This document shows positions 1 through 64,000 of a stretch of 64,000 nucleotides of DNA, one piece after another. The translations under genes were made by a program, and so were the position numbers. Below the pieces are notes generated by a model, which was not told where the DNA came from, searched no databases, and was given only the letters and a program-made list of their open reading frames with translations. How positions within the stretch are numbered: the first letter of the stretch is position 1; every line of letters starts with the position of its first letter. Origin of the DNA: Perna viridis (lineage: Eukaryota); assembly GCA_037379345.1 (NCBI GenBank), contig CM074523.1, positions 30,457,678-30,521,677 of the forward strand, written 5' to 3'.

Positions 1-362
1 AAATATTTGATGTTTTCTTACCGTACCCCCGTAAAAAAACGACACAAATCATGTATCAGAACAAGTCCGTCCTGTCAAGATTTTACCACTTTAACTGGCT
101 CAAATGAAGTAATTGTTACATCAAAATGTATCTATGAGTATAAGCTTGAAAAATAAGTAAACATTAGTTGACTTAAATGACACATTTTATGAATAATGAA
201 CTTTATTCATCAACATGTCCCCCTTTTCATCGCAATTATTTTGTCAGCAAAAGTTCGTCCTGTCAAAATTTTCGCTTTATTATTCGATATTAAAAAATAC
301 TTTTAATCATTTAAAAGCACATTTACTCTTCTTTAGAAATCCTTTCAATTTTTTGAATGTCA

Positions 363-3300
363 TTAAGGTTCCGCTAAAGGAAAACAAACCAAAAACTGAA
401 AGTTCAATATTTTATAAGTGTATGCCATAATAACATCATATCATATACTAAAATGTTCCTCCCATTTAGCACAAGCTTTCTAAGCCATTTAAAAACATTT
501 TTCCATTACTGTAATTCTTGCATATAAAGGTGCCAGACTGCCATTAAATACACATCTTTTGTAAGTCCATATTTACCTATAAAATGTAAACAAAAATATT
601 TAACAAACATGTATCTAGTGCAAATTACCCTTTTTAACCGATTCTAATCTTAAAACTATACTTAATTGTAACAAGTAAATTACTCAAAATGAATTTAAAT
701 GGAAGCCATTTATATTGGGACTACTTTCATTTCTATTTATAGCTACTTCCACTTTCTCTTTAGTGAGAACAATATGGAAGGCCATTTGGATCTAATTCAA
801 TGTGTTAGGATTATATAAAGGAAATAAAATTAACCAATTAAAGCAACTACAACAATGTTTAAGAAAAAAAACGATAGAGCTTTGCAAGTTAAAAAAAATT
901 GCTGAAATGATAATGTACATGTGTATATACATGTATGTGAAAAATATACACATTACCTTAAACAAATTTCTTTTTGTAACCCTTAAAATAAGGACAATGT
1001 TGTTGATTTGATTAACAAACTTTTCAGGGTAAATAAGGAATTGGGATTTCAGTTTAATATTGTAAGATTTTTCATTCAATATGCCATTTTGGGGGAAGAA
1101 TAAGGAGTTAAGTTCAAAATTGGCCCCTGAGAGATGATTGAATCAAACAACCATGGTGAGCATGGCAACATTTACCCCATGAGCACACGTTTTTACTCTT
1201 TAGAAATATTCAATTCCAATACCAATATAGAATTAACCCTCCTTTTATGCTCAACTGTAGAATTAATTCTATTAAATTTGTATTGCTGCCAGCTACAAAT
1301 TTGAAGGTAAACTCAAATAAAATGCTTTGCAGGGTCAGCTTGATATGACTGCAGAGATTGAACCCTGAACATTTGGAAAACACCCTGAAAAACAGTATGG
1401 ACACACCATTTAAACCTGACACAGCTACGAAATTTGATTACGATTAGATATTTGACACAAGATAAAAATTTTACCAGAACCAATTTAGTCACTTTTTTTG
1501 CCATTCTTCCAAAATGGTTCTAGTAAAAACCTGTAAAAATCAATCCCAAATTTCCTGTGGAAAAATGGCATCTTGTGGTACAATTTAAAGTGATCCATTT
1601 CTTTTCACTCAAGTTATTGTCCAGAAATAATAAAAGAAACTGTTTTTCATGGTCCAATAGTGACTCCTTATTCTTACTCGGCTCAAGTCACAACCCCAAG
1701 AATTAATCCCACTCTTCCTTTGGTGGTACATTGTACATGTATATTACCATGAAATACAATTTCAAAAAGATTCATTCCCTAATAGTCAAGATATTGTTTG
1801 GGCATCAAGAAAAAACATGTTTCTGGTCCCTAATTTCTGAAAGGTTCAAATCTTTACCCCCAAAATCAATCCAAGTCTGACCATTTTATAGAATGTTAAG
1901 GAACAATATCATAGACATTCCTGATTCTATCAAATGCTTTTCTATGCCCCTTTTAGGCCCCTTATTCTAAAACGGTTGGGCTATAAACCCCAAAATCAAT
2001 ACAACCTTCCTTTTGGAGTTTGTAACCTTGTAACATTATAAGATTTTATAAATAAATACCGACCAGTACTCCAATTATGGCAAAAAAAGAAACAAGTGTC
2101 TACAGACAACGACAACACCCACATACCAATACATGACCGCAAATAAAACGTAGCCCCCCCCCCCTCCGCCTTCACTTTGCATTGAAAAATTTAAAATTAA
2201 TCTTATTCAAGCTTTTCTTGCTACTTATCATTTACTAAAGAAATCGATTCAAAATATAGAGGCCCCATCCAGACGACAAGCCTAAATTGTTAATTATTTA
2301 ACACTAAAGTCCCCTCTTAAAAAAGTTAACCCCTTTGACCATTTTCTAGGAAAATCCATCCTATCTAAGATTAATTGATACTTACAAATCATTTTAAAAC
2401 AATGAGTCAGAGGTCAATTGAACTTACACTCTGTAACTGTAAAATATATACATGAAATACCTAAAATAAGGTCTACATCTTAATCTATCTCCATCTACAT
2501 ATCTTGGTACTAAATTTGTTGTATTTGTATGGATCTATCATAGAACAACCTGAAAAATAAAAGTATACAATTTTTTTTCAAAACTGACTATGTACATGTA
2601 CATATACTTGTCAGAAGGGTCTTTTAATCCAGGGACAGCTGGAAAAAACATTACATTTATCAAATGTTACAGACCTAGAGATTTTGAAAAGATAGGGTTA
2701 CAGTGTCATTAAAAAAAGTGGTTTCTAGGCTGTTATTTACTAATTTTACAGTACATTAAGCACACATGTAACAAAATTTTCCAATGAAAATGTGTTTCCA
2801 CCACCAGAACCCTCCCATGGACCCCCTACTAGTTCATCTAGTTTCTTCTTGTTTGCCATTTTGTTTTAGCCGAAGGGGACTTTACATTTGCATTCCATCT
2901 GTCTGTCCATCCAGAAGAAAAGTTTTTTTCAGCACTTTTTCTAAACACTTGCAGATATTGAGCAGAGTTTAGTATCTGAGTCAACCTTGATTAGTTACAG
3001 ATCTATTTAACATTTCGTTTTTCCTTGGCTGGTTATTGTCCGAGTTATGGCCCTTGAACATTGAAAAAATTACTGAAATTTAAATTTTCTGCGCTGTTTT
3101 GTTTTATTAAATGCTTGCAGATATTGAGCTGATTTTTGGTATGTGAGTCTACCCTGATGAGTTACAGATCAAGTATGGTTTTCGTTCGGCTTCACTTATT
3201 TTTGTCAGAGTTATTGCCCTTAAATTTACCGAAATTTAAGTTTTCGACACTTTTTTTTAAACGCTTGCAGTTATTGAGCTGATTTTTGGTTAGCGAGCCT

Positions 3301-5794
3301 ATCTTGATGAGTTTAAAATCGAGTTAACATTTCGTTCTGCTTTGCTGATTTTTTTCCAAAGTTACCAACTATCAGTTTTACTCACTGCCAAAATTTCAGT
3401 TTTACATGCTCTTTTCTAAAGAAAACCTTTTAATATTATCTTAATGTGACAAAATTTAATACAACAAACGATTGGATAATTATTCATTTATATTGGTGTG
3501 GAATTTGAAACCTAATCTGTCCAATTATCCGTGCATTAAATTTTGCAAATCTGCATCTTTTAAATGGATTTTAACATCTTTTTTGTCTTTGTCCATATCC
3601 CTTATTCTGTTCAAAATCAATGTCATTTCTTCAGTTTGTCATTTATACTCGATGGTTCAAGGTAGTATTTAGATCAGTGATATTAACAGACAATCATACT
3701 TTAGTTTTAAATATTATTTATTTATTCATAACATTTACTCCATTATAATGGGTTTGAGTCGCTATTACAATTATTTTTTATGGATGGGCCCAGTTGGTCT
3801 TTTGAAAATTCTTGAAGTATCAAGTATAATTCTTTTACATGTATATCTTTTTTATCATTATCATAGAAAGAGTTGTCTCAACCACAGTCTGTTTGTCCAT
3901 GGAACAAGATTTCAAATATTTCTTCGAAAAAAGAAAGAAAATAAAAATATACTTCCTTTACTGTTCTATTGTTGCTGTTGTCAAAAACCTAACCCGCCTC
4001 CGAAAAAAACAAATTTTATAATTCAATATTATATAATCAAAACTGAAGCATAGCTTTTCTAAGATAGGAAAGGCAATCATTTTCTTGTTTGGAATTTATT
4101 GCTGTCATCTGAATTTTGTTTTCGTAGAAAATTGTAAGATTTCTGATATCTGTACAGATTGATCTGACAGGTCAAAACTGAAATGGATGTTGCTAGAGAT
4201 GCCCTTAAGGGATAAAACATGTAAATTATTGCGAAGTGCTATAAAGTTATTGACCATTTTGAGAGCAAGGGGAAAGGGGTGTGCTCATGGGGTTGGAATT
4301 TTGGGGAAAAATTGTTCCAAGTTATTCATTTATTAAAAACAAACTCCCCATTAATTAAACAAAAACAGATTTTCATATAAAAAAAAATGATTTTGCTTGC
4401 TGCCTAAATATAAACAAAAATATTGCATTTGTGAAGCAAAACATTTCATCTGAGTTGACACTCCCTCTTTGTAATGCCATTATTTTTATGACTATGAGAC
4501 TCGCACAGACAGTATATGTATGGTAAAGTTCAGGGCGCTCACTGATTTAGGCAATGCCTACCCCATATTATTCTATAATGGATAGAAAAAAAAGCACTAT
4601 TTAAGGGATCCCCTAAACAGGAGTTTTAGCCTAATTTGTAGTGTTTTGCTAAAGACAGGACAGCATGTAAGAAAATGCCCTCCATATATTACGTGTCCAT
4701 ACGACAAATATCAAGATAATCATAAAAAATACTTTTTAATCGTTTAATAGTAAAGTTTTATACATATTTACGACTGAAACCTTAACAGTTCAGTTAAAAA
4801 AATGTTTAATTAAAGTAAATAAGTTGCCACAAAAGGCGTGGTAAATATGGCCGATGATTGGGCATGAAACCATTTGAACATTTAAATGATCGAGAATGGT
4901 TGAATTTTTGCAACTGATTGCGTTGACAACCTGACGAAAAGTTTAAATAAAAGTCGATTGTATATAAAAAGTAGATGAATACCCGCATATTCTCACCAAT
5001 TTTTAATTATCAAACATTCTGTCTCTGTGTTTACATCCTTGGCGTCACCGAATAGCAGCTCACATGTAACCGGATGTCATACGTCGTAAAATAAACCGAT
5101 AACGAAACGTTGTACAGTGTAGTATAAATACACGTGACAGTATAAGATGAATATTTTTTTTCCATTTCAGAGCATGTTCAAAATTTAGAAGAGTAATCTT
5201 AACTTCATTGTAAAATTAAAAATAGTTAATACATTTTAGAGCGTAGGAATACATCAATCTACTTTCAATTTGGACAGATCTAGTTGTGCAGGATGCAAAC
5301 AGCAGTTTCTAATGAAAACGACTATCAACGTTAATACTTTTTAGTTACAGTTATGCAAAGATATGTTTTGGATGAAATGTTGTCGGCACTGACCAGATCG
5401 GTTCTGTATCACCCGAGATTTTAGATTGTTTTTACACTCTTTGTCCACCAAGATTTAGAAAACGGCGGCTTCTGCCATGCTAAATTGAAAGTGAAAGTAA
5501 CCATGAAGGGCGTGAAATACAGAAATTCGTTACATGTAAGGGGTAACTTGCACTAGATAAAGGTAACAATTTGGTATTATTTAAATGTGTACTGTAGTGA
5601 CTCCACTTTTTTTAAAATTCTCAAAATAACTACATGTTTTTCCATAATTACACTACTTGTGATAAGTGGCATATCAACATAACATTAAAATATGAAGATA
5701 GTAATAAATTAACTTCTTGGCCAAGTTTCAAGTCTTTTTATGGTGTAATAACGAAGAAATTAACAACTGACATTTTCCTATAGCGGAACCTTAA
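363..5794. mobile_element. Kolobok-like non-autonomous DNA element (TTAA-flanked, GG...CC termini), about 5.4 kb, with nested repeats
   Basis: Left end TTAA|GGTTCCGCTAAAGGAAAA (363-384) is the reverse complement of right end TTTTCCTATAGCGGAACC|TTAA (5773-5794), 21/22 match. TTAA target with purine-purine termini fits Kolobok rather than piggyBac. No transposase ORF seen inside. Confidence 0.6.
2842..3420 (+). repeat. HINE/Helentron-associated-like element with about 3 internal ~150-165 bp tandem units
   Basis: Starts TTTTAGCC, then a short GTCTGTCC microsatellite-like stretch, then recurring CTTGCAG(A/T)TATTGAGC near 2948, 3114 and 3264. Confidence 0.45.
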
Positions 5795-6277
5795 ATAAAA
5801 CAGAAGTTATAGCCAAATATGTATCGGAAAATGCCTGTCCTGTTTTTATTCCAACCGCTCGATCTTCCGGTGAAAAATCGCTCATGAGTAACATGTTTAT
5901 TCTTCATTCGTCATATGTTATTGCGTTCTTTGTAACCGTGTCGGTCGTGTCGATTTTAAAAGAAACGTGTTTTAATTTGTACATAACCAGTATAAATCAC
6001 TAATTTAAGACTTTCAACAAGAAGCGATATTGGAAACTACGACTTTCAGGGTTAGAAGTATTTTACAAATTAATAATTGTAGAAATGTAAAAGAAATATG
6101 TCACAGTAAAAGACACGACATTAAGCAAAGAAAGATACGTACAAACTGCAAGTTACAGCGCTAACATACATTTCACGAATTAACATTTAAACAATCTTCA
6201 ATTAACAAAGAGAGAAAATACAGAGAACAAATGAGCAAGTAACAAAGTTAAAAGTTAAAAGAAACGCGTGAACATAT

Positions 6278-8370
6278 TTATGGCGGATATCCCCTTCCAT
6301 AGTTTTTACCAATGTAAATGCCTATCACTTTTGTAACATCTTCAGATCTCTGTATTTCTAATTTATTTAGCTCATTATCAGATAAAGTTCTGGACCCGAG
6401 ACACACTATTTCTGATTTATGTTTGTTTATTGTCGCAACAGACGCCACACTATAAAGTTTCAAAACATTGAAAACTTCATCTATTAAGTTTTTTTATCAA
6501 TTGTGAAAATATTCGTGTCATCTGCGTGTTGTAATATTCGCGCTTCTCTATCAGATTTCGGAATAATTACCCCGCGTATACTTTGATTTTTAGCTATGGC
6601 TTGTCCTATCGGTTCTGCCACCATAACGTACAATAAGACGGAAAGCGGACATCTCGAATACTAGAAGCTGTATCAGCAATGTCACGACCTAAAATGCAAC
6701 ACATTTGGCTATTCGATATTAATTTCGGCAGAACGAATTTTGTTTTGTTCGACATGATGCGAGCAGTTAATTTGTAATAACGCATACCAAAGAAATCGGA
6801 CTGACATTCTTTAATAAATTTTTATCACCTATGTTTTCATAGATTAAGGTTATAACCCCATGTCTCATTGATCTAGTCATAATCTGCTCTTCTTGAATAA
6901 TTCTAAAAATGTTCATAAGAATATTTTCAAACATATGATAAACTTGCAAAAAAATTCCCCAGTTAAACCATCCGGACCCGGCGATTTATTTTTTGTCATA
7001 CTAAATAATGCCGTTTTAATTTCGACGCAAGTAAAATCAGCTTCTGAAATTTTCCATATCATTTTCCGGAACTTTTTAGGTAATAGAATCTAAAAACTCA
7101 TGTGCGCTATTCTTGGTAATGTGCGTACAGTAATACAACTTCTTATAAAAGACTTCACTTCTTCTAAAATTTGTTCAGTTGTATTTACAATGATACCTAC
7201 ATTTGTTTTCAACTCTTTGATAGCATTAATTTTTTGTTTATACTTTGGAAGCTCTAAAAATACTTAGAATTTTTATCACCTTCAATAACCCATTGAGCTT
7301 TAGAGCGTAATATAGCTCTTTTGCAGATTATGTCTTCGTGTCTTTTTAAGTTATAATTTAATTCCTCCATTTTTTTTTATATCAAACTCTTCATCATTTG
7401 ACACAGCAAGAGAGAACTTTTCGAATTTTCTTTGAATTTTAAAATATTCCGATTTTTAGGCACGCAATTTAACTTTTGACACAACTTTACATAGTTATTT
7501 AATCTCCAATTTTAAATTATTATACCAAATCAGTGGTTTGTCATCATATAGTCTACACTGTTTTTCAGTTGCTATTAATTTCTCAATTTTTAAAACAAAC
7601 TATTCATCAGTGTGTTATTAAACACCCATAATCCTGGACCTCTCTCAACTTCACAAAAATCTATATTTAAAACTACTAAAGAATGATCACTGAAAGTGTT
7701 GTGCTTATGATACATATTTTTGACTAAAACAGAAAAAAATATTTTGGAATAAACATGAAGCCAATCATACTCTGAATGAGAATAGTTTGAACCACTCGGC
7801 GCCAAGAGTACACTCGAGCATTTGGATTCCTTGAGCGCCATACATCATAAAGATTGAAATTGTCACAAAATTTACTAATAGATTTATAAGCTTTGTCTTC
7901 AATGTGTTGTGATTTGCCACACCTATCAAGTGTTGCATAGATGTATTCAAATCCCTCAACAGAATGACATTTTTGGGGTCAGATAACTTATCTAGTATGC
8001 TACCAAAAAAAACTTGCTCCTTTCAAGGGCTAAATTAGGAGCATAACAATTAACAAATTAACAATGTCAAAAACTTTGTCATCCTGGTGAAGTTGTATTT
8101 AAATACACCTACCATCGAAACCCTGTATATATTTTACTTCATTTTCTATTTTGTTGTTTATTGAAAAGGCTACACCTTGTCTTTGAATATCACTACATGA
8201 ATGAAATATTTTACCATTCCAGAACTTAGACAAATTCTCAATTAAATCTTCTGACCAAAACGTTTCTTGTGTTCCTACGACATCATAATAATTTTCAGAA
8301 CAGTAAGTACATAACTGCTGAAATTTGTCAACTCTCGAAGATCATATACATTATAAGAAACAATACTTAT
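6278..8370 (-). mobile_element. Degenerate Tx1/L1-clade non-LTR retrotransposon ORF2 (APE endonuclease + RT), frameshifted
   Basis: Minus-strand motifs in the expected order: QETFW, NCYAPN, SDHSLV, GPGLWVFNNTL, RSKAQW.IEGDKNSKYF, PGPDGLTGEFF, SPISLVC, PLSVLLY..VAEP, QHADD. Many stops and frameshifts. Confidence 0.85.
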
Positions 8371-8704
8371 CATCTGAAAGATAATAATAATTTGAAAAAA
8401 GATTTAATCGTATGAATTTGATTGTGTTAACTTGTTTCTTGGATCCAATCTTATCTTTTTCAATTTATCTTTCGAAAACTTTGGACCATTTACCAATCTT
8501 TTGCGGCGAATTTTCACCATATTTACAGCCATCTCCACATCAGTCATCTCAGTATCACTATTTATTCGTAGGGGACAGGCTTAAAGTGATGAGGAGGGGG
8601 CTGTGATGTAGACGGAAGGGGGAAGTGGCTAGTTGATTTTTCATGACTTTTTAACTAATGAATCAACAAGAGAGTTATCTAATTGTTCCAGAGGCCATCG
8701 GGTT

Positions 8705-8890
8705 TAGTTCCTCTTCAGATTGTCCATTGTCATCACCATTTTCTCCAGATCTATGTGTATCATCATGTTTATTATCATTTATGTTCTCATCATGTTCATT
8801 TGTAACGTGATCATCACCATTATCTCTACCATTAGCAACATCAACATTATCATCTTTGATATCATCATACTCATTATCGTCAGTAATATA
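8705..8890. repeat. (TCA/ATC)-rich low-complexity tract; reads as D/N-rich on the minus strand, possibly Tx1 ORF1 remnant
   Basis: Imperfect trinucleotide periodicity immediately upstream of the Tx1 ORF2 remnant. Confidence 0.45.
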
Positions 8891-10059
8891 GCATCGCTTT
8901 AAACCCAAAACCCCAATGCAGAGAATGGGTGTCATAATTCTCAACCCCTCCAAAGTAAAATGAGGTTTATAAATGATGATCGGAAGAACAACCCCCGAAA
9001 AAATGAAGCGATCATTATAAATAAATATTATGATATCAAACTCAAATAAATGATATGGGGCTTATAATTTTTACATGTTATGAGTACTAAAGATTTCATT
9101 GCCTCACAACATTGAACCATGAGTCATTCCGACACACCTGGTCATCCTTCACTCCTTTAAAATGCCATTTAGGTGTAAATGACCTTACTGCAGCTAAAAT
9201 CCAAAGATTTGCAAGGAAAACAGAGTCATTGAGTACGAACAGATTTCCGACCTATTGACATTAAAAGTGAGAAATTCCCTCAAAATATCTGTGTGACCAT
9301 TAAAAAACAAACCGCTTTGTTGTGTATTTAATGATACGGCGATAATAACTTAGGTTTGGAAAAATTGTGATTTTAAACGTTTTGTAATTGAACTACAAAC
9401 TACTATTTGACCTTTCACAGTTTCTTAATTTTCAAGTCGAAAGTCAGTTTATTGACCTCAAGGTCAAAACAGTTTGTTAAATCATTCAAACCTCAGCCAA
9501 TTATTGTAATGAACCATGTCCTAAAGGGTAATAAATTACGATTCTTTTTGGTATATTTTGACTCACGTTCAAGTTAGGCAATTTAAAATTTTTCTGTCTG
9601 AATTTTCGCAGAAGTCGATATATTTTTTTAACAATTGTACACCTATCTTTACATTTCAATTTAGATTATTCGCCTTATCTGAAACAAAATGATATGTTAA
9701 CTATGTGAAATTAACATTAATTAAATATCAAATACCTTATCTAAAGCGTCGTCATCAGTTTTTGTATTGCGACTTGATTTATGTCAAAATCATCCTCAGT
9801 AAAAATATGAATTAAACAATATAAATCAGATTGCACATGTGCTTCTTTTGTAAATTTCAGTTGAATATGTCAATATATTCAATGTAAGATAATACAGTTA
9901 AAACTTTCTTATCAACATGAGACCGGTCAATATCTACCAAAAATAATCGCAATTTATGAGCCTTATACACTTCCATAGTTTTTACCTTTTAATAACATTC
10001 AATGACAAGTAAAATTGTTGTAATATGTTATATTAAATAACAACAAGAATAATATCAAA

Positions 10060-10700
10060 CTGAAGAAGGACAAATCCAAAGATGAGACACTCCCTGGAAA
10101 ATTAGTCTCCAAGCAGGAAGAATAGAACACTTCTTCAACTGCCTCAACTACCCAGGAAATGAGGCGCAAACACCTTCCTGAAAGTAGTGACCGTAAAACA
10201 GCCACCAAATAGAACCCAAGAATCTTTTCATTTATCATCAGGATATTGCAAAATAAGTTAATTTGTGTCACATATGATTCCTAAAAATTAAATTCTATTA
10301 GACGGAGGGACAGCTTTGTGAGATGATTCCTCTATCCCAGAAGAAATCAAAAGATGCTTTAACTCATCAAAAGCCTTAAAGGTTCTGTCAGGTAAATCCA
10401 GCGAAGTCATCAAGATACTTAACAACATCAAAACCAAGTTCTCTATACATAAATGCATAAATAAACTGCATTGGTAACGCGCTGGAAAATATGTGCAACA
10501 GAACAAAGACACATAGAAAGGACTCGGTCAAAATAAAGATGTCCCTTCCACTCGAAACCTACAAAGTGAACATCATGCAGATCGATAAATTTCTGCCTAT
10601 AAACCCCGCTTGAATAAAAGGCAATTCCGTCCACGCTTTTAAATCAAGTCTACAAAGGCGTCAACATTAGGATGTTTCAGATTTACTTCCATACCTAAGT
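10060..10700 (-). mobile_element. DIRS/Ngaro-type tyrosine-recombinase retroelement RT fragment
   Basis: Minus strand: YRQ..ID..D...VGFEWKGHLYFDRVL, IFQRVTNAV, LGFDVVKYLDDFAG, GIEESSHKAVPP..RI.FLGI. Frameshifted. Confidence 0.75.
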
Positions 10701-10858
10701 AAAAAAAATATCAACGAAGCCGTTAACGTCCCCTCCTCCTCTTTCACTCAAATCTAAGATGACCGTTCTCTCAGACTTCTCAGAAGAATCTTTCTTCGGA
10801 AATAAAGGTGGAGATGGTAGTGGTCAAGTTATCTCAATTGACTAGTGCACATAAATGA

Positions 10859-11639
10859 AAGAGTAATCAAAGGAACCAAGGTTATAGCGGTAATCAAAAG
10901 AATGCAATCCTAATTTCGGAGATTTGATACATTGCATCTACCCCAAAAACTTGAGATAAAGGATACACGTATACTACAGACACTGTGAAGTCTGCCTCAT
11001 ATCTTGATCTACCCTTAGAAATCGATGGTAAAGGAAAACTACTGATCAAACTTTACGACAAACGTGATGACTTTTCATTCAAAATTGTCAATTTTCCTTT
11101 CATCTGCGGCAGCATTCCTTCAGCACCTGCGTATGAAGTGTTCATATCACAACTCATACGTTATGCTAGAGCTTGTCGAAACTACGCAGACTTTTTTGTA
11201 TCGCGCTAGAACTCTAACAAGTAGGCTTCTAGAACAGGGTTGTGTTGCTACAAGATTGAAGTCATCACTACAGAAGTTTTATGGTCGTCATCATGAACTC
11301 GTGGATCGTTATGGTGTATCCATCTGCACCATGAAAACTGATTTATTCAACGGGTTAGGGTTTTTCCTTTCCTCGTTTGTCTACCCCGGACTTGACTTTT
11401 TATGAGCAACTCGGCGGGTGTTTCTAGAAAAGCAGAGGACACTTACCCTACCGGTGCACCTGGTCCATGTTCCCAGTTTTTGGAGGAGTCCGATTTGCTC
11501 ATTTGCTTTTAATACTTTGTATATTTGATGTTTGTTAATGTTCTTTGTTGAGTATGTCTGTTTTCCATGTCTGGTCTTTGTCCCTGGATTGCATTCTTTT
11601 GATTACCGCTATAACATTGGTTCCCTTGATTAATCTTTC
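10859..11639 (+). mobile_element. Naiad-type Penelope-like element, 3' RT fragment + 3' UTR, preceded by an inverted copy of its own tail (10859-10910)
   Basis: SASYLDL...KLYDKRDDFSF.IVNFPF...PAY.VFISQLIRYARAC...KFYGRHHELVDRYG. RT is C-terminal with no downstream endonuclease. Ends CCCTTGATTAATCTTT. Confidence 0.85.
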
Positions 11640-12479
11640 AAAAACCTACATGTTCTTAAAAACATGAAAATAGCAGACAAAGAGCTGTATAGCTATAAAC
11701 AAAAATACCAGTAAACTTGTAACATTATGTAACAAAACAGGAAGTATTTGCCTATTACTTTAACAAAAACTTACAGATTATCAAACATTTTGTATGATAG
11801 AATTTCGCGGATTCGGACTTTGACGTCATGCAAAATTCAAGGCAAAAAAATAAATAATGGCCACGGAATATTTGATCGAAAAGTTTTACGATACGGGTAA
11901 AAAGTAGATACTTAGAGGATCAATATTGAAAAATTGAAGAATCGGTAATAAAATACATGTTATCGCTATGTTATATTTCAAAATAACTTACATGTTCTAA
12001 ATGTGCTTTTTAATAGCTTTTTAAATACATGCTAAATATGGTTGATTAAATGATTCCGGTCGAACACCTTTAACTTTTAAAAGTCCAATTATGGTGTTAC
12101 AATTTTAAGTAATTACGTTTTTAAGACAAATTACTGTTTAAGTGTCACGAATCAGTCGCTTATTTTTGTCGTTTCAAAGGTCTTAGCATACATCTATTTT
12201 TATTGCGAGAATGTTCATATGTAATACTATTTTTTACTACAAAAACAAATCAGTTGAACAATTAAGTTAAAAGATATGTGATAAAATTTATGTCCAAAGT
12301 CCTGTTACACGTTTGTTTTCTGGGGAAAAAATGACATCATGGATGGAATTTACGTAGCAACTCATAGCTTAAATTTTCAACAGGCAGGCAGGAAGTTATC
12401 ATCAGTGGAAATAATTCGACTGAACAAAGAATTAAAATTGCAGAAAAGAGAACAAAAACGAAAATCCTACCACAAGGCT

Positions 12480-13368
12480 ATTTCATGCTATATTTCAGTC
12501 CTGCATCAGTTTACTGACGGATGTTGTGACAAGTAAAAAAATTCGTCACTGCATCGGAAAATAAGATGCTTGTTCTGATATAGGATATATTAAAACTATT
12601 AAACACTTTTTTGAGACTTGGCATGCTCGTGGTCCTGAAGATGTAGCCGGTGTTTCATAAAAAGCAAGCTGATTAGTCGTGGGCAGCATGTGATTTAAAG
12701 TGCACATAACATGTATTAACATATTTGTAAAACTGCTGATGATTCAAAATGCGCACGAAGGATTTTCGTTATATCGATTCAACCGTGATCGATATTTCAA
12801 ACCCGTAAAAGAGAACAGGAAAAAATTACCAGGTATTTTCTACGGAATAAGAAACAGTAAAAAAAGAAAGTTGTCCTGCTATACGTATGAAAAATGTTTA
12901 AATACTTATTATTACGATTGCATGAATGTTGACTAAGTTTTTTTCTATCTTAAAAATGACTAAAGAAACTGCTGATCAGGAATCAGAAGAAGTGAAAGTT
13001 GTTGATGACATTGAACACCTTTACCACCTTGTGTCGAATGGAACTTTAATTGGCGTTAAAGTAGACGGTGTTAATGTTTCTTATGACCTTGTTAAAGCAA
13101 GCAATCAAATGATTGTTCCAAGAAAAGAACCAACTGACAAATGGGGGATAACCTATTCTCCCGGAACATAAATAATACACAGATATTATTTCAGCATGGT
13201 GAACGAAAATCCAGTAGAACAAAAAAAAACCTGATAAAACGTATTCCTACTATTGTTCCCGTGCTTTCTTTCGTGTATATATGGTCTGAACTAGAACTGA
13301 ATGACAATGGAACAGTTTCTATTGACGAGTCCCTCCATAGAAATATACCGTGCTTCCTTGAAGAGTGA
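12480..13368 (+). mobile_element. Decayed DNA transposase remnant, tentatively Sola2-like
   Basis: QFTDGCCDK*K (~12507) and HFFETWHARGPEDVAG (~12604) resemble the F[ST]DGC..QYK and FF.T.HGKGP.DG motifs I recall for such transposases. Multiple stops; superfamily uncertain. Confidence 0.5.
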
Positions 13369-14385
13369 GAGGAGGAGGTCGACTAAAACTTTAATAAAGG
13401 TTAATAAAATTTGCTCCAAATAAGGCCGTTTGAAAAAGATTTTTTTTTCAAAACAATGGTATATTAGAAAATCAACCCGCAATTTATGTTGAATAGTACG
13501 CAGACATTAAGTCATATTACGAAATTTGTTGTACAAAAAATCAATAACACAAATCACCAGAAAGTCTCCTCTTTATAACAATCACACGTAATCATAAAAT
13601 ATAAGAATGGATTCAGATAGTACACAGGACAAAAATGCTTGCAAATGAGGTAACGTTCCATGGTCATTTAATAAAAGTAAAACGTGGTTTGAAAACGTTA
13701 CGTTCGTGGCGTCAACTTTGTGCGCGACGTCTATATAATAAGACTCCATTTTGCGACAACACAAAAAAAAAACTTGACTAACACACCAGGTGGTGCCTTT
13801 CTCATATTGAGAGAAAGTGTGTTGTCATGCATGTTGTACCCATCTAATCTGCTTTTAAGAGGACTTAGACTCGACTATGAGAGTAATTAAATCTAAGCGT
13901 ACGATAGAACTCCCTGGCTGTTTTAATTAATTATAAAAGGGGGTTTACCGCTAAGCAGACAGACAGACACGGGTGAAACTTGTACAAAGAGAAAAGAGAT
14001 AAGTTTACCATGAAGCCTGTCTAAACCGAACCCTGCAACATTGAATTTAAAACTTAATACTGTTCACCAATGTTCAAAATGATTTACACTGTAATAAAGG
14101 AACACATGCTTGGTTTAGACAGATTTCTGATTATTCGGAGTTCGGTTTGAGTTTTCATAGTAGAAATCTGAATTTGCCCAAGAGCTGTTTGTTACATGTA
14201 TGATTTATTCTAATTACTAATTGCATCAATACGAAAACAAACAATGCCGATTCCAATTGTTTAACTTTTTAGAAGATTTTGATGACTGACCGTAAATGAA
14301 AGTAAATAATAAATGGAATGGGCTTTTGCTTATCAATGAAGACCATTGAAGACCATGTGGTGATTTTTTTTCTATGCGATTACAG

Positions 14386-14510
14386 GAGGCCATGACTTAT
14401 TTGGTGATTCAGAAAAAAAGAATGATGACGTTGTTCGTATACTTGACATGTCCAAGAACAGTCACGTGGTTCCGGTTATTATGAACGATACATCTTTGAC
14501 CTCTAACAGT
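14386..14510 (+). pseudogene. Candidate upstream exon of the receptor tyrosine kinase fragment
   Basis: TTACAG| acceptor, open frame GHDLFGDSEKKNDDVVRILDMSKNSHVVPVIMNDTSLTSNS, |GTAAGA donor in phase 0, compatible with the acceptor at 15800. Confidence 0.45.
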
Positions 14511-15800
14511 GTAAGAAATCAGGTGCATTTTCGTTTACACTAAAAAAAGGATCTTATTTCTTTTTAAAAGAAGAGCCTGATATGAAATTAACAATGAAGC
14601 TGAACGGAAGTCAAGAGTAAGACCAAAATGTAGATAATAAAAACTAGTAGGGATCCAGTTTCTAATGTTAGTAAATAAGAGATTTTCAGGAAGTAATGGT
14701 GTCGTAATGGAAGTGACCTGTACTTGCCATTTTTTTTTATTTTCATCCATTTGATCTCACAAACAAATCATATGTTTTTTTTTTGTAATTAAACGTGATG
14801 GTGAGAATGCAATAAATTACACAGAAAGCACTACATCTTACATATGTACATGTACATGGAAATAACTTTAAATTAAATTTATAATTTTGTTGATTTATTA
14901 GGGAACTTTCAACATGTATTGAAAAATATCATTTTTCGCTATTTTTTTGCATTGGACAGAAAAGCGCTAAATATAGTACCCGCAAAGTTTATTTTTAACA
15001 TTATGGAACGCTTATCATTTTTTGACACCGCGGAAATTGATACCCACAATATGTACACATATGAACACTTGACAAAATGAGTTTAATTATACACTAGAAA
15101 ATAGCTTTATCCTGTGTCGTCCATATCATAGTATCTGCCTGGTTTCTCCTTAGACAGTCTCTTCATCCCTTCTACAAAAGTACCATATAAAATTTTTAAT
15201 TTAAAGGCTTAATCACAGTTAAGGTTTAACAATTTGTTTACATGTATAATACATGCGTGATTCCGAAATATCAGAACTATCTTATAACTTCGTTGATACC
15301 ATTAAAAGGTTTTTTTTGTTTGGAATAGCACATGAATAAATCGGTACTCTTATTCGTTGTACCAATATCCATGGTTTAAGGATGAAAGGTCAGTTCGTAG
15401 ATTCTTGAAATCTTGGACAACTCATCATACAAAGTGAAAGGGGTCGATCATTTGATTTTTGGATATGTGTGCTAGGGAGAATGTAAACGAAAAAATATTT
15501 TGAAAGATTGGATTCAATGAATGTTAAAAAAAGATCATATTTCCACAATTAACATGGTGAACATAAACAATTTGATCTTTCAACCAACCCACCCCACTAT
15601 CAAATTAAAGGGATCAATGTGTTATCATGTGTTGTCATGTAGAACTTCCTTGCATATAGAATAAGCAGCTGTCAATTATGAAAATCTTTTTATCGCATTT
15701 TACAATGAATCTTGTATAAAACCACTTCTTTTATATTTAAAGAATCTACACCATTTTCCCTAGGTATTTTTACATATCTAAATTTCTGGTTTCATTTTAG

Positions 15801-16162
15801 CTATTTCAGACTAATTCAACGCCATATTCAGCACAGGAGCTTTTATACATTGATGGAACTGTTTTACTTCACATTTTCATTCCAATAACTTCCGTCTTGT
15901 TTATAGTATTTGTATTTGCAATCATCATCGCCGGAAGATGAAAAGTATGCAACATGATAGTAAAAAGGAATGAAAAAAATAAAAAAAAGTTAGCGAAGAT
16001 GTTCTGTTGATGGACAGAATGAACTTCGTTAACAAAAATCCCACTTACTTTTTCACTGACCGGGAAGATGATTCCAAAGGGTTCCGAATAAACTATATAC
16101 CCTACGATAAAATCACTCTTCTGGATTTTGTTGGTGAAGGTGCTTTTGGACAGGTATATAGA
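15801..16162 (+). pseudogene. Disrupted receptor tyrosine kinase exon (transmembrane helix + juxtamembrane NPxY + kinase subdomain I), Trk/Ror/MuSK-like
   Basis: TTTTAG| acceptor, hydrophobic LLHIFIPITSVLFIVFVFAIIIAG then TGA at 15939; another frame gives MNFVNKNPTYF...IPYDKITLLDFVGEGAFGQVYR. Frameshift and stops lie between. No downstream kinase exons recognised. Confidence 0.65.
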
Positions 16163-16489
16163 GTTTGGTATACTTTACGTGGTACCAATATTTTGACCGG
16201 AAGTGAATGTTGTAACATTCTTCCTGTTTTATACTGCCTGGATCATAAATACTACTCAGATCATTTTTATACAGCGAATTCCTAGTATGCTTTGGAAACT
16301 TGCTTTTATTGAACTAATCAGTCAAAAGGGTTTTAATCGTTTTTCTTTTAGAAAAGGAGAAGGGACGATAAAGGCTCTCATTAGCCTAAAATACAACTGG
16401 AAATTAATCATATTTGTGTTGAAGAAAATTAATTGTGAATTTGGAGACTTGAATCTATTGCAAATCAGAAAACTAAAAGTTTATTACTT

Positions 16490-18225
16490 TTACCGTGTTT
16501 CTTCTTATTATTATAATTTTAATTCTCCTATCATAAAAACTAATTGTTTGTCCACGTTTTCTCATAAACGGCTCATTTGATTGAGATGAAACTTCACAGG
16601 AAGTTAGAACTACTCTTCAAAAGATGAAGAAATTCAAAAGTTTTATTTCAGCTGCCGCCATTTTTTTTTCAAAATGGCCACCAGACTGGACGTACCCATG
16701 TGTTTACACCGGAAATTGGAACATTATATATCTCGAAAACTATTGATCAGAATTTGACGGAACTTGGTGTATATATTAAGTTCATTACTCTTAACAAAAT
16801 CATGAAAAAAATCGCGTGCGTCTCGGCTGCAATTTTCAAAATGGCAGACAACACTGTCGAAAATTCAAATTTGTCCGTTTTCGATGAAAATTGATATCTA
16901 GGTTTCTTGAGCCGTCCCGATTAATAATTTGCGGCTCAATTTGCAATTGGAGCTACATGTTGGTCGCCATTTTGAAAATGGCCGCCTTCGCGGTCGAAAA
17001 GTCAAAGTTGTCCGAATTTGATGAAAATTTATATCTAGGTTTTTTAAGACGCCTCGATAATTTGAACTACGTATCAACGGATATGTTCAAAATGACCGCC
17101 ACCGCGATAAAAAATTAAAAGTTGTCCGATTTCGATGAAATTTGATATCTAGGTTCTTTGAGCTCCTAAAGACTCCCCGATTATGAATCTGTAGCTCAAT
17201 CGATAATTTCAACTACGTATCAACCGCCATGTTCAGAATGACCGACATCGCGATAAAAAATTAAGTTGTTCGATTTCGATGAAATTTGATATCTAGGTTC
17301 TTTGAGCCCCTAAAGACTCCCCGATTATGAATCTGTAGCTCAATCGATAATTTCAACTACGTATCAACCGCCATGTTCAAAATGACCGACATCGCGATAA
17401 AAAATTAAGTTGTTCGATTTCGATGAAATTTGATATCCAGGTTCTTTACTCTGCCTCAATTAAAAATAAGCAGTTCATCTGACCATATGTTTCTTAAAGC
17501 AAAGACAAGGAAACGGGAAGCGACTTCTGAACATTTCGTGGAAACGTAGATTTGAATTATTATTATCATTATTATTATCATTATTATCATTATTATTCTC
17601 TTGTCATAAAAAAATTCATTGATTTTCCTGCACGTTTTCTCAAAAACGCCTTATCTGATTGAGATGAAACTTCATAGGAAGTTAGAACTACTCTTCGAAA
17701 GATGCAGAACTCCAAAATGTTTATTCCAGTTTCCGCCATTTTTTTCAAAATGGCTGCCGTACTTGACGTACCCACTTTTTTACACCGAAAATTGGAACAT
17801 CGAATATCTCGAAAACCGCTGTTAAGAATTTGACGAAACTTGGTCCATATATTTAGCTCAATAGTCCAAACAAAATTGCAAAACTAAAATTGCGTGCATC
17901 TTGGCCGACATTTTCAAAATGGCCACCACCGCGATCGAAATTTCAAATTTGTCCGATTTCGATGATAATTGATATCTAGGGATTTTTAAGACGCCACGAT
18001 TAAGAATCTTCGGCTCAATCAATAATTTGAACGACGTATCGACCGCAATTTTCAAAAGGGCCGTCACCGAGATAAAAAATCAAATGTATTCGATTTCGAT
18101 GAAATTTGATATCCGGATACTTTACGCTGCCTGGATCAATTATAAGCAGTTTCATTCACGATATATTTCTCAAAAGATCAGGAAAGGTGAGGCGATTTCT
18201 ATACGTTTCGTGGAAACGTAAATTT
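16490..18225 (+). repeat. Two tandem HINE-like elements with (ATT)n microsatellite and internal AAAATGGCCGCC-type satellite units
   Basis: Shared block GATTGAGATGAAACTTCA.AGGAAGTTAGAACTACTCTTC near 16578 and 17657; both end near TTTCGTGGAAACGTA (~17535, ~18206); (ATT)n at ~17556-17597. Confidence 0.6.
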
Positions 18226-19715
18226 TGATTACATTCGTTTTTTTATAGTTTTTTCTTGTGAAAATATAAAATCGTTTCTTTCGTGTACACATAGTCATGT
18301 CCGCAAAATATAGCCAAGTAACAACAAGATACAAACAGAGAAACAAAAACAAAAACAAACAAAAACAAAAAATTACAATTCTCAGAAGTTTTTTTGTGTA
18401 ATGATGTATAAATGTGGCACATTTATGCCTTAATTCCACAAAACATTCTTTCTCTTAATATTTTTTTGTATTATCCTATGTTACGAACAATTTTTATTTT
18501 GTAACAACAAAATTGATATTTTGGGCAATATTTATAGCTTCATTCTCCTTTGTTGAATAAAAAAAAATAGAAACCAAAAATATGAACAATGCAACAAAAC
18601 AAACAAACAAATGTAAGTACAAACAAATATAAACAAAAACAAACAATAAAAACAAAATGAACAAGTCTAACATGCAAACATTGCAGTTTATTACAATGCA
18701 CAGTTTTTTTATGATTGAAATGAACAATACGACCCCGTAACTCCAAAATGAGGTCAAAGCATAAGACGGAGCCAAAGATTCAGAATCCAGTAATAAATTC
18801 CTAACTTTTTCTAAAATGTCGGCTAAAATTGATAAACAATCAAGTTGGCAGAGACCAATTAATACCTCGTAAAATGAATTAATAAATGATTAACATCTTC
18901 ATTGTACTTGTTACTATGTTTTAAATGGCAATCTGATCGGAAAGTAGCAAGAAAACCGAAAGAATAATTCAAAATTGATATCGGATCTTTGATATAAGCG
19001 ACGCAATGATTTGTGGATATAAGCGTGAAAAACTAATTGAATTGATCATTAGTGTTAAGAGCTTTGTATAACAATTAATTTGAGGGGCAACTGTTGTTGA
19101 AAGACGCGTAATGCCTCGAAGTGACAGTTTGAATTAGAGTCAATTTATATTCATTAGATAGAGACGTGAAATGAATAGACATTGTATCTATTGTATTTTG
19201 AAGTCGTAAACAGGCGCAGTTATTGGAACCATGACATTTTTCCAAAAACAAATCACTGCTTAAAAGACGAATGTCCTAAGCATAGACCTTTTAAAAATTA
19301 ATTTCAGGAAATGTACATTAAAAGAATGATTTGACTGGTTGCGTTTTTTTTATATACAATGCACTACATTACAGAAACAAATAAAATATCTTTTATTTTT
19401 TAAACATTATTTTGTTGTTCATATATTTTTAAAGCGTCATAGTTAATGCCTTTAAAATAACAATCGCGATAGATATATCCCCAACTATAAAGAGACTAAG
19501 TCCTTGTAATTGTGTGTGAATTATTATCATTATTACGAAAACATGGAATATACAGTACTTATTTACTTTCTGATGCCAGTACTTTTAATAAAATTCTTTA
19601 TAAAACTCAGGTGTCAAACCTACAAAATTCACATTTATTCCCATTTCGAAACATTGACTTATAACATAACCAGTCTTGTTTTAGCATTCTGTTATTGCAC
19701 TATAAATGATATTGT

Positions 19716-21160
19716 ACAGTGAAACCTCTTTACCAAACCCTCTTTGAAAGAGTAACTAAGGGAACCAAGGTTATAGCGGTAATCAAAAGAATGTAATCCA
19801 GGAACTAAGACCAGACATGGAAAACAGACATACACAACAAAGAACATAAAGTAAATAAAATCATACATACAAAGTAACAGAAGTAAATGAGCAACTCGGA
19901 CTCCACTAAAAACTGGGAGCATGGACCAGGTGCACCGGTTGGGTAAGCGTCCTCTGCTTTTCTAGAAACACCCGCCGAGTTGCTCATAAAAAGTCAAGTC
20001 CGGGGTAGACAAACGAGGAAAGGAAAACTATGACCCGTTTTCATGGTGCAGATGGATAAGCATAACAATCCACGAGTTCATGATGACGACCATACAACTT
20101 CTGTAGTGATGACTTCAATCTTGTAGCAATATAAATCTGTTCCAGAAACTATTTGTTAGAGTTCTAGCGCGATACAAAAAGTCTGCGTAGTTTCGGCAAG
20201 ATCTGGCATAACGTATGAGTTGTGATATGAACAATCCATACGCAGGTGCTGAAGGGATGTTGCCACAGATGAAAGGAAAGTTGACAATTTTGAATGAAAA
20301 GACATCATGTTTGTCGTAAAGTTTGGTCAATAGTTTTCCTTTACTATCGATTTCTAAATGTAGGTCAAGATATGAGGCTGACTTCACAGTGTCTGTAAAC
20401 TTTTAAATGTGTTCTGTTAAAACAGATGATCAATTTACTGAGGTCCAAACGCATTGACATTGACATAAAAAGAGTTTAAAAAGTCTTTTAGACTGGATTT
20501 TGGATTTTTCAGAGTTCGGTTAAGCAAGGTCCAATCACATCGAAATTGACATAAAATGACTTTTAAAAGTCTCTGGTTTAGACAGGTTTTCGGATTTTTT
20601 CGATTTCGGTTAAGCAAAGTCCAAGGACTTTGAAATTGATATAAAAGAACTTTTAAAAGCCTCTGGTTCAGACAGGATTTCGGAATGTTTTTTTCAGTGG
20701 TTGGTGTTAACCAAGGTCCAAGCGCATTAGATTTGACATAAAAAATTGGTTTGGGCAGGTTTTCGAATTTTTCAGTGTTCGGTTGAGCAAAGTCCAAGCA
20801 CATTGAAATTGACATAAAAGGATTTTAAAAAGTCCTTGGTTTAGACCGGTTTTCGGATTTTTCCGTGTTCGGTATTAACAAAGGTCCAAGGGCATTGAAA
20901 TTGACATAAACAATTTTTTTTTAATTTCTGGTTTAGACAGGATTTAGGATTTTTCAGTGCTTAGTGTTAACCAAGGTCCAAGCGCATTGGAATTGACAAA
21001 AATGGATTTTAAAAAGTCCTTAGTTTAGACAGGTTTTCGGATTTTTCAGGGTTCTGTTAACATGGGTTCAATCGCATTTAAATTTGACATAAAAGGACAA
21101 TAAAACGCGTTATGGCGATTTTTCGGATTTCTATGTTTTCGGTTTACACAGATATTATTG
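19716..21160. mobile_element. Tc1/mariner-type MITE (TA|CAGTGAAACC start) with ~90-bp internal tandem units, interrupted by a Penelope-like insertion
   Basis: TACAGTGAAACCT at 19716; repeated GGTTTAGACAGGTTTTCGGATTTTTC units over ~20480-21150; related short copies at ~14010-14160 and 23758-23943. Confidence 0.55.
19748..20397 (-). mobile_element. Naiad-type Penelope-like element 3' fragment
   Basis: ORF 20115-20387 SASYLDL...SQLIRYARSC plus complete 3' UTR and tail. Confidence 0.85.
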
Positions 21161-21549
21161 CATATGATATTAGCTCTTTGAAACCGGTGTCACTGTTGAT
21201 TAATTTGATTTAAGTGGGCAAATAAGGATGGTTTCCTCAAAAATACAGATTTGAAAACAAAACGGGACTATCGTTATGTAAGAATATAACATATTGCAGA
21301 CCAATACAGAATATTGTTTGTTCAATGAGTCATATTATACCTAATCACCGTTACCATAGGGATGACTACATTTTTTATGGACTGGTGCTTAAAAGTTAAG
21401 TAAAGTCATTACCTGATTGGTATTTTACCAAACCGACTGGTTGTCAATATGTTCAAAGATGTGCGAACGAAGGTAAACATAATTAAGTCAAGTGGAATTT
21501 TAGTTAATGCAAAGTGAACATTAAAACAAAGGAACACATAAGTCACTCT

Positions 21550-21700
21550 GACAGTCTACGGGTTCACATGGTCCATGCTCTCAGTTTTTGGTGGAGTCCG
21601 AGTTGCTCATTTTACTTTTGTTTCTTATGACCTGTTTATTTTCTGATTGTATGTTCTCCGTTGTGTGTGTTGTGTTTTCTTTATCTTGTCCTTCTTCCTT
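21550..21700 (+). mobile_element. Degenerate Penelope-like 3' UTR fragment
   Basis: GGTCCATGCTC...GTGGAGTCCGAGTTGCTCATTT matches the family UTR. Confidence 0.65.
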
Positions 21701-21985
21701 AGTATAAATGGAAGAAAAAAAAATACAGTATATCTTGTAAAGTGGCTTAAATTAAATGTAAATAAAATGAGTGAACAATAGCCACGTTTTAAAGGTAATG
21801 AGGAACTACATACAAATAAAATACAAATAAATTGTAGAAATATAAATGATATGGGTCAAAATTTTCAGCCTAACAGCATTAGTTAGGGTCAAATGTATTG
21901 GAAAGATGGCTGACAACAGACAACCCACATTACAAAGACAAGGTGCCTTTTAAGTTTCACTGTATCAAAACGTTAAACAAACGAA

Positions 21986-22200
21986 ATGTTTTCATTGGCA
22001 GCCATATAATATTACAGTTTTTTTCATTGGCAGCCATATAATATTACAGTTGTTTTCATTGGCAGCCATATAATATTACAGTTGTTTTCATTGGCAGCCA
22101 AATAATATTACAGTTGTTTTCATTGGCAGCCAAATAATATTACAGTTGTTTTCATTGGCAGCTAAATAATATTACAGTTGTTTTCATTGGCAGCCAGTTG
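21986..22200. repeat. 32-bp minisatellite, about 7 copies
   Basis: CATTGGCAG at 21993, 22025, 22057, 22089, 22121, 22153 and 22185. Confidence 0.95.
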
Positions 22201-23561
22201 TTACATATTGTAGAATGACATTTTGACTGAAATTGATAACTGTAACCTTTGCGTTGGCGTTAAACATTGTACTAATACGAAAGGGTGATAAAAAGTCGAA
22301 AGATCTATTCTTTTTTACATAATTTAATCGCGATGTTCAGTTTCCATCTTACAAAAGATGAATTTCATTGTCAGAGAAACCAGTAATTACCAAAAGGTTT
22401 CTTTCTTTATTATCGTAAACAATGTTGTTTAAATGAAACTGCATCAGTGTCAAGTGGATAGGGCTACTTTAGGTGTACCTAGTTCGAAAGACTACGAAAA
22501 CAAAAAAAGCAAAAAACAATCAAGCAAACACAAAACACAAGAACTAAGGAAAAATTACTTGAAAAGAAGAAAACAAAAGGCGATATAACACAGATGTAAC
22601 AGAAACCCCACCCTCTCTCTTTTATACGATTTTAAGGCTTAATTTGAACTGTCAGAATAGTCTTCATGGATAAATATATAAATACATGTATCAGTCATAT
22701 AAACGTTCCAAATTTCTGTTTAATCTGTACTCGTAGTTAAATTGATGACCTCTTATTAACAGCATTTAAACCAGTATTATTTTGTCAACGTAAAACATGT
22801 TCTAAAACGGCACCTTAAAACGATAAAATCGATGTTGTACGCCTGCGTCAAAAGCACCATAAATCGCTTCTTCAGTACGTACGTTAAATTTCCACAAAAG
22901 GATTTTGAGCAATCCAAGTTTTAGACTCCATACATATAAAGGACATTGCTAACGCTTTGTCCCAATTTTTCGTTCAAAGAATTAACAGGGATTTGTCACT
23001 GTGCTGTCTATTTGTACGTTCTTGAATACACCATTACAGTAACTAAGTTATTCTGTTAATCATTGCCAGTTAAATATAAGGTTTATACATGTATTTATAA
23101 AGATTATTTCCCATTACAAACAAAAATCTAAAATATCCAAAACAAAGTAATCGACAAAAATACTTGAACATGATACCCTTCTGGGGTATCTGTTGTCACT
23201 CGTTGATTTTTTGTGCGATGTTATATTGCAAGTGCTTTAGTTTTATTTATGTGGTCTTGTGTTCCTCTTGTATTTCTATTGATTCTGTAAGAAAGATGGT
23301 GAGTGTGGTTCGATTCTGCTTCTTGTTTTTCTTTTGTATTTTTATTTATTCTGTAAGATATACGGTGAGTGTATTATGCCCCTGCTTCTTGTTTTCAGTT
23401 TCCGTCAGATGAGTGTAGTTCGCCCCTGCTTCATGTTTTCACGTTTCTGTCAAGTACTTGGATTTTGATGTCTCTTAGCTCTCATACTTTTGACGCTTCG
23501 GTACTTTTTGCAAATATTTGGCTGTTATTGTTTAAAAACAGTTGTCGGATGGAATGTGACA

Positions 23562-23710
23562 GTTGCTCATTTGCTTTTGTTACTTGTATGTATAGTTTAA
23601 GTTACTTCCTCTTCTTTGTTGTGTATGTCCGTTTTCCATGTCTGGTCTTTGTCCCTGGATTACATTATTTTGATTACCATTATAACCTTGGTTTCCTTGA
23701 TTACTCTTTA
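23562..23710 (+). mobile_element. Penelope-like 3' tail fragment
   Basis: GTTGCTCATTTG...CCTTGATTACTCTT terminus. Confidence 0.8.
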
Positions 23711-24310
23711 CCTTGACCACTATTTGATCTATGACAATTTACTAACGTCATTAATAATAGTGAAACCTGTCTAAACCGAACCCCTTTAGTTTGGACTTTT
23801 AAATGTGTTCGATTTGAAGATGTGTTCGGTTATCCAAGGTCCTTGTCCAATGGAATTAGCATAAACAACTTTAAGAAAGTCTGGTTTAAACAGGTCTTCG
23901 GATTATTGATGATCAGGGTTCAGTTTACAAAGCTTTCATTGTACTGTGTTTATTTGGCTGTTTGGCCGTTATTGCTTGATGTACCTCAAACAACATGTTT
24001 ACTTTTACTTGATGCACCTAACAATCAGATAAAATCATTTCTGTCAATGTTTTGAGTATAATTCACATTCCATCCGAGCAATGACTTTACGAAGAATCAC
24101 AAAGGAAGTGAAGTATATATTTAAATCACAAATTTGGAAGTGGACATGCTTGCTTCTGTAATTACTAAGACTGATTGTGATCCCAAGAATAAAACTAAAC
24201 AATGCAATATCGATATCATTGTCAATTTAAGACATATTTGAATAAAAATATTAAAATATGAAAGAGTTAAATCATATAATGAATCGATAACAACCAAAAC
24301 GAAGAGGGAA

Positions 24311-25228
24311 AGAGTAATCAAAGGAACCAAGGTTATAGCGGTAATCAAAGAGTAATCAAAGGAACTAAGGTTATAGCGGTAATCAAAGAGTAATCAAAGG
24401 AACTAAGGTTATAGCGGTAATCAAAGAGTAATCAAAGGAACTAAGGTTATAGCGGTAATCAAAAGAATGTAATCCATGGACAAAGACCAGACATAGAAGA
24501 GTAATCAAAGGAACTAAGGTTATAGCGGTAATCAAAAGAATGTAATCCATGGACAAAGACCAGACATAGAAGAGTAATCAAAGGAACTAAGGTTATAGCG
24601 GTAATCAAAAGAATGTAATCCATGGACAAAGACCAGATATAGAAGAGTAATCAAAGGAACTAAGGTTATAGCGGTAATCAAAAGAATGTAATCCATGGAC
24701 AAAGACCAGATATAGAAGAGTAATCAAGGGGACCAAGGTTATAGCGGTAATCAAAAGAATGTAATCCATGGACAAAGACCAGATATAGAAGAGTAATCAA
24801 GGGGACCAAGGTTATAGCGGTAATCAAAAGAATGTAATCCATGGACAAAGACCAGATATAGAAGAGTAATCAAGGGGACCAAGGTTATAGCGGTAATCAA
24901 AAGAATGTAATCCATGGACAAAGACCAGACATAGAAGAGTAATCAAAGGGGACCAAGGTTATAGCGGTAATCAAAAGAATGTAATCCATGGACAAAGACC
25001 AGACATAGAAGAGTAATCAAGGGGACCAAGGTTATAGCGGTAATCAAAAGAATGTAATCCATGGACAAAGACCAGACATAGAAGAGTAATCAAGGGGACC
25101 AAGGTTATAGCGGTAATCAAAAGAATGTAATCCATGGACAAAGACCAGACATAGAAGAGTAATCAAGGGGACCAAGGTTATAGCGGCAATCAAAAGAATG
25201 TAATCCATGGAAAAAAATCAGACATGGA
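24311..25228 (-). repeat. Tandem array of the Penelope-like 3' terminus: 3 x 38 bp then 11 x ~73 bp
   Basis: AGAGTAATCAA starts at 24311, 24349, 24387, 24425, 24498, 24571, 24644, 24717, 24790, 24863, 24936, 25010, 25083 and 25156. Confidence 0.95.
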
Positions 25229-25797
25229 AAACAGACATACACAACAAAGAACATAAAGTAACTAAAATCATACATACATAGTAACAAATAAGCAATCGAA
25301 CTCCACTTCAACTAACAACTGGGAGCACAGACCAGATGCACCGATAGGGTAAGTGTCCTCTGCTTTTCTAGAAACACCCGCCGGATTGTTAATAAAAAGT
25401 CAAGTCCGGGGTAGACGAGAGAGGGAAGGAACACTATGACATGTTGAACAAATCAGTTTTCATGGCGCAGATATATACACCGTAGCGATCCACGAGTTCA
25501 TGTTGACGACTATAAAACTTCTGTAGTGATGACTTCATTCTTGTAGCAACATGACCATGTTCCAGAAACCTATTTGTTAAAAGTCTAACGCGATACAAAA
25601 CGTCTGCGTAGTTTCGGCAAGGTCTGGCATAACGTACACGAGATGTGATATGAAACCTCCGTACGAAGGTGCTGAAGGGATGTTGCCACAGATAAAAGGA
25701 AAGTTGACAATTCTGAATAAAACGTCATCACGTTTGTCATAAAGTTTGTTCAATAGTTTTCCTTTACCATAAATTTCTGTGTAAGTCAAGATATGAC
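25156..25797 (-). mobile_element. Naiad-type Penelope-like element 3' fragment (body attached to the tail array)
   Basis: KLYDKRDDV.FRIVNFPFICGNIPSAPSYG motif plus UTR. Confidence 0.85.
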
Positions 25798-25802
25798 ATT
25801 TC

Positions 25803-27463
25803 AAATTATCATTTTCCCAATGTCTTGTTATATATTCGACATTATACGTTATGAACACAGATTATGTTTGTATCAAAGTTGATTTGTTATCAATTTTACT
25901 TTAAAAATAATTCACATAAAAAAAAATATATTATATTTTTCATTAACGTCTAATTAATGGTCAATTTCTTATTGTGTCATTGGCCCATTCCCCATTGATC
26001 TAAACACATTGCCCATAGCCTACTTTTATATTTGCCATTTACCTGGAACATGTTTAGGGTTTTAAACAAGACAAAAGGACTTTGGATTTAAAAAGAAGTG
26101 GACCAGTAAAAGTTATGTTGATTTACGTCTCACAAGATAACTACGATGTTTCTATAGTACTGTGTTATTTTAAATTGGATAGTAGTCGTCATCTAAATGA
26201 TAAATCTTATGGGTCTCGTTGCAATGTCTTAAGTCTAGAAAGAGAGGTCGCGTTTTCTGTAAGATACGTTATTAACTGAAATAAAAATACCTATAAAACA
26301 AGTACAATCGAAATGATTGAACATATATCATAACATGTCTTAAAAAAGTCGTCTATTACCACTAATTATAAATGTAACCGAATAATTGTACTGTAATGTT
26401 ACGTCGTAGGTTACATTTGTAACCAAAATTTTTAAAGACCTATCAGATAAAAGTCAGTACCACTCTTACAGTTGCCTTGAATTAATCGGATAATTTAATA
26501 AACCGTACATCTGATGAATTCTTTTCATGCTTGTCCTATTTCGTTATGAACAAATTCAAATCAAACACTGCTCTAATCAAACGACATGTTTAGACCAATT
26601 AGTCCAAAATGTGTTCAGGTTAGACAGCATTCCTTGTACAAAGGCACGGTCAAAGCTGTTGATCTACTTGTATACAGAATATCCAGACACAGTACCATAT
26701 TTTTAATAATCTTTGTCCATGTGGCTTAATTCGGTTTAGGTGTTAGGTTATCATGTATACTCGGCGTCAAATAGATAACATTCAAATTCAAAATAAAAAC
26801 CAGTCTGCAGTTTTATTGTCGATATATTAAATATGTTAAATAACTTGCTGATTTATATCACAAAATGGCTTCTCAGTAAAATGCAAATTGTCTAAATCCG
26901 ATGACATTTTAAACCAGATCACAATATTTACATTGTAATCGGCCGTGACTTTCTTACCAAGACGATTTTCGGTTGTTGGTACTTTGTTTGACAAAGATTT
27001 ACCGCCTTATATTATGTCAAAGATTATTCTTAAGGTGATCGATCTAAATAATAGATGATTGCTTTCAATTCATAAGAAATTATATTTTTGCCAATACAGA
27101 AATTAAAAAAAAACTACAATAATCAGAATTGTGTCAACAATCGGCATTTGCAACACAAATGGTGGAATTACAATGGAATATCTCATTAGGAATTATAAAA
27201 CTCATTTTGATTGTACATATCAATCGTCAGTACTGGTGTTTGTTGTTTTATAAAATGAACACAAGGCTCACTCTCCGGTTGGAAAATTTTTTATCGTGTC
27301 GTGTAACCTTTCACACAGAAAATGAATAGCCTTAGAAAGTATGATAAGGTTACATGAGACGTCTTCAATACCACAAGCTACAACATAAAAATTTATAACC
27401 AACAATACGGTAAATGTTTCAATCTATACTTTCTAACTCAGTTATACTAAAAGGAAGTTTTAC
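25803..27463 (+). repeat. Left arm of a ~1.65-kb inverted repeat
   Basis: Reverse complement of 29807-31447 along its length, roughly 90% identity by eye. Confidence 0.9.
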
Positions 27464-27714
27464 CTCCTATAAAGGTTTGATTATGGGTCCACAGCTCTAA
27501 AGAAATTATATGACTGGTAATTTCGTTGGTTACATTAAAAAATTATATATATATAACAATAATATGCGGCGTAACAAATAGAAAGAAAAAAACTCTGCCT
27601 CGATAAATCAACAGCTAACAAAATTTGATGAAATCTAAAATGGGATTAAACCGACGTTGAGTACAGTAATGTCCCTCAATAGCTCCACAGGAGTTACTCA
27701 CAAAAAAGGGAAAA

Positions 27715-29020
27715 TGTAAGACAGTCATCATATGATATTTATGTTTTCAGTAACATTCTCATATAAAAAGTATATGCATTTTTGGTGGGATTTTAGAAAA
27801 CATGATAGCATGTTTAAAAACACAAAAAACATACTTTTGCCTAACTGGTCTGAAACATATGTTTTTGTGTGTTTCAAAACATATATTAAAACATATGTCG
27901 CAATTTTTTCTAGTACATTAAAATAATTATGTGTAATATATCTCTGCCGATAGAAAATTTTACATTTTCAATGTAAGTATTGTAAGAATCAGCAAAAGGC
28001 AAAATTGGAAAAATCAGAAACAAACATTTGGCATGTCAAAATCCCACCGAACTGACAATCTTTTCAAAATCCCCCCGATCTGACAAAAAATCAGAAACAT
28101 GCATGTGAAAATCCCTCCGATCTGACAAAAAATCCGAAACATGCATGTGAAAATCCCACCGATCTGACAAAACCATTTTACTCAAGGATGCTTTCTATAC
28201 TTGAAAAAGAACATTATTTGATCTCTGTATCACTGGATTTGGTCAGAATATTTTCAATAGAATGTTAAAACAATGAGGTTTTTGAAAGTTAATTTTTTAA
28301 TGACATCATAACTCAATTCATCAAATTGATGTGGAAAATCTGGTCTTTTTTCCTAGATTCTGGTGGTGTAAATGGGCAAACTAAATTTTCGGAAACGGCG
28401 GGTTTTTTTTTCATACCAATATTAACTCACTGTCTGATTCTTATAAAAACTGACACTTCATAGTTTCTTACGTTTTTGTTGATATTGAGCCTATGATCTA
28501 TTAACTAAATTTGTATTAAAATTAAAATTAAACCTGTTACAAAAGTTATTAGAATACTATCTTATGAAATTATCACTTATTTACTTTAAGATTTGAATAA
28601 TTGATCAAGCATTTCGTTCGTCAAAACATATTTATATCATTCGATTGTGATGATGCAACTGTATGTTTTATTCACAAATGTACTGTTAATCATTTTTCAT
28701 TCCAAATTGTCAACTTTCCTTACATCTCTGGCAACATCCTTTCAACACCTTCGTATGAAGTGTTCATATCACAACTCATACGTTATGCCAGAGCTTGCCG
28801 AGACTAAGCAGACTTTTTGCATCGCGCTAGAATTCTAACAAATAGGCTTCTGGAGCAGGGTTATGTTGCTACAAGATTGAATTCATCACTTCAAAAGTTT
28901 TATGGTCGTCATCATGAACTCGTGGACCGTTACGGTGTACCCTTCTGCGGAATGAAAACGGATTTGTTCAACGTGTCATTGTTTTCCTTTCCTCTTTCTT
29001 CTGCCATGGACTTGACTTTC
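27715..29020 (+). repeat. Direct-duplication copy 1 (includes CCGATCTGACAA mini-repeats and a Penelope-like RT fragment at 28692-29020)
   Basis: TGTAAGACAGTCATCATATGATATTT...GGACTTGACTTT is repeated at 32120-33053. Confidence 0.9.
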
Positions 29021-29806
29021 TATTCGCCCTACTTCAACTATTGGACCACAAACATAACATCACAGAATTGTCTTTACTGTTACATCAGTTTGTAACACTT
29101 CATTTGGATTATCGGCATTCATTGTTATTCAAGGACCAATCCAGAGATTTCAAATTTCGTTCAGATGACAGACTTGAGTGGCTTCAATTTCCCAAAGGTA
29201 AAACAAGTATGAATGCATATGTAACTACTAGAATAGATATATGGAGTTTAGTATCTAGTCTCTTTCAGTCTTTGGTATAAATTTGAGTCCATTTCTCTTT
29301 CGGTATAATACAACACTAACTAGCTATATTTTCAGGGAATAGTGAGTTTATTTTCCTCTTGTGCAATCGTTATACCTCGGGAAGAATAGATTTACTATTC
29401 CCCTTATACCCAATCAATAATTATAAAATATTCGTTACTGAATCCAACCAATTCATGTGAAATAAAGTGTTTCTTAAAACAGCCGAAAACGCAAAAAAAA
29501 AAAAAACAAAAACACATAAACAAATTAAAAAAAATTACAGAGCAGAATGTAACCAGAAGAAATACAACAATGATTAGAGAGTTGTAAACTTTGATGATAT
29601 GTGAGATGGGCTGCTACGTCTTTAATAAAAATAAAAAAATAATACAGAAACTACTTTCGGTTATATTTCCGTAATAAAAATGTGAAAGACTGATATAAAT
29701 ATTTTAATCGATTAATACTAGACATATTGATATATTGAGCTGAAAAGTATGATTTGTATTTAAATTCTAGTTTGCTAGCCGTCAATTATTGATCATAGTT
29801 TACATT

Positions 29807-31447
29807 GTAAAACTTCCCTTTAGTATAACTGAATTAGAAAGTACAGATTGAAAAATTTACCGTATTGTTCGTTATAAATTTCTATGTAGCTTGTGGTATT
29901 GAAGACGTCTCATGTAACCTTATCATACTATCTAAGGCTATTCATTTTCTGTGTGAAAGGTTACACGACACGATAAAAATTTGTCATTTTGTAAAAAAAA
30001 ACAAACATCAGTACTTACAATTGATATGTACAATCAAAATGAGTTTTATAATTCCTTACGAGATATTCCATTGTAATTCCACCATTTTTGTTGCAAATGC
30101 CGATTGTTGACAAAATTCTGATTATTGTAGTTTTTTAATTTCTGTATTGGCAAAAATATAATTTCTTACGAATTGAAAGCAATCATCTATTATGTAGGAT
30201 CGATAACCTTAAGAATAATCTTTGACATAACATAAGACGGTAAATCTTTGTTTTCGTCAAACAAACTACCAACAACCGAAAATCGTCTTGGTAAGAAAGT
30301 CACGGCCGATTAGACAATGTAAATATTGTGATCTGGTTTAAAATATCATCGGATTTAGACAGTTTGCATTTTACCGAGAAGCCATTTTGTGATATGAATG
30401 AGCAAGTTATTTAACATAATTAATATGTCGACAATAAAACTGCAGACTGTTTTTATTTTGAATTTGAATGTTATCTATTTGACGCCGAGTATACATGATA
30501 ACCTAACATCTAAACCGAATTAAGCCACATGGACAAAGATTATTAAAAATATGGTATTTTTTCTGGATATTCTGTATACAAGTAGATCAATAGCTTTGAC
30601 CGTGCCTATGTACAAGGAATGCTGTCTAACCTGAACACATTTGGACTAATTAGACTAAACACGTCGTTTGATTAGGGCAGTGTTTGATTTGAATTTGTTC
30701 ATAACGAAATGGGACAAGCATGAAAAGAATTCATCAGACGTACGGTTTATTAAATTATTAGATTAATTCAAGGCTACTGTAAGAGTGCTATTGACTTTTA
30801 TCTGATAAGTCTATAAAAATTTTGGTTACAAATGTAACCTACGACGTAACATTACAGTACGATTATTCGGTTACATTTATAATTAGTGGTAATAGACGAC
30901 ATTCTTATGATATATTTTCAATCATTTCGATTGTACTTCTTTTTATAGGTATTTTTATTTCAGTTAAAAAAGTATCTTACAGAAAAAGCGACCTATCTTT
31001 CTAGACTTAAGACATTGCAACGAGACCCAAAAGATTATATCATTTAGATGACGACTACAATCCATTTTAAAATAACACAGTACTATAGAAACATCGTAGT
31101 TATCTTGTGAGACGTAGTTCAACATAACTTTTACTGGTCCTCTTTTTTGAAATCCCAAATCCTTTTATTGTCTTGTTTAAAACCCTAAACATGTTCCAGG
31201 TAAATGGCAAATATAAAAGTAGGCTATGGGGCAATGTGTTTAAAGCAATGGGGAATGGGACAATGACACAATAAGATATTGACCATTAATTAGACGTTAA
31301 TGAAAAATATAATACATTTTACTTTTGATGTGAACTATTTTTAAAGTAAAATTGATAACAAATCAACTTTGATACAAACATAATCTGTGTTCATAACGTA
31401 TCATGTGGAAAATAGAAAGGTAACAAGATATTGGGAAAATGACAATT
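29807..31447 (-). repeat. Right arm of a ~1.65-kb inverted repeat
   Basis: GTAAAACTTCC at 29807 mirrors GGAAGTTTTAC ending 27463; TTGGGAAAATGACAATT ending 31447 mirrors AATTATCATTTTCCCAA at 25804. Confidence 0.9.
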
Positions 31448-31814
31448 TTTGGTCTATATGGTTTAGACAACGTGCTATGGGGGATTAGATAATTAGGAAT
31501 TGAAATAGTTCGAAGTTGTTTTTTGTGTGTTTTTTGTGTTTTGTGTTTACTGTTTTTGTTTTTGTTTGTTTTTGTTTGTTTTTGTTTTTTTTTTTTTGTT
31601 GTTTTTTTTTGGGGGGGGGATGGGGTTTGTGTGAAAGGAAAGTGCTTTGAACAAGTTTTTTTTCCTAACAATGTATTTGTATATATTGCTTTACAGTACA
31701 TAAATTTCAATACTTTTGCTATTATCAAAATTATTGACAATTAATAACTGTTCACTGTTTTGGTCATATCATAGACCTTCCGGTGTATGATTCCGTCTTT
31801 TTCACTCAGAAGAT

Positions 31815-32108
31815 TTTTTGATAACCGCTATAACCTTGGTTCCCTTGATTACTCTTTCAAATGTTTAATTAAAGAGTAATCAATGGAACCAAAGTTATAG
31901 CGAAAATCAAAAGAATGTAATCCAGGGACAAAGACCAGACATGGAAAACAGACAAACACAACAAAGAGCATAAAGTAACTTAAGTCATACAAAAAAAGTA
32001 ACAAAAGCAAATGAGCAACTCGGACTCCACTAAAAACTGGTAGCATGTACCAGGTGCACTAGTAGGTTAAGCGTCCTCTGCTTTTCTAGAAACATCCGCC
32101 GAACAATT
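31815..32108. mobile_element. Tail-to-tail pair of Penelope-like 3' ends (+ tail 31815-31857; - UTR 31871-32108)
   Basis: ...CCCTTGATTACTCTTT, spacer CAAATGTTTAATT, then AAAGAGTAATCAATGG... Confidence 0.8.
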
Positions 32109-32119
32109 CATACAAAAAC

Positions 32120-33053
32120 TGTAAGACAGTCATCATATGATATTTATGTTTTCAGTAACATTCTCATATAAAAAGTACATGCATTTTTTTTGTGGGATTT
32201 TAGAAAACATGATAGCATGTTTAAAAGCACAAAAACATACTTTTGCCTCACTGGTCTGAAACATATGTTTTTGTGTGTTTCAAAACATATATTAAAACAT
32301 ATGTCGCATTTTTGTCTTGTACATTAACATAATTATGTGTAATACTTAATTTCAAATGTGACACGATTTCTCTGCCGATAGAAAATTTTACATGTAAGTA
32401 TTGTAAGAATCAGCAAAATTGGAAAAATCAGAAACAAGCATCAGGCATGTTAAAATCCCACCGAACTGACAATATTGTCAAAATCCCCCCGATCTGACAA
32501 AAAGTCAGAAACATGCATGTCAAAATGCCACAGATCTGACAAAACAATTTTATGACAAAACAATTTTACTCAAGGATGCTTTCTATACTTGAAAAAAAAA
32601 CATTATTTGATCTCTGCATCACTGGATTTTAATAATTGATCAAGCATTTCGTTCGTCAAAACATTCTTTATATCATTCGATTGTGATGATGCAATCGTAT
32701 GTTGTATTCACAAATGTACTGTTAATCATTTTTCATTCCAAATTGTCACTTCCTTACACCTGTGGCAACATCCTTTCAGCACCTACGTATGGAGTGTTCA
32801 TATCACAACTCATACGTCATGCCAGAGCTTGCCGAGACTAAGCAGACTTTTTGTATCGCGCTAGAATTCTAACAAATAGGCTTTTGGAGCAGGGTTATGT
32901 TTCTACAAGTTTGAAGTCATCACTTCAAAAGTTTTATGGTCGTCATCATGAACTCGTGGACCGTTACGGTGTAGCCATCTGCGCCATGAAAACGGATTTG
33001 TTCAACGTGTCATTGTTTTCCTTTCCTCTTTCTTCTGCCATGGACTTGACTTT
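32120..33053 (+). repeat. Direct-duplication copy 2 (lacks ~360 bp of copy 1; includes Penelope-like RT fragment 32727-33053)
   Basis: Colinear with 27715-29020 except the segment ~28240-28598. Confidence 0.9.
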
Positions 33054-34169
33054 ATATTTTGTAGGTAAATATCAATACAATGCACAATTATGCTGGAAGA
33101 GTATTAATTTTCACGGTTTACTAATTTTCGGTATTTAAGCAGTTAATATATAAGCTCGAAAAATAGTTCCCGCTAAATTCAGGCATCGACATTTCCGCTA
33201 GTCCGATCGCCCATGGCAACTAAAACTGGCTGGGGACTGCTGAAATTTCGGGTAGAAATAATCCGCGAGACTAGTAAATATTCAGTATTGAAAATGAATT
33301 TTAATTGCGTCTCATTGTCATGTGAATCGTTTTATTGTAGCCGTCAGACAGAAATGAACTTCTGGAACCTGTTTCTTTCACCTACGGTTAAAAAAATAGA
33401 ATGTTTACATTATTGATTTTTGTGTGACTGTTTTAGGAATCGTGATTGGTCGGTTTGGTTGTTAGTTATGATCAGTACGATGTTGACAGCAATGCGGTAT
33501 AACGTAACTTTCATGAAAAGTTTTCGTGCTTTTAAGGGTAATGTCCTCATACATCGGATGTCTTTGATTTTGAGGTTATAAATTAAGTTTCCAAAAGATT
33601 TAACCAAAACTGGTCTTTAAATAAATGATTTTAAACAAAATATGTATTTCGCGTCCGTTGCATTATTTTCGGTCAACAAACAATAACAAGGCTATAACTA
33701 ATTGACAGTATTCTCTGTTTGACACACACACAGTCTCACTCTGCTGTGTTGACTTATTTATGTCTTCTTGATTTTTAGAGGACTACTAAAAATTGTGTAT
33801 CTACTAGTCCTTGGACTACTGCCAGAAAAATCAGGTGTCAATCCCTGAAATTGATTTTAAAAACTATAATACGAATATCTTTTTTTGAAATTGATACACA
33901 CCAGTATGAAGACTTGACAAAATCCGCGAAAATTGAAGCACGCTAATACATAGACTTGACAGAACCCGCGTATATTATCAACCGTGAATATTGATATGCT
34001 TACTGTTGTCTATTTGTATATATTGACGGAAGTATGAATGGCTTACAATCCTTAAACATATTTTGGTCTTACAACATTTGAATTGGTATAACTTTCCATT
34101 CTGTGACTTTAATATCGAAAGTAAAACAAGGTATTTAGACATAAACGGAAACAAATATTCAATTCAAAA

Positions 34170-34620
34170 ACATGGAAATATGGCATGTAGAAGGTGACCT
34201 TTGGAATACACATGAAGAAGATAGTATGGGCCATAGGGCATGTTGCAGATGGTGTAGAGTTAAATAGCATGGGGAAAGTGGCTAGGGAAATATGGCAGGT
34301 GACCTTTAGAATACGGCATGAAGAAGGTAGTATTGTGAGTAGGACATGTTGCAGATGGTGTAGAGTTAAATACATGTAGCATGGCGAAAGTGGCAAGGGA
34401 AATATGTCATGTAGAAAGTGACCATTGCAATACGGCATGAAGAGGATAGTATGGGGATTATGGCATGTTGCAGATGGTGTAGAGTTAAATAACATGGGGA
34501 AAGTGGCGGGGGAAATATGTCATGTAGAAGATGAACTTTAGAATAGGATATGAAAAAGGTAGTATGATGGGAAAGTAGGAAATGTAGCAGATGACATAGA
34601 GTAAGAGGGCATGTGTAAGG
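34170..34620. repeat. Diverged ~106-119 bp tandem repeat, about 4 copies
   Basis: CATGTTGCAGATGGTGTAGAGTTAAATA at 34239, 34345 and 34464. Confidence 0.85.
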
Positions 34621-35078
34621 TTACATTGCGAATAACACGTGTGGAAGACAGCTTCTAGAATGAAAAGTCAGTTGTGTTAGCTGGGGTATTGTTCTATTGC
34701 ATGTTTACATTTTTCAGCGTGTGAAATATTTTGATCCTTTCTTTGTCAAGAAAGTAAAATGAGTTTTTGATATAATATCTCTCCGCGAAATATTTGTATT
34801 TGTATCTAAATCATAAACCCATGTTAATGGCAATGAAAATATCCGAGTTATTACGTTTTTTTTTTTAAATGTTTTCATGTCATCCTGTAAACCCTACAAA
34901 AATTGAGATTATTTGTTTTATATTTGATAAACACGTACGTTTAAATAAATATATATACATTGATCAGCTTGTCTCCAGTATTGTGTAATATACGTTTTAC
35001 CAGTAACGCTACCGAGCTGTCAAAGGATCTTACTATGCGATAGCTATTTTTTAAAACAAATCAAACCTTTCAGACCTT

Positions 35079-35265
35079 TCTGAACCGGACACTAGATTTC
35101 GGTATCCGTGGCCTAAATACAGGTGATATCGTCTGAACCGGACACTAGAATTTGGTATCATTGGCCTAAATACAGGTGATATCGTCTGAAACGGACACTA
35201 GAATTTGGTATCCTTGGCCTAAACACAGTGTATTTCGTCTGAACCGGACACTAGATTTCGGTAAT
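35079..35265. repeat. 53-bp minisatellite, about 3.5 copies
   Basis: TCTGAA(C/A)CGGACACTAGA at 35079, 35132, 35185 and 35238. Confidence 0.9.
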
Positions 35266-35339
35266 ACCGAATGGCAAGTATTCAGTTTCACCAAATACAA
35301 AGTGAATAAATATTAATTTACTTCATAAAATGTCTGGTC

Positions 35340-35541
35340 AAGGACGCTTACCCTACCAGTACACCTGGTGGATGCTTCCAGTTTATAATCGAGTCCGAGT
35401 TGCTCATTCACTTTTGTTACTTTGTATGTATTATTTTAGTTACTTTATGCTCTTTGTTGTGTTTGTTTTTCATGTGTGGTCTTTATTCCTGGATTATATT
35501 CTTTGATTTCCGCAACAATCTTGGTTCCCTTGATTACTCTC
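35340..35541 (+). mobile_element. Penelope-like 3' UTR fragment
   Basis: AGGACGCTTACCCTACC...CCCTTGATTACTCT. Confidence 0.8.
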
Positions 35542-37478
35542 TCTAATCAAGATTCGGTTTTGACAAGTAGTATTGTATCAACTTTAACACAACTGACTCG
35601 TGTTGTGAAGTTACATATATAATTCATACTCACTATATAATGAAGAAACTACTTTCAGACAAAAACAAGCTTAAAAATCTGTGTATATCTACACATGTGT
35701 CCTCAATTACAATGTTTAAATTGATTCATTGCTTTTATATTCTAAATATAAAAATTGAATTCATTTGTAACAGAGCGTTAATGTAAAACTATTTGGTTTG
35801 TTGTTATATAAACAGTTGATAGGATCAATGGAATTTATCAAAATCATTTCATAATAGTATGTTTTCCGAATTATGTAAATTTCACATGCCAGTACATGTA
35901 TTCGCATGAATCACGCAAAAAGTTAAAACATCTGAAATCTGCTTGTTAATCTTAAATAATCTGTCGCTGAAGAAAGTCTTCTTTTAATATACACATACAT
36001 TGATGGCGCGTATAATGAAAAAACAAATAATGCATTATTTTATGTATGATAAGATTTCAAAATGAGAAAACAATAACTCAATGCTGTTGTGATTTATAAG
36101 GTTTTTAAATGATACACATGGCGGCACACACTAAAGAAGCGTGAGCAAGCTAGAAATTTTTAAGGTCGATATACCAGTCAATATAATTCCATTTCACCCA
36201 ACGTTCAATTAACTAGTTGCTTTATCATACTTTTTCTGTATAGCCGTCAATGCATCTTCGTCTTACGAGGCAAATCTGCCAGACGACATTTTTGTTTTGA
36301 TGAAATAACGGGATCGAATCCGGAACGAGACTGTCAATGGAAATAAGCCACGCACACCGGTCCAATATCATTTCCAGTCGGTTAATATAGCATTTTATGG
36401 ACTGATGCAGTTTAATACGGAAAAAGACATATAATTTCTTAAAGGTATCATATTATTTTGTCACAAATAATTGAAGTGTAATGATTATATTGTAGTCTTA
36501 AGCTTTCGATTTACAACAAAGAAACAGGTGTAATTTAAGTGATGAATGGTATCCGGAACGTTTCAGCCCCCTGCTGTATTAAATTCTCTCTTCAGCATTA
36601 GATGGCTGATTTTCAAAATACGTTATTTCGCAAGAACTTTTGGAATTAAAATTGTGAGAGAATGAATCGAAAAGGGTCTTATTATTTTTACCCTTTTTCC
36701 AACTACTCCATGCATGCTTTCATACTGTGCCTGATATTTTATAAAACATATTATTTGGCTGTTAGTTTTGGAAAGGCGCCCATAATTTGTACTATAACTC
36801 AGTAATATGTTTTTCAGTAATGACCTAACTGCATTGTACTACCTAAGAGGGCTGGATGCAGCGTCTATAGTGAGTTTGGAACGTCAGACGCTGTTCGGAG
36901 CTTGAAATATCCATATATAAATGATGCAAATGTCAATATTTTGTACATCTAATAAAGACATCGATTAACAATCACCAAAGAAAATCTTACATGTTAATTT
37001 TCAGTTCATTCAATGATATTATAACTCAATTTACCAAAATGATATAAAATATCTTGTCTATTTGTCATGTCTCCCAATTCATGATGACACACAATAACTT
37101 CAAGAAAAACTACATAAATTTGACACTAAAATTCACAATTGGAAAAATTGTATGAGTATTAATGTTTATTTTTTTAATATGAAAACTTTATCGGGAAACG
37201 AAAGATGATTGATATCAGCCTTCGTTCCTGTTGAAACACTGGTAAGTTCGCACCAAGGGAATCGTTTCATACCAATTCATGGTAAACAAACCTTATTTCG
37301 TGCGTTCCTAAAGTAATTTTTATATTGTAAACCTGTTGAAATCAAAGACTTTTATAATGTGCCACTTCAAGTTTATATTGCTTAACTCCACAAACATATC
37401 CTTAATCTTTAATCCGAGTACAAATTTTTGGTTGGTCTGCAAAAAGGATAAGATAACGATAAAAGAGTTAAAGGTCAA

Positions 37479-37700
37479 TTAAGGAGGTAGACCTAGTAGA
37501 CCTAGGTACATTATTCTTGAAATCAGTGATATGTTTGTATCATATTCAATTTCATCGAAGCCTCTCAAGATTTCCTTTAAACAGGATGAAATCAGTCCAA
37601 GTTACTTTGATGTTTGCATGAGATTAATGTAAAATGGTGAATACAAACGTTCCAATGATTTCTTAGAGTTCTGTCCCTTACCCTAGATCTACCTCCTTAA
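37479..37700 (+). mobile_element. TTAA-flanked Kolobok-type MITE, copy 1
   Basis: TTAA|GGAGGTAGACCTAG...CTAGATCTACCTCC|TTAA. Confidence 0.8.
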
Positions 37701-37938
37701 TTAATTTTTTTATTTATTTATTTAGAGAATTTACCGTGTAATGACAAATATTTATGCAAATCAGAACATTAAACCAATCGACCACAGGAATCAAAATCAT
37801 ATGATCCAAATTCACAAGAATTGGCTCTCTAACCAAAAGTAAATCTTTATCAATGTAATGTAAGGTGAGCCATACGTGTCAAAAACCCACATATAAAAGC
37901 TATAGAACAAGTCTTTTTTTTCATTCGGTTGTTGCACG

Positions 37939-38155
37939 TTAATGAGGTAGACCTAGGGTAAGGGGCACACTTTAACACATCACTGGAACGTTTGTATCCA
38001 GCATTTAATATCAATTTCATGAAAGCATCAAAGTTACTTGGATTGATTTCATTCTGTTTTAAATGAAAGCTTGAAAGGCTTTGGTGAACTTGAATATGAT
38101 AAAAACATAACACTGATTTCAAGTTATGTCGCTTACCCTAGGTCTGCCTCCTTAA
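37939..38155 (-). mobile_element. Same Kolobok-type MITE, copy 2, inverted relative to copy 1
   Basis: TTAA|TGAGGTAGACCTAGGGTAAG...CTTACCCTAGGTCTGCCTCC|TTAA; interior is the reverse complement of copy 1. Confidence 0.8.
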
Positions 38156-38437
38156 GATTAAATTTTACTGATTGTTCATTGAATTGTCATGTTGCAAAAG
38201 TTGTCGTTAGGTTTTCTCCGAAATACAGATCTGTTTACAGAAATGACTATAGTTATGTAAATATGTTGTGTATGTATATCGTAAAAGAGTCGCTTTTCGG
38301 TGGGTTTACCTCAACATGAATCATCTATCCAATGGAAATAGCTTAATCTTACATGGATTGGCATTAAAAACTGATAAATATTAACTTATATTTCAAACAA
38401 AGAACCATGAAGTTTCGTAAACAGGTAATTTCATGAT

Positions 38438-39303
38438 TTATGCTCTTGTTTCTGAAATAAGTTGTTGTAGTGCAGCATATGAATTTCGGATGGCCCTTTT
38501 TTCTTCATATCTTTTAATATTCAGTTCTCTGAACATACTGTGCCATTGATATTCACTGCCGTCTCTTGGGCCCTCAACCCTATCAAACATTATTCTCCTC
38601 AAATTGTCTCTAACAATGTCATCGAGCGTTTTATGTGAACCTCCCTGTCTTGCGTCCATAATTTTACGCATCTCCTTCCGTTTCCTATTGTTAAATGCAA
38701 AAGCATAGTCATCAGTGTTGGTTGAAGTCTGAGAGCGTAAAGTCGAAGATGATTCACACCTTTGTAAAATTTCAAATGATATCATAAGTTCTAGAAACTC
38801 GCTTTGTTGATTATAAAATGAAGTGGAAGCTGCAACATGTATCAAAGTTGAAATTCTATGCCATATCAGACCTAAGAACTGGACAACAAGTAAAATTCCG
38901 AAAACAACTGTAAAAGTTATCGATATAGGTTCTATCGCAAATGAACTTCTGGAACAGCCAACTGAAATTGTCAATGAGCCTGCGTAAGCGGAAGCTTGAG
39001 TTAGCGCGTACACAAGCGTAACAAGGAATGTATTCAGTAAAAAGAAGAAAAGACAACACTTATTTCTTAGTGCAACTAGGTCATCTTGGATTCGCTTTTC
39101 TTTTGTTTCATCTTTATCCAATGGTTTAAGGTATTTTTCAATCAATGTTTGCCAAAAAAGTTCTTCCTTCTGAGGCAATGCATCAGCAGACTGAAAATCC
39201 ACTGTAAAAGCGGTCTTGTGAAATCTAATATCGATATCGCCTTGCTCTATAGTACCATCACTTCCACGTTGTATTATATCACCGTCTATATTATTTTGCT
39301 CAT
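38438..39303 (-). CDS. CHS: Chitin synthase last exon (coiled coil, C-terminal TM helices, stop)
   Basis: TTTTACAG|AT acceptor; EELFWQTLIEKYLKPL...IQDDLVALRNK...EPIS...VQFLGLIWHR; TAA at 38438. Confidence 0.93.
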
Positions 39304-42300
39304 CTGTAAAAATATACAAAGGATATATGCATCAAGCGCTGATACAGAGTCAGACGTTCGAAATTCACTCTAGGCGCTGCAGCCAGCTCTCTCAGAAATT
39401 TCAAGAACCTTGAAAAGTCGGGAAAGAGTTTATGAGTTAACGCAACACTATCCGATTGTAAAACGACGTTTGGTTTGAATTATGACCGAGAATTTCGAAA
39501 GGCCTGTCTGCAGCGGACGAAAGACTATCGCTGCGTGGCGCTTGTGGATGTATATTAATAGCATAAATCACGATGCCGTACTCGGTTATGATTGGATAGA
39601 TTTGTGCATGTGACAAATAGAACAAAATACATTTGCATTGTATTGGAGAAAAAAAGAATCTTTTTTTTTTATATCTGAGAGAATAGTAATATCTTAATAA
39701 TATTATTTTCGCATTTCAAATTAGGAACTTATATATTTCTATGCTCTGTCGGTCATAAGGTATCATGCCTCGAAAGTTTACAAAAGTTCAAAACATAAAA
39801 CGCAATCAAAATTCCCTATAAACCATACCGTTATAACAAATAATACAAAGAAAACTGGTTCAACAGCCATTTGTCCTACGTTATCTAGGAAAAATAATTG
39901 AATCGAACTCTTACTGTTAACAACCTCCTCAGTTGGAACTTTTTCTTCATTTATCTGAGTTTTAGCATTCTCAATTTCATCCAGTTTTTGGGAAATTTGT
40001 TGAAACATTGAGTCTTCTCTCGAAATGCTTTTAGTTGGACAGCAGATACATCTGAAATCAAACAGGTAAATTTCAATATACTAGTCTCAGATAGAGTGTT
40101 AGTCGGTGCAGAAAGCCAAATTGGACGATATTAAAGTTTCATTACGATACCAATACAAAACATTTCCTTTCAACTACATTATGGCTTGAATATCAGCTAA
40201 ATTATTCACTTCAGTATTTTTACATAGTCAATAGAGGAAAACATACAAGCAAGTTATCTTAAATTTGAATATTTAAAAAAAAATGTATTTTTGAAGGAAA
40301 AAATCGTACTAAAGATCAAAGGAGGACAAGCAGTGTCGAATTGACCACCAGAAAAACAAGCAATGACGATGCACAACGAAACGACAAACAAAGAGCACAA
40401 TTAGGAAAACAAAGAACAAACCAACGACCAGGGGGAGACTCAAAGGTATCAATTCTACGAATGAATTTGTCATTTTTTTCTTTTTCCCCGAGTATGTAAT
40501 GTTTATATGATATTTCCTTCTTTTCCTATCTTCTTTATTAGTTATCATATGTTTACTCAATACTACAGTACAGGTATGAGGTAAGTTCCCGTTTGACGGT
40601 GTATGGGGTGATTAGGAATAGGATTGTTCTGCTTTTACAGTTGACACGTCAGTATTTTTCCTGATATTAACTGATCACTGCTTTTATCAAGAATAACAAG
40701 GATTTCACAGGGTTGTGAAATATTTTAAGACTATTCACGCTTAGAAAATATTAGTAGAAAAGAATGATGGGTCAGTATCCTCCTCATTTTTGAGATGTAA
40801 GCATTTGAAATTTTGCCGGGAAAAAGATTATTACAAACCCCGAAAAAATATTAAGGATTTTATATAATCTTCCCAAATGACATTTTAAGATATGTTTAAT
40901 GAAAATATAAAGAGAAAAGTGGGGGTAATTTGGCAAAATATTTAATGCTATGAAATGGATAAGTCCGAAAATCCGTCAAAAATGGCTTAAAATTATCAGC
41001 GAACTTCCTGAAATGGGTTTAATTGAGAAATCAGCTTAAAAATAGTAATATGCAAAATCTGCATACTTTACCCAAAAAATGCATCAAATGTTGAACAATT
41101 TAGTAATATTAAATTTGTTATTAACTTTTAAGAAAAATGAAGAGGGTGTTGGAACAATGGTGTATTAGCAGATAAATGGAAAATTAATATCACTAAAAAG
41201 CTATACCTAAAAAACTTTCCAACTGCTAAAGTGTATCCAGTGTCCTTTGTATCTGGCTTTCTTACTTCCTTGTCATTATACTGGTGTTGAACTGGAATGT
41301 CCTCTGTTTTTACTTCTCTGGTTCCCCACGATACGACATGAAGATTTCCGAGAGAGTAAAGCATTAACAACATTGACATAGAAGGGATACAGAGCAGATA
41401 TAGAATACCATGGATGATATTAGGTGCCTCCTATAATCAAAATTTGAAAACACTTAAAATATACAACCAAGCATGCTGTATCGCGGGTCATTTTCGCGAG
41501 GTTGTAATCTTGGCGTATTTAAGCAGTAGTCTTGCATTAAGCCTGATTGACAAGGAATTTCCCTTAAATGTTGTAGACAAAAATGTTTCATCTTTATTCA
41601 AATTCTGAACACTAATTATACTGTTATTTTAGTAGATTTCTAGATGTAAAGCTGTTATATAACTTGAAAAAGAAAACAAGTAAATAAAAGATGGCCGAAG
41701 CAGTATTTTTTGTTGTTGTTCTTTTTATTTATATTCTTTACATTTCATTCAGAAAATTACACATGGCACGCAATTTCAATTTTCGATACAGATTTCGAAC
41801 GCCACTAAGTTATCAGTATTTGGCCAATCGGGAAACTGTATTGCGATCAGAAGACTTGCGTCTCCATGGAAGAGCGTCTTTAAAGTCAAAGGGTAAAAAG
41901 CGAAGGGAAAATATAAATTTGAATAGAATATGGAATTAATGGTCTAATGAACAGAAGTTGAACTACAGCAAATTATTGTTCCATACTTTTTTTCGGTATT
42001 CAAGTTTTACAACTTACAATCTGATCTTGATTCCCCCTCGGTTTTCTGTTATGTCCCTCAGCACATGCAACATAACGGAAAAAACGGGATCGATGCGAGG
42101 TCGGCCATATAGTAGATTAGACAACTCACGGACAATCGAAGTACAATTAAAAACGAATGGTAGTTTTTTTTTTTTTTTTTTTTTTTTTTGTAAATTAAAG
42201 AGACTTTTAAGTTCGGACGGAAGGACTTGCTAACATTTCCTACCATGATTTGTCCGTTACGTAAGATGGATATACAATAAGTGTTCAGATTATAGTAAAA

Positions 42301-45300
42301 GAAATCATGATGTGTAGTGTGTTTACCTTAGGATGAAGTATCGCTGATAAAATAAATATGCCAACAACAAAACACAGAAATGTTGTAGTGGTCGAGCAGA
42401 ATCCGTCCTCAGCCGCTACTTTAAGTATTCCAACTAAGACCAGTATCATAGCAATGGAGTATACAGCCGACAAAATGCCGGCAAATAACAACTGAAAACA
42501 ATTCATATATTTTAGGTATCCGATTGTATTTTTATTTAATGCAACATTGTTTACACGTGATACACTAATATACAAACAAAATACTCGAAATACATGAAGA
42601 TATTGTGATTCGAATGGTACATGATGTTTTTCGATCAATAATTTATTAAACTTGTCTCTCGGTCTATAGTTGTTTTAGCGAGGAAGATTCGAAACCACAT
42701 TACTCTTTTTATTTAGTTTTTTTTCCCAAAACTATTTTGCCAGCGGAGTGATATTTCGTAAATAATTAACCAATTATGAGATCTTCGGATAAAATAGTAT
42801 AGAACAAATCCGCCCTTTCCTACTTATTTTTCACGTCAAAATTTTATCGAATTAGACTGGTTCCTAAAATCTAATGTACCTGTATATGCGTCTTCACAAA
42901 TAAACATGACAGTAAGAAAAGACCAACAGGAATGATGTTTAAAGTAAGAGATAGCCAAGCTGGAATGGACGGGAATGCAGTGATGATCGCTCCGACTATC
43001 ATTAGGAATATTGTCCCAGGAGTCAACAGAGAGGAAATGAAGAAAAACAATTGGTACAACATATACAGCCTGTAAATTAATACAATGAAATCTGTATAAA
43101 CCGAACCCATTTTACACTTTAGATTTGACTTAGTATACCAAGGTTCAAAATACATTCTCTGGTTGATATTAAGGATCTACAAAGGTCTCTGAATTAGATG
43201 GTTATTCAGGATTCGGCAGGTGCGGGATGAAAGTTTTTTTTTATGTCGTTTTGGTGTTTTGTAACACTATGTATTATTTTTTTATATTTCTGTCAAGTGG
43301 CATATGGGTTTAAAATGTATGGTATGACAATATTTCATAAAGCGACAATGAAACTACACCAACAAAGTGACAAATTATAAGCAAAGAGCATGTAAGTGTA
43401 ATAGATTGGGCTCATTCAACTGAAGGGTTCAATCTCTTTCAATAAGTCGCTCTTTACATTATCGATTACGGTGGGGTGGACTTTACCATACTACAGTACA
43501 CTGAAAGGATATTAACGAGGAATTATCATGAAGAATAGAATTCATTAAATAAGACGAAATTTGCAGACTAAAACACAACTATAGGGGAAAAAATCACATG
43601 ATGGTATAACGTGAAACGGACCTAGAAATACTTATATTCTCTTTCACTATTTGTCTCCAGTTCATCAAAAGGTCAAGGATGTTCCCCATTGTAGACGGAG
43701 ACCAACGACGACGTTGGTTATAAAACTCATAAAAACCCTCTGGGGCAAACGTGTACGAATCACTCTCAGCGCAGTACTCTACTCTGTAGCCATCCTTCAG
43801 AAGCAAGGTACACAGCCATCTGTCTTCACCTAAAAGAGTTATCAATAAGGAAACCAGTATTTTAGCGGATTCAAAAGAATGTAATCCAGGGACAAAGACC
43901 AGATATAGAAAACAGACATACACAACAAAGAATATAGAGTAACTAAAATCATACATACAAAGTAACAAAAGCAAATGAGCAACTCGGACTCCGGGAGCAT
44001 GGACTAAAGTTTTCATTAAATTTATAATCGCCATATCGGGAGATGTAAGATTTATTTTATCCTCTACCGGAAGAAGAAAAAAAGAATACAAAATAACCAA
44101 AATAATACGTACAAAGTTACAAAAGTTAATGAACAACTTGGACCCACTAAAAACTGGGAGCATGGACCAGTAGACGAAAGAGGAAAGGGAAACTAGAACA
44201 CGTTGAACAAATCAGTTTTCATGATGCACCGTAACGATCCACGAGATCACGATGACGACCATAAAACTACTGTGGTGATGATTTCAATCTTGTAGCAATA
44301 TAACCCTGTTCCAAAAGTCTAATTGTAAAATGTCTAGCGCGGTATAAAAAGTATACGAGCTGTGACATAACCTATGAGTTGTAATATGAAAACGCCGTAA
44401 GCAGGTGCTGTATTGTTGTTGCAACAGATGAAAGGAAAGTTGACAATACGAAATGAAGTCATCGCAATCGTCGTATAGTTTGGTCAATAGCTTTCCTTTA
44501 CCATCGATCCTAAAGTGTAGGTCAAGGTATGAGGCTAACTTCACATTTTTATCTCAAGTTCTTTAGGGTCGGTGCGTTGTATAAAATCCCCAAGACCTTC
44601 ATTGTTTAACGATTGTACATCATCTATATGGCGAAAACTGAGATAAAAAAAAACAAGTAGCATTCTGACAATGGATAAAGCATCATATTTTTTTCTTAAT
44701 TTGGTCCTATTTTAAGATATATTCAATGCATCCAGAAAACATGATATTAATTTACTGATTATATAGGGGAAATCAAAGTACAATTTTCTGCCATTTTATT
44801 AGGAAGTATTTTAACCATATTTGACCTTTGATGTTGTTTTTGGAGATCATGAAATGTCATTACATAAATTCTTATATAATGTAATTAAATTTCTGCGCTT
44901 TTATAAATCTATGTACCACACGTTATACACATTTTGCTTGGTTCGCATCATTATTCATTTAATGTCCTGTAACGCTCATTTGTCTGATAAAGGTGTCCGC
45001 TTATAGTATATTTTGTCCAGTGTCGATTGTCATATATTTAATTTTGTTTAGAAGCAATGTTTCAAATTTAACTTTGGGGTTTAGAGTAATTCATGCCAAT
45101 ATAATACTTCTTTTTCTTTTTGTATTTGCTTATTTCAAACATACAAGAATACATATTGGGGTACAGCTATGATTTTTTAAGAGGCTGTCCATGTAAAAAT
45201 CAGACAGATCGTATGATATTAGTAACCCAGGGTAAATTTTATTACACTGAATTTTTTGTCCCAATGTAGTGTTTATATCATATGTATGTCAAACAACACA

Positions 45301-48300
45301 ATGATTTCTTTAAATCGACACTGAATTACTTAGAAAATGGTTTTAAAGTTCCCTAAGAAAGCAACCTTTTTTCACAAAATGAAAAGTGATCTCCCTTTGT
45401 AAATAAATCAAGATACTTTCTATATAATTTATTCCTCTTTAACCGTTGCAGTTAATCAAAAACCAACATTCGACTTTAAGAAGGATGTATATGAGATATG
45501 AAATGGGTTATTTTTTTAAACACAATTTGTAATGTGCCATCCACTGCCTGTTTTTTTGGTTAGACACCATATTAAATAAAAAACGTTTTTTGTACAGTCA
45601 GATTAATTACAGTTTCAACCAACTGTATGTCTCCCAATGTGAGCCAGTTATGCTCCTCTACATGCTGGTCTTTTTCTACTTCCAGTGAGGCAGTCCATAA
45701 AAACAAGGTTAAATATGATATTTTCTCTACATGTTGGTCTTTTTCTACCTCCAGTGAGGCAGTCCATAAAAACAAGGTTAAGTATGATATTTTCTCTACA
45801 TGCTGGTCTTTTTCTACCTCCAGTGAGGTAGACCATCAAAACAAGGTTAAATATGATATTTTTGCAGAAGCTGTTTTTTAGGTATGAGTATCGCTTTAGA
45901 TTTATTTCCAAGATTCAAGGATTCAAAGAAAGAAAAGTAACTTTGATGTGTTTTGCCTAGACTTGTTCACATGTCAGTGGACTCCATAAATATCTAGTTA
46001 ATCTCACCTTGATCGTACTGTATGAAGTGTCTTGCAGCTGTTGCTTTTGTTGTGTACGTTTTAAGAACACCAATTAATGCTGAGCCCCGAAAAAGACTGA
46101 AACATCCGGGGCTACACAGGACACATCCGGTCACGTGCTCCGTTGCTTTCTGCAGCCAATGACTGATAGCGTATTCAAATTTCTGATACCATACCATCGG
46201 TCCTTTAACAAATTTTATGTTTAACTGTAGTAAAACTCATGTATAATTTTTTTTGATTATTTTTAGAAATTGTTTGTAAAATTTGGATTTATAAATTCCG
46301 AAATGTCATCTTTTTTTCTATACGCAAAGAATTTTCTAAAATACGCAAATTCATCCACCGTAATGAAGTTCAGAGAGAGCTTTCTAATGTTCTTAATTTG
46401 CCTTTTTTTCAATTTAACTTATAGAGTGTTCATCTAACGTTTCAAAATTTTAGGGACTAAAATTAAACTCTAAAGCATGCATAAATTAAAGATGAATGGA
46501 AGGTTGATGCCATTGTCTGTTACCTTTTTCATGCACCGTGTTTTTTTATCATTAAACACAATGTAATTACTATTACATCTAATTACCATTCCCGATTGGA
46601 TGGATTCTTCCGCATGCAGCTCCTACACATGGATTTTTCTTCATACGCCTGACAAGATGCATCACTGCTTCCGGTTTGAAATCCACGTCGCCATCAAGTG
46701 CCAATAAGTATGTACTGCTAGCTTTGTCAATCGCCCCGCTGATGTTATGTTCGATTTCCTTGAGGTTGTATCCAAGAAAATAGTACATGTACATTACCTA
46801 AAGGAGAAGTTCAATCTTTTTTTATTCGAAAATTCCGATCCGATGGTTGGATCGTTGTCGGGATTGTGCACTATATTGGAAAGAATGTTTTATCAATGAG
46901 AACTTTTGTAAATTTGGTAAGTCATCAAAAATTTATTTCAGTTTTAAGTAAGAAACCTTTTAATGTTAGTTTTTTTTAGAATCAGCCTAAATGGGAAATA
47001 TACGAAGCATGCAACCATGCAAAACTTATCGATATAACATTGCCAATATAGTTTCAGTCAAGTACGCTTCTTTTTTTTTTTTTTTTTTGCAAATAGTCAA
47101 ATTAAACTTTCAAAATGATTCTTCCCTGATATTTACACAGACTTACACTTAAATATGAAAAAAAGACTTCAGGTTCTTACTGTTTATTATGCTATTGTTA
47201 CGTCGTTACTTTTGAAAGTAAAACATCGACCATTATGGATTAGTCGACAATTTATGACCACGTTAGAATCAGTTTACTTGCTAATTCTACACTCTGGAAT
47301 ACCAAATAGGTTGTCTTACAAAAAGACTGGTTGAATATGTCTTCATATTGTACTATACTACTTGGCTGTTTTTACCTGGCTCCACCTTTTTCTATGTCTG
47401 ATCTTTGATTTGTCTTTCAGATGAACAACCAATGAGTTTCCTCCTAACATCTCCAATTTGAGGCGACCTCCATATGGAGTTTTCATTACTTCGCATTTCC
47501 CTAGTTCAACTGCCATGCAATGGATTGCACTAAAATATTTTACATTTATACTATATTTATTCTTTTAAGTTATTCATAATTCGTGTGTATGTTTAGTGGT
47601 TTCACATTCGTGGGTGCAAAACTATCATGCAAGAAACATATGATTTTTGCATATTTAAATGCTGGGGGACAGAGTCATCAAACAGATATCTTCGCTAATT
47701 GAACTAATGGTATTAAAATAATATGTGTAAGGTCGCAACTGAATCATGACTTTAAATGTCCACTGTTAAGAACACTACGGTCGATTAACATACAATCATC
47801 AACGTAAAATTAATCGTAAGGAAAGACGCTATAACTGACAATTAAGCAATTTTACACCTACGACTGTAAAATCGACTACATCAACTCGAAATTAAAACCC
47901 ATGAGTATTTTACTTTAATGGTTCGGTTCATGACATCGTCGGTGTCTGATAAAACTAATTATGACCGATATCTAACCCCTGATTCATGTCCGGTTAATGA
48001 CAGCATCAGTGTCTGGTAAAAGTAATTATGACCGATATCTAACCCCTGACACATGTTCGATTACTTTATCATTCAAGGGAACCAATATTTTGCAGAAATC
48101 CAAAGAATGTAATCCAGGGACAAAGACTAGACATGGCAAATAGACACACACAAAAAAAATACAAAATATTCAAAATAATACATACAAAGTAACAATAGTA
48201 AATGAGCAACTCGGTCTCCACAAAAAACTTGGAGCATGGACCAGTTGCACCTGTAGGGTAAGCATCCTCTGCTTTTATAGAAACACCACCGAGTTGCCCA

Positions 48301-51300
48301 TGAAAAGTCAAGCCCGGGTTAGACGAAAGAGGAATAGAAAACTATGACACGTTGAACAAATCAGTTTTCATGGTACCGATAGATATGCCGTAACGACCCA
48401 AGAGTTCATGATGACGACCATAAATTTCTGTAGTGATGGCTTCATCTTGTAGCAACATAACCCTGTTCCAGAAACCTAATTGTAAGAAGTCTAGCGCAAA
48501 ACAAAAAGTCTGTGTTGTTAAGGCAAGCTCTGGCATAACGTATGAATTGTGATATGAAAACTCAATACGCAGGTGCTAAAGGAATATTGCAACAGATGAA
48601 AGGAAAGTTGTTGACAATTATGAATAATCACGTTTGTCGAAAAGTTTGGTCAATAGAACAGAATGAAGAATGAAAACAACAAAGCAAACATTGTCTTATT
48701 TGTTACCTGTTTCTCAAGACGGTCTGTCAGAAACATCAAAAACGAATAACTAAAGACGTTCCTATAGTCGCCGTTTGGACTGCAGAACTTTTTTTATACA
48801 TGCTTTAATTTTGTGTTAGGGTTATACACGGTGAATATTTTGAGATTCTAATATGACGTGCTCTTTAGACCGCAATCGTTCTAAGAAAGTGATGAACATA
48901 TTAAATACGTCATAGACTCTATCTTTTAAACAATATGAAGAAACTAGTCCAATTAGAATCGAAATAAATCACGGAAACTCCATTTTATCATTATTTTTAC
49001 CACAGTCTGGCCGTTATGTTACCCTTCGCTTATCACCTGCTTATCACTTGAAGTAAAACAGTGAAAAAAATGGAGTTTCCGGGGTTTATTTTTTTTTGTT
49101 ACCTGGCTGCTTTATTAATGACACCGATGAGTGTTTTAACGTAATTATTGACATCTGCACCTTCTTTTCCAGCTTCGAACGCGTCATCAAAGAAAATATG
49201 TGCTGGAAACAAAATTCTTTATTAGCATCAAATATAAAAAATAATGTGTCTACCATTAGCTACTCTTTCATTTAGCATGCCTGTTTTTCGGAAGTATATT
49301 ACAACGTGTTCATTACCTCAGGTGATAGCCATGGTTGCAAATAAAATGTTTTACAGGTCCGTGTTAAGAAATAGAATTAATAATTAGTATGAAACACATG
49401 CAGAAGTTCCACGCATACGAATCATATAGTTGGTAATGTATGATAATCTCATAAAACGAGCATGATATGAAAAAACATTTACATTCAATTATCGCATATT
49501 AATCACAAGTTTAATTTTTTCACAGCCTATTATCAAATGTATCATAGCAAAAAAAAAACAAACCTGGAGGACTGTTATAATTCCAGACTTTATACATATT
49601 CGCGTAAAATAAAAAGTGGGGATCGATTCAAAAATGTTTAATATCTTGGTGTTCGCTTTACCATATGCATTGCCTATTTAAAATTGAAACGGATATTTCA
49701 TTCATGTCAAAGTGAGCTCAATAGTAATGAATACATTTTGTCAGTGATTAGTGATTTGTTACTAATATCACTGTTTAAACATGATTGTATGTGCTAACAA
49801 TTATATTGATAGTCTCTTAGGTTAAAGCTTTCAGATATGATGATTGATTATGCTACGGTTACCCCATCATGGAACTAGGACTTGTCAAAAAGTGTGGTTT
49901 GTTGATTCAGACTATCAATAAAGAAACTATTCAGTGAAATATTCTTACAATGATTAAGATATCTATATTGTTGTTTAAAACGTCAGATTATATCTTAGAA
50001 CTTCTACAATTTGGTTATACAGTCCTTGAACCGATCCGCACAACGGTTTGATGGGTCGATGACCGTTGACTGATTGGTCGTTGACCGGTTGATAACCGAT
50101 GACCGGTGACCGATCTGATCGCAGTTTTGTTATGTAAAATGAAAGATGATCTGTTAAAAATAAAACAAATGTAAAATAAAAGTAAAAATTGACGTTTAAA
50201 TTGATTGCATTATATAAATATGATTAAAATTGACAAAGAGAACACCGGAAACCGTAAAATAAATTGACCGCTCTGTGTTCACTTGATGTGATCAACGGTT
50301 TAATACATCGGTTTGACGGATCGATGACTGATCGGAAACTGATTGGTCATCGATGACCTATCACAATTTTTGTTGCACGGATCGGTAAAGGTACTGTAAA
50401 ATTGAATGATATAAAAGTCAAGGAACTATACATTCCTAAAAAACACTCATTTCAATTAAAGACCTATTGTTATTAAAACAATTTAATTGAAAACAACTAA
50501 AAGTTCTTTGTCAGCAAAAACGACTTACATATTTTTTATTATTATTGACTTAATATGAAAATAGTTATAATTTCCTTGGAAACCAATAATTCTTAAGTGT
50601 TAGGTTAGAATTATTGAAGCGGTATGGGGTATAAGTGTGTCAATCAGTCATTATAGTAACTTCTTGGAATCCATAGTGGCTATCAAAATAATGATAGCAA
50701 ATCATAAACACATTAAAGCAGTGATATTTAATACCAAAAATAATAATAATACAATATACTGGTTAAATGAGTGATAACTTGCACTTCCTCTTTTCAATAT
50801 TTTGTCGACTTTGGGATATCAAGGCAGAGTAGTTAGCATCTATGCTTAACAGTATGACTGAAACATAACTATCGTCATAATAAATGCCAAAAAACATTGT
50901 GTATAGTTTATGTATGATACAAATGACCATTTTCCTCAAACTGGGGCAGATTTTAGTCTTCTTTGAAATACGGTATTTGAAAACAGAAATAGCCCATTAC
51001 AAAAAATATGAAATCCACAAATTCCCCTTTTTTGAAAGGTCATTGTTGCCAACATGCAAATTATAAAATAAGCGCCTGAAATGAGCAGAATACATCAAAA
51101 ATAAAAACCATATTATCTATAACGTCTTTTCAAAATCGTTTATATGCTAAACATTAGCATTTAGAGTTGGTTCATATTGAGGAATTTTTTTTAGATGGGT
51201 TGCCAAATTTTCACCTAATTAGACTTGAAAAAGTTCATGTATTTATTACATGGGCTTATTCCATTCGAAAGCTTGTATAGTTGTATACAAAAAATCTTGT

Positions 51301-54300
51301 TTTGTCTCGTATGAAGAAAAAAATGGCAATAACGGGTGATGTAAAAGAAGATCAAAAATGTTGAAAATTCCCTTCATTACCATTTTATAAAATGGTAATA
51401 TCACCAAAAAAATGCGGTAACATGTAGGGTTATGGAATAAAATGAAAAATACATGATGAAACCTATATATATTTAGTGTCTTTACATGTGATGTCCAAGG
51501 ATGACTTAAACGCTTGAAAAATTGAGTCACAGGAATCTTTGTTTCGATAATGGGAGGTATAAAGGTTCCTGAAAATCACCATGAAGTTGAGGATGCTTCA
51601 TGGACCCTTCCATTCCATTGACTACAAGGCTTACACCCCTTTTATTGTAAATATGTATACCTTCAAAGTCATAATCGATGGCATCCTTTTCTTGGGACTC
51701 CACCCTTGTTCTTAATGTTTTCAAAGCGTGTTGATGTTTATCCATGCTATATAATAGTATATGAAATACTCAAATAACATATTTTACTTATTCATATATA
51801 ATAAGATAATATATGATCATATTCTACCGTAAACACTAAAATGGTGTTCTTGTTGATATAAAAGTCTCTATAAAATTCTATTTCGATAAGATATTACATG
51901 ACATGAAACATTATATGTCAAGACTCAAAACTATCAATACTATAAACTCCAATAATACTGTCGTTTCTTAAATGTTCCATGTATTGTTTATTCTATGGAT
52001 TTTCTCTAAGTATTTAACTCCAGTATTGCCGCTTCTTTTTGTAATGTTTTGGAAAGAAGAAGCTGTACTATTATGTTTTGTTTACTTATTTCTTCTTTGC
52101 TTTTACCTTAATTTCCCAGCTTGAGCAGTGCGATGCCAAATATCTGAATTTCTTCAATTTCGTATTTACTGTAGTGTAGAAACGAAGTCATTTATTTCCT
52201 AAGATAATCTAAGTTTGATTTATATGTTATACCTTCGCAATTCAAATAACTAACCGGAAAAGTGATTTCAGCAATTGTGTCATTTCCTTTTCTGTTTCGT
52301 GCCACATGGTTGCGCATGCGTAGATAATTGGTACCGGTTGTTGAGGTTGAGCTGCATCGTCGCTTTGATTTATATCCTCTCGGCCCTGGAAGTATATATA
52401 AATGTAAAAAATGACTAAAAAAATGGAAGCTCATTTATAAAAGTTATAAAAATCAACAAAAATAGAGTTCAAGTATTTTCTAGAGAATTAATCTGATTTG
52501 AAACATGCTTTCTGATAAATTGGTTCTCTTTGACCACAACAAGTTATTATGTGTAACTTCCTTTGGCGTTATGATGTCATAAAACGTCTTACCGCACTCT
52601 GCTACCAAATAATCCCACACCAAAAAATATAAATTATCGGAAAATGGCACGGAAAAACGTCAATATTTGAATTAGAATCCATTAGAAATTAGATTAGAAG
52701 GAATGTTTCCAATTTTTGAACATGTTTAATGACATTATCTTGTTTGCGGTAGTAAACACTTATTAACCGCGAAGTGTTCTATAAAATAGTGTTTATTTAT
52801 TCACTTGTGTTATGATCAAGGGTTAGATCGCATCATTTTTATTTAATCGTGATATCACTGGGTTTATTATACAGTGGTCTCATTTTACTATATCGTGACA
52901 TTCCACTTTTTATATTATGCCGTAATTTAAGCGTTGATTATATCATAATCTCACAATTTTATTATATAAGAGCTCACCATCTTGACTAGATTATGAATTC
53001 ACAAATCTTGATTATAAAGTGATCTTAACTTGTAAAGTGGATGGTAAAAAGTGATGGGGTGTCCATCCTACTTTCCTTTACACAGGGGGACCATCTATTA
53101 TCTGTTACTCTATGATACTTATGGTATGTTCCAATGTGCACCCGTTGTTTAGGATTCCGATCCAAAAAATAATTTTGTGGTTTCACCAAGCAAAACATAG
53201 ACTTTGTCAATTATGAATATAGATACATGGAGGAGGCATCTCTCACCAGCTACTGCTCTTACACAACTTAATGGAATAAGATGAAATTTTCACAGAATCT
53301 TTACGACATGTTCCATTGTACACTTTGTATTTTAGATTTCGACCCGAATTAATTTTGAGACTTACATAACAAACTATGCACTTGGCAATTTGTGATTATG
53401 GGAACATGAGGGCCACCTCTCACCCGTTATATATCCTCTACCACCTCTAATTACATCAATATGAACTTGGGGAGTGGTGTATCAAGTTTGTCAGCATTAC
53501 TCACAGTACCTCCTTAATTAGACCATGACCTCACCGTTGATTATATCATGATACCACGGAAACACAAGAACGATTAAACAAACGAATGTGCGGTCATCGT
53601 TCGGGAACAAAATCCCGACAGTTTATCAACATTTTAATCAACAAGATCTTTCAACCCTCTTTATTAAAGTTGGTATTCTTGAACAAAATTACCATCCAAC
53701 AGACAGTCCCATCCTAAATAAAAAAAAAACTATCATAGGGAAAGAGAGGAATACTGGATACGCGGACTAGGTACTGCAATACCTTACTGGTGCAATGACA
53801 AGATTAAAAGTATAGGAAACCTTTCAAGCCTATATAACAATACCATAAATGTGATGAATTCATTAGACAAAAATTCAAGACGGAAAAGGAATGTCAATCA
53901 CCAATATACGTCACCTAAGATACATGGTATCTCCATGGATGGTATTCTTCCTTTCATATAAAAACCACTTGAACTTCATCACATTCAAACTAAACTCTTT
54001 TCTATACCTCTCACTCTATTTCACTCCCTTTACAAAACAAATCTTGAGACTCCTGTTTCTGAACCTACCCTATCATCATACAGACTGGTAGCCATCATTT
54101 TGGATACTGGTTTCCACAGACTCTTTAAACCAGTTTTTGAAAAGGGTCAAGAAGAAGAAAAACGATCATTTCTTCCACTACTGTTTGTCAACAAAGGTAT
54201 AGATGCAATTAATTTGGCTAACATCCTCCATCACAAAAACATTACCAACAATATTCGCTCATATTCAATGGAAAAATCCATATCAATTATTACATATTCC

Positions 54301-57300
54301 TATACTTCACCTATTGCATAAAAAAATTCAATTTTTGAAGGCTATTGTAGAACCTCGAGATTGAGGACTTCAAGGCAAAACCACCTGACTGCTCTTGCAA
54401 AACACTTTCCATTCAAATATGGTCACTTCCTTTCACGTCGTTACGGGATATTTAAGCATCATCGAAAATGAATATCTGCGTAAGGTCCTTTCTAAAGGTT
54501 CCACGCTCCATAATTGTCATTATAACTTTTAAATTCTTATGGATGCCGTGGAGGACTACGCAAGGAAATTGATAAAACTAGAACAAGAAGACATTGATTC
54601 TCTGTCAGAATGGGTAAAGACTGTGATGTTAAAAGCTTTTTCTGGATAAGCAATCCAACTAATCCGAAGAGTACATTCACATACCGCTTTAAATCTGTCT
54701 TGTTTGATGCAACTTCTTCACCGTTTATACTACACTTTTGAAATGTTTCGAGAACAATCCAAGCTCATCATCTGACAGACTGAAGCAAGATTTTTATATG
54801 GATAATGTACTTTCCGGATTTTCAAGTAAAACTGATTTTGTAAACTTCTAACACGATGTACGTGCGTTACCCAGAGAAAGAGGTTTCAACCTAAGGTCAT
54901 CGACATCAAATTTACAAGAACTCAGAGAAATTGCAAGCACAGACAAAGTCATGGACTCAGCTATAGATATGAAAATATTAGGGATGTTATGGAAGAGTAA
55001 TCAAGGGAACCAAGGTTATAGCGGTAATCAAAAGAATGTAATCCAGGGACAAAGACCAGACATGGAAAACAGACATACACAACAAAGAACATAAAGTAAC
55101 TAAAATCATACATACAAAGTAACAAAAGTAAATGAGCAACTCGGACTCCACTAAAAACTAGGAGCATGGACCAGGTACACCGGTAGGGTAAGCGTCCTCT
55201 GCTTTCCTAGAAACACCCGCCGAATTGCTCATAAAAAGTGAAGTCCGGGTAGACAAACAAGGAAAAGAAAACTATGACCCGTTGAATAAATTAGTTTTCA
55301 TGGTGCTGATGTTTACACCATAACGATCCACGAATTCATAACAACCATAAAACTTCTGTAGTGATGACTTCAATCTTGTAGCAACATAATCCTGTTCAAG
55401 AAGCCTATTTGTTAGAGTTCTAGCGCGATACAAAAAGTCTGCGTAGTTTTGGCAAGCTCTGGCATAACGTACGAGTTGTGATATGAACACTCCATACGCA
55501 GGAGCCGAAGGGATGTTGCCACAGATGAAAGGAAAGTTGACAATTCTGAATGAAAAGTCATCACGTTTGTCGTAAAGTTTAGTAAATAGTTCCTTTACCA
55601 TCGATTTCTAAGTGTAGGTCAAAATATGAGGCTGACTTCACAGTGTCTGTAGTATCCTTTATCTCAAGTTCTTATGGGTACATGCGATGTATCAAATCCC
55701 CGAAATAAGGATTGTTTAAAGATAATACGTCATCTATATAGCGGAAACTGAGATTGAAGGATCTAGCCAAACGATATTCTTTCTTTCTGATCAGATCAGC
55801 TATAAAGTCAGCCTCATAAGAGTAAAGGAATAGGTCAGCAAGTAAAGGAGCACAATTTGTTCCTATTGGAATGCCGACCGTTTGTTGAAAAACACGTCCA
55901 TCACACTGGACAAATATGTTGTCGATTAAAAATTCCAGCATTTTGTAAACATATTCCTCTGATTCGTATATAAGGAACAATGGCCCGAATAAATCCAGCT
56001 CATAGATACAAATAAACTATGGAGTAAAACATAGATACAGATAAACTATCCTATCAAAACGTGACCATTGACGTTTGCAGTACTGATATTACGAAACATG
56101 AAATCTTGAGTCAGTCTTCCAAGATATTTGATCCTTTGGTTTACTTGGTTCTGTAACTGTAAGGGCTAAATATTCATGTAGTCCCTATGGAAAGAGAATT
56201 TCTGGTGGAATGAATACTCGCCATATGATGTACAAGATCAGTGGAATGCGTTAGCCACAGATCTGAAGGATGCGAGTACAATCGAAATACATCGATTATT
56301 GAACGATGTTGGTTTATAACAAGATATTCGTAGATGCCAGCCAGTCCGCTTATGGAGTATGCGTATATCGTGTAAATGGGACAAACGCACAATTACATGT
56401 GATCATAGCTAAAAACTGAGTGGCACCGTTGAAAACAATTACGTCATCTAAACTTGAACTGATTGCCGCTTTAATAGGAGCTAAGTTGGCGAAACATGTA
56501 TAAAAATTCTAGGAATTGAAACCATTCTGAAGCGATAATCAAATTGTGCTGAGCTGGATTTATCCGTAAAAAAACATTAAAACAGCTCGTGGCAAATAGA
56601 GTGTTGGAGTTTAAACATAGCGATATTGTCCGCCTGATAGTAATCCAGCAGATCTTCTTTCACATGGCCCTCGGGCATCAACGCTTAAATACAACACGTT
56701 ATGGTTCAACGGACCTACCTGATTCGTATATAAGGAACAATGGCCCGAATGGGAACGTACGTTCAACGTTTTGTCGGAAACTGCAGAAAGAACAAAAGTG
56801 AACGAGATGTAGGATCCCTTCATATAAATGCAATCCAATGCATCACGCATCTTGAATCGATCGATACAACATAGCATATACAGTGTTGAAATCTTGGATA
56901 TCACCTCAAGAAAGTAGAGCAGAATACCAATTGTGCGTCAATATCGATTCTTCTTAGACGGCCAAGGATTATGGCGTTCAGGCGGAAGGATAACAAATGC
57001 CGCTATATGTGAAACCACAAAATATCCGTACCGATTACCATCGCATTATCCGTTTACATCACTAATGATTATGGATGCACACAAACGACAGAATCATATT
57101 GGACTAAATGGAACTATTGGGTTATTTCGACAAACATTTTGGATTCCAAAAATCCGACAGAAAGTGAAGATGCTACTGCATTCATGTGCCTCATGCAGAA
57201 ACGTTCACAGACAACCTTATGTCGCACCGGAAACACCACCCACCTTTTACCTTTACGGGTGTCGATTTCAGTGGGGCGATGCATGCAAATACAATGAATA

Positions 57301-60300
57301 ATATGGATATTTAAGTATACTTGTTTTTATTTTTACATATGCATCGACTAGAGCTATACACATCGAAACTAATCCAGATTTGACTGAACGCTCATTCTTA
57401 TTAGAATTCCGTAGATTTTCGAGTGGTCGATCATTACCTCGAACAATGAAATACGACAATGTCATAACCTTTACAAGTGCAGCATCACAGATTTCCGATT
57501 TATTCAAAACTAACAATGTTCATTATCAACTTAGAGGCTATGGAACGTTTTGGAAATGTATACCCACTCGAGCACCGTGACATGGAGCTTGGTGGAAACG
57601 ATTAGTCGGACTCAACAAAGATGCCCTGAAAATGACACTAGAACGAGGGCATGTTAATATAAACACCCTACACACAGTTATTACAGAAATCGAGTGTACC
57701 CTAAATGACCATCCGTTAAAGAGCGTTTCAACAGATTCTAATGACGTTGATCCGTTATCTCCGTCTGATTTACTCTATGAACGCAAATAAAAAACTTTAC
57801 TATATCCGTCTACCACAGAAATGTCAGACATTCAAAAACTGATTACAAGTTCTCATATAGTAAAACGTACCAAGTATCAACGTAAGCTACTTTAACATTT
57901 CCAGAGTAGGTGCAAGAAAGAATACCTAACAATATTACGTGACTTATATAGAGAATATGGCAACAATACACAAGTGATAAAAATTGGAGACGTTGTACAG
58001 ATACATGAACAATCACCGCATACATTATGGAACGTCGGGATAGTTGTCGACCTTGTGCGCGGTGGAGATAGTTTGACAAGATCAGTGATCGTGCGTACAA
58101 AATATGGATTAGCGAATCGACCGATCGTGAAATTGTATCCACTGGAGATAACTGCAACCTAGTGGAAGTGCCAGAATACAAAACCAAAAACTGTAATATT
58201 AAGATGATAAAAATATTTCTTTCTATTCTGAGAGACCATTGCGAAGACGATTTTCTTTTTTAATTTCTGTTCAAAGTTTTATTCATTTCTTACTGAGTGC
58301 ATGAAAAATTCAGGTTAAGGTTCACTTTTCGCGCCCCGGAGAAACGTCGAGGTGAAAGGACTATAGTATTTTATGCGCTTTATGCATGCACTCTTACGCG
58401 TTACCGCTCTCTCATGTAACGTCATTATTGATTCTATGTATATAAGTCATTCTTCAGTCTTCCATTAAATGTTTATAGATAGACGTTGTTCTCACTTCTC
58501 ACGCTAATATTCTTCTATATCGTAAACAAAATTGGTCGTCACCATGAACTTGTGGATTGTTACGGTGAATCCATCTGCACCATGAAGACTGACTTGTTCA
58601 ACGTGCAATAGTTTTCCTATCTTCATTCGTTTCCCCCGTTCTTGACTTGTTATGAGCAACTCGGTGGGTGTTTCTAGAAAAGCAGAGGACACTTACCCTA
58701 CCGGTGCAGATAGTCCATGATCCCAGTTTTTAGTGGAGTCCTAGTTGCTCATTTACTTTTGTTACTTTGTGTGTATGATTTTTATTTACTTTATGTTCTC
58801 TGTTGTTTTTGTCTGTTTTCCATGTCTGGTTTTGTTCCTGAATTACATTCTTCTGATTTCCGCTAGAATATTGGTTCCATTTATTACTCATTTTAACATA
58901 TAGCGATCTCACCATTTTTAAGATATTTTCATACTCCTCGTCGCTCTGTTTCCTATTTAGCAGTAACGATAATTCTGTATGGATTCCACAATAGTGCGGT
59001 GTTATGAACATTCTGTAAAATATACTACTTTGTACATTTCCAAAAAAAAGAATTCCACTAAAGTAAAACTATGTCAGCAAAGCTGATAAAAATTCAAAGA
59101 ATATGACTGTAATATTAAGTCGGTCTATGAAAAAATAATAATCTAAATCACGAGGTGCACACTAAATAACCATGTTATTTTCAAGTTTGCACCACGGGCA
59201 TTGAGGTTATTTCAAATAGACCGAAAAAAAATGTAACAGTCACTCCTTATAATCTACGTATCAAAACTCAAACAGTAAATCATTAAAAGTCTTAAGGAGG
59301 TAGAACCAAGGTCAGGTACTGTTGCAAGTCGTTGGAACTTTTATGTTGAGCATTTTACACCAATCTTATATAAGCTTCAAAGTAACTTTGATTGATTTCA
59401 TTCTGTTTCAAATGAAAGCTTGAAAGGCTTTTGTGAAATTTAATATGATACAAACATATAACTGATTTCAAAAGTTATGTCCCTTACCTTAGGTGTACCT
59501 CATTACTCTTTAAGAGGCTGCATTTCAATGCAAAAATCAGGCATATCCTATAATATGGTTGGGACATGGTAAATTGTATACCACTGAATTCTTTGTTCAA
59601 ATGTATAGATTTATATCATATGCATATCAAAGAGTAAAAAAAAAGTTTTAATGCGACAATGCTTTCTTCTTGCTTACTTATATCTTATCTCTATTATCTT
59701 TGCACAGAATTGCTCAATATCATGTATGCAATCGTACCTTTGAAGTTCTCCAAGTTTATATCCATTAGTCGTCCAAATATACCACGTGGTACAAAGCACA
59801 GAGATGAATAACATAATTCCTGATGCAACAATTGGCCAAATGTCAGACATTTCCCCCAAGATCGTTAGATTCAAGTTAGAAAATAGCAAATCACAGTCGG
59901 TGAATTTAAGAATTGTTGGATCGTACATTAGTCCTGCCATTGCGAATGGTGCAGCTAAAATTACGATCATAAGTGGTAGTGAGAAACACAGCCGTTGACA
60001 TCCAACTACACATGCAGTTTTAGCAGCTTTTGCACATGTGTAGCTACTGCAAATGTTAATTATGGCAATGATGTAGGGTACGTAGGTAGAGCAAGAATCA
60101 TCGCTCCCCAAATTTAATGAACTAAATTTATGTTGCAGTTTCGTGCTTTCAAAGTTAAAAATTGCCCTGACACCGTGGGCAAATTTTTCTGCTTTTATAC
60201 CATGTATACCTATCACGCAAATGAAGCAGATGATTGTTTTCCACAAATAAGAAATAAGTACCATTTTTGTTCTCCTTGTTTGGTTAATCAATTTAAGATA

Positions 60301-63300
60301 TGGTAAATTGGTTGCCTTGTTAGCAACACCGGTGAAGTTTTCCCAATATTTTACCGAAAGCAAAATAGAAGAAACTGCAAAAATGATGCAATATAAAGTC
60401 CCATTTGTTCCCACCGATTTTCTTAAAATATAAATACATGTTAAAACAACTGCTCCCCAGTGAAGCAGCATCGCAAAAATCATCATACTCATTCGGATCA
60501 CTCTCCGTTTATTATTGTCACTGCATGCATTGATAAATTCCAAGATGGGTAGAACAAATGTTACAGCAAGATATATCAATGAAGCTGTTGGTGGGTTGAA
60601 AGCAGGTAGGATAATATATACCAGACAGGAAAGGGAGACTGAATGAAGACTCTCTATGATCAATATCTAGAGAAAAAAAAACAATGAAACGTTTAACCTG
60701 TCTATACCGAAACCTCCGAAGATTTGTTTTATCAAGCCTGGTGTTTGTTTTTAGAGGTTCAAAGGGTATTGATGTGAAGGGACTTTGGAAGATGTCAGGT
60801 TTGCACAGGTTAGTGGTTTAATTACTCAGGGAGGCAGTATAGACAGGTATCACTAAATATTGAACAATACTGACTTAGTGTTGAATGTTTTCTTTCATAT
60901 TGTTATAAAAAGTTTGATATATATATATATACATAGATAGATATTGCAAAGTTCAGTTAAAAAGTATTTTTTACTGATTTAAAATTTATTATTATTATTA
61001 TTACTTTTCTAGAGGTGAAAGATACTATGTAAAGTGAAATTAGTCTGGTTGTATCTTTGATTACTTAATTTGATTTACTGGTGACTTTTTGCGTCTATCT
61101 TTTTTTATATAAATGTACTACTTATTTTTTTGCATTCTTGTTGTGTAATCAGACACGCGGCTGTCCAGTCAGGAGAGGGTGGTCATTAACGTGTCTTTGT
61201 TTCGTTATTTGACCTTTTAGTTTCTTTTGAAGAGGTGTCATCGTTTTGTTACCAAGGATTGTATTACTTCTGTTGTCGTGGGAGTGGCTGATCCAGAAGG
61301 GGTGCAGGGTGTTGATACTTTTATTGTAAAAATTGTCAATTTCTTGCGTAAAATTGACAAAAAATGGCAATTAATGTCCTAGCAACCCCTTTTTCTGAGG
61401 AACCTCGACTGGCATCTTTCCTTTTCAAAGGACCTGGTTCTGGCACTACAGGGCCTTTCGGAGTTTTTTACTTAAAGATGTTATTACACATGTTGTACAC
61501 CTTTTGGTGATCTTTGTATATTTACTATATTGTATAAAGGTTACACGCTTGTGTATTTGTTGAGTTTCATTGTATCTGTTCTTTTTTCTATTGTTGAATG
61601 AATGGTGTATTAGGTTAAAGCAGTTAAGGTACTTTATGGTTAAAACGTACCAGAAAAAGATGACCCAAGGTAATGGAACGAGTTCTTTTCAGACACATTG
61701 TTTTCAGGGATGTCAATATGGCGACAAAATATGGCGCGATGATAACAGTGAAAACAGACCAAACCCACTTCTCATCAACCGTCGCTTGTGTGTTTTTCGT
61801 CGAATTATGTACTGGAACATCTGTGTGGTTTATATCATTATTTGTGTAGTTGATTTTAATCGAGTGCGAGGCCGGTGGGTGTAGATGCCAAATTAGTAAG
61901 TGTAGGGTAATTCGTGATAGAAGTCCTGTGCCGAGCACGATTAAGAATATGAAAAAGATGAAACAGATTGTCATCAGTTTCTCTGCTGTCCTCCAGAACT
62001 GCTCCATATCGTCCCGATTCCATTTAACAGATTGTTGAGGGAAGATGTCCCAACCTCTGTAAAAAATAACCCAAAAAAAGTATGATATAAAGTAATTATT
62101 AAACACTTCCAGTTGGCTTTAAAAAAAAACTGTTGGATTTCCAATGTGGATTATCTCCTGAAAGCAGATGGATTTGAATGAATGAATTACTTTTCATCAA
62201 ACATACCTATTAAGCGACTTATGTAGCCTTTTATGAGGTGTAACACATATTACAGAATTTGCATGACTCTTACAAAGTCTACTACTTAATAGCATTATTT
62301 GCCCAACAAGAATTAACTAAAGGTTTAAGTTATTTGAAACCCTGCTGTGGGGTAGTGCTAACCAAACAGTTTATGTCACGCATACTCATGAAACTATACA
62401 CCCTGCTGTGGGGTAGTGCTACCCAAACAGTTTATGTCACGCATACTCATGAAACTATACATCCTGCTGTGGGGTAGTGCTACCCAAAAAGTTTATGTCA
62501 CGCATACTCATGAAACTATACACCCTGCTGTGGGGTAGTGCTACCCAAACAGTTTATGTCACGCATACTCATGAAACTATACACCCTGCTGTGGGGTAGT
62601 GCTACCCAAACAGTTTATGTCACGCATACTCATGAAACTATACACCCTGCTGTGGGGTAGTGCTACCCAAACAGTTTATGTCACGCATACTCATGAAACT
62701 ATACATCCTGCTGTGGGGTAGTGCTACCCAAAAAGTTTATGTCACGCATACTCATGAAACTATACACCCTGCTGTGGGGTAGTGCTACCCAAACAGTTTA
62801 TGTCACGCATACTCATGAAACTATACATCCTGCTGTGGGGTAGTGCTACCCAAAAAGTTTATGTCACGCATACTCATGAAACTATACACCCTGCTGTGGG
62901 GTAGTGCTACCCAAACAGTTTATGTCACGCATACTCATGAAACTATACATCCTGCTGTGGGGTAGTGCTACCCAAACAGTTTATGTCACGCATACTCATG
63001 AAACTATACACCCTGCTGTGGGGTAGTGCTACCCAAACAGTTTATGTCACGCAAACTCATGAAACTATACATCCTGCTGTGGGGTAGTGCTACCCAAACA
63101 ATTTATGTCACGCATACTCATGAAACTATACACACTGCTGTGGGGTAGTGCTACCCAAACAGTTTATGTCACGCAAACTCATGAAACTATACACCCTGCT
63201 GTGGGGTAGTGCTACCCAAACAGTTTATGTCACGCAAACTCATGAAACTATACACCCTGCTGTGGGGTAGTGCTACCCAAACAGTTTATGTCACGCATAC

Positions 63301-64000
63301 TCATGAAACTATACATCCTGCTGTGGGGTAGTGCTACCCAAACAGTTTATGTCACGCATACTCATGAAACTATACATCCTGCTGTGGGGTAGTGCTACCC
63401 AAACAATTTATGTCACGCATACTCATGAAACTATACACACTGCTGTGGGGTAGTGCTACCCAAACAGTTTATGTCACGCATACTCATGAAACTATAAACC
63501 CTGCTGTGGGGTAGTGCTACCCAAACAGTTTATGTCACGCAAACTCATGAAACTATACACCCTGCTGTGGGGTAGTGCTACCCAAACAGTTTATGTCACG
63601 CATACTCATGAAACTATACACCCTGCTGTGGGGTAGTGCTACCCAAGCAGTTTATGTCACGCATACTCATGAAACTATACACCCTGCTGTGGGGTAGTGC
63701 TACCCAAACAGTTTATGTCACGCATACTCATGAAACTATACATCCTGCTGTGGGGTAGTGCTACCCAAACAGTTTATGTCACGCATATTCATGAAACTAT
63801 ACACCCTGCTGTGGGGTAGTGCTACCCAAACAGTTTATGTCATGCATACTCATTAACTAAGAACTAAAGAGCATAACTAGTGAAATTGTCCAGCTGAGTG
63901 AGATCAAGCCCTTACCTGGACACTCTGTCACTTCCATTTAAGCTTTCTTCAGTAGCCCTTGTCCTACTGTTAGCAGATGAAATTGGGGGTTCTTCGTCAT
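38438..64000 (-). CDS. CHS: Chitin synthase (glycosyltransferase family 2), multi-exon gene, 5' end beyond the window
   Basis: 16 exons with GT-AG sites and consistent phases: 63916-64000, 61651-62056, 59738-60666, 58913-59012, 52255-52385, 51661-51746, 49103-49202, 47376-47529, 46587-46797, 46008-46202, 43622-43829, 42880-43069, 42327-42491, 41207-41430, 39915-40051, 38438-39303. Motifs GWDIF, CATMWHET, FFDDAF, TPYGGRL, KRWSQ, LALDGDVDF, QKFEY, LCSPGCFSLFR, GEDRW, QRRRW, SWGTRE. Confidence 0.97.
39915..40051 (-). CDS. CHS: Chitin synthase exon (CICCP...QKLDEIE)
   Basis: TTTCAG| and |GTAAG sites, phase 2 to 1. Confidence 0.85.
41207..41430 (-). CDS. CHS: Chitin synthase exon (IPSMSMLL...SWGTRE)
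   Basis: TATAG|GAG acceptor; SWGTRE motif; phase 0 to 2. Confidence 0.93.
42327..42491 (-). CDS. CHS: Chitin synthase exon (TM helices, LHPK)
   Basis: TTTCAG| and |GTAAAC sites, 165 nt. Confidence 0.9.
42880..43069 (-). CDS. CHS: Chitin synthase exon (LYMLYQ...PGTIFLMIVGA)
   Basis: TTACAG| and |GTACAT sites, phase 2 to 0. Confidence 0.9.
43622..43829 (-). CDS. CHS: Chitin synthase catalytic exon (EDR, QRRRW)
   Basis: GEDRWLCTLLL...EFYNQRRRWSPST; TTTTAG| acceptor, |GTCCGT donor. Confidence 0.95.
43833..44640 (-). mobile_element. Rearranged Naiad-type Penelope-like 3' fragment abutting the catalytic-exon acceptor
   Basis: FRHIDD, ASYLDL, KLYDD motifs; two partial UTR copies; tail TTGATAACTCTTT ends at 43833. 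Confidence 0.8.
45657..45862. repeat. 69-bp minisatellite, 3 copies (intronic)
   Basis: TCTACATG at 45657, 45726 and 45795. Confidence 0.9.
46008..46202 (-). CDS. CHS: Chitin synthase exon (PMVWYQKFEY...LCSPGCFSLFR...QYDQG)
   Basis: Conserved motifs; AAAG| and |GTGAG sites. Confidence 0.95.
46587..46797 (-). CDS. CHS: Chitin synthase exon (VMYMYY...DGDVDF...GAACGRIHP)
   Basis: Conserved DGD motif; phase 0 to 1. Confidence 0.95.
47376..47529 (-). CDS. CHS: Chitin synthase exon (TPYGGRL...HLKDKSKIRHRKRWSQ)
   Basis: Translated by hand; not in the ORF track; phase 2 to 0. Confidence 0.93.
48070..48655 (-). mobile_element. Naiad-type Penelope-like 3' fragment (intronic)
   Basis: KLFDKRD, YGRHHELLGRYG motifs plus UTR. 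Confidence 0.8.
48963..49090. mobile_element. Short MITE-like inverted repeat next to an exon donor
   Basis: AATAAATCACGGAAACTCCATTTT...AAAATGGAGTTTCCGGGGTTTATT. Confidence 0.6.
49103..49202 (-). CDS. CHS: Chitin synthase exon (HIFFDDAF...VNNYVKTLI)
   Basis: TTCCAG| and |GTAAC sites; phase 1 to 2. Confidence 0.93.
50018..50398. mobile_element. Tc1/mariner-type MITE (TA|CAGT termini)
   Basis: TACAGTCCTTGAACCGATCCGCACAAC pairs with GTTGCACGGATCGGTAAAGGTACTGTA; subterminal GACCG repeats. Confidence 0.75.
51661..51746 (-). CDS. CHS: Chitin synthase exon (MDKHQ...DYDFE)
   Basis: TATAG| and |GTATAC sites; phase 2 to 1. Confidence 0.88.
52255..52385 (-). CDS. CHS: Chitin synthase exon (IYACATMWHETEKEMTQLLKSLF)
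   Basis: CATMWHE motif in a different frame from the ORF track call; TTCCAG| and |GTTAGT sites. Confidence 0.93.
53555..54625 (+). mobile_element. Naiad-type Penelope-like element N-terminal fragment (GIY-YIG endonuclease C-half + CxC linker), frameshifted
   Basis: ET..RLNKRMCGHRS, VYQHFNQ, REEYWIRGLGTAIPYWCND, FVNKGIDAINL, YSYTSPIA, KPPDCSC, LRKVLSKG, LSEWVK. Endonuclease before CxC linker is the Naiad order. Confidence 0.75.
54630..58162 (+). mobile_element. BEL/Pao LTR retrotransposon pol remnant (RT, RNase H, integrase, DUF5641-like tail), interrupted
   Basis: YRFKSVLFDATSSPFIL, FYMDN, KILGMLW, IFDPL, FVDASQSAYG, VAPLKT..SKLEL, VANRV, NPAD, HHCC zinc motif, GVDF, FRRF, WWKRLVG, GDVVQI...RPIVKLYPLE*. 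Confidence 0.9.
54993..55958 (-). mobile_element. Longest Naiad-type RT 3' fragment, nested in the BEL/Pao RT
   Basis: FLIDNIFV...FQQTVGIPIGTNCAPLLADLFL...FRYIDD, SASY.DL, KLYDKRDDF, UTR and tail. Confidence 0.9.
58500..58890 (+). mobile_element. Penelope-like 3' fragment ending ~22 bp from a chitin synthase donor site
   Basis: GRHHELVD codons, ATGAGCAACTCGG UTR motif, tail TTATTACTC. Confidence 0.8.
58913..59012 (-). CDS. CHS: Chitin synthase exon (MFITPHYCGIHTELSLLLNR)
   Basis: TTTACAG| and |GTGAGA sites; phase 2 to 0. Confidence 0.88.
59292..59506 (-). mobile_element. Kolobok-type MITE, copy 3 (intronic)
   Basis: TTAA|GGAGGTAG...GTACCTCA; interior matches 37939-38155. Confidence 0.75.
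59738..60666 (-). CDS. CHS: Chitin synthase exon (N-terminal multi-TM domain, YWENF, CFSLPL)
   Basis: 929-nt open exon; CTAG| and |GTACG sites. Confidence 0.93.
61651..62056 (-). CDS. CHS: Chitin synthase exon (GWDIF, first TM helices)
   Basis: TTTTACAG| and |GTACGT sites; phase 2 to 0. Confidence 0.9.
62341..63853. repeat. 61-bp intronic minisatellite, 25 near-identical copies
   Basis: Unit CCTGCTGTGGGGTAGTGCTACCCAAACAGTTTATGTCACGCATACTCATGAAACTATACAC; first start 62341, last 63805 (24 x 61 apart). Confidence 0.98.
63916..64000 (-). CDS. CHS: Partial upstream chitin synthase exon (DEEPPISSANSRTRATEESLNGSDRVS)
   Basis: Strong CAG|GTAAG donor; its only open frame ends in phase 2, matching the GWDIF exon. 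Confidence 0.75.

What the first reader, a model, noticed from the sequence alone, without database searches (positions are those of the whole stretch)
24311..25797. Telomerase-like tandem array built from a Penelope-like element's own 3' terminus
Seen: read in the cDNA direction (+), the insertion starts with three copies of the terminal 38 nt, then ten copies of the terminal ~73 nt, and the next unit runs on into the element body. Every unit restarts at the exact family terminus (AGAGTAATCAA). Known: Penelope-like RTs are the sister group of telomerase RT. Inference: short-to-long-to-processive order is what repeated re-priming on the RNA 3' end would leave. Against this, variants come in blocks (AAAGGAACT in units 2-7, AAGGGGACC afterwards) and the array is more homogeneous than the decayed body, which points to at least some later slippage. 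Either way a satellite is arising from a retroelement tail.
Basis: partly seen in the sequence, partly recalled or inferred. Interest (0 to 1): 0.7.

Follow-up and report, generated by a model that had tools for sequence, protein, structure and literature searches.

The report
Naiad retrotransposon tails repeated in tandem
This is a run of 13 back-to-back copies of the last 38 or 73 bases of a common jumping gene; the same two repeat lengths occur at hundreds of unrelated sites in the genome, likely because the element's telomerase-related enzyme restarts copying while it inserts, but this particular run was mostly multiplied later, probably by ordinary DNA slippage.

Summary
Observation confirmed: 3×38 nt, 10×73/74 nt, then the body of a Naiad Penelope-like element (about 24,500 near-exact termini genome-wide). 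The order is not a record of reverse transcription. A paralogue of the same insertion has 29 interleaved units, three others have none, and nine 73-nt units carry no private substitution, so today's array is recent DNA-level amplification.

The seed junctions are not chance. Exact counts: 859 at position 38, 177 at 73, 23 at 110/111, 7 at 59. Positions 38 and 73 rank first and third in the first 260 nt for the element's own target motif (T-N-A-A-A). The 38 junction outnumbers the 27-nt slippage junction, which has longer homology, 1,469 to 82. At other loci, units are as old as their insertion, mostly carry private substitutions, form no separate subfamily and sit on shorter bodies. A minority are nested re-insertions (8 of 59 loci at site 73; 0 of 48 young loci at site 38).

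Best reading: restart of cDNA synthesis at the terminus during insertion (inferred, untested), then slippage. An earlier AI note of this scan reported the 38-nt stutter elsewhere in this genome.

The parts
24281..24311 (+). Insertion flank ending in the target motif; shared with four paralogous loci (C13 20.56, 7.84, 16.51 Mb; C12 10.76 Mb)
24311..24424 (-). Three 38-nt units, element positions 1-38 counted from the 3' terminus, ending at the best target-motif site
24425..25155 (-). Ten 73/74-nt units, element positions 1-73, four variable columns, no singleton substitution in nine 73-nt units
25156..25433 (-). 3' UTR of the Naiad copy, beginning with unit 14
25434..25796 (-). Decayed C-terminal part (thumb region) of the Naiad reverse transcriptase, frameshifted; cut on the far side by a later deletion of about 1 kb

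Best explanation
The array consists of 38- and 73-nt tail units of a Naiad Penelope-like retrotransposon whose two junction types were likely written by the element's own reverse transcriptase restarting at the terminus during insertion, and whose present 13 copies were likely multiplied much later by DNA-level slippage or unequal exchange. Shown: the family inserts after a T-N-A-A-A motif; positions 38 and 73 of its tail are among its best matches to that motif; junctions fall almost only there and to the base. Inferred: a nascent cDNA that stops at 38 or 73 ends like a freshly cut target, so it can prime again at position 1. Because every copy sits behind such a motif, a read-through RNA would carry the complementary bases just past the start site, an A-B-A' layout of the kind described for DRT10 and telomerase. 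Inferred for this locus: the seed is older than the split of three close paralogues, one of which lost it again.
For: Recurrence: 1,469 junctions at site 38 against 24,500 termini, both 29-nt patterns with up to 1 mismatch; 48 of 48 sampled loci have their own flanks. Precision: 96 of the first 100 listed are exactly 38 and 94 of 100 exactly 73. Site choice: a matrix from 139 unrelated flanks ranks 38 first and 73 third of 252 positions; site 59, nearer and with longer homology, has 7 junctions against 177; the 27-nt junction with 8-nt homology has 82; the junction 5-mer comes from the element, not the flank (15 against 859). Timing: bodies with arrays are as diverged as ordinary copies (median 3.5-3.9% against 3.7%) and units have 172 private against 43 shared substitutions. 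In 26 arrays of 3-6 units the shared fraction is 0.152, below 'dimer first, rest later' (0.272, P=0.01) in a simple simulation. Same-event signs: bodies are shorter (median 186 against 330 nt, p=0.0005); no leftover old body in 48 of 48 young site-38 loci; behind an old-type tail the next unit is old-type in 11 of 18 clear cases against a 22% background (p=0.0004). Late amplification here: 0 singletons in 657 nt of units against 9 private changes in 640 nt of body; 13, 29, 0, 0, 0 units at five paralogues.
Against: No biochemical test. Nested re-insertion into older copies makes the same junctions: 8 of 59 site-73 loci keep the old remainder, 7 of 18 clear old-tail loci have a young inner unit, 4 of them with a remainder, and 5 of 7 site-73 dimers with an old-type outer unit have a young inner unit (one of the 5 read from a truncated unit). 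Outer units tend to be more diverged than inner ones (80 against 52 substitutions, p=0.054). The simulation also rejects 'all units at insertion' (0.046). The samples are young-biased and come from the first places listed. Only 1 of 147 ordinary termini had a 38-nt unit. Site 47 scores well on the matrix but gave no junction in the fetched loci (not counted genome-wide). Three of five paralogues lack the array, so an origin after insertion at this locus cannot be excluded. The RNA beyond the terminus was not seen.
Confidence: 0.55

Rival explanations
1. The endonuclease cuts the element's own DNA at site 38 or 73, either just after synthesis or in an older copy, and a new round of target-primed reverse transcription starts there; the distal part is kept, lost, or rejoined by homology. 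Units are still RT-made, but by repeated cutting, not by primer realignment. Later slippage enlarges the array.
For: Directly seen in a minority: remainders starting at the duplicated target and old-outer/young-inner pairs. Penelope endonuclease is reported to recognise its own tail and to nick in its own pLTR (PMC11167929). At this locus the inner terminus has the family base at position 11 while outer units share a locus-specific base with the two outgroup paralogues.
Against: Chance nested insertion predicts about 6-33 loci at site 38 against roughly 560 loci with an exact junction (65 loci per 100 listed junctions times 859, counted by hand). 0 of 48 young loci have a remainder (Fisher p=0.007 against site 73). 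Shorter bodies are not expected from late re-targeting. The variant that re-cuts a nascent copy is not separable from the best explanation by sequence.
Confidence: 0.27
2. Both seed and array arose by ordinary replication slippage or microhomology repair after insertion, with no part for the element's enzymes.
For: The flank here offers 6-7 nt of microhomology to site 73; three paralogues lack the array; amplification of existing units is clearly DNA-level (76-nt higher-order unit in L305).
Against: Longer homologies give far fewer junctions (27 nt: 82 against 1,469; 39 nt: 3 of 100; 59 nt: 7). The flank homology here predicts 74, not the 73 observed. Units elsewhere share few substitutions.
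Confidence: 0.1
3. One master copy with a repeated tail was the source of all array-bearing insertions.
For: Would give units as old as the insertion with private substitutions.
Against: Array-bearing bodies carry both alleles at all 10 subfamily markers in the same proportions as ordinary copies (Fisher p 0.28-1.0); arrays occur in old-type and young-type tails; unit numbers and 38/73 mixes differ between loci.
Confidence: 0.04
4. One reading: all 13 units and their short-to-long order were laid down by RT in one event.
For: Terminus anchoring; 6 of 11 mixed arrays elsewhere run short-to-long.
Against: Units of an insertion whose body is about 12% from typical family copies would each carry several private changes; they carry none. 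The sister array is interleaved and twice as long.
Confidence: 0.02
5. Assembly artefact.
For: No record spans the array in four public runs.
Against: Blocks of variants, a different array at the paralogue, and hundreds of similar loci.
Confidence: 0.02

Closest known systems
Naiad clade of Penelope-like elements (PMC8557442; passages, sections 6 and 15, first supplement hits)
   Same: N-terminal GIY-YIG, CxC, GxKY, DKA, C-terminal RT, tens of thousands of 5'-truncated copies, partial tandems, no hammerhead found.
   Different: The paper describes an optional single 30-40-bp tail and partial tandems of longer copies; in what I read it does not describe iterated tail units of fixed lengths set by the target motif. 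Here nearly all copies include the 38 nt, and no second start at 39 was found.
PAc Poseidon element in vitro (PMC11167929; main text, parts 1-2 of 4)
   Same: A fixed RT start site, AT-rich cutting on both strands, nicking inside its own pLTR.
   Different: PAc has two start sites bounding the tail and priming without homology; repeat addition is not reported. Here there is one start site and the tail end acts as a restart point.
Telomerase and DRT10 repeat addition (PMC12632851; passages)
   Same: Iterated copying of a bounded RNA stretch would need only a 2-5-nt A-B-A' match, which a read-through Naiad RNA would have.
   Different: Those enzymes repeat 6-9-nt units by design and DRT10 fails with a 20-nt B segment; here units are 38-111 nt, occur at a few percent of insertions at most and have no known function.
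Template jumping by R2 RT (PMC8857657; abstract) and template slippage at UnaL2 3' repeats (PMC3747384; one passage)
   Same: Non-LTR RTs can restart on a template end or slip on terminal repeats.
   Different: Those concern a few bases or separate templates, not tail units defined by the endonuclease target motif.
Non-LTR retrozymes as PLE derivatives (10.64898/2026.07.22.740005; abstract) and multicopy head-to-tail Chlamys elements such as MRC1 (PMC8557442; passage)
   Same: Tandem arrays derived from PLE ends.
   Different: Retrozymes carry a hammerhead ribozyme and are mobile; no Rfam family reached threshold in a long copy here, and these units are not seen to move on their own.

Membership tests
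Naiad PLE | GIY-YIG endonuclease N-terminal to RT, none C-terminal | tested here: met
   In three long family copies the GIY-YIG-like frame lies about 3 kb from the terminus and the RT frame ends 280 nt before it; Pfam GIY-YIG E=0.0009, below the curated cut-off. The window copy is too short to hold it.
Naiad PLE | CxC motif, GxKF/Y and DKA in place of DKG | tested here: met
   DCSCK, GPKY and PADKA read in L207, compared with section 6 of PMC8557442.
Naiad PLE | CX2-5CxxC finger upstream of GIY-YIG | tested here: met
   Cys cluster upstream of the GIY-YIG motif in L208.
Naiad PLE | No canonical hammerhead ribozyme | tested here: met
   No Rfam hit at gathering level in L208; 2 weak unrelated hits. 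One copy only.
Naiad PLE | Placement in the Naiad clade of an RT tree | not tested
   No tree built; Pfam RVT_1 only E=0.045 on a partial frame, no PDB hit.
PLE 30-40-bp optional tail | Copies start at either of two sites 30-40 nt apart | tested here: not met
   115 segments start at position 1, one at 38 and one at 43, in 650,870 bases.
Telomerase-type repeat addition | Product realigns on a repeated stretch of the same RNA template | tested here: inconclusive
   Realignment on the 8-nt internal repeat (27-nt unit) is rare; realignment on the 2-5-nt target-like motif fits the junctions, but the RNA past the terminus was not observed.
Telomerase-type repeat addition | Several rounds in one event by the RT alone | not testable with these tools
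   Sequence ages favour several units near insertion time but cannot separate re-priming from re-cutting.
Telomerase-type repeat addition | Action at chromosome ends with a dedicated template RNA | tested here: not met
   Loci are interstitial on all large contigs listed; the template is the element's own tail.

The most novel reading that the evidence does not exclude
A Naiad reverse transcriptase, from the retroelement group closest to telomerase in eukaryotes, performs true repeat addition in vivo: its cDNA stops at a target-like motif 38 or 73 nt from the start, realigns on the complementary bases past the start site and is extended again for several rounds, seeding hundreds of minisatellites of predictable length.
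Probability: 0.4. Interest if true: 0.8.

Novelty: new variant of a known kind. Interest (0 to 1): 0.5.

Why it matters
How Penelope-like elements build their tandem and tail structures is stated to be unresolved (PMC8557442, section 15), and an in-vitro system now exists for one of them (PMC11167929). This family gives a base-exact prediction: restarts at 38 far more often than 73, then 110/111, and almost none at 27, 39 or 59. If the RT does it without its endonuclease, repeat addition is a latent property of telomerase's retroelement relatives. Either way it shows a route by which a retroelement seeds minisatellites whose unit length is set by its own target motif. The single array in this window matters less: it is a late amplification product.

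Tried and rejected
Reading the paralogue without an array (C13 7.84 Mb) as proof of origin after insertion: rejected as proof, because the 73-nt units keep the ancestral base at position 60 where all three close bodies share a derived one, which points to loss there. Second-strand slippage onto the flank: rejected. A second RT start at position 39: not found. Flank motif differing between subfamilies, as a test of RNA pairing: no clear difference in 56 against 51 flanks, uninformative. RNA fold of the 3' end: z = -0.35, no support for a template-boundary structure. Public runs: only short-read contigs; identical records cross the locus-type 73 junction in all four runs but none has 31 letters on both sides, so none counts as bridging; no verdict on array length. 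A direct genome-wide search for two termini at any spacing could not be run, so unit lengths other than the five junction types searched are known only from fetched loci. The focal-array figure printed at the end is distorted by the indel unit and was redone. The binomial used a miscount (12 of 19) and was redone with 11 of 18. Literature searches found no paper describing iterated PLE tail units; most subscription papers are not in the library, and only the first hits of the PMC8557442 supplement were seen, where one Chlamys family is noted with tandem repeats at its 3' end.

Full report
Observation. The array is as described: three 38-nt units, ten 73/74-nt units and a fourteenth start that runs into the element body. 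The true terminus is the G at 24312; the A before it is part of the target motif. The body's far end at 25796 is a later deletion of about 1 kb relative to two paralogues.

Identity of the element. The body matches about 15 fragments in the window and has 13,882 first-look candidates in the 723-Mb genome; a 29-nt terminus pattern has 24,500 matches with up to one mismatch. Three long copies show an N-terminal GIY-YIG region with a Cys finger, then CxC, GPKY, DKA and RT motifs, and no C-terminal nuclease. These are the Naiad features listed in PMC8557442. No RT tree was built. The element reads on the minus strand, so the plus strand is the cDNA direction.

History of this locus. The same insertion with the same flank exists at four other places. 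The body gives the order C12, then C13 16.5 Mb, then an unresolved trio of the window, 20.56 Mb and 7.84 Mb (19, 23 and 6 shared changes). Unit numbers are 0, 0, 13, 29 and 0. The 20.56-Mb array runs 2×38, 3×73, 4×38, 2×73, 4×38, 14×73. In the window, nine 73-nt units differ at four columns, with no singleton in 657 nt, while the body has 9 private changes in 640 nt. The exact locus-type junction occurs 27 times, all in these two arrays. Present copy number and order therefore come from recent DNA-level amplification (inference, strong). The units keep the ancestral base at position 60 where the three close bodies share a derived one, so the seed predates the trio and the 7.84-Mb copy probably collapsed. 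Whether the seed goes back to the insertion itself cannot be decided: that needs three losses, the alternative needs one loss and one reversion or re-insertion.

The junctions are a family trait. The site-38 junction has 1,469 matches. With 14+10-nt exact patterns the counts are 859 near 38, 177 near 73, 23 at 110/111 and 7 at 59. Of the first 100 listed, 96 are exactly 38 and 94 exactly 73. All 48 site-38 loci fetched (the first ones listed, contigs C1-C3) have different flanks and 2-25 units. In an ordinary sample of 147 termini, 5 had same-strand family sequence upstream (ending at 38, 73, 124, 634 and 2756) and 3 had opposite-strand sequence, so such units mark a few percent of insertions at most.

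What picks 38 and 73. The 139 ordinary flanks give T at -5 (68%) and A at -3 to -1 (76-88%); short target duplications of 4 nt or more were found at 28 of 108 ends against 12 expected. Scored on the element's own first 260 nt, this matrix ranks 38 first, 219 second, 73 third and 111 among the next. Homology does not explain the choice: the 8-nt internal repeat gives 82 junctions against 1,469, the 39-nt and 59-nt junctions with 5-nt homology are rare, and the junction 5-mer is the element's, not the flank's (15 against 859). Site 47 scores well but was not seen in fetched loci and was not counted genome-wide.

When the units are made. Bodies with arrays are as diverged as ordinary copies (medians 3.5% for 16 dimers, 3.9% for 23 multimers, 3.7% for 85 singles), and units carry 172 private against 43 shared substitutions (this set still held one spurious group from L069 and counted L117 and L213 as two, both removed). 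For 26 arrays of 3-6 units the shared fraction is 0.152; simulation gives 0.046 if all units date from insertion, 0.272 if only a dimer does, 0.355 if none does. Both extremes are rejected, so many units are early and some are later. Ten subfamily markers show no separate lineage, and array-bearing bodies are shorter (median 186 against 330 nt, p=0.0005).

Nested re-insertion is real but a minority. At site 73, 8 of 59 loci keep the old remainder after the new copy, several behind a duplicated target (2 of the 59 rows were unresolved). At site 38, none of 48 young loci does; 3 candidates were each preceded by a degraded terminus. An older tail variant, about 22% of termini, gives a natural test. 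Of 25 loci with an old-type outer tail, the next unit is old-type in 11, young-type in 7 (4 with a remainder) and unclear in 7 (two assignments by eye). Same-type excess is significant (p=0.0004), although later local duplication would also give it. In 22 site-73 dimers (1 of 23 dropped as truncated) outer units have 80 and inner 52 substitutions (p=0.054), which leans towards re-targeting for that class. Chance nested insertion predicts 6-33 loci at site 38, against roughly 560 with an exact junction (hand count).

Mechanism. Three processes overlap. First, the element's enzymes treat sites 38 and 73 as targets or primers (shown by site choice and by nested cases). Second, most young arrays look made at or near insertion without a remainder; I favour RT restarting from a cDNA end that resembles a cut target (inferred). 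A read-through RNA would carry the complementary bases past the start, because every copy lies behind the motif; DRT10 needs only 2-4 such bases but tolerates only short units (PMC12632851, passages). Re-cutting of the nascent copy cannot be told apart by sequence. Third, slippage and unequal exchange enlarge some seeds; L305 shows an old-plus-young dimer multiplied as a 76-nt unit, and the window array is of this kind.

Comparison with what is known. Partial tandems and an optional 30-40-bp tail are known for PLEs (PMC8557442; PMC3846280, passages). PAc starts internally at two sites and can nick its own pLTR (PMC11167929). Template jumping and slippage are known for other non-LTR RTs (PMC8857657, abstract; PMC3747384, passage). 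My nine searches found no description of iterated tail units with target-motif-defined lengths. An earlier AI note of this scan (e1-9551546, seen, after my analysis) reached a similar reading for the 38-nt unit at other loci of this genome; it is not independent support.

Verdict. The telomerase-like reading of this array's order is wrong, and telomerase-like restart as the source of the seeds is plausible but unproven. New variant of a known kind; interest 0.5.

Noticed in passing
window 38438-39331, 43594-44211, 59674-60666 (minus strand): Exons of a chitin synthase-like gene (Pfam Chitin_synth_2, E=1e-9, on the middle frame). The first frame ends in a stop, so the array probably lies downstream of the gene.
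   Followed up: partly
G000:C13 30.48, 20.56 and 7.84 Mb (L031, L032): At least 9 kb around the array is a three-way segmental duplication at 93-96% identity, with local inversions.
   Followed up: partly
runs X1, X2, X3, X18 on window 24240-24800: Depth of contigs over the locus-type 73 junction relative to the flank differs widely between samples (for example 3135 against 28 in X3, 74-260 against 55 in X2), a weak hint of large length polymorphism.
   Followed up: no
L305 (G000:C12:23.74 Mb): Array alternating old-type and young-type 38-nt units: a nested dimer later amplified as a 76-nt higher-order repeat.
   Followed up: partly
L145: A young-type 38-nt unit lies outside an old-type copy, the reverse of nested insertion; may be re-insertion at the original target site.
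   Followed up: no
family 3' UTR, positions 36, 72, 108: Runs of four A recur every 36 nt, and positions 3-15 resemble 44-56, as if the tail itself grew by old duplications; a few 41-nt units use this homology.
   Followed up: no
window 62339-63853: 61-bp satellite, 24.8 copies, 97% matches.
   Followed up: no
window 56918-57301: Open frame with an integrase zinc-binding domain (E=3e-9), probably an LTR-retrotransposon fragment.
   Followed up: no
L206 (G000:C12:10.76 Mb) against L033: A younger family copy of about 480 nt has inserted into the older paralogous copy at element position about 1127.
   Followed up: no
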